DNA of 64,000 nt from Paragordius varius (taxonomy: Eukaryota; Animalia; Nematomorpha). Positions within the stretch are counted from its first letter, which is position 1. The number at the start of each line of letters is the position of its first letter. The position numbers and the translations under genes were made by a program. Under the pieces are notes generated by a model. It did no database searches. It was not told the origin of the DNA and saw nothing but the letters and a program-made list of their open reading frames with translations. This document shows, in pieces, positions 1 to 64,000 of the stretch. The DNA lies in contig OZ176054.1 in NCBI GenBank assembly GCA_964247055.1, positions 11,408,001 to 11,472,000 on the forward strand, in the 5' to 3' direction.

Positions 1-670
1 ATTAAATTCAAACATAAGACTGTAAAATGCAAGCACAATATATAAATGTGGTAAAAATTAAAATTATACGGACAAAAAAAATGAAAAGAATATTTTTTTA
101 TTATAGATAACTTTACTTTTGATTTTTCAAATATAACTTCTTTTCTCAGTTTCAAAATAGGGCATAGAAATGTAAATTGTTAATGCACTTAATTATGTCA
201 TTTAAAATTGTGATCAAATAGTTAAATGTAAAAAAAATTAAGATTTAAAAAAGTATGGGTTGTCTTTTAAAAAATATATTTGTCTTTATATTTTCACGTA
301 TTAATTTTTTACTGTAATTGGTAATCATAATATAATATAATATAATACAAATTTTAACTATCATTTGTTAAAAACTTTATTATGGATATATAACAATTAT
401 ACGAACAAAACTTGGAAATATAAAGACAAATATTTTTTTCTTAAAGACAACCAAACTTTTTTAATCTTGATTTTTTTAATATTACTCATTGTTTTAAAAT
501 ACAAAGTATAATATAGAAATGTAAATTGGTAACACATCAATTATGTATTTTAGAATTGTAATTAAATGTTTTTTATAGGATAAATTAAGGTTTAAAAGTA
601 TGGTTGTCTTTAGAAAAAAAATTTGTCTTATATTTTTACGTTTTGTCCGTATAATTTCAATTTTTACTGT
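1..670. repeat. Cluster of short (~150-180 bp) related repeats in alternating orientation, probably intronic upstream of the first visible SLC26 exon; further copies near 3400-3560 and 4080-4280
   Basis: The motif aaaagtatgg(g)ttgtcttt..aaaaa..tttgtctt(t)atatttt occurs near 250 and 597 on +, and as its reverse complement near 420 (ataaagacaaatattttttt..aaagacaacc). Boundaries approximate. Confidence 0.55.
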
Positions 671-726
671 ATAATGGAAAAATAATATCTTAAAATATTA
701 ATAAAATCTTTTTGTAATTATTTTAG

Positions 727-3700
727 GGGTGGCGAATATTGCGAGCTCTTTTGTTGGTTCTTACCCAATGGCGGGAAGTTTTTCTCGGTAACATTTATTA
801 TTACTTTCGTAATTTAATTTTTTATGAAAAAAATTTTTTGTATTTAAAGATCCGCATTGAATGCCCAAACTGGCGTTAAAACTCCCGCTGGCGGAATATT
901 TACAGGTAAATTTATATATCTTTTCCTAATTGTAATTTAAATTTCTAAAAATCATTTATAAAAATATAGGGTTGTTAGTCATATTAGCCATGCGTTTTCT
1001 TACAGCCTATTTCAGGTTACCAACTTATGATAATACTTTATTCTATAGTTTTATTTTAATTATAAAATTAAGCTTTGGTAATTTTTTTGGAAGTATATTT
1101 AAGTATATTTTCAATTTTCCGGTAAAATATTTTCCTAAAATTAATAAATATATAAGGATATAGATGATAATTTTTTTTGAAACCAAAAATTTCATATAAT
1201 ATAATTTAGGGTATTTTATGAATGAAGTCGCTTAAGGATATTAGCAACTATATTTTGGAAGGAACCTTTTTTTATTATTTAACCAAAAATATAATATATA
1301 AAATAAATTTAAAATGGTGGTGTCTTTAGTTAATTTTTACAAGAATTTTCGTAGCAAGTTTTATATGGTATATATAAAGGATTTATACATATTCAATTTT
1401 TCTTTTTAATTTATCCATTCCATAGATTTATTCCGATTCCTAGTTTAGCGGCTCTCATCATTACCGCTATAATTAACCTGATTGACTTTAAAACATTTTA
1501 TCATATCTACCTCATCAAAAGTATGTCGAAAATAACTCTTATTTTTCGGTTACTTGAATTATATATGGTTAAAATTAAACGATTTATTAATTGCTTGCTA
1601 TACCATTTACAGTTCAAATTCACCCTTGTAAATAAATATTTTTACGAAGTTTATTTTTTTAGCAATATTTCAATTTTAAACAAATTTTTTTAAAAAAATC
1701 TATTAATATATAGGTAATTTTTAAATTTATAAAAAACACATAATTTATTTAAGGGTTAATTTGAAAAGTTCCAAGGGTGAATTTGAATTGTAAATGGTAT
1801 AATATAATATGTATAGAAACTGATTTCACGGTTGCTTTTATAACATTCATCACATGCTTTATTTGGGGGATTGAAATGGCTTTGGTGCTTGGCATAGCTC
1901 TTTCTTTAGCCTTCCTAATCTACCCAATATCTAAACCAAGGTTAAATATGGAGGTAATATGTTATATAGATATTTATTAGAATAACCTTATAAAAATAGA
2001 TAATTCTTTTATCCATCAATAATATAATGGAATGACCATATAAAGCCAACTTTTTCATAACATTTTTAATTTATATTGGAAAATTGTTTACTACACTAAA
2101 AACATGAGGTATATAGATCTGGGGGTATATTTTAACCTGCAATATGTAAAAATAATAGTTGTTGGCTAAAAAAAATAAAACATAAAAATTTCCTTATTTT
2201 CAATTTAAGCTTCCAAACTTTTACGATTATGTTGTAATATATGTAACCCATTTTTTTCCGGTAATCCTAACACTTGGATACGACTTATTTTAGTCCTTCG
2301 ATAATTGGGGTAGTTGGATTTTCCAGGCATGTTTAAAATCAAATACTTTAAAAAGTATGGAAGGAATCGAAACCATGACAAAATTTTGCACTTATATAAC
2401 ATTAAAACCGAAATATATAAAAAATTTTATTCAAAAAGATTTGATATTACTCATTTTAAGCTGAAACCGAAAGGTAAAAATTTCGTCAACGTGACATGAG
2501 TGAAATTATAAAATCAAAAATAATACAAAATAAATCGTCTTTCTAATTCTATCAATGTTAGATGTAATTTAAATTAAAAATTATCTTTAAATTTACCCTT
2601 AAAAATAAATGAAGACGATATGCAAAACAGTCGAAGTAGTTTGACATGAAAACAAAACAAAATTTTATTAAGATATTTTGGCATGTTTATATAATTTTTA
2701 TTAGAATAGAAGCATAAATTTAAATTGGGACCGTTTACTTAGTAGTTTTTAAAAATATTAATTTAAATTAAGTCTGTATTCAGATACCCCAATTTGAATC
2801 GAAGTGTTAAACAATGTTTCCCCATTTTAAATAATAATTTTTTTAATTAATTCCCCCGTATTAACAAATAAAGTCAAAAAACTGATTCTATTTATGGGAC
2901 CAATTTCTTACATAATAGCTGTACAAAGATATTACTTCTGGTCAATATTACTTTGTGGTTAAACCGGACCAAGCTTTGCTTTATCCCAGCAGTGAATTCT
3001 TCACTGAAACGCTCGTTTCCCAATGCATTATAGAACCGCAAATCGATACGTTTGAGGAATCATTTACTAATGTTGGTTCATTAGTGATCGCCGATTCCCG
3101 AAGCAATGAAGATGATTTAGATCAGTGTATATTTGATTAATTTACTAAAATTTTTAAGCACCTTTTTAAACTAGTATTTTATGTTGAAAATGGGATGAGT
3201 CCATGAAGTTGGAACTTTTTAGTTAACTGGTAATATTTGAAAATTTATTTGAAGGCGGTCATTTCAGTAAAAATTGAAATTATACAGAAAAAACGTAAAA
3301 AGTAAAAGATAAATGTTTTTTTATATAAATGACACCAGCCACTTTTTTAATCATATGTTAATTATATTTATATCGTTTGGGGTTGCAAAATAAAAAAAAG
3401 AGATAAAAATTAAAGTACGCAGTATCGTATTTCATGATTGTGATTTAGTGGCTTTGTAAAAATTAGGTAGAATTAAATAAGTGCAATGTCTTTACAAAAA
3501 ACGTATTTGTCGTTTGGTTTTTTTTAAGCGTTGTCTTTACAATTTCAATTTTTACTAGTATATAAGGGGATTACTCTATCTATTAAACCTTCAATTGTGT
3601 AGCTAAAAAATTTTAAATTTTACACAGATGGGAAATTGGTAACAAGTTATGACTTATCAACAAGTGGTAAGCAAAGAAGAAACGGAGATTCACCTGAGCG

Positions 3701-4747
3701 AAGTCATAATATTTCAAAAACAAAAATACGAAAGCTTGTGTCGCCTTCAACAAAAATGTGTAGTATTATAGTTGATTGTCATCACTTACCTGTTTTCGAT
3801 TATTCCACTGTTCAGGTTTTAAATCTTATTTAGCGTGTTCACTTTAACCCTAAAAATTTTCTTTTAGCAATACACTAAATTAATTTTTTAAGATAAACGA
3901 TGTGCCTCAAGAATTAAGTTGGTTATTATTACAAATATGTGCTTTGATAACTGGGTTTCAGAAATTTTATTATCCTAATTCTCATTAAATAAAAACTCGT
4001 CTTAAGTTACAACAATAATTAATTATACAGATAAAATGTTATAACATAATGAAAATATTTTTTTTAAAAGACCGACCGCTATACTTTTCAAAATTGATTT
4101 TTTTTAATAACTCATTGTTTCCTGAAAAGTATGAAATGGCGATATAAATTGGTAATTAATTATATAATTTACGATTGTAATATAGTTTGTAAAGAAAAAA
4201 GCACGGTTTAAAATATGTGGCTTTGTTTTTGTATAATATTTGTCTTACAGTTTTCCGGTATAATTTCAATTTTTACTGCAAAAAGTATTAATTTGATTAA
4301 CATAAACGCATTTTTAAATTATAGTCATTCCATCACCTACATGGCGAATTCAAGGCTGTGGGGAAAGAGTTCATTCTGTGCAATATTAAGGTATAACTTT
4401 AGTTTAATGGTTTTAAAAAAATATTAATTTGATTATATATAATTTAAATCATTTTAGGATAATTTATACAAACACATCGCTTTCCAACTTAAAGGTATTA
4501 AGAACTTCCCTTCACTCAAGTATGCCCAAGCCTATATTACAGGTAAAATTTTGCCATTGAAATCAAATGATTATTTAGTTTTAAATATTTAAACATTTAT
4601 TAAATCTTAATATGTTTTTAAGGTTTTTTTTGAAATTAGAATTTTCTTTATAATAACCTTTTAAAATACTATATAATTTCCCTATATTAAAAAGATAAAT
4701 TCAATGCGAACGAACCGTCAAACATTATGGTGACAACCAGCACATAA
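727..4747 (+). CDS. SLC26A11: SLC26A11-like sodium-independent sulfate/anion transporter, 3' part (5' end outside the window); exons 727-787, 850-905, 970-1015, 1426-1520, 1817-1953, 2919-3126, 3628-3815, 4325-4390, 4458-4542, 4695-4747
   Basis: All introns are GT-AG and phases are compatible. The spliced translation reads GVANIASSFVGSYPMAGSFSRSALNAQTGVKTPAGGIFTGLLVILAMRFLTAYFRFIPIPSLAALIITAII (SLC26 TM signature, SLC26A11-like NAQxGVxTPAGG). It then runs through STAS motifs (VVKPDQALLYP; IIVDCHHLPVFDYSTVQSFHHLHGEFKAVGKEFILCNIK) to a TAA at 4745-4747. The orthologue assignment is from recalled motifs, not a search. Confidence 0.9.
2271..2806. mobile_element. Non-autonomous MITE, piggyBac-like (CACTT...AAGTG ends), in SLC26 intron
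   Basis: Begins (c)taa|CACTTGG and ends GAATCGAAGTG|ttaa, with a subterminal inverted motif (aattggggta / taccccaatt). A near-identical second copy lies at 5461-5980. Confidence 0.65.
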
Positions 4748-5460
4748 ATGTTCTGTATATGCATAATTTTGCTCAAAGAAACAACAATTTTTTATATGTT
4801 CTTATTTAGAAAACAAATTTAGTAAATAAATAAATTATTGTATACATTGCGGTTTCCAAATATAATTAAAATTATTTAGCTTCAGATCTCTAATATTTAG
4901 TAACATCATTAAAAAATACTTAAAAGGCATTTATATTGTGCATTATTTATTTGCAAATCAATTTGTATTGAGCGTTAAACTTTTTATGTTCAACATTTCT
5001 ATTAACTTCTTGAATTCCATTTAGAAACAGATAATTTCCAGTCCAATATTTTCATATAATTGATCAGGAGGATACAGTTAATTATAATTGGGATGGATTT
5101 AATAAAAAACTTATTAAGGCGTCAGATTAATTTTATGCTATACATTCAATCTAAGGAAATATGTCGGATATATATAAACCGGTTACAATTATATCGTTTT
5201 TTTGAGCACTTCTTGTGAGATTCTAACTTTAGACTTAAAAAGTTGAAATTAAACAAATGTTTTTTGAAGGAATAGAATGGCCTGTATTTAAAATGCGAGC
5301 AATAATATATGTATTGATTCTAACATATGTCCAGATATAATTGATGTACCTGTTTAATTTAGACGTTTCAAGGATGTTAAGTAAAATATATACCAATTCT
5401 TGACATATTTTTTTAATTAATATATATATTAATGCCATAATGCATATTTTTGTACATTAA

Positions 5461-5980
5461 CACTTGGATACAACACATTCATTTTAGTCCTTTGATTCAA
5501 ATTGGGGTAGTTAAATACCCCAGGCCTGTTTAAAATTAAATTCCTTGAAAAATATGGTAGGAATCGAAACCATGAAAAAATTTTGCACTCATATAACATT
5601 AATAAACCGAAATATATAAAAAAAATTCAAAAATACTTGATATTACTTATTTTAAGCTAAAACCGAAAGGTAAAAATTTAGTCAAGGGGACATGTACCGT
5701 AATTGAAAAATATGCAAAATGAACCGCTTTTTCTATTTTTTTCCATTTTAGATGTAATTTAAATAAAAAATTAGATTTAATTTTACCCTTAAAAGTAAAT
5801 GAAAACGATATTTTGTAAAAATTTTCAAAACAAAATTTTAGATATTTTGGCATATTAATATAATTTTTATTAGGATAGAAGCATAAATTCAAATTGGGAC
5901 CGTTTCCTTCAGTAGTTTGTTAAAAATTCTAACTCAACTTTAGTCTAAGATATTTAGATACCCCAATTTGAATCGAAGTG
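5461..5980. mobile_element. Second copy of the piggyBac-like MITE, flanked by TTAA on both sides
   Basis: ttaa(5457-5460)|CACTTGG...ttgattcaaattggggta...taccccaatttgaatcgAAGTG|ttaa(5981-5984). TTAA is the piggyBac-superfamily target site. Confidence 0.75.
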
Positions 5981-6485
5981 TTAATATAATTATTTTATAT
6001 TCCAAGCATTTTTGGATGAAAAGTATTATGAAAATTGTTGATTTAACAAACTATCTTTTTATGAAATTGAATTGTATGTATCTTTCCCTATTCGTATCAG
6101 TATAGTAAACCAAACTTATGATATAAAAAAATGTTTTTAAATAAATTGACTTAAAACTACATAAATCTATGCCCTTAAGAATTAAAAAACCTACTTCCTC
6201 TATTTATAAAATTATTTTATACAAAAATTATCGTTAAGACAAATTTTTAGGCCTTAATAAAGCTATAATGGTAATATAGGTACCAGCCTAAAGTTATAGT
6301 TATATGTATGAATAATTTTTGGATATAAAGCAATCAATTTTAACCTGGAAAATTAGATCGCGGTTGCCGCTTTAACTACAACATAAGATATTTACAAATT
6401 TTATGTGATAAATTTTTTTAAAAATCTTTATAATCAATGTAGTGTAAATAAAGTGATTTTAGTATATACCCAAAATATCAAATTG

Positions 6486-7985
6486 CTAACTTTTTAATTT
6501 ATTAACAAATTGTGAAATACAGTGTAAAGTGGGAGAATTTCGAAACTTTTCAATAAAGTTACTTCCATTTTCTTCACATTCAGCTAAATTAGGGTCAAGA
6601 GGTATAGATCCTATATACATTAAATAAAATAAAACATTTATATGTGATGATGATTTAATTTTAAAACTTTGATATGGAGTTTTTTGACCATTCAGTTCAT
6701 TCTTTATATTCAGTCTTCATTACGGAACATTGAAAAAATCTGTCTGTTAACGTATTTTAATGCTCCAGTCCACACCCCAGAGAGGTGTGAATAGCACTTT
6801 TTATTAAAAAAATTATATCCTTCCCTTTAAATTAATAGGACGTTAATTACCCATTTATTTAACAGTTAAATTGAATATATTAATCTTATTACCAGATTAG
6901 TAGCCTTTACAACATGAATATTTATTATTTAGCCAAATTTTATCAATACCTATATTTTAAGGAGCTTTTGATAAACTTTAAATATAATTTTCTCCAAAAA
7001 TATTCGCACCATTTAGATATTATATTAAAATTCTATATGATTTACAGAATAATATAAGTCTAAATAACCATGATATATATATATATATATTATAATTAAT
7101 CATTTAATTATTTAATCTCCCGAAACCATACTTTAATTTAAAGATTCCTAAATTGTATTGAATGAAGTCAATTTAATTACCTAAAAATGGTACATCGGCA
7201 TACTCTGCGAGTTTTTCGCCTCCGTTTTGAGAGAAAATATCGGTGCATTCCTAAAAATTCACGATAAATTATATTTGTATAATTATATTTAGTATATTGA
7301 TATAATTATATAAAAAATATTATCAAATTACTTTACAATGTGGACAAACGAAATGGGACATATTTTCAATCAATCCAATGATAGGAATATTGAGTTTGCG
7401 ACAAAAGGTTATTTCTCTACGGACATCATTAACGGATAATATCTTTTAATTATTATATAAAACCAGTTACTTGAGGAGTGGTCACTAATATGGCACCGTT
7501 TAGGCCAAAAGGCATGAGATTTTCAATGACTGAAATGTGCTCATCCGAAGTTCCTGGAGGTGTATCAATTAAAAGATAATCTAGCTCCTCCCAAAACACG
7601 TCCTTTAGAAATTGTTTAATCATAGCTATAAATATGAATCATAAAAATTTTACCATTTTTCTTTGGACCTCTCCAAATAACTGGATCTTTATCGCTTTGT
7701 AAAAGAAATGCTATGGATATAACGCCAAGTGTTTTTGTATCATCCGTGTAAACAGGGACCCATCTGCATTATATATTTTTAATAATACCCTTGTGAACAC
7801 TGTAAAATAGGCTTGGATTGAAGATTTAACATTTTTGGTATACTAGGTCCGCACAAATCAACATCCAAAATTCCAACCTTAAAGCCATTTTTTTGTAAAG
7901 TCAAAGCAATTTGAACTGTAACCGTACTTTTTCCAACACCCCCCTTGCCAGATAAAATTAAAATTTTATTTTTAATTTTCTCCAT
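6486..7985 (-). CDS. NUBP2: Cytosolic Fe-S cluster assembly factor NUBP2 (Cfd1 homolog), complete; exons 7985-7789, 7763-7654, 7625-7471, 7442-7332, 7250-7181, 6610-6486
   Basis: Spliced protein [21 protein letters not shown]...[14 protein letters not shown]...QCSQG|WVPVYTD...VIWRGPKKN|[30 protein letters not shown]...VTTPQ|[14 protein letters not shown]...[12 protein letters not shown]|[15 protein letters not shown]...PFLG|[15 protein letters not shown]...LKS*. It has the deviant Walker [11 protein letters not shown] and CPHCxEC motifs and lacks the N-terminal Cys cluster of NUBP1. Confidence 0.95.
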
Positions 7986-9616
7986 ACGCTTTTGTCAATG
8001 TTTTTATGTCCCCATCATGCTCAGCTTTTTTTATAAAAATTTAATTTTTTACTTACTAAAAAAATAATTTAGAAACGTGACACTTTGATAATAATAAATA
8101 TAAATGATAGAGAATCAGTTTTATGGTGATTTTAGTATTATATGCCAATTCTCAATATCAGCAGCTTAAATTACAAAGGGTAATCAAAATATTATGATAA
8201 AATATATGTTTTGGTTGAAACAATAATCATGTTTATTTTGTTTTTGGTTACAGGTAAGGTAAGAAAATATATATAATAAATTTACGGTAGCTGCTTAAAA
8301 TGTGAATTTAGCCCATGTCAAATAGATTTTTTTTCATAAAAAATTGATAAAATTTGGTGGAGAGGAAATTGTTAATAAAATGAATTGTGTTTACCTAGCA
8401 TTAATTATTTAAATTACCTATAAAATTGATTATATGGTTTTATTGATGGATTATTGGGGTATTATTCTATTAATCTTGCAAAAACTATGATAAAAACCAT
8501 ATATAATTTCATAAACTTTTTAATTAGTGTGTTTACCCTAAACTAATTAATTATTTAAGGTTTTAACTTTGGTATTTAAAAGGTATTCTTATGATTTATA
8601 ATTCAATCTTCTGAAAAAATATTGTTTTGCATGTAAGACTGTTATTTATAAAAAAAACAATTTTCTGCACACGGTCATGACACCGTTCTTTTATTTTATA
8701 TTTAAGAAAGTAGTAATAGAAAAAATATCACAGTCGCCACAAAAATACGCTGTTGAAATATATATTCTGATAGATATATATATATATATATCAGATTATC
8801 ATCCTTTTGGTCTTGGATCTTACAAATAATGGTCCATAATGGTGAAATTTCGCTTATTTTGTTTAAAAAAAGTTGGTGAAAACTACTTCTACCAAACATT
8901 ACTATATATCATAAACCACCTTTTAGCTTGCAATGAATAAATTCTATTTAGAAAAATGTGTGCAAACCTTGTCATATTCTGATATGGAGTAGCCATCACA
9001 AAAGTGTTAAAACTTTCTTTCCCTTTTAACCAAAAGGACCATGTAATAGAAAAATATCAGGATGATTATGGTGCTTGGGTTCTGACCCTTATGAGTGATT
9101 TAAGAAAGTTTCACACTTTTGCGATAAGGGATCCATATCAGGAAGGCAAGTAATTTTTTTGAAAGCTAATTCATCCCAAAAATCACTAATATACATAATT
9201 AACTACCTATTAAAAGCTAAACTATATTTAAAAAATTAATTTTTAAATCTAGGCCCGAACCCCCCCTTTACCACCCTTTTAATATGTATTTCCTTTAAAA
9301 TAAACTCTATAAGGCCGAGAGTGCGATGAAAATTTTAAATAGATGCTAAAAATATCAACAAAGAATCTTTTTTAAAAAATGCGGTTTTTCGAAATTTTAT
9401 TTGTAACAGAACTTTGTTAAAGTGTATTTCATACAATTTTTACGCATGATGGAAACGGTAAAAAATGCTTAACGATATTAAAATACTGTAACTATATAGT
9501 GATGCTGAATATTATCAGCTCATTTTGAATAAAATATTCATTTGTGTATTTATGTCAAATATAAATTCTTAGAATATCACAAATTTTTTAGCGGAAAACG
9601 CCATTTCTTTATAGTA

Positions 9617-9840
9617 AATATTTAACATATTATGGAGATTATTTCTCGTAGACTACCTTTGCAATTAGAAGTTATAGTACTTCCTATCAAGCAATAGGTG
9701 GCTTTTATGAAACGAAAATTTAAAGGGGACAGTGTTTACCACGTGTCATAGTGTGAGACGCGTTTCGTCCTTGTTGTGGACTCATCAGCCACACATAATG
9801 AACACGGGTAACCACTGTCGTTCATAATATGTTAAATATT
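9617..9840 (-). mobile_element. Short Penelope-like (pLTR-type) insertion bounded by an 18-bp inverted repeat and carrying a hammerhead ribozyme
   Basis: aatatttaacatattatg (9617-9634) is the exact reverse complement of 9823-9840. The segment is absent from the homologous positions of the other block A copies (~33960, ~47570). The Penelope assignment is inferred from the ribozyme type only; no RT/GIY-YIG coding sequence is visible. Confidence 0.55.
9751..9794 (-). ncRNA. Minimal type I hammerhead ribozyme
   Basis: The minus strand reads GUGUGG-CUGAUGA-GUCC-acaacaa-GGAC-GAAA-CGCG-UC-UCACAC. It has the complete catalytic core, stem II GUCC/GGAC, a palindromic minimal stem III (ACGCGU), and stem I GUGUGG/UCACAC. 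The predicted GUC cleavage is between 9757 and 9756. Confidence 0.88.
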
Positions 9841-10414
9841 AAATATAAATTCTGTTTTTTCCAAAAATAACTCAAAATTAATTCTGAAGGATAGAAATGT
9901 TCTGTCAAAAATTGTTAAATAAATTTTTGCATTACATTTTCATCCCCAAAATGAGAATATGTATTATAATATGTGAATAGAAATCCGTTAAGAACCGGAT
10001 GTTAAAAACCGACTGATTCCATTAAATGTTTTTTAACCCGCCATAAATTACCCATCTTCTGGTTTCGCTTTCTTGGCATTATTATAAACTAATTATAGGT
10101 TTCAATCGCCCATATAAACATACACCATAAAACAAATTGAATAAGAGTGAAATTCATATTTAAGCGCAAATAATAAAAGGGTTAATTAAGAGTAAATAAA
10201 CATTTTTAAGACAATGATAAAAAAAGCCGTTGTGTTTAGTACATTTATGCCTTTTTGCAAAAAGGTGTCAATATACTTCTTAAGATTTCTATTAAAAGAA
10301 TCGTAATTCAACGCCCCTTAAAATAACGCTTGTGAAATTACACCACTAGCTCTTTTTTTTCTACAACACCAGGTTATAAAGGATCTGTTGATAGACACTT
10401 AAATGAGTAATTTA

Positions 10415-11891
10415 TTATAAATTTTTGGTTAAACGTGGTCTGTGTAATGGAAACATGCATGGAAAAAATTTGGATTGCAAAGGATGATTGCTTAAATTTG
10501 TATCATAGGTATAGTGATAAGTGGATGCATTTAAAGTTTTTAATGTTTCGGCTTCTTGGGGAAAAACTGAGGAAATTGAAAATCCTGGATCGGAAGAATA
10601 TTTTTTCGGATAAAATTGATCACCACTTTGTACACTACTTGTATTATTATAATGATCTGAAAAGCTATGATAAATGGTACCAGTTGTATAATCTCTATTT
10701 AGTTTTGGATATAAGTTTGAGTGCTTTGAAGTAATACTATCATTTGAAAATTTGTAATCAACAAGTGTTTTGTAATTGAATTTGAGATTACCTAATCATA
10801 AAATTATCAATAAATATAAATATAAACAAATAATTTTTAATTTATCATTTAATATTGTTAAGAATAAATACTATGGCTTAATAATGGTGAAGTAAATTGT
10901 ATAGCCAATAACACTGCTTTTATTGTAAATCACATCCACCAATTAAATCAAAAACACAATTCGTATAAAATTTTTAATATGTATAACAACTTTTTAATTT
11001 TAACAGTTCGGCTTACCGGTTGACCGGACATGATATAAGATTCGTTAAACCTAGGTCTCTGTTTTCCAATCATGGTAAATCGACACGCATTGCGCATTGA
11101 ACAATTTTACTCGAGCGCAAATATTTTGGGGGAAAAATCTGCAAAAACTATTCATAATTCGATTAAAAATAAATTGTTTTTAGGGTCCAGTAACTAATTT
11201 ATCATATTAGGCACCAATAGGCTTAACGAGCATTTGCAACGCCCGGTTCATGATTCCTGTATAGCGTTCCCTATTTGCTATTAACAAATTTCAAGCATAA
11301 ATAAAAATATCTTAATTAGTGCCACTTTATTTTTGGCGCTACGAAAAATGTGTGCAAGAAATAAAAAACAAAATACTTTTAACATCAGTCAAATTGATAG
11401 GCGAGGATTCTATATAATCTTGATAATCAAAATATTCATTAGAATTGGTATGAGTCTTATGCTTGTCAAAACTATGGTATTTTGTATGGTCAAATCCAAA
11501 CTCATCATCAAAGTACGGATATTTCAATTCACTGTATATTACAATTAACATTATAACCTTTTTATAGCATCAACTTCTACAGTCTCAGTATCGCATTCTG
11601 TAGTTTCGATTTCTACGCTTCCCATATTATGATTGTTTAGTTGCCTTTTAACAGAACATTTGTCTGTATTTTATAATATTAATATAAATAAAAACCGTGG
11701 AATCTAAAATACACTGATAAACCAAGAAGTAAAATGCATAGCAGATATAGAATAAAATATAAATATATAATTTTATTATCAGGTTTGTCAATTATATCAA
11801 GAATGTTCTATTATTTTATATATCATTGGTAGGTGTTGTTTTACACTCGCAACAAACGGGAACTCAGTTTTTAGATACGGGCACTCGGTTT
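10415..11891 (-). CDS. Uncharacterised single-pass membrane protein, partial multi-exon model (exons 11891-11845, 11807-11696, 11663-11558, 11531-11377, 11338-11326, 11270-11228, unresolved exon(s) ~11140-11010, terminal exon 10791-10415)
   Basis: GT-AG introns of 37, 32, 26, 38 and 55 nt join phase-compatible exons into an open frame: TECPYLKTEFPFVAS|NILDIIDKPDNKIIYLYFILYLLCILLLGLSVYFRFH|DKCSVKRQLNNHNMGSVEIETTECDTETVEVDAIK|SELKYPYFDDEF...INLTDVK|TPKIK|ERYTGIMNRALQML. A 377-nt stop-free terminal exon follows an AG acceptor. The paralogue near 48-49.5 kb conserves most splice sites and shows synonymous changes. Confidence 0.6.
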
Positions 11892-11939
11892 CTGTATTGA
11901 ATTGAAATTATATGCTTAGAAAATTAAATGCGTAAAAAC

Positions 11940-13127
11940 CAAACATAAATAGATGATTATCCTTTCAATTAAATGTCGGATTTATGGGGCCCCAAACGGC
12001 TTTTTTAAATTGTGGTATATATGGTGATGGTAACTTTATAAGAAAAATAAACGAAAGTCCTCATTTGTAAAAAAATCCGTAATTGTAAAAATGAAATTTT
12101 AAAATTTTGAATATTAAAATGAAATATTATATTTTTCTTTATACTGATTAATAAATATCAAAATAGGAATTAATTCGTAATAAATTAATTTCTATTATTT
12201 GGCTATTATAATAATCATCATTATAGTAGAGATTGGTGTCGATTTGTGGCCTTTTTGTAGCGGTATTTTGGCCAATTTGTTCAATTCTACTAGAAAAAAG
12301 TAGGGCGAGATCTTAGGCGGTCTCGTGCATTGCAACTCCATCCTGCGTTATATAACGACCGGGTCATTTAACTTCTCTACTCCATCTGTATGTCATCCCA
12401 AGTTAGATTTAGTCATATGAACAAAGTATTAGGATGATGGTGTCTCGGGTTTAATTTTGTTAAAAATATATATATTTAAGCCAGAAATTGATACACTAAA
12501 ACTATATCATTGTATTGAGTAATGTGACATTTACAATACCTAAAGATATGCGAGCATATGTAACAAAAGTTTTGAATTGTTTGAAAAAATGGTAAGCAAT
12601 ATACATGGCTGGACAAATCTACCCGAAAAATGGCGCGTCGGATATTGTCAGGAAAACAGGAACAAAACTATTCAAATCAATAAAAAAGTTAAAATTTGGG
12701 GTAATTTTTTTTAGATATGGTTAATGCTGTGACGAGATACCGAAACATATATTGCGATATTAAAATCGTCTGCTGATTTACTTGTCTAACGAATAACATC
12801 GCAGGGTATGCAGTGTTTAAACGAGTGGCAAATAGTATGTGGAATTAACTGCAAGATACCTCTTCATTCAGGATTTTAAACCCATAGAATTAAGTAAAGG
12901 TAAAAAACAGTTTAAAAGAAACAATACGGCATGGGCTATTTTTTAGGATTGGAAAGATGCAATGCCGAATTTACATATGTGGTAAGATAAGATGTAACGT
13001 TTTGTGGTTCTATTTCAAGTAGAAAGAGATTGTTGGGTGTAACATAGGTTACGAATGTATAAAGTCGATTGCATGGTTTTATGTTTAAGAAAATGGTTTG
13101 ATATGACATGAGCTGGGATAAATCCAA
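11940..13127 (-). pseudogene. Probable disrupted upstream (extracellular-domain) part of the same membrane-protein gene
   Basis: A long, largely stop-depleted minus frame (LDLSQLMSYQTIFLNIKPCNRLY...EIEPQNVTSYL...SPCRIVSF...AMLFVRQVNQQ...ICPAMYIAYHFFKQFKTFVTYARISLGIVNVT...) requires two homopolymer frameshifts and contains several stops. The splice structure is unresolved. Confidence 0.4.
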
Positions 13128-13190
13128 GTAGAAAGGTTTTTTATATAGAGTGCGTCCGAAATCGAGGGGATATCAAAAACATCCTGATAT

Positions 13191-13228
<38 letters not shown>

Positions 13229-14802
13229 TTATATATATATACTGATAGATATATGTATTATAATTCTCATGGTCCTTTTGATTTCGGAGCTCACGAGTGT
13301 TCTAAAAAAGTTATTGCAGTTTTGTGGTGATTGCTCGATATCGTAAACCAGCAAAATCAGCTTATATAAATGAAATTTTTTGGTAAAATTTAAATATATC
13401 ATTATAACACTAGACAACAAATTTTAACTTTTTTTAACTGCCATTCTTGTAAATTTAAAATTAATTTCATTAAAGTACATATTTAGTATATCTAAAAAGA
13501 AAATTGGTCCAGCATGGAAGAATTTTTTTATATTAGAGTTTATCGATAATTTTTGGCCCCGATTTAACATTAAACTCGAAATTTCAAAAATTAAAAGTTT
13601 TAGATATGAAGCCAAGTATTTTATATCATTCGAAAGAGCGCAAAAAACTGCATCTCTTAAATGGTAGTAAGTCATTTAAATTAATCGGATGTAAAAGTTA
13701 TTTGGATTTTAATGGTCGAAATTTTCAATCCTTAAATAAGTCAAGAATTTTCACTTTCAAACTAATTTGAAAATCATATAAATTATTTTAATATAATTAT
13801 TAGGGTTATATCAGTATTTAATTTAAAAAAAATGTTTGAAAAAGCTTTTGGCTTGCTTTTTAATAAAAATTATTATTATCATAAATATTTTACCTAGTGG
13901 ATACTAAAATGCATAGTTATAACTGTAAATTTATTACATAATGGCTATAAAAATTCAAAAATACCTTAAACTTTGTTTTTATCTTTAAAATTTCGAAATT
14001 ATCAGCATTATAAATAAAATAAATTAATATTGATGAGATGGTGGTTTTTAAAAAACAAAAAACTTAAAAATGGCTGTTTTGAGTGACATAAAAGCAATAA
14101 AAAAATGTTTTAATCAAAAAAACTTTCTTGTGTTATATTTTTTGCACATTCATCACCATCTAAATAAAGTTTAAGCCATTTTCATCCATTAGTTTAAAAA
14201 ATATAATAATCAAAAAAAATGCTCTCGCTTTGCGAGTTTGTCGCTCTTTGTGTCCAATATTAACTGTCGATATAATACATATTAGTATGCATTTTATAGA
14301 GTTTTTATTACTCTTTCGAATGATATATTACAAATGGGCATTACTTGTATATTTTCAAAGAAAAATATTTTTTAGTAAAATTTTGATAAAGAGGGCGCAT
14401 AATCAAAAAAATCAAATTATACAAAATTCTTCCAACGAGTTATAATTTTTATTTCAGATTTACTGTTAAAATGATACTAAATATCAGAAAATTCAAAAAA
14501 CTCGAATGGCAGAAAAATTTGTTGTCCAGTGTAATATGCTAGAAAGGCCAACCATTTTTTTCAGAACATCAAATTTTTTAGATATGGGCTCGAAATGTCC
14601 CAAACTTTTTCGGCCCTTCTACTTTTTTAAAATAAACACAAAAAAATAGATTTTGCAATTAAACAAATATATGCTAGTGAATGGCCTCAAAAAAACATAT
14701 TTATGATAAAATACTAAAAATTTAATATTTACTAATATATATTTGAAGTATACCTCATACTATTTTAAGGAATGATGGAAACGGTATAATAACGCGTTAA
14801 GG

Positions 14803-16361
14803 CAGTGGTAGTCAACCACGGTCCGCGGGCCGCATGCGGCCCTAAGAGTGCTTTTAAATTGCCCTATGACCTTATTGATACTTAAATTATTTTTTTATTG
14901 ATGAATTTTTAAAATACACATAAACAAATTTTCGCTTATTTTAATATTAATTTATTTTCTCTAGATCTAATTTTGGTTATTTTTATTTTTTAACCAATTT
15001 GAAATGTACAAAACTTTCCCTACAATAAATGATTTCAAAATTTTGACACACGTTGTTTCTGTATTACTTTTTCTTTTCTATTTTGAAATTTTTATTGCAT
15101 TCCTTTTTTGTATTCAAGCAAGTCTTTCACCCAAACTTGCATATACATATTCTTTTCATTGCTATCCTACATCATTTTTTATAACTGAGCTCCAAAAATA
15201 TTTTTAAATCAACATCATTAAAACCTGTTTTTTTATATCATAATTCAAATTATTTTTTGAAAAAATTTACATAATATATAAACACAAATTCAAAGGATGA
15301 CATCTAATGGTAAAAAACGTAAATTATCTAATGAAAATCGCTCGTTTATAAATGGGAACAATAATTTTTTGTCGTTTTAAATAAATATGTTGTTACCTGC
15401 CTTATATGTAAGGACAACATAATTATAAATACAACATTGAAAGATATTTTACATCCACATTCTCATAAATTACCAGAAAATCATGAGGAAAGAAACGAAA
15501 AATATAAAAAGATTAGGGAATTATACCAGAAAGAAAATCTATTATGTCTATAGCTTTCTCCCAGGAAAAAGCTGTAAAATTAGCTTCTATTAAAAAATTA
15601 ATAATATATAAACAAGATTTTATAAATTAAACCCTATATTCTCCAATACTCACGATTCATAAAGAAAATATATTTACCGCAGAGATTAATTTAATAATAG
15701 ACAATCATTTAACATTTTTATCTGAGATGAATTTCAGATCCAAGAATTAAGAAATATTAAAAATTGCTTAAAACACGTTGAAAATCTATGGAATATGGAT
15801 ATATCCAATATTAGGCAACTTGAGCATTTCGGTTTTGATCAGGCGTATATCATTGAAGATTTCGTAGATTTTAAAAATGATTTCACGGAGGCTATATTCA
15901 AGGAGAATCGTAGAGAAGAAAGATATGTAGAGTTTTGGCAAGATGCGCCAAATAAATATGAGAATATAAAAAAATCTCAAGTTATTCTAAATGTTTTTCT
16001 ATCAACTTACACGTGTGAAACGGCATATTCAAACAGAAGACATACAGAAATTGCTTAACCGATGATCATATGGACGACGTTTTAAGATTGGCCTATGAGG
16101 CGAAACCAAATTTGGCAAAGATTATTGGTTAATATTAAAATAAATGTTGTTATCATATTATTTTAATTTTTTAAACTAAATAACGAGTTTTTAGCTGGAT
16201 TTACATGCGATCCGAAAAAAATTCATTGTGCTGATTTAGATATAAATATGTGCAGCTGTGTCAAATAACTATGGAATTTTTGCCATTATATGGTTCATGG
16301 CACCCTCGAAAAAAAATATATATTTTATTTGGCCCGTCAAATTTTTTGATGAGTACCACTG
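14803..16361 (+). mobile_element. hAT (Charlie/Buster-like) internally deleted DNA transposon
   Basis: TIRs CAGTGGTAGTCA.../...TGAGTACCACTG with subterminal cgcgggccgcatgcggccc. Transposase remnants include KKRKLSNENRSF..TCLICK..YNIER and FLSTYTCETAYS. 8-bp flanks are cgttaagg/ctttaggt (ctttaagg in the duplicate at 61401). Confidence 0.85.
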
Positions 16362-17124
16362 CTTTAGGTATAATTAAAACACCCTTTTCTATATATTATC
16401 TCGGAATTTATATTATAATATTCTTTTGTCATCATGATATTTAATATAAACTATTTTTTTTATAAACTACCCAAATTTTAAAAAATAGCCCTTTAAAAAG
16501 GCAATGATGGAAAAGCATCCCTCCAATTATACAGAAAAAATGTTAATATAATATCTTATGGTTTAAGTACCATAAAAGTCACTTCATTAATTTATTATAA
16601 ATAAAATTTTCAATTAATATCCATATTTCTGAAACAACTTTATGTAAATTTTGGCATATATTTGAAATTATTGCGGAATCTCGACCCTTTTACCTTTTTA
16701 TGAAGAGAACATGTAAGTTGCGGACGTGTTCAAGATGCTAATTTTGGAGTTTACATCAAATATTAAAATTTTTTAAAAAAATATTGTTTAGCTTTTTATA
16801 TGAAGGGAATTTTTCGGAATGAAATATTTAGCTTTCATCAAAAAATTTCTAATAAATTATGTGGGCAAATTGTGCCATTGATATTAGCAGTTACCAGTTA
16901 ATTAACCTTCTTAAATCACTCTTAAGGAAACATGATAATCCTGATACATCGGCCTGTCAGGATATATTTTTTTTTTGATAATGTCAGTTTATCACATCAA
17001 ATGCCACATAGTAACAGCAAAGAGAATTAATTTTGGCTGATAAAGTACAAAGAGAAAAATAACTCTTAGCCAATAATCTCCCTTTGATATATATATATAT
17101 ATATTATATATATATGTATATGTT

Positions 17125-18246
17125 CTGTCTGCAAAAAAGAGGGTCATTTTGATTTAACGAAAATTTTTTTTTTCATGAGATAGCTTATGACCTGTGAATT
17201 CATTTGCCACAAAAATTTTTATTTGTTGACAACCTAGTTTTTAAAATATTGAGAAAATTAAAATCGGGCAAAAAGTGAAATTAAGGAGAATTCAAAAAAT
17301 AATTATAAAATTTGAGATATTATGGTTTATTATCATTTTAGGATATATTTTCAATATATAAAAAGCCTAAAATCATATAGTTAGGGTTTCTATGAAATTC
17401 CAGCTTAAAAGATGGCGTCTTTATATTATAACACTCAAAAGACAAAAAATTTAATGAAACTATATTAAAATAATTTTTTTTAATTATTTGCAACCTAAAC
17501 TCACTTTTAAAATCTTAACATTCATATTTTATTCGGTAAAAAAACTTCTATATCAAAATAAAACCAAAAATATTGTTTTTTATTTTTCCATTTTTTTGTC
17601 ATCTGGTTTATGAGTGTATAAAAAGTTTATACTGTTTTATTTTGGATTTTTACATGAGCAGTATATATTTTATGCAAAATATGATTTGAAAGTATTTGAA
17701 TATCAACCAACAATCCGTACAAATCCCAATACAAATATTATTTGTCATAAAACAGACTTAGAAGATTCCAAAATAAAACAGCATAAATTTTTTTACACTC
17801 ATAAACATGCCAAAAATGAAAATTTAAAAAAAAAATTTTTTTTGGCAATTGATATATAAGTTTTTTTTACTGAATAAAATATGAATGTTTGATTTAAATA
17901 ATGAGTTGAAGTAGTAAATAGTTAAAAAAATAATATAGTTCCATAAAATTTTATTGACTTTTAAGTGAGGCCATCTTATGAGCTGAAATTTTATAGAAAC
18001 CCTAGCTATATGATTTTAGGCTGTTTATAAATTGAAAATATATCCTAAAATGATAATAGTCCATAATATCTCAAATTTTATCATTATTTTATCCTTAATT
18101 ATCCTTAATTTTCAGTTTTTGCCCGATTTTAATTTTCTCAATATTTCAAAAAATCAACAAATAAAATTTTTTACGGCAAATGAATTCACTGGTCATAAGC
18201 TATCTCATTTTCGTTTAATCCAAATGACCCTCTTTTTTGCACACAG
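17125..18246. mobile_element. ~1.1-kb foldback MITE (long inverted arms, TA-flanked; Tc1/mariner-like target)
   Basis: Starts CTGTCTGCAAAAAAGAGGGTCATTT and ends AAATGACCCTCTTTTTTGCACACAG. The inverted homology extends several hundred bp inward, and (TA)n lies on both sides. Confidence 0.8.
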
Positions 18247-18270
18247 TATATATATATATATATATATATA

Positions 18271-19429
18271 CTGTGTACAAAGAAGGGGGTTAATATTTTT
18301 TAACAATTTTTTTTTTCATGAGATAGCTTATGACCAGCGAATTCATTTGCCGCAAAAATTATTTGTTGGTGACGTACTTTTTGAAATATTGAAAGAAATT
18401 CGAAATCGGTCAAAAAGTGAAAATTGAGGAATTAAGGATAATTTAAAAAGCAATGAAAAAATTTGAGATATTATGGTTTATTATCAGGAGATATTTCAAT
18501 ATACAAATAGGCTAAATCATATAGTTGGGTTTCTATAAAATTTTAGTTTAAAAGATGGCGGTTTTCTTTTAACACCCTTAATAAATTTTTTTATGAAACT
18601 AAATTTAAATATTTTTTAATTATTTATTGTTAAACTCCTTAATAAAATCTTAATATTTATATTTTATTCAGTAAAAAAACTTATATATCAAAATAACAAA
18701 AAATATTGTTATTTTTTCATTTTTTGTCGTCTGGTTTATGGGTGCATATACATGAGTGGGAATTATAAAGTATATGATTTATGCAAAATAGTATTTAAAA
18801 GCGGTGAAATATTAACCAACAATCCTTACAAATCCCTGTAAAAAGTCTGTTTTATGACAAATTAATAATTTTATTGGGATTTCGGATTGTGTGTTGTATT
18901 ATACTACTTTTAACCTATAATTATATACTTTATAATTGCCACTCATAGAAGATTCCAAAATAAAACAGCATAAATTTTTTTTACACTCATATACATGCCA
19001 AAAATGAAAATTTTAAAAACAAATTTTTTTTGGATATTGATATATAAGTTTTTTTACTGAATAAAATATGAATGTTAGATTAAATATAGTTTAACTAGTT
19101 ATTAAAAAAAATTTTAATATAGTTCCATAAAATTTTTTGACTTGTGTGTTAAAAACGCCATCTTTTGTGCTGAAATTTAACTATATCAGTTTTAGGCTAT
19201 TTATATATTGAAAAGATATCCTAAAATGTTAATAAACCATAATATCTCAAATTTTATCATTATTTTTTGAATTATCCTTATTTATCACTTTTTGCCCAAT
19301 TTCGATCTATCAGTATTTCAAAAACTAGGCTGTCAACAAATAATATTGTGGCAAATAAATTCCTGGTCACAAGCTATTTCATGAAAAAAAAATTTTCTCA
19401 TTAAAATCAACCCTCTTTTTTGCAAACAG
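18271..19429. mobile_element. Second tandem copy of the same foldback MITE
   Basis: CTGTGTACAAAGAAGGGG...CCCTCTTTTTTGCAAACAG, separated from copy 1 by 24 nt of (TA)n; internal sequence is homologous. Confidence 0.8.
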
Positions 19430-19448
19430 TATATATATATATATATAT

Positions 19449-22340
19449 GGTTGGTTGGTTTTTCCTAAGTCGTAAACGACTTTTTGGATATAGTTTTAAC
19501 TATTTCTTTCCATTTTTTTCTATCTTTCACCGATATATTGAGCTCTTTCAATGTCATTTTGGTCTCTTCTTTTATCGTATCCAACCACCTCATCGGTGGT
19601 CGGCCACGTTTCCTTTGCCCTTCTACCTTCCCAAACATTGTATCTTTCTCCAGAGATTTCGATCGCATGACATGACCAAAATATGTTAACTTTCTTTTTA
19701 GAATTATCTCCAGTATGTTTGTTTTAGGTTTTATTTCTGAAATTAGATTTCCATTCTTAATTTTATCCTTCCAGGTCTATCCTAGCATCCTACGCCAGCA
19801 GCTCCTTTCAAAAGCCATGAGCCTTTCTTTGTCCCTTTTTCTGAGAGTCCAACTCTCACATCCATATGTGGTGACCGGGAGAACGAAACAGTAGAGTAAT
19901 CTTTTTTTGGTTTCAACTCCTACGCTTTTGTTTTTCCAAATCTTTATTAATTTAGTCATCGCTTCACTACCCTATCCTATTCTCTTTCTGATGTCAGGAG
20001 TTGAAGACCCCTCCTCTGAAATTATTGCGCCCAAAAACGTTAACTGTTTAACTATTTCTATTTCTACTCCTTCTATAAAAATTGTAGGCTTTTTTCCTGT
20101 ACATAATATTTTGGTTTTGTTAGGATTAAGCTTAAGACCATAACTCAAACTTTCCTTTCGAATCTCTTCAATCAATTCCTTCAAATCATTTGCACTTTCA
20201 GCTATAAGAGTGGTATCGTCTGCAAACCTTAAATTATTGATTGTTCTCCCTCCTATTCTTACTCCAATATTTTTACCATCCAACTTCCTCATTATCATTT
20301 CTGTGCACATATTAAACAGATAAGGGGATAAGCAACACCCTTGTCTGACTCCTTTCAAGATAGGTATTTCGTCTGTGTCCCCCGCTGATGTTCTAATAAT
20401 CGCTCTTTGTTTAACATAGAGAGAGCTCATCAATCTTATTAAGTGAGACGATACCCCTACTAACTTTAATGTTTCCCACAAGGAGTCATAGTTAATTGAA
20501 TTGAAGGCTTGTCTGTAATCAATAAAACACATGTATAATTCCTTCTGGAACTCTTTTGATGTTTCCATTATCCTTCTCATGTTTGAGATATGGTCTCTTG
20601 TGCTTTTTCCCTTCATAAATCCGGCTTGATTTTCTGGTATTTATGTCTGTATGATACTGTGCATCCTGTTTTGTATTACTTTTAGTAAGACCTTACTAGC
20701 GTGGCTAATAAGAGATATGTTCCGATAGTTCTCGCATTGGAGTACATCTCCTTTTTTGTATATTGGGAGATATACAGATGATGTCCAGTCGTTAGGCCAC
20801 TCACATGTTTCCCACACCTTTTGACATAACTGGTGTATCGTTTCTACAGGAATAGCTTTTATGAACTCTATTGGGATATTGTCTAATCCCATCGCTTTGT
20901 TGTTAGGAATTTGTTTTAAGGCTAATTCGACCTCCTCCCTTAGTATATCTGGATCACGTTCTTCGTCTTTTAATTGCAACACCTTTGCTTGAGGAGCCTG
21001 ATAGAGTTTTTGGGTGTATTCCTTCCATCTTTCTCGTACTTCTGTTTGTTTGCACAATATGGTGCCATTCTCTTTTTTAATCTTTTGGGATCATATAAAA
21101 GGTTTATGAGTCATTTGCTTTAGTTTCTGGAACATTGGTTGCATTAATCCTTTTTTGTTATTTAATTCCACTTCCAGACATTGTTTATTAAGGAAATCTT
21201 CATAATCCTTCCTTGTTTGTCGTTGAAATTCTTTGTTATATAATTTTACCATTTTATTATCACCTCTTAATTTAGCTTTTCTCCTCTTTTCTGCTATCTC
21301 TAAACTCTTTTCTGATATCCATTTGTTAACTTTCCTCTTTACTCTCTGCACTTTTTCTTTTGCCACTTCATTAACAACATTTTTTATCGTTCCCCATAAT
21401 TGTTCTGAGCTATATTCACTGTCCAATCTTTCTAATCTGTCTTTTGTTTCTGTTCTAAAACTATTTGGAATGTTCCGAGTGTCATATCTGTATATCTGCT
21501 TAACCTTATTTTTAATTATTTTAAGTTTGATTTTGGTTACTAGAAGCTCATGATCGCTAGAGCAATCGCTGCTTTTGCTTGTTTTGGTATCGATTATAGA
21601 GCTTTTCCATTTTTGAGGACATATTATGTAATCAATTTGGTTCTTATATTTATCACATGGAGAGGTCCATGTGTATAACCTCCTATTGTGTTGTGGAAAC
21701 CATGTGTTGGTTATCATCATTTCATTTTCTTGACAAAAATTGATCAGTGCTTCACCGGTCTCGTTTCGTTCTCCCAATCCATATGGGCCAACTATTTGAT
21801 CTACTCTACCTCTACCGACTTTGCTGTTCCAATCCCCTCCTATATAATCATATCTCCTTTCTTCGTTTCATCCAAAACTATTTGCAACGTTGCATAAAAA
21901 TCCTCTATGTCTTCTTTGGGAGCGTTTGACGTAGGAGCATAGACTACTATGTATGTAAATTTAAGTGGCTTGGCATTCAGCCTAATACTCATGATTCTGG
22001 GTGTATATGGTGTATAACTAATGAGACTTTTATTCAATTTGTTTTTTATTAATACTGCAACGCCTTCTGATTTCTGGTCATCTCTCCCCGATCTTAACAA
22101 TGTATAATTTTCATTTTGTACTTTCGCGCTACCTTTTTGCTTGGTTTCCGTTAGACCCAGTATATCTAAGTTTAATCTTTCCATTTCCTTTTCAATTATC
22201 ACTTGTTTTGTTTCTGTTAAGGAACGTACGTTCCAGCATCCAACTTTGAAAAGTCGCGTTAAGTTCATATAGTAAAACTATTTTTTGGCAGTAATATACG
22301 AGGGTGGTTTGCCATTGCCTTCCCTCTCACTTACCCTCTT
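19449..22340 (-). mobile_element. Near full-length RTE-clade non-LTR retrotransposon (APE endonuclease + RT), frameshifted
   Basis: ORF pieces carry VGCWNVRSL, YIVVYAPT, GERNETGEALINFC, NQIDYI (APE) and CENYRNISLISHASKVLL, GVRQGCCLSPYLFN, NNLRFADDTTL (RT). The short (CCAA)n-type 3' tail abuts (TA)n, and the 5' UTR contains GGAAGGCAATGGCAAACCAC. Confidence 0.93.
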
Positions 22341-23229
22341 TACAAAAAAAAATAAATAAAAAAATAAATATCTAGAATAAATAAAATTAAAGAGTGATCT
22401 TTATAATGTTGTTAATTTGGATAAATTATAAATATTAATATTTCACTCTATCTAGCAATCATAGAAAAATATAAAGAAATTATGTCTAGGCCAGTAAAAA
22501 TAAAATAATTAGGCACTAAGGAGTTGAGAAAAAAAAGGGATGATATGTATAACAATGATTTTTGATGACTTATGAATTATATTACTCTTTAAATTACATA
22601 CTTAGCATACAAATAAAAAAAAAACTCTACAAAACAAGGAAAAAGATTAATAATTACTAAAAGGAAACATATTTTTAAATATATTTATAGTATATAATAA
22701 TATAAAATAATAATAATACTCTCCTTGAATTTCTTGCCGCTTTTAATCACATGGTTTCAATATATATATATATATATATTTATACTGTCAGTCAATAATT
22801 AATTTAATGCAATGTATACTTAGTCATACTGTAATAAAGAGTAGTGAAAAAGTAATCTATATATTTATAAAAAAGAAAAATGCTGGCTTTGTGATCTGTT
22901 TCCAGAGAACCGGTAGACTCAATTAAATCCAATGTCAAAAACATTAAATTCATTAATGAATGCCCCGACAATAGCTTCGCCTTTTTTTGAATTTCCCCCC
23001 AATTCGACCCCATGTGAAACGGGTGTTTTTTGAAAACAGAAGTCCACAAATCGTGTCTTTGAGACAATTATCCGAAAAACATGTTAATATGATTTTTTAC
23101 TAATTTTCAATTGCGCCGAACATAGTTGGCTCGCTTTTTTAATTTAGGCCCTCTTTTTACCCCCTCCCGTAAAATGCCATTTTTTAAAAAATATCAATCC
23201 GCAAAAATAATTTTTTGAATCCAGTATTC

Positions 23230-24180
23230 GCCTACGGTATGAGACCGTAAAAATTCAATAATGATTCCAGGTATTCCCTGTTAAAAGGCAAAAATTATAG
23301 TCGTTCGTTTCCTTTACATTGGCTGCTGGGTAAGAAGATATCCGCTAAATATTGCCCCGTCATATCAGAAAGCTTTTTTTAGGAGTTAATTTTCAGGTAA
23401 CCCTTGACCATATAAGTTCAATAGCTGCTTAAAATATTACCCGTAAAAAGAGAAAAATTCAGGTCGTGTGGTTTTCTAAAATTAGCCGTTAATTAGGTCT
23501 TTCACGCCCTGTAAAATTACCTACCATAGAATGATTTTTTAATGAGGTAATTTTTCCCAAAACTAATGAGAGCATGTGGAATCAATCATGATTCCAGGTA
23601 TTATCCGTGACAAGGCAAAAATTTTATTCAATCGCTTTTTTTGCATCAGCTTCTGGATAGGGGTCTACCTACGTAAAACTGCGTCACCATATCGATACAG
23701 CCTGCCTTTAAAGAAAAACTTCAGAAAACCTATGAGACTAATAGGAACATATGGATTTATTTCCCATATAAAGTCAAAAATTTTGCCCCATGCTTTTATC
23801 TACCGGCCTCTGGGTTAGGAGCTACCCGTCAAAAACTGCGCCACTATATAGAAATTGCGTTGTTCTGTAGCTATATGAAGCCATATGAGCTCACTATATT
23901 GAAATATTATCCGTAACTTGGCAAAAATAGTCACGCGTTTTTTAGCCGTGGGGCCTTTATGCCCTAAAAATACACCATAATATAAGATCATTTAGTGTTG
24001 AGGTATTATTCCAATAACCCATGTGACGATGGTATCAAATATGATTCCAAATATTTGCCCTATAAAGGCTATATTGGTCTATGGGTAGGGGTCTACTGGT
24101 TCAAAACTGAGGCGCCATGAAAAAATGGCGTGATTTTGGAGAATTTTCAAAAAGCAGCCATACGAGTTCAGTTTAACACA
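23230..24180 (+). repeat. Degenerate tandem array of ~150-bp monomers (shorter version), upstream of GPCR-like copy 1
   Basis: Recurring atgattccaggtatt (near 23261, 23588), atgattccaaatatt (24041) and aaaactgcg(t/c)cac motifs. Homologous to 41700-43260. Confidence 0.7.
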
Positions 24181-24976
24181 TTTCTGGGGAATTCGTATAT
24201 TATCATTCTTTTTTTAAAAAAAGGGAACACAAGTTTTTTATTTTTTATATTCTTTGATCCCAGCTACAACTTCAAATTCAAACTTTAACCATGATTTCGT
24301 AAAACATCTATAAATAAATCCAATGATAGTTGAATATTAACTTTAATAAGACATATAAATATGGTCATTTTCAAATAAACAATATTTGAGTCTATGCAAA
24401 AATCCGTAAAAGAATTAGTGTAGACATTCTTTTTATTAAATATGTTTTTTATTATTTTTTATCTCCATTATCTTTATTATTACAAATTATTAGGAATAAT
24501 AATCGATGAGAGATATAATTGCAAAAATATTAGTAGAATATTTAAAAAAATATAGTTAAGTGCTATTAAATGATAACAAGCTGCGTACTCAAGCTTACAT
24601 GGTGCACAATAAATTTTAATGAATCATATATCATTCGATAAATAACAGAATAATGAATATTGATAAAGTATGCGGTTAAAATAGTAGAAAAGATATTTAA
24701 ATTTTTTCTGCCATTAGCCAAAACCAAAAATCGCATTGTTATCTCATATTAAGTCAAATAAAATTCACAATAAATGAAAACGTAACGATTTTTTTTTGAT
24801 TTAATATAACATAAGGATAATTTTCAACACAAAATATTATCGGCAAAGTTTCACTTTTTTTGGAGGGCCCCAGAAAGAATGACAAGACTACAAGCTAAAA
24901 AATTAAATTATGAAAATCATGAAACTTGCCAATATGCGGTGAAAGATTTAAATTTACATTAAAACAATCATATATT

Positions 24977-25209
24977 TAGAGGCGTAGCTTTTTTCTGGCG
25001 GTGCATGAATTTATGGTGGCACTCCCTCCCCCATTAACCGCTTATTGAAAAACATATTCAAATTCTATTCATAAATGGCCAATTTTTTATGTATCATTTA
25101 AAATAATACATTTTAAATACTTTTTTATAATAAAATTAAAATTTTTTGAAATACCCTTTCAACTATAGGGCCCAGTGCATCAGACCCGCTCCCTCTGCCT
25201 TCGCCCCTG
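24977..25209. mobile_element. Small hAT-type MITE
   Basis: Ends (t)agaggcgtagc.../...ttcgcccctg. The paralogous insertion at 37705-37926 retains an 8-bp TSD (catatatt). Confidence 0.55.
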
Positions 25210-27199
25210 ATATATTAAATATAAATATAACATCAATATTTCGCCTTCAACAAAAATTTTAACCTTATATAAAAAATTTTTTTCGATAATTTGTAAAGCG
25301 GAATTTTTACAAAACATCTAATATATATTTCCATACAATTTGCAGAAAAAAGTCTATCGACTCAGATTTTTAATTTGGGGAATTTTTATGCCCTTAAGCC
25401 GAGATGGCGCTAAAAATATATAATCAAGATTTTCGGGTAAAAAATTCGTTAATTATCTTTTTTTCTGATCGAAATATATGGAAAATATATTTATATTTAT
25501 AATGGCTGTTGGCACAAATTATCGAAATATTTATTTTTTATATAAGGCGTAATTTTGGAGGCGATATATCAATCTTTTACCTCATATTAATAAGGTTTTA
25601 TGATTCATATTTATCGACAAAGTCCGATTGTTAGCTAATATTCTAAATCTCTGGAGCCCTCATAAAAATGTAAAATCATTGTGTATTATATATTGGAATT
25701 ATTTTTATGCTATATTAAAACAAATATAATTTAGTTAGCACGTTTTCTTCTATAATTAATTTTATTTGACATAATATGCGAAAAAATGCGATTTTTGATC
25801 TAATAACAAAAAAATTGAATTATTTTTTAGTATAAAGCATATATCATTTCGATATTCATTATCATGAAGATTTTTGCTAGCGAATGATATAAGATTCATT
25901 AACCTTTATTTTTTAAACCCCATTTTCGCCGCACAGTGCTATGCTTGAATTTAGCTAACATCTTATTTGGGTAGATTTTTTAGTAATCTTTATAACATTT
26001 TTTAACAATAATTAAACATTATATTTTGTAGGATTCATAAAAAAGGTTTTTATTGGTTTCTACTTATACACGCGCCTCATGCTTCTATAGGGAAAATTTT
26101 AGTGTTCCGGCTGTTTTTTTCGAATAAAACGCTTTTTATGAATAGTATTTTATTTCAATCATTTTTTCACTTTTTTGTCCTAGTTTACATTTTGGCAGAG
26201 CTAAATTTTGTAAATAAACTACAGTTAAAATTATTTTATCAAAATTTAATTATCAACATTGTTCTCATGTATTAAATAAAAGTGCTTATATTTTTTACAG
26301 TTTCGTGACTTCTGAAATCAAAAATTAGCACAGCTCTAAAACACGATTAAAACGAACATCTGATATAAACACAAATATATATCAAATTTTGCTGGTAAAA
26401 TATAGCAAGAAAGCTTTTTAAAGTTAATTTACATCTACTAACCATATATATTTTTTTGCCGGTTGCATTATCGTTTTCAAAAAAATGGCGGCAAAAAATA
26501 AAAGATTTTTTACAATATTATATTTTTAAAAACATTTTTTGTATGCGCCTATTAGACCAAAGAAAGCATATTTTTAAATTCGGCTTTACACCTTATATAT
26601 TTTTTAACACATTCAAATTTCTCGCTCTGGGATATAAAACTGCCCCAAAAAATGGTGTGTTTAGCATGTTTTCTATTATTTAATCGAAACTCTGTGATAT
26701 TTATGGGAATATAATATATGAATTATAACTTTTATTGAATAATATGGTAGTAAGCTTTTCATAAACCTATTATTCCTTTCATTTATAAAAATATAAAGAG
26801 AAAAATAGGCCAGGTAAATTGTATATTATATTTTATAAAAGATTGTACAAGTTTTTCTACAATAGATTAATAAAGAAATGAGATAACACCTTAAGAAAAC
26901 TTATTAGGATTTAGGGGTGAACAGGAAATATTTGCGAACTCTAATTTTTAGTGATGACATCAAGAATATTATATTTATCATTCATTAATTAATTTTCAAA
27001 TCAGTGTAGCTTATTTTAAATCGATTGTATATTTAAGAATCTTTTGACTTCTCTAAGTAATCCGTATAATAAATCTTAACTGTGTCACTTTATCAGTAAT
27101 CGCTTTAACAGGCTAATACCCCTCTATCAAAAATAATTATTGGAAAAACTTATATATTTAACAGCTTTTCTGAAAAAAGGATAATCTTATATTTACACA

Positions 27200-28268
27200 A
27201 TGAAAATAATATATAAATATTCAATAGATAACCTTTTCAAACGAACGCATGGTCGATTCAGCATTGATTTTATGCGGATTTTTTTTACTATAACTATGTT
27301 GATTTATTTTTATTATTCTGTTTTGGCTTGGAAGAGAAAAAAAGTCCGAATGAATATGACCCGATGTGGTTTATGCACCCTAATACTATGTTACCGAATG
27401 GCCTTAGATTCAATCTATGTCCTAAATGTGGTTTTAATTGTTCCCAAAAAAAGAAATTTTTCTGTCATTTGCAAACTTTTAGCAATTAAAATTAACATGT
27501 CCAGACTCAGTTTTTTCACACATTAGTTTGTCACAAGCATCCTGACTCAAAGTGAACGTGGCCTGTTTGAAATAAGTAGTAGGAAAAGAGCTTCAAAGTG
27601 TTTTTCCTACGTGGTAAATGCTTTTTACACGATATCATCCATCATATATTTAATATGGGTAATTTGTCTTGCTCGTGCTTCAAACAAATTTGTGGTTGTG
27701 AATCAGAATGGAACTCTAAATATATCTTCACTATCCTTACTGCATAATAGTAGGCTTCTTAACGATTTCGTTTCAAAACAAGAGATAATAGATTGGTATC
27801 TGTTAATTGTCTACCTAATTACATTTGTGATCTTAATTCAATCTCTATACATTTTTGGCCGCAGATATAGCAAATTGAGTAACTTGCGTAAAAATACGCT
27901 ATTTAAACAACTTATGGAACAAAAAATATTTTACAACTTTAATACAGTCTTAATATTAGCTGCAATATCTATTGATATACCCCCAAAACCAAATGTAACT
28001 AAAACGGTTGTCCGACTTAAAAAATATCTTATAGCTAAACGGATAAATCGCAAAATATTAGTCGTATTAATTTTATACACAGGGATTTTTTTATTAATAT
28101 TTATTACTAGTTATCAGGAATCATTTGTTTATCTCTCTCTACATTTTGGATGCGAAAATGTTTGTTATGATGACCTATATGGAGCTCAAGCTACAAGCAT
28201 ATACCAACATTATGGAGATTATTTACTCTAACCAAAGAAACGGTGCAATAGGTGTGTAATGCGTTTAA
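27200..28268 (+). pseudogene. Intronless divergent class A-like 7TM receptor, copy 1 (in-frame TAG at 27524-27526, frameshift in TM6 region, late stop)
   Basis: ORFs 27200-27526 and 27611-28231 are in the same frame. The TAG replaces the Tyr of SHYFITS seen in copy 2. The sequence is colinear with copies 2 and 3. Confidence 0.75.
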
Positions 28269-28749
28269 AATAAAATATACATTATAGTGTGTGTGTCAAA
28301 TAAATTTTCCTATTTTAATATTTTTTAGCTAATTTAAAAAAATATCGGTTAAAATGCGTCTAGAAAATTAACAGATTTGAAGTCAGTTATGATCAATTTT
28401 TTATTAATAACACTAGTCGACAAATTTCGACATTTTTGAGCACCACCACTCAATTTAAATTAGACTTATTTCATTTTTCTAAACCGAATCTGAAATTTTT
28501 TTCCCCCAATCAGAATTTTGAGATAATATAGGTTTATCAATTTTTCAAAAACACGAGAACATCGAGAGAAAATTAAATATAACTTTATAATAAAAAGTTA
28601 TAATATTATAAAATTAATATTATTTAATAAAACGTTTTAATTATTTTTTGAATATAAATATGTCATTTAAATATCAGGGGCAAAAAAATAGTACGGATAT
28701 AAACGTCAAAATTTAGTCTTTTTTTAATATTAAACACGGATAAATTAAA

Positions 28750-30300
28750 TTATAAAAATACTAAAAGAGGCATTCTATGGTTTAAACCTTCGGCTAGATA
28801 GCCTATATTTATTTTGTTAGTTTTTATTTAGAGTACTTAGTAGGGTGTTTTTTTCTTCGGATTCTTACAAAAATCCTCTATTTCCTAGTGGATATTATTT
28901 ATTTTTTAAAATGATTGGTTGCCCTGTATTTTGAATTTTAGATGTGTTGGGTAGCCACTTTTAGTAGAAATACTGTTGTGGGATTGGACCATTTGTATTT
29001 ACCTATCTTCGATTTAATGGTAGAATTTATCTAACTTTATTCTGTGAATTGGTTAATTTGACATGTTAATTTGCCTGGATTTTGCTTGCAGGTCTCTCCT
29101 ATCAGGCTCTACGATTACTAATTGTTACATATATGGCATAATTATAGGATCGTGGGGGAAAAGTTGCAGAGCTTGTGCACATAAGCCCTTTTGGATATTT
29201 AATACTTTTGCTCTTAGCTTGTTTGGTATCTCATTGTATTTAATGCCTAGAATTTTGTTATTCATGCAAATTTTTTTGTACAAATTTTAGTATCTATAAT
29301 TATTCATAATATTTTCATTTTCCGTTTAGCTACAAATTTAATGAATATTTATTTATTGTATATAAAATAATAATTTAGGATTAAAATTCCAAATAAATTA
29401 AGAAATATTGTTTCGCGAGTTTTAGCTTCAAATCATTTTATATCCTGGTGCATTTTCTCGCCAATTTGATCGGTAATGCAATTAAACGGAAATCTTTTAA
29501 TGTTCATCTATTATGTGTAGCTTTTTAATCATTACAGCCTAGATTTTATAAAATAATATACCCATCCGATGACAACTTTCTACAAGCTCCTGGCCTAAAT
29601 ATTAAAAAATATATTATACCCCAGTGTTAAATTTTTTAAACCTTCAAAAGCTTATTTTTCTCAGATAATAGGTTTATAAAGAAGTTATTTTGAAAAAAAT
29701 TTTTGATTAAACGCCCATTAGCTATCCCAGCCTCAGCTTTGGCTTTACCGAGTTTATGATAATTTGAAAGTAAATGAATGAGGCTAAATCTTTCTGGAGA
29801 TTTTTTATGAATAAGCAGCATTTTTAGGCAGTTTATTTTAAATATAAAAATCAACGGCATTTCAAATAAAGTTTATTTAACGAATCACCAATAACATTTT
29901 CTGTAGAGTCTTCGTTGGGATCCATGCTCTGTCATTATTAATTATGGTATCAAAATATTTAAAAAGTTTTTCAGGATTAATATTGATATTCAAGTTATTT
30001 TTCTTGAAATATATTTACCACAACAGATGCAAATTTGGATCATTTTTTCATTTTCGAACTAAAATTATATGAGAATACCTGGATCTGGAATGTTACTTGC
30101 ATCGACTTGCTCGTTTAAATATTTAAACATATATACACGAGGAATGATTGTTTTTTTTAAATTAAATACAAAATTATTAAATTTTGGAAAAATTCTATTG
30201 GTAACCTTAATTTTTTTTGTTTTGATCTTTCCATGCCATTATGTATCAGAAAATGCAAAAAATGGGGTGTGCAAAACCTTGTTGAGCAGTGTAAATCAAA
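28750..30300 (-). mobile_element. Highly degraded LINE (RT and 3' region) fragment
   Basis: The minus strand gives remnants resembling YRPISLL..K..E..I.NRL (SPERFSLIHLLSNYHKLGKAKAEAGIANGRLIK), a decayed FLD..KAFDKV.H motif and KILWIIIDTK. There are many stops, and boundaries are approximate. Confidence 0.4.
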
Positions 30301-30370
30301 TTAGTTATATTTTTGTAAAATTAATAATTGTAAAAAACATCCTATTATAGTTAATATTTTAGAGAAATTA

Positions 30371-33056
30371 CCCATGTTCGGGTAAGTATTAATTACGTCC
30401 TTATGCTTACATCCGTATGCTTAAATCGTTATGACGTCTTTATGCTTATATTTTTGAATAAAAATCATTTCATCATAAGTCTGCTCCAAGTAGACTTATT
30501 AAAATTTCAAAGTGGCATAACTTTAAAAATATTGCGAATTTTCGATTGGAGGATAGAGAGCAAAATATATTTAACAAATAATATATGGGTTTGAGTAATG
30601 TTGCTTCAATCTTTGGCATTAAAAGGGAACACTACACAACCCCTGTTAAAAAATAGATAAATCCTATGCATGCAAAATCAAAAGATTTTTGAAGAAATTG
30701 GTAGGCATTTTATCCAACTATATTTTTTAAATTTTTTTGAATTATCAAAATTGAAATAGTTGCATACTTCGTGAAATAAAAAATCTACCAAGTTTTTGAA
30801 TTTTTTGAATTATTTAAATTGGAGTACAGAAAATCTGTAATGATACAAATAATTTATAGGTTTAAGAAATCCCATCGATCTCATACACATCTTAGTAAAC
30901 TAAACCGCTTCGAAAAATATAACCGGAACACACATGTAAAATCCAAAGTTTTTAGAAAGTGTGCAAATGATTTAACTATATTTTTAAGATTTTGATGTCA
31001 TGGCGTTTAAAATATCTGCGCACTTTAGGCATTTTAAGGATGAAGCATTGAAGAATCTCCCCATTTTATTGGTAAAATATTTATTATTAGATGTATAAAA
31101 ATAATATTTATTGAGAATAAATATATGATATTTGGAATTTAATATATCGTTTTTTAGATCTTGCAGCGTCAAAAAATTATTTCAATCCACAGTACACAAA
31201 ATCGGAGGCTCTAAAAATATCCTAATATATCAAATATATTGCATATTAGGAATATCATGGTGATTTTGGTTTTAAGTCTAACGAATAATTCAGAGTTATA
31301 TTTAATTTTGTGGTGATTGTTCCTTATCGAAAAGTTGCAAGTTAGGCAAATATATAAATTTATTTTGGTGAGAGATAAATGCTTTCCTTATAAAAATATC
31401 ATTAATGAACTATATTTAAAAACCAAAATGAAGTAAAAAATTTTAAGCGTAGACTCCAAAAATCATAAATTTTTAGACCCCTAAATATTTCCATGAATTT
31501 TAAGCAAAAGCTAATCAAAATTTTGAGGTGATAGAAATGTTAAGCATCATCAAATTATATATAAAAGGTGTTTTTTATATATTAAAGCAGCATAAAATAC
31601 GATAAAAATTGCCAAAATTTAAGAAAAAAAATCTGTTAAATTGTCAAATTCTAGTATGTGTTATAATGGTAACTGACAGGCTAATTTGAATGAATCTTTT
31701 ATTATACCATTTAACCGCACGAACAACATCTGTTATATATTATTATATTAACCTCGTAAATTATGTTTGTAGTTTTATTATATTATTATAACCTCACCAC
31801 CTCGTGTGACTTTTATTATTATACCTTAAATTAATTGTATAAAAACAAACATCTGACTTTGATATATGTGGATACCTAATTATATTGGATATATATATAG
31901 ATAGATCATTATATACCAACGAACATATATACAATAAATTATCCTTTTACCGTTATTGACGTTACTTGTAATCTCCATTTATTATTGGTGCCCAAGCCTA
32001 CGCTTAAAATTATAAATTGTTTGGTTTATATGTAATGTCATAATATTATGATATTTTTAAAGAGAGGCATTACCAAAAAAATTTATAAATTTATCTACTT
32101 TTCGATAAGGAACAAACAAAATATTTGATAGACTTAAAACCAAAAGCATCATGATATTCCTAATATGCTATTCGCTCAGAATATATTTGATATATTAGGA
32201 TATTTTTAGAGCCTCCGATTTTGTGTACTGTGGATTGAAATAATTTTTTGACGCTGCAAGATCTAAAAAACGATATATTAAATTCCAAATATTATATATT
32301 TATTCTCAATAAATATTATTTTTATACATCTAATAATAAATATTTTATAATGGGGAGATTCTTCAATGCTTCATCCTCAAAATACAAAAGTGCGCAGATA
32401 TTTTAATCGCCATGACATCAAAATCTAAAAAATATAGTTAAATCATTTGCACACCTTCTAAAAAACTTTGGATTTTACATGTGTATTCCAGATTATTTAT
32501 GAAGCGGTTTAGTTAACTAAGATGTGTATGACGGAGCGATTTCTAAAACTTTTAAATTATTTGTAATATATACAGATTTTCTGTCCTCCAATTTAAAAAA
32601 TTCAAAAACTGGGTAGATTATTTTATTTCACGAAGTATGCAAATATTTCAATTTTGTTAACTCAAAAAAATCTAAAAAATATAGTTGGATAAAATGCGTA
32701 CCTATTTCTTCAAAAAACTTTTGATTTTGCATGCATGTTTTAGGATTTATTATTTTTTAACAGGGGTTGTGTAAACCCCTTTTAATGCCAAAGATTGAAG
32801 CAACATTACTCAAACCTATATATTATTGGTTAAATATACTTTACTTTCTATCCTCCAAGTTACAAATTCAAAAATTCACAATATTTTTAAAGTTATGCCA
32901 CTTTGAAATTTTAATAAGTCTACTAGGAGCAGACTTATGATGAATGTATGATTTTTATTCAAAAATGTAAGCAAAAGGACGTAATCATAAGGATTTAAGC
33001 ATAAGGATGTAAGCATTTTATGCATAAGGACTACGTAATAATTACCCGAACATCGG
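30371..33056. mobile_element. ~2.7-kb foldback element with ~950-bp inverted arms and a non-coding spacer
   Basis: The left end CCCATGTTCGGGTAAG matches the reverse complement of the right end (CCGATGTTCGGGTAAT). The arms match inward to ~31335/~32095 (ttccttatcgaaaagt vs acttttcgataaggaa). Near-identical ORF-track peptides occur on opposite strands (30403 + and 32876 -). Confidence 0.8.
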
Positions 33057-33339
33057 TCAATATATATGGACCAAAATATCAATTTTGTGTATATTTGACT
33101 GATTCCTTTTTAAATTGGGAGTATCCAACACTTATGCCTACCCGGGTCGTATTACAAAATATATCTATTCAATAAATTTAACATATATCAAACACAGCAC
33201 AAAAATGAAATTATAGAACCGATATATGGACTAATTATTTAATTTTTGTTATTTCACTGGAACATTTTGAACATATTGAATTTCATATTAAATTAGGTGA
33301 GATCCTAATGTAAATATATTCACGGTTTTCGCATATATA

Positions 33340-34790
33340 AAAATAACAAGAATGTCATGACCTAGGTCTAAATCTGATTTATTTTTTAATGAGAATAAAT
33401 AATGTCCAAAAAAATACCCTGTTGAAATATTATTCTGATAGATAAATATATCATGATTATTATGCTAGTCTTGGATTTTACAAAGGGAAGTTCTCCATAT
33501 CAGAAAATAAAAAAATTTACGCTTATTTATTTCTTTTGGTGCCATAACTATATATCACAAACCTTTTTCTTGCACGAAAAAAAATTCAGCAATATGTGTG
33601 CAAATCTTGGCACTTATGTGGAGTGGTTACCACAAAAATGTTTACAACTTTCTTTCACTCGTAACCAAAGGCACCATGATGATTCTGATATATTTTTTTT
33701 GAGAATATATATATGAATTTTAAATAAATAATTTTAATATTAACAAAGAGTAGTTAAAAAAAGCTGTTTTTTTCAAAATTATTTTCAGAAAAACGTTGTA
33801 GCTTACTTCATACAATTTAAGCCTAATGGAGACGGTATATAAATGCTTAAAGATGCTAGAATATAATCAGATTATTTAGAATATATTCGTTTGTGTTTAA
33901 ATTTATGGTAAACATAGAGTTTTTTTACAAAAATTACTCAAAATTTTAAAGGCAAACAATTTTTTTATTAAATAAAGGATAGAAATGTTCAGCATCCTAA
34001 AATGTTTAATGTATTTTCATTCATCCCTAAAATGAAAATAAATATTACATTATATGAATAGGAATCCGTTAGAAACCGGAGCTAAAAAACCGACTGACTA
34101 CAATAATGTTTTTTTAAACCCGCCATAAATTTCCCATCTTCTAATTTCCCTTTCTTGACAATATTATTAACTATATATCATTTTCAATCGAACACATAAA
34201 CATACACCATAAACATTTTGAATTATAGTGTTATTCATATTTAAGCGCAACTATGAAAAGGGTTAATTAAGAGTAAATAAACATTTTTTAAGAGAATGAA
34301 AGGTTAAAAATGCCGTTGTGTTTGGTACATTTATGCCTTTTTGCCAAGGTGTCAATACAACATTTCTATCCATTTCTATTAAAAGAACCGTAATTGAACG
34401 CCCCTTAATATAACTGTGAAATTACACCACTAGCTCTTTTTTTCAAACACCAGGTTATTAAAGGATCTGTTGAAAGACACATAATTGAGTAAATTTATTA
34501 TAATTTTTTGGTTAAACGGGGTCTGCAATGGAAACATGAATGGAAAAAAATTGGATTGTAATTGATGATTGCTTAAACTTTATCATAGGTATAGTGATAC
34601 GTGGACGCATTTAAAGTTTTTGAAGTTTTGGCTCCTTGGGGAAAAACGGAGGGAATTAAAAATCCTGGATCGGAAGAATATTTTTTCGGATTTATCATCA
34701 CTTTGTACACTACTATTATAATAATCTAAATAGATATGATAATGCCAGTTGTATAATTTTTATATTGATTATTGTACTACTTTTGAATCC
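33340..34790 (+). repeat. Segmental duplication block A, truncated copy, including a decayed terminal exon of the unknown membrane-protein gene (~34500-34760, - strand)
   Basis: Colinear with 8650-10700 and 46540-48300 (e.g. ggatctgttga.agacac, atggaaacatg..tggaaaaaa, aaatcctggatcggaagaatatttttcgga). Confidence 0.8.
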
Positions 34791-34819
34791 TTATGTACTT
34801 TATAATTAGCACTCATGTA

Positions 34820-35301
34820 AAATTCCAAAATAAAAGAGTATAAATTTTTTTGTACATTAAAATATGAAAAAAATGAAAATATAAAAAACATTTTTTTTTG
34901 ATATTGAAATATAAGTTTTTTACTGAATAAAATATGAATATTTAAAATTTATTAGTGAATTCTAGTAAATATTAAAAAATATTTAATATAGTTTCATGAA
35001 AATTTTTTTTCTTTAAATTGTGATTAGAAAATGCCATCTTTTTAGCTGAAATTATAAAAACTCTAACTATAACAGGTTTAGGCTATTTATTTATTGAAAA
35101 TATATCTTAAAGTGATAATAAACCATAATATCTCAAATAATATCATTATCTATTTTTCACTTTTTGCCTAATTTCGATTTTCTCTCAATATTTCACAAAC
35201 TAGGTTGTCAACAAATAATATTGTGCCAATTGAATTCGCTGGTCAGAAGCCACATGAAAAATTTATTTTGTTAAAAATTAACCCTCTTTCCACACAAACA
35301 G
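34820..35301. mobile_element. Right half of the 1.1-kb foldback MITE family
   Basis: Matches 17780-18246 and 18950-19429 and ends accctctttccacacaaacag. Confidence 0.65.
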
Positions 35302-35314
35302 TTTTTAATATTAC

Positions 35315-37240
35315 TTAACTTCCGATTGTTTCCGAATGGATGGAATTGCGGCTTATAATCTCAGATCTCACATTTCTGGCCATATATATAATAATATAAT
35401 TTTTCTAACCCAAATAGCAAAGCCTTCCAATTCAATCACAGAATAATTTTTCTCTGCATTCTGGCATTTTCTTGACGTGAATGCCATTGGTTTCATAATC
35501 TTATTCTCCATTTGCAAAAGTACAGCTCTAAAGCCTTATGTAGACGCATCCACTTGTATTAATGTTTGATTTATGTTATAAATGGCAGTAAAGATTCTCT
35601 TGATATTAGGTTTTTTGCTTGCTTAAATTTTGATGTTCTTGCGACATCTCCATTCCTTTTTGGATCCTGTGAGTGCATGTAGATTACTAACGTTCCTTTC
35701 TGGAAGCTGTTAGTGCATGTAGATTACTAACTTTGACATGTAAGCCAGGAATAAAACGTTTATAAAAATTAAGCAATCCCAAAAACGATCTTAAATCAGT
35801 TTTATTGGTAGGTATCGCACATTTCTTAATGGCGTCAATTTTATCTTGTACAGGACGAATTTCTTGTTTTAATAGCTCAAAACTTAGGAATTTAATAATA
35901 ATCTGAGATATGTTCTCCATCAAAGAATTGATTGTTACCCGGAAAACAGCGTACACCCTGATTTCCCATTAGTTTTTACGACGTTAACCGTAGGAGTCGC
36001 CCATTCCACATGGTCTTGTGTAGGATCAACAGGAGTCACTATCAGGTCCATCAGTCTCTGCATTTCTATTTCTACTTTACTCTGTGGTGCCAATGAAATT
36101 CGCCGTGCAGTGCGGACTTTTGGTTTGGCATCTGATCGAAACCTACAATTTAACAGGATCACTGTTGTAACAACCCAAATCCCCGTTAAAGAGTTTTGGG
36201 TCGCTTGAATACATCATCATGATCATTATTATTATTATATGTTATTTGATTAGCTTTCACGTTATCCGGTAAGGTCATGCCACAACCAATGATCCAAGGC
36301 AGCCCAAATATCAGAGATATCTCTTCTTCCGTCACAAAACATTCTAATTTCTTAGTAATGCTTCCCATTGTTACATTAACAACTGTTTTTCCCAAGAGTT
36401 TTATTGGGTTGTTTCCGTAGAAAGTTAATATGGGAGCACGTTTTAGTAACGGAGCTCCCACCGTCTTCCATACATTTTTATTAATCAGAGAAGCAACAGC
36501 TCTAATATCAAAAACCATACTGACAGCTTGGCCATTAATCGTAGCGCAAATGTTCGCTTGTGTGCCACATTTATTATAATTAGCATTTATATTATCACTA
36601 TATCGTTTTTTATGGCGACACATTGCCTGAAAATGATTTTTTTTACAATTGTGGCATTTCCGAACGCGGGACATTGTTTAGTTATATGCGATTTACCACA
36701 TTTGCCACATCCCGCTTTCATTTATTATTTTTGCCATCATTTTTTTATACTCCTGATTATTACTATTGTTATTATTATTATTACACTTATTATTATTATT
36801 ATTATTATTATTACAATTATTATTATTATTATTATTATTACAATTATTATTATTATTATTATTATTACAATTATTATTATTATTATTATTATTCGACCGA
36901 TTCTTTTAAATTATGAGGATACTGCTTGACAACGCATGGGAGGCAATATCGGCCCTTGCAAGTTCCTGAGCCAAGACCATGTCGACAATGGTGGTTAATG
37001 ACACCGCCTTCCCATCATACTTCGCATCAGGGAATCGTGAATAAAGATCTTCCAATGATTGCAAGTTGAATTCAGCCACAAAACTGTCTCTAATTCTCTC
37101 CTCCATGTTTGGAATTCAGCCTTTTCCGCCACACTCTTGCTTGCAAAAATTTCGTAAATGTTTCTCCATCATTTCTCCGCAAACCGCAAACTCAAACCTT
37201 GCAGCGAAGACAGACTTGGCGGGTGAGAAAATAATATTCG
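35315..37240 (-). mobile_element. Ty3/Gypsy LTR retrotransposon remnant (gag, protease, RT/RNase H fragments; no LTRs seen)
   Basis: gag (EERIRDSFVAEF; zinc knuckles CGKCGKSH...C and CHNCKKNHFQAMC), aspartic-protease-like MVFDIRAVASLIN, RT connection LRSFLGLLNFYKRFIP, RNase H VDAST*GFRAVLLQ...AEKNYSVIELEG. Confidence 0.85.
36756..36893. repeat. (ATT)n microsatellite with a higher-order ACA(ATT)n periodicity inside Gypsy gag
   Basis: Direct reading; it explains the poly-Ile and poly-Tyr ORFs at 36528 and 36623. Confidence 0.9.
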
Positions 37241-37704
37241 GTGAGAGATATAATTGGAAAAATATTAGTAGAATATCCAAAAAATTATTAAGATTAATGA
37301 TAACAAGCTGCGTAGTCTGAAAACTTACATGGTGTTGAGAAATAAATTTTGAATCTATCCTTCGATAGATAAAAGCTTCAGGATAATGAATATATATAAT
37401 GTATGCGATTGAAATAGTAGAAAAAAAAGATAATTTAATTTTTTCTGCCATTAGCCAAAACCAAATATCACATTTTTATTGAATATTTGGTCAAATTAAA
37501 TGCACAACTAATAAAAACGTAAAAAAATTTTATTTGATTTAATATAGCATAAGGATAATTATGAACATAAAATATATCGGCAAAGTTTCACCTTTTTTGA
37601 AGGCCCTAGAAATATTTACAAGAATATAAGCTAATTTTGGGATTAATAATCATAAAACTTGCCAATAAAAAAAGATTTTAATTTATATTAAAACATCATA
37701 TATT

Positions 37705-37926
37705 TACAAGCGTAGTTTGCATTTCTGGCGTCAGGTGCATTATAGTGTCAACCCATCCCCCTCAACCGCTGTTCAAATGTTAAGCCTATTCATAAATGGC
37801 CAATTTTTTATGCATAATTTAAAATAATAACTTGCAAATACAATTTTTGTAATAATTTGAAATTTTTCTTCAACTATAGGACCCAGTGCATTAAACCCGC
37901 TTCCTCCTTCCCTCTTGACTACGCTG
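37705..37926. mobile_element. hAT-type MITE with 8-bp TSD, paralogue of 24977-25209
   Basis: catatatt (37697-37704) | ...gcgtag...ctacgctg | catatatt (37927-37934). Confidence 0.65.
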
Positions 37927-39576
37927 CATATATTAAATCTAAATATAACTACATTATATCGCCTTTAACAAAAATTTTAGCTCTATATAAAATTTTTTTC
38001 GATATTTTGCACCAAAGCGGAATTTTTACAAAAAAAATCCAATATATATTTCCATACAATTCAATGCTTAAAAAAGTCTATCGACTCAGATTGTTAATTG
38101 GGGGAATTGTTATGTTTTAAAGACGGTAAAGCCAAGATGTCTCCAAAAATATATAATTAAGATTTTGGGGTAAAAAATTCCTTTATCTTTTTTATATAAG
38201 GCGTATTTTTGAAGGGGTCATATTGGGTGATATATATATATATCTAGAGTTTTATATATATTGGCTTTAAAAAAATTAAACCTTTTACCATATTTAATAA
38301 GGTTTTATACATATTTGACGACAAAGTCCGATTTTGTAACTAATATTCTGGGCGTAAAAATGTATAATCTTTGTTGATCATATTTTGCGTTTGGTATCCT
38401 TATGCTATTTTAACACGTTCTTTGTATATTTAATTTTATTCTAATATGCTAAAAAAATGCGAAATTTTAATTGACTAATCTTTTCTAGTTTAAGCATATA
38501 TCATTTCAATGTTCAATATCATGAAGATTTTATATGATGTGTAATTCATTAACTTTAATTATTAATCCTCTTTGCCGCACAATGTTATTCTCAAATTTAG
38601 CCAACACATTATATTTTTAATAAAAATTTTTTTATCTTTATAACAATAATTCGACATTACATTTTGTAGGATCCATAAAAAAAGGTTCTTTGGTTTCTAC
38701 CTATACCTTGCTTCCTATAGGGAAAATTTTAGTGTTTTTTTCGAATAAAACGCCTTTTACGAATGCAATTCAATTTCACTTTTTTGTCTTAGACATTTTG
38801 GTAGCTTTACAGAGCTATATTTTGTAAATAAGCGACAGTTCTGAAAATGATTTTATTAAAATTTAATTATCAACATTGTTTTATGCATTAAATAAAAAAG
38901 CTTATATATTTTTACAGTTTTGTAACGTCTAAAATCTAAAAGCGCTCCATAACATGATTGAAACGAACAGCTGATATTAAAACAAAATATTGCTCGTAAA
39001 ATATAGTAGAAAGTGTTTTAAAATTAATTTGCATCTTCTAACCATATACATTTATTTGCCGGTAGCATTCGATTTAAAAAAATATAAAAAAAATGACGGA
39101 AAAAAATGCGTAAAGGTTTTTTATACAATTTTACCCTTCTTAAAAAATATTTTGTATAATGCGCCAATAAGCGAAAGAAAGCATCTTTCAAATTCCGCTT
39201 TACACCTTAAACATTTTTAAGATATTAAAATTTTAAATTCCTCTGGGATATAAAACTGCCCCAAAAGGTTATGGTTTGTTTATTATGTTTTCTACTATTT
39301 AATCGAAACTTTGTCATATTCATGGAAATAAAATATATGGATTATATCTTTTATTAAATAATTGGGTAATAAGCTTCTCAATAAACCTATTATTCTTTTC
39401 ATTTTTTGCTTAATTAATATAAAGAAAGGGCCAGGTTATATTGTTTGTTATATTTTATGAAAGATTGTACAAAAGAAAAGTGATAACACCTTTAGAAAAC
39501 CCCTTCATAAATAATTATTGGAAAACTTATATATTTATCAGCTTTTCTGGAAATAGGATTATCTTATATTTACACA

Positions 39577-40667
39577 ATGAAAATAATATATGGCTACTCA
39601 ATAGATAACCTTATCAAACAAACGTATGGTCAAATCAGCATCGATATTATGCGGATTTTTTTTACTTTAACAATGTTGATGTATTTTTGTTACTCTATTT
39701 GGAGAAAAAAAGTCCAAATGAATATGGCCCGATGTGGTTTATGTACTCTAATACTATGTTACCGAATGACATTAGATTCCATCAATGTCCTATTAAATGT
39801 GGTTTTAATTGTTCCCAAAGAAAGAAATTTTTCTGTCATTTGCAAACTTTTAGCAACTAAAAATGATTTGTCTATATTCAGTTTTATTCTTTCACATTAT
39901 TTTATCACAAGCGTCCTAAATCAAAGTGAACGTGGCCTGTTTAAAATAAATAGTAGGAAAAGGACTTTAAAGTGTTTTTCCTACGTGGTAAATGTTTTTT
40001 ACATGATAACATCCATCATATATTTAATATGGGTAATTTTCAATGCTTGTGGTACTTCAAACAAATTTGTGGTTGTGAATCAGAATGAAACTCTTAATAT
40101 ATCTTCACCCAAATATCCTTACTGCATTACCAATAGTAGTTTTCGAAACGATTCCGTTTCAAAACAGGAGACAATTGATTGGTATTTGTTTTCAATTGTC
40201 TGCCTAATTACATTTATGATCTTGCTTCAATCTCTCTACACCTTTGATCGGAGATATAGGCAATTGAGCAATCTGCGTAAGAATGCGCTATTTCGACAAC
40301 TTATGGAACAAAAAATATTTTATAACTTTAACACAGTCCTAATATCGGCTATGATATCCATTGATTTACCCCCAAAACCAAATGTAACTAGAACGGCCGT
40401 CCGACTTAAAAAATATTTCATAGCTAAACGGATAAATCGCAAAATATTAGTGGTTTTAAGTTTATACACAGGGACGTTTTATTTAACTTTATTATAACAG
40501 TTATCAGGAAACGTTTGTCTATCTCTCTTTACATTTTGGATGCAAAAATGTTTGAAATTTTTATGATGACATATATGGAGCTCAGGATACAAGCCTATAA
40601 TAACATTATGAAAATTATTTATTCTAACCAAAGAAATGCTGGTTCAATAGGTGTGGAATGCGTTTAA
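39577..40667 (+). CDS. Intronless divergent class A-like 7TM receptor, copy 2 (best preserved: 306 open codons, then a 1-bp deletion in a T run near 40478; ancestral frame ends at TAA 40665-40667)
   Basis: It has about seven hydrophobic segments, a Cys at the start of TM3 (FSVICKLL), ER at the end of TM3 (LNQSERG) and an N-glycosylated ECL2 with a Cys (NETLNIS..YPYCITNSS). A long basic ICL3 precedes TM6 KILVVLSLYTGTF and the restored TM7 MMTYMELRIQAYNNIMKIIYS. Confidence 0.7.
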
Positions 40668-41699
40668 ATAATAAATAAAACATACATTATACTGTGTAAG
40701 TTTAAATACATTCATCTTATTTTGATACTTTTATTCTAGCTAATTAGAAAAAAAGGGGTTACGATGAATATAAAAAATAGATTTAAAGAAATCAATTTAT
40801 TTTTTAGAATTCTTTTGTTGTAAAATCAAAATAATATAAAAACATAAATTTCAATATTAATATTTTAATGAAATATATATGAACCAAAATATTAATTCTG
40901 TGTAAAAAATTCACTGATTCCTAATAAATTGGGGCTGTCTAACACTAAAGGCCTCGCGGGTTGCATTATAAAATATAACAAATGCATCAATAAATATTTT
41001 AGCATATATCAAAAATAGGATGAAAATGAAATTACCTGATATAACTACTAATTATATAATTTTTGTTATTGATGGAATATTTAAAAAAACATATTTAGAT
41101 TCGTTTATTAAATTAAGAAGGTAAGCTTATCCTAAAAATTTTTTGACATTCACGGTTTTCGCATATAAAGTTTTGAACGAAGGATTTAAAAGGACTCATA
41201 TCAATATATAAGGTTACAAGATTAACTTACCCATTGCCAAACAATTAATGGTGTTATTAATAAAATTCCGAAATATTATTAGTGGAAAATAATATTTATA
41301 ATCTATATATTTATAAAAATGGAAAATGCTGGCTTTGTGATCTGTTTCCGGAAAACGGGTAAACCCATTCAAATCCAAATATTGAAAAAAATATAATCAA
41401 TAATGAATGCCCCGACAATAGCTTCGCCCTTTTTTTGAATAAAGCCCCCAGTTCGGGCCCACCCCGAGTAAATGGGTTTTTTTGAAAACCGAAATCCACA
41501 AAAATCGTGTCTTTGAGACAATTTTCCGGAGAACGTTTTGGACCATTCAATTTCAAATTTGATTTTTGTTTAGTTATTTTCGATTGCGCCGAACATAGTC
41601 GGCTCGCTTTTTTAATCTAGGCCCTCTTTTTACCCGCTCCCCCCATAAAATGCCATTTTTTTCAAAAAACCAAGTCCACAAAAATAATTTTTTGAATTA

Positions 41700-43260
41700 T
41701 TCGCCTAAGGTATGCGACCGTAAAAATTCAATGAGGATTCCAGGTATTCCCTGTTAAAAGGCAAAAATTTAAATCGTTGGTTTCTTTTACATTGGCTGCT
41801 GGGTAAGAAGATATCCGGTAAAAACTGCCCCGTCGTATTGAAATAGCTTTGTTTAGAAGTTGATTTTCAGATAACCTATCAGGCCATATAAGTTTAATAG
41901 CTGCTTAAAAGTATACCAGTAACAAAGAAATAGGTTCTGTGGTTATTTAAAATTAGCCCATAATTATACCCTTCACGCCCTAAAAAATGCGCCACCATAG
42001 AAGATTTTTAAGGTAATTTTTCCGAAAACTAATGAGAGCGTATAGAATCATTCAGGATTCCAGGTATTCTCCGTAACAAGGGAAAAATTTTAATTAAGCG
42101 CTTTTTTGTATCAGCCTCTGATAGGGAAACTGCGCCACCATATCGAAATTGCGTTGTTTAAGAGTTAATTTTCACGAAACTTATCAGGCCACATAAGTTG
42201 AATAAGGGCCTGAAATTTTACCCATAAATAGGCAAAAATTTGTTCGAGAGTTTTTTTAATTAGCCGTTAATTAGACCCTTAACGCCCTAAAGCGCTATCA
42301 TTGAACTATTTGTAGTTTTAAAGCCATTTTCCAAAAACTATCAATAACATACGGATTGGACGATGATTCCAGGTATTCACCTATAAAGGCAAATTTTTTA
42401 TTGAACGTATTATTGGCCTCAGGGTAGGGGGCTATCCGCCTACTTCGCCTCCATATACAGCGTGATTTTGGAGACAAATTTTAGAAAACTTATCAGATAT
42501 TAGTTCAATAAGCGCTTGAAATATTACCCGTATAGAGGTAAAATTTAAATTGGGTGGTTTTATTTAATTACCCCATAACTAGACCTTTGCCCTAAATGAT
42601 GCGCCGCTTAGAATAACTTTTTTGAGGTAATTATTTGAAAATCCCACGAGAGCATATAGAATTAATCATGATTCCAGGTATTACCCGAATTAAGGCAAAA
42701 AATTTAATCGAGCGTTTTTTGTTTCGCCCTTAGGTAGGGGGCTACCCGCCTAAAACTGCGTCACCATATCGATACAGCCTGCCTTTGCAGCCGAATTTCA
42801 GAAAACCAGACAAATAGGAACTTATGGATTTATATCCCATATAAAGTCAAAAATTTTGCCTCATGCTTTTATATACCAACCTCTGGGTAAGGAGCTAGCC
42901 GTCAAAAACTGCGCCACTATATAGAAATTGCGTTGTTCTGGAGCTATATGAAGCCATATGAGCTCATTAAAACCTCGAAATATTATCAGTAACTATGTAA
43001 AAATAGTCAGGCGTTTTTTAGCCGTTAATTTGGGCCTTTATGCCCTAAAAATACGCCATAGTGTAATGATTATTTAGTATTGAGATATTATTCCAATAAA
43101 CGATGGTATCAAATATGATTCCAAATATTTGCCTTATAAAAGCCATATAGGTCTATGGGTAGGGGCCTACTGGTTCAAAACTGAGACGCCATACAAAAAT
43201 GGCCTGGGTTTGTAGAATTTCAAAGCAGCCATACGAATTCAGTTAAACATATTTCGGGGA
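41700..43260 (+). repeat. Degenerate tandem array, ~10 monomers of ~150 bp organised as ~310-bp dimers, upstream of GPCR-like copy 3
   Basis: gattccaggtatt recurs near 41735, 42055, 42364 and 42669 (spacing ~305-320). The aaactgcgccac-like motif recurs every ~130-165 bp. Confidence 0.75.
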
Positions 43261-44969
43261 ATTCGTATAATATCATTCTTTTTTTAAAAAGGGACAGCAA
43301 ATGATTTACTTTTATTATGTCCCTTGATACCAGCTGTGTGAACACAGCTTCGAAATAAAACTTTTAACGGTGATTTCGTAAAACTTTTTAAAATAAATCC
43401 AATGATAGTTAAATAATAACTTTATTAAGGGACATATAAATATGGTCATTTTCAAGTAAACAATATTTGACCCTATACAAAAACCTGTAAAATAATAATT
43501 AAGACATTCTTTTTATTAAATGTGTTTTTAATTATTTTTTATCGATATATTGGGTGATATCTATATATGTATATTTTAATAATAAATATCAAAATCTTTT
43601 ACCTCATATCAATAAGGTTTTAAAATTCATATTTGATGACAAAGTCCGATTTTATAGCTAATATTCTAAATCTTTCTGGGGCCAATGTAAAATCTTTGTT
43701 GATTATATTTGTGTTTGGAATTATCCTTATGCCATATTAAAACAAATAAAATTAAGTTGACACGTTTTCTTCTATATTTAATTTTGTTTAACCTAATATA
43801 CAAAATAAATGCGAATTTTTGATTTTGAATAATTACAAAAAATAGAAATAACTTTTCTAATATTTAAAGCATATATCATTTCGATATTCGTCATCATGAA
43901 GCTTTTAGCTAGCGAATGATATATGATTCCTTAACCTTTATTTTTAATCCCCAATTTTGCCGCACAGGTTATTCTCGAATTTAGCTAACACCTTATATTT
44001 TCGATAATTTTTTTAGTAATCTTTATTATTTTTTTAACAATAATTAAACATTACATTTTGTAGGATTCATAAAAAAAGGTTTTCTTGGTTTTTACCTATA
44101 CCATGCTTCTTATAGGGAAATTAATGTTTTTCCGGCTGTTTTTTTGGAATAAAACGGTTTCACGACTTCAATTCAGCTATCTTCAATACATATTCACTTT
44201 TTTGTCCTAGTTTACATTTTGGTAGTTTTATAACGCAGAGCTAAATCTTGTAATAAAATTACAGTTTTGGAAATTGTTTTATTAAAATTATATTATCAAC
44301 ATTGTTCTCATGTATTAAATAAAATGCTTATATTTTTTACAGTTTTGTAACTTCTAAAATCTTAAAGCGCAGCTCCATCGACGATTGCGAACAGCTGATA
44401 TTGAAACAGAAATATATCAATTACTCTTAAAGTGTAGCCAAAAAGTCTTTTAAATTTAATATACTTATTCTAAAACCATATACATTTATTTGCCGGTAAC
44501 ATTATCGATTTAAAAAAATATAAAAAAATGACGGGAAAAAGGTGAAAAGGTTTTTTATACAATTTTACCATTTTTAAAAAAGATCATCTTTCAAATTCGG
44601 ATTTACACCTTAAGTATTTTAAAGATATTTAAATTTCAAATCTCTCTGGGATATAAAGCTGCCCCAAAAGGTAATAATTTGTTTATAATATTTTCTACTA
44701 TTTAATCGAAACTTTGTCATATTTCTGGAAATAAAATATATGGATTATATCTTTTATTAAATATAGGATAGTAAGCCTCTCAATAAACCTATTATTTTTT
44801 CATTTTTAACTTAATAAATACAGAAAAAAATATATTTAATCAAAGATTGTACAGGTTTACAATTTAATAAAGAAAAGTGATAACCCCTTTAAAAAACCGC
44901 TTCATAAATAATTATTGGAAAACTTATATATTTATCAGTCTGGAAATAGGATTATCTTATATTTACGAA

Positions 44970-45994
44970 ATGAAAATAATATATGACTATTCAATAGATA
45001 AACTTATACAACAAACCTATGGTCAAGTCAGCATTGATTTTATGCGGATTTTTTTTACTCTAATTATGTTGATTCATTTTTATTACTCTGTTTGGGCTAG
45101 GAAGGTAAAAAAAAGTCCAAATAAATATGCCTCGATGTGGTTTATGTACTCTAATACTGAGTTACCGAATTACATTAGATTCCATATATGTCCTATTAAA
45201 TGTGGTTTTAATTGTTCCCAAAGAAAGAAATTTTTTTGTCATTTGCAAGCTTTTAGCTATTTAAAAATGACATGTCTATATTCAGTTTTATTCTTTCACA
45301 TTATTTTATCACAAGCGTCCTAAATCAAAGTGAACGTGGCCTGTTTAAAATAAATTATTTAATATGGATAATTTGCCTTGCCCGTGGTATTTCAAACAAA
45401 TTTGTGGTTGTGAATCAGAATAGAACTCTAAATATATCTTCACCCAACTATCCTTACTGCATTACCAATAGTCTTCGAAACGATTCCGTTTCAAAACTGG
45501 AGTCAATTGATTAGTATTTGTATTTAATTGTCTGCCTAATTACATTTATGATCTTGCTTCAATCTCTCTCCACCTTTGATCGGAGATATAGACAATTAAG
45601 CTATCTGCGTAAGAATGCGCTATTTAAACAACTTATGGAACAAAATATATTTTACAACTTTAACACATTCTTAATATCAGCGGTGAATCCATTGATTTAC
45701 CCCCAAAACCAAATGTAACTAAAACGGTTGTCCGACTTGAAAAATATCTCATAGCTAAACGGATAAATCGCAAAATATTAGTGGTTTTAAGTTTATACAC
45801 AGGGACGTTTTTATTTAACTTTATTATAACAGTTATCAGGAAACGTTTGTCTATCTCTCTTTACATTTTGGATGCAAATTGAAATTTTTACGATGACATA
45901 TATGGAGCTAAGGCTACAAGCCTATATCAACATCATGAAAATTATTTATTCTAACCAAAGAAATGGTAGTGCGATAGGTGTGGGATGCGTTTAA
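44970..45994 (+). pseudogene. Intronless 7TM receptor, copy 3 (several frameshifts and stops, 69-bp deletion removing most of TM4)
   Basis: Colinear with copy 2. The segment agtaggaaa...atccatcata (39952-40020 in copy 2) is missing at ~45352. Confidence 0.75.
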
Positions 45995-48053
45995 ATAATA
46001 GATAAAATATACATTATAGCGTGTAAGTTCAAATCCATTTTTTTTATTTTGATATTTTTATAGTTATCTAGCTAATTTAAAAAAAGAAAGTTTCTGTGCG
46101 TATAAAAAATTTGAAATAGATTTGAAGAATTAATTTATTTGATGAATTCTCTTAATAAATTTATTATTAATAAATAAAATTAGTTAAATTTTTGTATAAT
46201 TAATAATAGTAAAACGCATAAATAGTTAATATTTTAAAAACAGTCATATATGAAACAAAATATCAGTTATGAGTAAAAAATTTTACTATGTCCTTTTTAT
46301 CTAAATTGGGGGTATCCAACACTAATGGCTTCGCGGGTCGCATTATAAAATATAACAAATGCATCAATAAGTATTTTAACATATATCAAACATAGGACAA
46401 AAATGAAATTATAACCCTATTTATCTACTTTAATTTTTGTTATTTTAGGAACATTTTGAAAAAACATAATAAGATTCACATATTAAATAAGTAAATTTAT
46501 CCTAAAAATTATTTGAATACATTCACGCTTTTCGCATATAAAAAAATAACAATTTTCTGTGTACGGTCATGACAGGACACCCGTCTAAATCTGATTTGTT
46601 TTATATTTTAGAGATATTACAATGTCCACAAAAAAATACCCTGTTGAAATATTATTCTGATAGATAAATATATCATGATTATCATGCTTTTGGTTTGGAT
46701 TTTACAAAGATAAGTGCTCCATATCAGAAAGTGGAAAAATATACGCTTATTTTTTTAAAAAATTTCGGTGTAAAATATTACTATATATCGCAAATCACCT
46801 TTATCTTGTACCGAAAAATTTATTCAGCAATATGCGTGCAAATCTTGGCATTTCTGATGTGGAGTAGTTACCATAAAAGTGTTTTTAACTTTTTTTCACG
46901 TAATTAAAAGCACCATGATAATCTTGATACAATTTTAATGAGAATATATATATATATATATATATTTCCTCAGGTTTTATACTTATGCCCCTTGATTGTG
47001 ATCATGTGTAAAAATAAGACACCCACAAAAAATCTAGATATATAAGATAGAAAAATGATTATTATGGTGCTTGGGTTTTAGCCTTTATGAGTTATTTGAG
47101 AAAACATTTTTGTGATAAGGGGTCTATATTAGGAAGGCAAAATAAATTTTTGTTGAAACCTACACCCCAAAAATCACTAATATATATTATAAACACCTAT
47201 AAAAAGCTAAATTATATTAAAAAAATTAATTTTTATATATAGGCTTGAAACAAATTTTCCCGTATATAATGGTCTAGTTCTTTTAAAATAAAGGCAATAA
47301 TGCCGAAGGAGTGTGATAAAAATTTCAAATAAATGTTAAATTTTAACTCGTTTTTAAGAAAGCTGTTTTTTCAAAAATTTTATTCACACAATTTTTAAGC
47401 ATGTAAACGGTATAAAAATGTTTTAAAATATTATAAAAACACTTTATATATATAATAATGCTGATTATAATCAGCTTATTTTGAATAAAATACCGTTTGT
47501 CTTGAAATTTATTAAATATAGAGTTTTTCCACAAAAAATACTCGAAATTTTAACGGCAAACAAATTTTTTAATTAAAAAGGATAGAAATGTTATGTTTTT
47601 TGCATTGCATTTTCATCCCTAAAATTGGAATAAATATTACATTATATGAATAGAAATCCGTTAGGAACCGGATATTAAAAAACGACTGACTACAGCAAAT
47701 GTTTTTTTAATACGCCATAAATTACCCATCTTATTATAAACTAATTAAAATTTTCAATCGACCATATAAACATACAGCATACAAAAATTGAAGCGCAACT
47801 ATGAAAAGGGTTAATTAAGAGTAAATAAACATTTTTTAAGACAATGATAGGTTAAAAAAGCCGTTGTGCTTAGTACATTTATGCCTTTTTGCAAAAAGGT
47901 GTCAATACAATACTTCTTTCTATTTTTATATCAAAAATATCGTAGTACAACGCACTTAATATAACGCTTGTAAAATTAGACCACTAGCTCTTTTTTTCTA
48001 CAACACTAGGTCGTTAAAGGATCTGTTGATAGACACTTAAATGAATAAATTTA

Positions 48054-49470
48054 TTATAAATCTTTGGTTAAACGGGGTCTGTGTAATGGAAACATGCATG
48101 AAAAAAATTGGATTGTAATGAATGATTGCTTAAATTTGTATCATAGGTATAGTAATAAGTGGACGCATTTAAAGTTTAAATGTTTCGGCTTTTTGATGAA
48201 AAACGGAGGGAATTGAAAATCCTGAAACACTACTTATGATTATAATAATCTGAATAGCTATGATAAATGGTGCCAGTTGTATAATCTCCATTTAGTTTTG
48301 GATAAAAGTTTGAGTGTTTTGAAGTAATACTATCATTTGATATTTTGTAATCAACAAGTGTTTTTTAATTATAATTACCTAATGATAAAATTTTCAATAT
48401 ATATGGCAACAAATAATTTTTAGTTAAACATTTATTGTTAATAATGAATATTATGGCTTGATGATGGTGAAGTAAATTGTATAGCCAATAACACTGCTTT
48501 TATTGTAAATCATATCCACTAATTATTTCAAACAACAATTCGTAAAAATTTTTTGTTATGTATAATAATTTTTTTATTTTAACAGTTCAGCTTACTGGTG
48601 ACCGGACATGGTCCTATATGATTCGTTAAACTTAGGTCTCTGTTTTCCGATTTTGATAAATCGACACGCATTGTGCCTTGTTGTAACAAATGAAAAAAAA
48701 AACAATTTTAAAATCTCGAGCGCAAGTATTTTGGGGAAAAATCTGCAATCTATTCATAATTCGATTAAAAATTAACTCCTTTTAGGGTAGGCATTAATAG
48801 GCTTAACGAGCATTTGCGACGCCCGGTTCATGATTCCGGTATAGCGTTTCCTATCTACTAGCAAAATTTCATAAATTTGAAAAAATAAAAATATCTTAAT
48901 TAGTGCCACTTTATTTTTGGCGCTTGGAAAAATGTGTGAAAGGTATATAAAACAAACTTTTAACAGCAGTCAAATTGATAGGCGGGGATTCTATACAATC
49001 TTGATAATCAAAATATTCATTAGAATTGGTATGAGTGATATGCTTTTAAAAACTATGGTATTTTGTTTCGTAAAATCCAAACTCATCATCAAAGTACGAA
49101 TATTTCAAGTCACTGTATATTACAATTAACATATTAACCTTTTTATAGCCTTAACTTCTACAGGCTCAGTATCGCATTCTGTAGTTCGATTTCTACGCTT
49201 CCCATATCATAATTGTTTAGTTGCCTATTAACAAAACATTTGTCTGTATTATTAATATTAATATAAATAAAAACCGTGGAATCTAAAATACACTGATAAA
49301 CCAAGCAATAAAATGCCTAGCAGATATAGAATAAAATATAAATATATAATTTTATTATCAGGTTTGTCAATTATATCAAAAATGTTCTATTATTTTATAT
49401 ATCATTGATAAGTGTTGTTTTACACTCGCAACAAACGGGAACTGAGTTATTAGATACGGACAGTGGGTTT
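48054..49470 (-). pseudogene. Paralogue of the unknown micro-intron membrane-protein gene, with frameshifts and deletions and cut off from its 5' part by the hAT insertion
   Basis: The exon/intron pattern matches 10415-11891 (THCPYLITQFPFVAS; TM exon; DKCFVNRQLNNYDMGSVEI..). There is a 1-bp deletion (gaactac vs gaaactac) and there are deletions in the terminal exon. Confidence 0.65.
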
Positions 49471-50831
49471 CTGTCAGTGGCGGTAAATTGTGGCCCCCCG
49501 CAAATTTAATATTGTCCCCCCTTCTTCCCCCTCCCCCAAAAAAATCGTTTGCAGTTATTTTTTCACCTGGCGCATCACTTAGATTCGTTAAGAAATATAA
49601 TTACATGTATTGGCATCGTGAGTCTAAAAGTTTTGCTTTACTAGAATTTTTATGTATGATGGTTATTACACACCCGTCCACCGCCAATCCTCAGTCTTAC
49701 CGTTCATTTTTAAAAAAAATAATTAAATAAATTAGTAAGAGCATGTATTAATCAGAAAATCATGTTTTAAATTTCTTTTTCTCGATGTTGCGTTAGCAAA
49801 TTTTTTATATCTTTTTGATCCATTTGATCCGCCATATCCGCTTCAATTGCTAGCAACAATAAATTGCTCAACCTTTTTTCAGCCATCGTGCTTCTAATAT
49901 AATTAATTATTTATAACTTTGAGAATGAACGTTCCGCTGTAGCAACCGTAACTGGGAAACTCAAAAACAATACAATGCTGTTAAAACCTCATCACAACTG
50001 GCTGAAGCTGTGGGTAAATAAATTATTAGATCTGCAAATTGTTTGGCATTGTTTATATGAGCGATCTTATCCTTAATCGAATTAGTAACTGAGACTATTT
50101 GAATCGGAAAATATTCATTCAAATCGTTTGAAAAATTAATTATTAAATTTTTAGCTGAATTGATAATTTCTACTTCACTCATTTTAGCTATTTGATGGAA
50201 GCAGAATTGATAAATATGTATAAATGTACTAATTATATGGAATATGAATGTGCCGACGGCCAAGATTTTTAAATTTTGAGAATGGCCCGCTGAAAAAAAT
50301 TGCCGACCCCTAGTGTGTGGTAAAAGTTTATTAAAAATTTTATGTTTTAGAACTCAAAATAAATTTTAAAATAACATGTGTCAAAGGTTAAAAACATTAT
50401 AAAATAATGAACATTAATGTATAGCAGCTATGTTGGCCAATTCACTTTACAGTAAAATATGAGAAATAACATTCCTTTTGTAAAATTTAAGGAATTTCCT
50501 CACGATGTATGCATTGAAAAACATTGTTAACAAAATTATTGTTATTTATCATCATTTGCTGTAAGAATTGGCCAACATTCATGTGAGTTGGCCTGCATTA
50601 AATTGCATATTGAATAATCAAAATATAAATTGAGATTACTTATTAGAGAATATTGTGAAGAATGTTTTTCTTTTTTCCCTCCTTTTTTTGTTCACTATTA
50701 AAACTGCTAGAAATTATAAAAGGAACAAACAATATCAATATGGCTAAAATTTAATGGATAGGGAAAAAATGCTTTTTTTGCTCTTTCTTCCTCTCAATAA
50801 TATTAAAATTTATATAAACTCATTTCCTCAT

Positions 50832-53400
50832 AATAATAATAATAATAATAATTACATTATATGATATCACTCTTTCGAGCGGTCATATCCGTAAACTATT
50901 TCGCCATAGAACCTGTCTAAGGCGTCTTCGCGTTTTAGGTTCAGTTTTGCCATTTCCCTCTTAACTGTATCTATGCATCGCGTTTTAGGGCGCCCTTTTC
51001 CTCTCTTGCCTTTCACAATATTATCATCCATCTTTTTATCAATGTAATTATTATCTCTTCTTTCTACATGTCCGAACCATCTTAAACGATTTACCATCAT
51101 CTTTTGCGTTACCGGTTTGATTTCCGTACTTCCTCTTATGTGGACATTCCTCACCTTGTCATTCCTCGTTACACCGCACATCAATCTAAGCATTCTCATT
51201 TCAGTAACCTCAAAGTGGCTCTCTTCTGATTTCTTTATTGCCCATGTCTGTGAGTTGTACATTGTTGGCTGTACAACAGCACTGTAAATCTTACCCTTAA
51301 CTTTTAGGTCAATATTTTTATCGCACAAAACATTTGAGATCTTTTTATAATTTGCCCAATTATTTCGCATTCTTAAATTAATATCATGCGTTAAAGAACC
51401 ATCTGCTGATAAAATCGCTCCTAAAATTTGCATTCCTCCTGATCTTTTAATACCCACCCTTCTTCTAATTCCATTTCTCGTTTTTTCCCACCGAAATTTA
51501 AAAGTTTCGTTTTTTTATTAACTTTTAATCCGCATCGTCCTAACACATCAATCCATTTACCCACCAATTCTTTCAATTCATGCAACTCGTCGGACAGCAC
51601 TATTAGGTCATCTGCATAAAAATACCAGCCACCATGTTATCCTACTCGTCCATGCATATTATAAATAGTAACGGGCTGATTGCTGACCCCTTACAGACCC
51701 CTTGGTTTTTATAGGATCTGATACTCCCTGATGTGTTGGTTCGGTGTGAATCGTACATGCTTTTTAAAATCTTTATGTAACTTTCAGGGACATTTTTCCG
51801 TCTTAAGCTCCACCATATTGTACTCGGTGGTATTCTGTCAAGCCCCTACTCAATATCGATTAAAATACCATGCAACTCCTTTTTTCATTTCTATATGCTT
51901 CTCGATTAGCCTTCTTACTATATGAATCGGGTCAATGGTGGAATTTCCTGGAATAAAATGATTACCCTCTATACTAACCATTTTTCTCATTCGTTTCTCA
52001 AGTACTTTCTCAAATAACTTTATGTGTGCGACATCAATTTTATCCCTTTGTAAATATTACAATCATTAATATCTCCTTTACCCTTGAAAATGGGAACAGT
52101 GAACTCTCCTTCCATTCGTTTGGTATCATACCTGTAGTAACTACATTATTAAAACAATCCGTCAAAAATTCAATACCTTTCTCTGACATTATTTTTCCAT
52201 GATGTTAATATCGTCTGGACCTGCAGCCTTATTTATAGACATCTCTTTTAAACCAGCCTAGACTTCTTCTTTTGTTATACTTTCAATATGCGCAGATATA
52301 TAATCTGGTGTTTCGGGTAAATTTGTTTCACTGACGCACAATTCAAGGTCCTGGAAATATTCTTTCCATTTTTTCAATATCTTCGCTTCCTCAACGAGTA
52401 ATTTGCCGTTTTTATCTTTAATCGATGTCGCGTAAGGGGGCAAGTCCAGCTTTCCTCTGTGTCTTTGTCGAGCAAAGTTAAGTTATTGCTTACTGCTTAA
52501 CTCTTCATATAATGATGCCGTCTTTTCTTTTTTGACCAATCTTACAAGCTTTTAAGTTCCTTATTAATCTTTATATTTTTCCTTGTCTTCTGCATGGTGG
52601 GTAAACTTCCACATTTTAAAAGCTTTACTCTTCTCTCGCGATTTCAGAATTATTTTTTCGTCTTTCCACCATGCCTCTCTATATACCTGATTTCTGCCAC
52701 CTTTCATTCCGCACACCTTAACCGCCTTTCTTATTTTTTTGCCACCTAAGACCAAACACTTTCTGGATCGCTGTTATTGTCTAGTATACCTACCGTTTCA
52801 AATCTATCTTTACTGTTTCTTAAGGAATCCCATTTAATTACCTTCGGCGCTATAAGCTTAGGCTTTTTAGCATTTATTGGTACATCTGTCAATTTACACA
52901 TAATTAAATTATGTTGTGTGCTAATCTGCAGGTTAGGTATGACTTTGCAGTCCAAAACAAACTTTAAAGACTTTCGTGGTGCCAGAATATAATCGATTTG
53001 TGACTTCTTATTTCCACTTCGTATTAAATGGCTATCCCTTTTAGTAAAAAAGGTATTTGTTATAGCTAAGTTATAAGATTGGGCAAATCTTAATAAACTA
53101 ACCCCTTCTTCATTTATAACTCCGTAGCCTTTTCCTCCGTGCCAAGGCTCAAAACCTCTTCTATTTTGTCCCACATGCCCATTGAAATCACCACAAAATA
53201 TGATTTCGTATTTCGTTAAAGTCATTTTTGCGTCTAACAAATCATAAAATTTATCTTTCTCCGGTTTAGTTAACCCTATCTGGGGGGCATAAACGCTAAA
53301 GATAGTAAAAACCTCTTATTTAACAATAGGTCGACACTTATAGGTTGGCAAATCTTGGACACACTATTATGGCGACTCCACTGAAACCATCCGTAGAACT
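50832..53400 (-). mobile_element. 5'-truncated RTE-clade LINE, multiply frameshifted, nested in the hAT
   Basis: APE motifs (SVYAPQIG, FCGDFNGHVG, SQIDYIL) and RT/C-terminal motifs (GSAISPLLFII, FYADDL, RLRWFGHVERR), with a (TTA)n tail at ~50832-50851. Confidence 0.88.
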
Positions 53401-53431
53401 TAATAAAACATTTTATAAGTACCCTCTAACG

Positions 53432-56380
53432 CAGGGGAGTCCAACACAAATGGCTTGAAGAGCCACCTTTTTGACCTCAAAATTCCAAAAAGCCGCTTTT
53501 TATTTATATATATCAAGAAATTGGTAACAAATAAATTTATTATATCATATAGATGTGCTAATTTTCATATCAAAAATAAACAGTATAAATATAATAATGC
53601 TTTGCTAATTAAAATATCAATGTGTAAAAAAAGATAAAAATACATTATGGTAAACTTGTTGCAATTCGATAGTATGGCTAGAGTAGACTGTGGCGAATTT
53701 GATCGCCACAATGTAACCTAATTTATTGAGACAGCGAGTTTATCATGAGGTGCGTACATGAAATTATAAAATGTGTGTTAAGTATTTCGCGTGATGCAAA
53801 ATCACGATGAATCAAGCAATGGACCTGACTTAAAAGAAAGTACATAAAAGCACATATATTAGCATCCTTAATTTATAATCTCTACAAAAAAATGTTACCT
53901 TCTTGAAGGGAGATGATAATCATGCAATTTAAAATGTATTGAGTTAAATATGAGCGTGTCTTGTTTGATAACGATTGGTGCCCATCCACGATGGGAAAAA
54001 ACAAGGGTGAGATGGAAAGCGATGCCATAAATTTGATCAAATATAAATAATGCATTGACACCGTAAAAATCTCTGTGCACATGATTGTTGTCTAGGAAAA
54101 TTAATAAAGTGTTTTATCTAATAAAAATAAAAGAAATACATATTTTTTATTGCATAATTAAATTTTTAATGGGATATTTGTATGTAATTTTTTTGCATAA
54201 TTTATTCAGTCTATATCAATAATACAGCACATCTCAATTTATTCTCCAAGTTTTCTTCAGTTAATAAAGAACGTGAAAGAGATTTTGTGTATTTCATTTT
54301 AGAAAAAAAACTTTCACAAAGATAAGTGGACCCAAAAGCACAAATTAATATTTGTGCAAAAATTCTTAAATTAGGAAATTTATCAAATGTTATATTTTAA
54401 TAAAATTCAATTTTATTTGTTTGCCCAAATAATAATTTTAATTCATTATTGGATTGCAAATCTAGTAATTCCATTTGTGAATTAATAGGAGCGTTGATAG
54501 CTTCAACGTAGAATGGACAACAAAATAAATCAAATATTTTTTCACACATCCCCGTATCGATTATTAATTCGATAATGTTAATTTGATCTGAATATTTTGA
54601 AAAATCGTTGGTTTTACCAGCTTTAAATTTATTCAATTCTGGAAAATGTTCAGCTAACGACAATTTTTACAAAACGCTTTAATATGGTTATTCGCATCAA
54701 CAATTAAATTATCTTGCTTTTGCAAGGTTTCATTTAATTGAGTTAGTTTTTTGGTAGTATCTATGGAAAATCACAAATCTGACAACCAATTTTCATTGGT
54801 TAATTCCTCTACCAAATAATTATTCTGCAATAGAAAAATATTTATTCCTTTTAATAAATAATTAAACTTTTTTAGACATTTCCCTCGACTAAGCCACTTT
54901 ACATCTGAAAAAATAAAAGATCTCCATATTCTGAATGAATTTCTTTTAATAGCTCCTTAAACTCCTATGCTTCAAAGCATGAGATTTTATAAAATTAACT
55001 ACTTTAATAACAACGGTCATAACATTGTCCATTGTCAGAGCATGTGCGCAGAGATTTTCACGGTGAATCATGCAATAAATTATAAATATATGGTCAATAT
55101 TAATACCATCGGATTCCATCTTATTAACAATAATTTCACGGTTCCCTTGTTTTTTCCCATCATAGCTGGGGCACCATCTGTTGTCAAACGAGATAGCGCC
55201 CTTATATTTAATTTATTGTCCTCAATACATTTTAAAATTGCATGAAACATATAATCTCCCTTAGTTGTATTTTTCATCGGAAGTAAGCCTAACATATCTT
55301 CTGTTATATAAAAAAATTCATCTATCCCTCGAATAAAGACTACCAATTGTGATAAGTTGCTTATATCTGTGGTTTCATCAAATGACAAGGAAAACGCCAC
55401 AAAATTTTGAATTCTTTCTTTTAGGGAAAGTTGAATTTCTTCTGCGATGTCTGTAATTCTTCGACACATAGTATTGTGCGAAAGACTTATACTCGATATT
55501 AATTCAACTTTATTAGGCAAACCACATTTTATAATTTCCAGTACGCATTCCTTTACAAACTCACCATCAGAAAAAGGCTTCATTTTTTGGCGAGTAAATT
55601 GGCAACAATATAACTTTCCTCTACTATCGGATAAGGTTGCGTAAATGAAATAGCTGGTTGGAGATTATTAATATTTTTTAAAGATTATAATTTTATTATT
55701 TTCAATTCTGTAGTCTTAATAAAATCCAAATGCATGGTATTGGCATGTCTTTTAAATTATATTAGCGAAACAGGTTTGTCGTAAATTTGCAAATAAGGCA
55801 CTTCGCTTTGTTGAAAATTTGAGTAAACCCATATTTTAATTCCCAATCGGGATTGTATTTTCTAGTTACTTTTTTAGATTTATGCATATTGAAAGCTAAA
55901 TAAATTATTTTAAATACCTATTTTTTGCAAGTAATTTAATTTTTCAATGGACCTTAATTATAATTTTCAGTATTGGTATGAAAGCTAAATAAATTATTTT
56001 AAATACCTATTTTTTGCAAGTATTTCAATGTTTCAATGGACTTAAATTATAATTCCCAGTATTGGTATGAAAGCTAAATAAATTATTTTAAATATCTATT
56101 TTTTGCAAGTATTTCAATGTTTTAATGGACTCAAATTATAATTCTCAGTATTGGTATGAAAGCTAAATAAATTATTTTAAATACCTATTTGCAAGTATAT
56201 GTTTTAATTTAATGTGAAAGCTTGAAGTTGGAAATAACATGCAAGAAAAAATGTGTTTTATAAGATTAAATGAATGCGATGATAGATATTTATAAAAGAA
56301 TTTTATTAAAAGTTTCTAAAAATAATTTAAATGTCAAAATAAAAATGCATAATTTACATATAAAAATCCACGCGGTGTTG
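53432..56380 (-). mobile_element. hAT Charlie/SPIN (GTF2IRD2-like) transposon remnant nested in the larger hAT
   Basis: One end is CAGGGGAGTCCAAC at 53432. The minus ORF reads KPFSDGEFVKEC...LSHNTMCRRI...FSLSFDETTDISNLSQLVVFIRG...TTDGAPAMMG, followed by LHCIIHRENLCA and LDLQSNNELK remnants. The other end was not identified. Confidence 0.8.
55890..56200 (+). repeat. ~90-bp tandem repeat, ~3.4 copies, in the Charlie 5' region
   Basis: gaaagctaaataaattattttaaata(c/t)ctatttt..gcaagta starts at ~55891, 55980, 56069 and 56159. Confidence 0.85.
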
Positions 56381-56389
56381 GTCGGATCA

Positions 56390-59300
56390 CCTTTGGTGAA
56401 CAAACAGCAGAGGCCAGTTTTGGATGTTCTGCAAAAACATCTACTCCGTAAGGAGTTTTTTCACAAGGGCATGTGAAAAGTAAAAACCTCGCCTCAACCT
56501 ATACACCATGGACACGTCTTATTCAAAAACTGCTAACTCTCTAACGAAACGATAATAATAATTGATATTACATTTTTAATAACTTCTACCTACTAACATA
56601 ACAATAATATATTTATATTTTATTTATTTTTCTAACTAATAACATTATATACTAATCATTACAAAATCCTCCTACCAATTAATTTAATAGTTCTTACTTC
56701 ATCATAACGATTCCAATAACGAAAAATTATAATAATAAACTGATATAACAATTATAAAAACACGACACCTGATAAATAATATCAACACATTTAAATTTGC
56801 TACCTGGAACATCGGTACTTTAAATGGAAAACTACACATGATAATTGATTCTCTCGAATCTAAGAATGTTGACATCTGCTGCTTACACGAAACCAGATTA
56901 AAAGGAGATAACTTAATTACCACGAACAATTACACACTTTACTATCAAGGACAAGAAAATGGTCAGGCTGGTGTAGCGATGGCGATTAAAAATTGTCTTC
57001 GCGAAAACGTTATCCAAGTAACGAGACACAATGAAAGAATTATACAGCTTGAGATTGTTCACGATGACTACCCTAAATATAATATCGATATACGCGCAAC
57101 AACCAGTTTGAAAAGACGAAATTAAACAACAATTTTGGACGGAACTCCAAGGTCTAACAAATATAATACCAGGCAAGGAATCCATCTTCTTAGGAGGTGA
57201 CTTTAATAGTCACATTAGTAATAATGAACACGATTTCAGGGAAGTCCATGGCGGAAACGGCTATGGCTGTACTGACAAGATGGGAGACCAGATGTTAGAA
57301 TATGCCAAGCAAACCAACTAATCATAGCCAACACCCTTCACAAAAAACCACAATCAACTTACCACTTTTCAAACAGCAAACTCTTCTACCATGATAGATT
57401 AAATCCTTTTGCCTAAAATAAAACGGCCACTATTAGTTAACATTAAAACTCACCCAACAAGTTCTACACAACACAAAATAGTGATTGCAGTCTTGAAAAA
57501 ACTAAAAAATAAACCCAATACCAAAGACCAGCCAAAATTAACCACAATAAACTACAGAATCAAACAATCAGGAACAAATACATTAACCAGGCATCCGAAA
57601 AGCTCCAGAAAAACAGCGAATCCATTGGTTCAAGATGGGATAACCTAAAAACAATAGTTAAAACAGCAGATAATATTTGTGGGGGATGCAAACCATAGTG
57701 GTGGAAAAAGGAATTAAAAGAGGTTACTAAAGAAAAAAACGACGCCTTCAAAGCATGGAAAAGGGATAGCAATGATAAAAACAGACAAACATATCTGATC
57801 GCAAAACACAAAGCGCAGAAAGAAATTAGAAAAACTATAAATGAAAATTGCCTAAAACTGGCCACAAAACTAGAGGACCAGATTAAAAATAAAAAAATCT
57901 TTAAATACATAAAGAATATAAACTCAAACAAACAAGATATCATTAAAACCAAATGTATAAAAAACAATATCAATGAAATAATCTCTAACCAAGAAAGTGT
58001 AATAAAGATATGGAAAGAAAGCTTGGAAGAATCAATAAACCAATCCAACAATTTAAAAATCACTCCAACACTAAAACCACCCACAAGCGGACCCATCCAC
58101 GAAATCACAGAAAACGAAGTATTAAAAGCAATACAAAAAATGAAGCCAAACAAGTCGTCAGGTGCAAGCGAACTATCAATCGATCTGCTTAAACCAATAC
58201 CATGCTTAACATCCTACCTTACAATTTTTTTAATGAAATTCTTGCAAAACGTGAAATTCCCCATGACTGGAATAAAAGTATAACGAACCCTATATATAAA
58301 AATAAGGGGGATCGTCTCGTCTGCTCCTCATACCGCCCCTTAAAACTTTTAGAACACACTTTCAAAATATTTGAAAGCATCATTGACAACCGCCTTAGAC
58401 AAACCATTACAATAACAAATAATCAGTTTGCATTTCGTGAACACAGCACTACAGATGCCATCTTCATTATCAGGCAACTACAGAAAATACCTTTCAAAAA
58501 ATCAAAAAATTTTCCACATATTTCTAGACCTGGAGAAAGCTTTTGATAATATCCCTAGGGCAACAATCAAATGGGCCCTAAGACAAAATTACATCGAAGA
58601 ATATTTAATAGAACTAATATTACTTCTTTATGAAAATACAACTACAATGGTACGCACGCAAATAGGAGACACGGAACCTTTCAAGACAAACACTGGCCTA
58701 CACCAAGGGTCTGTACTTAGTCCATTACTATTCATAATAATATTAGACTGTATTACAAAAAACATATCTACCCAACCACCCTAGGAGTTAATATTCGCGG
58801 ATGACATTGTTCTAACAGATATTTCAATTGAAATATCTTAAATAAATTCAGAACATGGAAAATTCTAGAGAACCATGGGCTGAAAATAAATATTAATAAA
58901 ACAAAAATAATGATATCAGGAGATCGTACGCAGCGCCCCAAATATCCATGCGCTATCTGCGACAAAGAAGTCAAAACAAATTCAATAAAATGCAACAAAT
59001 GCAAATTCTGGGTTCACTAAAAATGCTCCAAAATCACCGGCAAACTAAACGAACAAATAAACTTTAAATGTAACAACTGTAAAAACAATAATCCAACTCA
59101 AACACGCTCGACATATATGACAATCGACGAAAACCCAATAGAAAAAGTAGACCAGTTTACATACCTAGGAGACGTCATAGACTCTAAAGGCGATATAACT
59201 GGAGCAATAAGGAAACGAATTTAACAAGCATGGGGTAAAGTTAACTTTCTAAAATTTGTCCTTAAAAATAAAAATGTATGTAACAATAATAAATGGCTAA

Positions 59301-59712
59301 TATACAAAGCAGGAGTCAGGCCAGCTCTTACTTACGCCACCGAAACATGGCCCCTAAATAAAACAAATCTTGTCAAAATGATAAATACGGAAAACAAAAT
59401 AATTAAAGCTTGCTGTTCTGTCTACAATATTCATCTTAAACACAAAAATGACACAGTAGAAAAGTTTATACAAAGAAGCAGGCTTAAATACTTGGGTCAC
59501 ATTGAAAGAAGACAAACCGACCATCCACTCCAAACCATTAAGCACAAACAACCTTTTGGAAACAACCGCAAAGGGCGCCCAACACATATCTGGAGCGACA
59601 ACATTAAAAATGACATAAAAATACTAAACCTCGACATTACTAAATGCCTAGATAAGGACCTTTGGAATAAGACCGTTCATGGAAACCTTCAAACATGAAG
59701 TCAAAAAGCCAT
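56390..59712 (+). mobile_element. Near full-length RTE-clade LINE with a PHD-like Cys-rich insert, frameshifted
   Basis: FATWNIGTLNGK..DICCLHETR (APE), LLGGDFNSH, YRPLKLLEHTFKIFE, FLDLEKAFD, GLHQGSVLSPLLF, IFADDIVL, CAIC..CNKC..WVH*KC..CNNC, RLKYLGHIERR. The 3' tail is tcaagtatcaagt. Confidence 0.88.
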
Positions 59713-60650
59713 CAAGTATCAAGTTGAAAATTTATAAATTACTTAAAGTTTGCTGTCAACTATCTATACTCATATACTTATTTTTTACACTTTTTTAAAT
59801 AAAGTTGTTTATTAGTTAGCAACTTATAATAAAGCCGCTTATTGAAATAGTGAAAAAAAATGTATTTTTTCGCTTTTTCTTACTTTAATCAATAATAATT
59901 CTCCCTATTCTTTGGCAGTATACTTATCAGGCAATCATTACTTACATACCTGTAAATAAAAATATATAACTTTGCCCGCTCCCGCAAGGGACCCAAATTC
60001 GATATAACTAATAAAAAGGGCCCCTGTGTTGTTCGCCCCCCCCCCCCCCCAAACTGCTCCCCCTAGTTCCCCGTTTCGCCACTGGTTTCTATATAGAATT
60101 GAAATTATATGCTTAGAAAATTAAATGCGTAAAACCAAGCATAAATAGATGATTATCCTCTCAATTAACTGTCGGATTTATGGGGCCCCAAACGGCTTTT
60201 TTTCTATTGTGCTATTTATGGTATTGGTAACCTTATAAAAAAAATAAACGAAAGTCCTCATATGTAAAAAAATCCGTAATTGTAAAAATGAAATTTTAAA
60301 ATATTGAATATTAAAATGAAATATTATATTTTTCTATATACTGATTATAAATATTAAAATAGGTATTTATTCGTAATAAATTAATTATTATTTGGCTAAA
60401 TAATGATCTTTATAGTATATATTGGTGTCGATTTTTGGCCTTTTTATAGCGGTATTTTGGCCAATTTGTTCAATTCTACTAGTAAAAGCTAGGGCGAGAT
60501 CTTAGGCGGTCTCGTGCATTGCAGGCTCCATCCTGCCTTATATAACGACCGGGTCATTGGATTTCTCTACTCTATCTATATGTCATCCCAAGTTAGATTT
60601 AGTCATAGGAACAAAGTATGAGGATGATGGTGTCCCGGGTTTAATTTTAT

Positions 60651-60688
<38 letters not shown>

Positions 60689-60829
60689 AGCAAGAAATTG
60701 ATACACTAAAACTATATCATTGCATTGAGTAATCTGACATTTGCAATGCCTAAAGATATGCGAGCATATGTAACAAAAGCTCTGAATTGTTTGAAAAAAT
60801 GGTAAGCAATATACATGGCTGGACAAATC

Positions 60830-61400
60830 AACTTTGGATATATCCAATATTAGGCAACTTGAGCAGTGCGGTTTTGATCAGGCGCATATCATTGAAGAAT
60901 TCGTAGATTTTAAAAATGATTCCACGGAGGCTATATTCAAGGAGAATCGTAGAGAAGAAAGATATGGCGAGTTTTGGCAGGATGTGCCAAATAAATATAA
61001 AAATATAAAAAAATCTCAAGTTATTCTAACTGTTTTTTCCTCAACTTACACGTGTGAAACGGCATATTCAAAAAAGAAGACATACAGAAATAGCTTAACC
61101 GATGATCATATGGACGACGTATTAAGATTGGCCTATGAGGCGAAACCAAATTTGGAAAATTATTGGTTAATATTATAATAAATGTTGTTATCATAATATT
61201 TTAATTTTTTAAACTAAATGGTGCAAAACGAGTTTTTAGCTGGATTTACATGCGATCCCAAAAAATTCATTGTGCTGATTTTGATATAAATATGTGCATA
61301 TGTGTCGAATAGCTATGGATTTGCCATTATAAGGTTCATGGCCCTCAAAAAAAATATGTATTTTATTTGGCCCGTCAAATTTTTTTGATGAGTACCACTG
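60830..61400 (+). mobile_element. 3' part of the Charlie-like element duplicated with block A
   Basis: Matches 15796-16361 and ends TGAGTACCACTG followed by ctttaagg; the flank beyond the TIR is also shared with 16362 onward. Confidence 0.85.
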
Positions 61401-62060
61401 CTTTAAGGTATAAATAAAACACCTTTTGCTATATATTATCTCGGAATTATATAATATTCGTTTGTATCATCATATTTAATATAAACTAATTTTTTTTATA
61501 AACTACCAAATTTTAAAGAAAATAGCCCTTTAAAAATGCAATGATAGTAGAAAAGCATCCCTCCAATTATATAGAAAAAATGTTTATAATATCTTATGGT
61601 CATTAATTTGTTATAAATAAAATTTTCGATTAATATCCATATTTCGGAAACAACTTTTTATGTAAATTTTGGCATATATTTATAATTATTGCGGAATCTC
61701 GGCCCTTTTACCTTTATATGAAGAGAACAGGTTGTTTGCGGACGTGTCCAAGTTGCTAATTTTGAAGCTTACAACTTTAAATTTTCAAAAAATATTGTTT
61801 GCTTTTAATATGAAGGAGATATTTTTGGTAATGAGATATTTAGATTTCACTAAAAAATTTCTAATTCAAAATTAAATATTTGGGCAAATTTTGCCATTTC
61901 CTGATACGGTGCAGTTACCAGTTAAATAACTTTCTTAAATCACTCTTAAGGAAAATGATAATCCTGAGACATGGGCCTATCAGGAGATATATATTTTGTC
62001 TTTTGATAATTTTCAGTATGAGTTAGTAAACAATGCTTTATCATATTAATTGGGATATAG

Positions 62061-64000
62061 CAGTGGTACTCAAACCGCGGCCCGCGGGCCGGAGGCGGCC
62101 CTAAGAGTGCTTTAAAATTGCCCTATGACCATATTGTTACTTACATTTTTTTTATTGATAAATTTTTAAAAAGCACATAAACGAATTTTCGCTTATTTTA
62201 ATATTATTTTTTTTCTTTAGATTTAATTTTGGACCCAATTTGAAATGTAAAAAAATTTCCCTACATTAAAATGATTTTAAAATTTTGGCCCACGATGTTT
62301 CTGTTTCTGTATTCTATTTTTTTGTCTTTTTTGAAATTTTTATTGCGTTCCTTTTTTGTATATAAGCAAGCCTTTCACCCAAACTTGCATATACACACTC
62401 TTTTCATTGCTCTCCTGCATCATTTTTTTAACTCATTTCCATAAAATATTTTTCTAATCAACATCATTAAATTTCGACCTGTTTTTTTTATAGCATAATT
62501 CAAACTATATTCCTATTTTGAAAAAAATTACATAATATTTAAACATAAATTCAAAGGATGACATCTAATGCTAAAAAACGTAAATTATCCAATTATAATC
62601 GCTTTTTAAAAATTATGGGACGAAAAATAAATTTGTTACTTGCCTTATATGTAAGTACAACATAATTATTAAAAAATACAATATTGAAAGACATTGTACA
62701 ATCCATCATTTTCATAAATTAACAATCATGAGGAAAGAAACGAAAAATATAAAAAGATTAAGGAATTATACCAAAAAAATCTATTATGTCCATAGCTTCC
62801 CAATAAAAGCATCTGAAATTTGCTATATTTTAGGAAAAATATGAACCGTTTACTGATTCCCAACTAATAAGAAATTGTTTAATAAATGGTTGCACTTTTT
62901 TATTTGATAAATTCCAGAATAAAGATCAAATCATGAGGCAAATTGAAAAACTTCCACTTTCTGATTCAATATGTGCTCGACGCATTGAAAATATGACTAA
63001 ATACCTTTTTAACAATACATTATTGGCTCTGAAAAACTGCAAATATTTTAGTATTGCTATTGATTCTAGTACTGATAGTTCAACACCATGTAGGATCTTC
63101 GTGAGATTTTGCAACGACAACATAATCAACGAGGAATATTTAAAATTTTTACCAATTAATAATGCCACAAAAGAAAGTGAGTCTTGAAATTATTAGCACT
63201 TTTTTCGATGATATGGTATATCTATCAAAAAATTGGTTTCTATCTGCACAGATGGCTGTCTCTCTATGATTGGAATAAACAAAAAAATAATCCTTTCACT
63301 GCTTTGTTCATCATCAAAACTTGGTTTCGCGTATAAAAGTAGTATCACTCAATTGAGTAATTAAAACAGTTTTGGATATATTTAACCACATCCGTGGCAG
63401 AAAATTCAACCGCCGTATTAAAAACCATCTGATATCCACAGTGAGTTTGATGATATTCTTTTGTACTCCGCTGTGCGATGGATAAGCCTTAAAGTATTAA
63501 ATGAATTTTTTGTTTAAAGGGATGAAATTCTATTAATAAAAGATACCAGAAAGTTTGACGAGGAAATCAATAGTAACAAATGGTGGGTTTTATTAGCCCA
63601 CCTTTGCGACATTACTAATAAACTTAGTTTTTTCAATTCAAGTCGTCAAGGGAGCTAATAACCCAATTTAGTAATAAAATATTTTCTTTTGAAGAAAAAT
63701 TAATAATATGTAAACAAGATTTTATAAATTAAACACTATACTTTTCAACACAATACGATTTATAAAGAAAATATGGAATTTAACGCCGAATGAATTTAAC
63801 AATAGATAATCATTTAACATTTTTATCTAATGAGATGAAATTCAGATTTCAAAAATTAAGGATTATTAAAAATTGCTTAAAACTCGTCGAAAATCCATGG
63901 CATATGGATATATCCAATAATAAACATGATCATTTCAGTTCTGATCAGGCGCATATCATTGAGGAATTCGTAGATTTTATAAATGATTCCAATTCGGAGG
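62061..64000 (+). mobile_element. Longer copy of the same Charlie/Buster-like hAT family (runs off the window), degraded transposase
   Basis: Starts CAGTGGTACTCAAACCGCGGCCCGCGGGCC and is colinear with 14803-15560. It retains internal sequence missing there (IEKLPLSDSICARRIEN..YFSIAIDSSTD; SICTDGC). Confidence 0.85.

Follow-up and report, generated by a model that had tools for sequence, protein, structure and literature searches.

Within the window, by which we mean the whole 64,000-nucleotide stretch of Paragordius varius DNA analysed here, one of the three copies of a duplicated segment (block A) carries a small insertion, on the minus strand of which an original prediction, made from the letters alone, placed a self-cleaving hammerhead ribozyme at the tip of a long hairpin. 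The question raised by this locus is what kind of sequence arrived there, by what means it was inserted, and whether it does anything in its present position. Our answer, which we consider very probably correct, is that 9570-9840 represents a dead-on-arrival, 5'-truncated copy of a protein-less retroelement of ~475 nt, inserted in trans by the machinery of a Penelope-like element (PLE) and probably inert. The locus itself, a neutral-looking transposon fragment, matters little; it provides a clean invertebrate case of a canonical, retrozyme-type hammerhead element that bears the physical footprint of Penelope-type integration.

Dissection of the minus strand at 9751-9794 yielded a complete type I hammerhead. 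The CUGAUGA core occupies 9788-9782 and is followed by helix II, in which GUCC (9781-9778) pairs with GGAC (9770-9767) at 4/4 positions around the loop ACAACAA; GAAA lies at 9766-9763 and is succeeded by CGCG (9762-9759), U16.1 (9758) and C17 (9757). Helix I is formed by GUGUGG (9794-9789) and UCACAC (9756-9751), with 6/6 positions paired, one of them as G-U. All conserved positions of the catalytic core (C3 U4 G5 A6 N7 G8 A9, G12 A13 A14, A15.1-U16.1 and H17) are present between 9788 and 9757. The topology is that of type I, with helices I and II paired and the open end at helix I, and helix III consists of one A-U pair (A15.1-U16.1) capped by a palindromic CGCG tetraloop. The ribozyme and its hairpin comprise the following features:

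9735-9807, minus strand: type I hammerhead ribozyme motif (full-length match to Rfam HH9, 33.4 bits; helices and core dissected)
9756-9757, minus strand: predicted self-cleavage site, after C17 at 9757 (from the position of GUC relative to the core)
9729-9818, minus strand: long imperfect hairpin formed by extension of helix I, the ribozyme being at its tip (minimum free energy -41.9 kcal/mol, z = -4.95)

The intact core that had been claimed here (CUGAUGA, stem II, GAAA and a GUC site) is therefore present in every part, and the position of GUC relative to the core predicts the same cut, between 9757 and 9756, that had been proposed. The description of the motif as a minimal type I hammerhead with the palindromic stem III typical of PLE pLTRs holds for the palindromic helix III and fails for the minimal type: the layout is the canonical metazoan one, with A15.1-U16.1 and a palindromic tetraloop (PMC4209133, PMC7229834), whereas the helix-III-less 'min-HHR' is the form found in most PLE pLTRs (PMC4209133).

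A search with the Rfam hammerhead models, which had been suggested as a check, recovered Hammerhead_HH9 (RF02275) over the full length of the model, with an E-value of 1e-6 in a scan of 451 nt and of 5.7e-5 when the whole 110.5-Mb genome was scanned. Its score of 33.4 bits lies below the Rfam gathering score of 52 for HH9, which is why a scan of the whole window at the gathering threshold returned no match. The motif resembles HH9 in its full-length alignment, in the equal lengths of helices I and II and in similar loop 1 and loop 2 sequences; it differs in its lower score and in the replacement of the model's helix III hairpin by a loop-less palindrome. Members of HH9 are conserved single-copy motifs of amniotes and not repeats, unlike the family to which the window motif belongs. 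The hammerhead motif is real and no chance match. Weak matches to mir-2008, SNORD5 and CncR1 in Rfam were rejected as noise, having 14-20 bits against gathering scores of 55-93.

That stem I extends into a long hairpin with the ribozyme at its tip, as originally predicted, was confirmed by folding: shuffles of the ~90 nt at 9729-9818 gave -25.6 +/- 3.3 kcal/mol, and 0 of 200 were as good as the native sequence. Two subfamilies of the element share this hairpin. Their identity reaches 94% over the hairpin block of ~99 nt and drops to 59-70% in the flanks, a disparity suggesting either that source copies keep the hairpin under constraint or that this module was exchanged recently. Copies of the family are too similar to one another for covariation analysis. 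The genome contains another hammerhead (L085, from C5:3395257) that shares the architecture of the window motif without being related to it in sequence; it too has a GUC site, together with a long extended hairpin of its own. Its helix I pairs GUCGUA with UGCGAU, most pairs being changed on both strands relative to the window ribozyme; its helix II pairs GUGC with GCAC, one C-G being swapped to G-C; and its helix III palindrome is ACUAGU. Helices I and II are thus retained in this second motif through compensatory changes.

The insert that carries the ribozyme runs from 9570 to 9840 (271 bp), and not from 9617 as had been proposed. Both ends are abutted by a perfect 13-bp target-site duplication, AAATATAAATTCT. 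From left to right, the insert and its flanks contain:

9557-9569, no strand: 13-bp target-site duplication, left copy (a direct repeat identical at 13/13 positions to 9841-9853; single at the empty sites in block A copies 2 and 3)
9570-9822, minus strand: main arm, derived from the ~475-nt ORF-less element by 5' truncation and retaining the element's true 3' end (BLAST, 88-96% identity to family copies)
9570-9616, minus strand: 47-nt 3' tail, present on one arm per insertion (comparison of arm ends at 12 composite loci)
9617-9634, minus strand: left arm of the 18-bp inverted repeat, lying within the main arm (reference 417-434, by comparison with the reference copy)
9823-9840, plus strand: vestigial second inverted arm, a sense copy of reference 417-434 that forms the right arm of the inverted repeat (by comparison with the reference copy)
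9841-9853, no strand: right copy of the 13-bp target-site duplication (direct repeat with 9557-9569)

The main arm corresponds to positions ~227-481 of a reference copy of the family (L003:1500-1985, minus strand), and many family copies end at one 3' position, equivalent to window 9569/9570. Beyond 9822, other copies carry a different and mutually conserved sequence instead of the window's right arm, which places the 5' truncation of the window copy near reference position 227. The perfect inverted repeat of 18 bp said to bound the insert does exist, but it fails to bound the insert on the left, where its arm is internal and lies 47 nt from the end of the element.

Such a repeat might recall a MITE, and a weak match to mir-2008 (19.7 bits, E = 0.2) might recall a microRNA-like hairpin, yet the chance that either describes the insert is next to nil. 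Other family copies have a different 5' end and not the right arm of the repeat, while their target duplications are of 8-22 bp and not of fixed length; variable duplications, 5' truncation and a repeat arm that is not terminal exclude a MITE, and the mir-2008 score is far under its gathering score of 93.

When 9570-9853 is removed, block A copy 1 becomes collinear across the junction with copy 2 (47436-47632) and copy 3 (33852-34040). Since the insert has no counterpart at these empty sites, which align straight through, the alignments indicate that it arrived after the duplication of block A, in agreement with the absence from both other copies and the late arrival originally claimed. A different reading of the left flank, prompted by its likeness to block A copy 2, took 9557-9616 for target sequence that had been duplicated; it was ruled out, as family copies on other chromosomes have these 47 nt as their 3' end. 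Separately, we observed that part of the element's tail (window 9575-9612) resembles a stretch of ~20-30 nt at 47545-47585 and 33955-33990, for example TTTTAGCGGAAAAC versus TTTTAACGGCAAAC; this stretch lies just to the right of the empty site in copies 2 and 3 and is missing in copy 1. The likeness could be a coincidence in AT-rich DNA, or the trace of microhomology or of a deletion at integration.

The insert belongs to a family that is dispersed dozens of times in the genome, and an element of this kind has already been described. BLAST of window 9560-9900 against the genome (110.5 Mb) found at least 67 matching segments on 11 contigs, and BLAST of the full reference copy at least 72, both figures being lower bounds, since scoring covered 40 of about 171 candidates. 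Searched as an exact word, the core (CUGAUGAGUCCAC, 4-6 nt, GGACGAAACGCGUC) was recovered 33 times in the genome against 0 in the reversed control, and HH9 has 36 matches genome-wide, so that the search for related hammerhead copies elsewhere, suggested with the original prediction, gave a positive result. Within the 64-kb window there is one family copy only. A full-length element of ~475 nt consists of a ~415-nt unit, the last ~60 nt of which are repeated at the 5' end as a terminal direct repeat. The unit (415 nt, 35% GC) contains no ORF and its monomer RNA is structured (z = -4.7). At least five arms start at one 5' position, reference position 7, and the 3' end of the element is fixed; at one locus (L002/L034) a unit of ~414 nt is accompanied by a 9-bp duplication. 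The window copy retains 61% of the unit and one ribozyme.

A copy of subfamily B (L078:701-1240), which has a 13-bp target duplication, lies inside a repeat of more than 2 kb (L078:1-2201; also L077, L079, L080 and L081) that is common to at least five loci at 87-92% identity; this copy was therefore multiplied as part of a larger duplicated unit or of a host transposon. Short ORFs around it gave no relevant Pfam match.

How the family is inserted is suggested by the arrangement of its copies. Two arms lie head to head at 12 other composite loci (L032, L033, L034, L036, L038, L039, L042, L043, L045, L046, L048 and L051), where one arm ends near reference 481 (459-486), the other at 428-441, and the 5' break points are variable. 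The second arm measures 244-466 nt at other loci, with extra length where it runs on into a partial tandem, and at L039 the layout is that of the window, with a long arm and one of ~19 nt. Clear target duplications of 8-22 bp were found at L034, L036, L038, L039, L040, L043, L045 and L051. Altogether, flank repeats were clear at about 9/17 other loci checked; at the remainder the best flank repeat was short, of low complexity or off the boundary, and was not convincing.

PLE insertions are described as strongly 5'-truncated, as forming partial tandems, and as having an inverted and likewise 5'-truncated copy adjoining the 5' end and a tail of 30-40 bp at one end only (Craig et al. 2021, PMC8557442); an earlier study noted hammerheads in pairs, one on each strand, separated by 100-700 bp (Cervera and de la Pena 2014, PMC4209133). 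The window and the 12 composite loci display 5' truncation, an adjacent inverted and 5'-truncated arm, a one-sided tail and a duplication of variable length. The family further resembles hammerhead-bearing PLE pLTRs in its partial tandem and in a small palindromic helix III that is thought to act as a dimer; its tail is 47 nt long against the published 30-40 bp. It differs from them in having a canonical, loop-bearing ribozyme and not the helix-III-less min-HHR, in lacking an RT-EN ORF, and in showing no similarity to the PLE ORF loci sampled. In the mechanism that we favour, an element RNA whose long hairpin is tipped by a canonical type I hammerhead of the metazoan kind would be copied into the genome by a PLE reverse transcriptase and GIY-YIG endonuclease acting in trans, and the footprint left behind would be a main arm with the true 3' end, an inverted second arm (here of 18 nt), the 47-nt tail on one side and the 13-bp target-site duplication. 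We infer mobilisation by PLE proteins from this footprint and not from a demonstrated partnership.

Candidates for such machinery are present, and the suggestion that Penelope elements be sought elsewhere in the genome was answered in the affirmative. There are 20 GIY-YIG matches in the genome, several of them as head-to-head pairs; one ORF of 485 aa combines RVT_1 with GIY-YIG, and two ORFs of 743 and 787 aa, on contigs C1 and C6, are 95% identical and possess a YVDD motif and a cysteine-rich GIY-YIG region. Intact EN+ PLEs thus apparently exist in this genome. The two longer ORFs are located at L073:5346-7709 (minus) and L074:6589-8820 (plus), and the head-to-head arms at the latter locus (L074:5115-6657 versus 8954-7410) are 99.8% identical, which suggests recent activity.

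A search for links between the hammerhead copies and Penelope ORFs had also been suggested as a check. Both are present in the genome, but BLAST of the unit against 15 PLE (GIY-YIG) loci produced chance-level matches only, and no autonomous PLE sharing the family's sequence was found there. No canonical hammerhead was seen in the 3' UTR of the 743- and 787-aa ORFs, and an Rfam scan of 30 kb from three PLE loci gave no hammerhead at E <= 0.01; no GIY-YIG lay within 60 kb of family copies among the matches listed, and no ORF adjoins the family copies. These results bear on the possibility that an autonomous PLE left the insert behind as a solitary terminal repeat after extreme 5' truncation, in which case it would not belong to an independent ORF-less family. 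Canonical PLEs do carry hammerheads in their pLTRs and their insertions are mostly 5'-truncated (PMC8557442, PMC4209133), and intact PLE ORFs are at hand in the same genome. We nevertheless judge such an origin improbable: the shared starts and fixed 3' ends of the family arms delimit a discrete ~475-nt unit with target duplications of its own, ORFs do not adjoin the copies, and the sampled PLE loci offered neither similarity nor a hammerhead.

Two further observations concern GIY-YIG loci. At a decayed locus (L067), a min-HHR-like motif occurs in both inverted arms, at 2113 (plus) and 782 (minus), with CUGAUGA, a short helix II, GAAA and no helix III; its flanks can pair as helix I, and its helix II begins with U-G and not G-C. 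Near the starts of contigs C7 and C28 (L070:2576-3100 and L072:2575-3100), tandem repeats of ~33 nt with CTGACGACGG adjoin GIY-YIG matches within 10 kb of the contig ends, and may constitute a subtelomeric satellite associated with PLEs.

In axolotl, hammerheads in which one base pair and a palindromic tetraloop make up helix III reach 6% cleavage after an hour as monomers, whereas their dimers cleave efficiently (PMC7229834). With helix III reduced to one pair and a palindrome, efficient cleavage of the window motif is likewise expected only when two copies pair, which they would do through helix III, ACGCGU on ACGCGU. Folding of two monomers with RNAcofold did not recover the textbook dimeric hammerhead, an expected outcome of no evidential weight, since nearest-neighbour energies do not model the core. 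Since the insert has a single ribozyme, its helix III requires a partner, and the 64-kb window contains no other copy, we expect inertness except where a transcript of the insert pairs in trans. From these considerations we infer both dimer-dependent cleavage and inertness, and the window copy is probably catalytically silent and without function at its locus.

The original prediction suggested an effect on the 3' end of a neighbouring transcript. Such a role could be imagined in the predicted micro-intron gene upstream on the same strand (10415-11891, minus), if read-through transcripts were cut at 9757/9756, possibly after pairing in trans with transcripts of other family members, so that the ribozyme shaped their 3' end. 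The insert does lie on the minus strand, the strand assigned to the gene in the original prediction, and no AATAAA or ATTAAA is found on that strand from 10415 to 9841 (575 nt, 27% GC), which makes read-through into the insert conceivable. We give this exaptation very little credence, however: the predicted gene showed no long ORF, a single ribozyme with a one-pair helix III should cleave poorly as a monomer, the two paralogous block A copies are without the insert, and the copy resembles any neutral member of its family. Were it true, one of three paralogues would have a ribozyme-defined 3' end.

There remains the relationship of the family to retrozymes. The original prediction proposed a non-coding pLTR or retrozyme-like mobile RNA, a view supported by the abundance of hammerhead-bearing copies, the presence of PLEs with intact ORFs and the PLE-type footprint; attached RT-EN ORFs and direct tandems were not found. 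Like metazoan non-LTR retrozymes (Cervera and de la Pena 2020, PMC7229834), the family has a canonical type I hammerhead with a 6-bp helix I and a 4-bp helix II, a non-coding, AT-rich unit of a few hundred nucleotides, target duplications of more than 4 bp, and PLEs in the same genome; its one-pair helix III capped by a palindromic tetraloop is shared with HHR_Amex1. The 415-nt unit stands at the upper edge of the published range of 170-400 nt. Unlike those retrozymes, the window-type ribozyme does not occur in direct tandem repeats: genome-wide there are 0 direct pairs at a spacing of 395-487 nt, all close pairs are inverted, and the only tandem in the family is a partial one of 1.15 units, its copies being otherwise dispersed monomers or head-to-head inverted pairs.

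This arrangement also weighs on the proposal that the locus is an active retrozyme, whose transcripts would cleave themselves and circularise into a small circular RNA. The type I hammerhead and the structured, AT-rich, non-coding unit are as reported for retrozymes (PMC7229834), and a sister family in the genome forms direct tandems. Even so, activity of this kind is exceedingly unlikely here, where 61% of a unit with one ribozyme cannot supply two cleavage sites and the family lacks direct pairs at the required spacing; on its own, such a 5'-truncated monomer is unable to give rise to a circular RNA.

In a broader proposal, animal retrozymes are regarded as non-autonomous derivatives of PLEs, as argued from co-occurrence and from pLTR phylogeny in vertebrates (bioRxiv 10.64898/2026.07.22.740005). 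The insertion footprints described here fit that view, and they support the idea of retrozymes as passengers of PLEs with insertion architecture, a kind of evidence that the preprint does not report. The genome holds, besides this family, the sister family represented by L085, which forms direct dimers and one trimer with a period of ~452 nt at seven places (for example, G000:C4:11695938-11696834), so that two lifestyles can be compared within a single genome. The sister hammerhead at L085:1031-1140 (minus), with helix II GUGC/GCAC and the palindrome ACUAGU, has an arrangement that is truly retrozyme-like.
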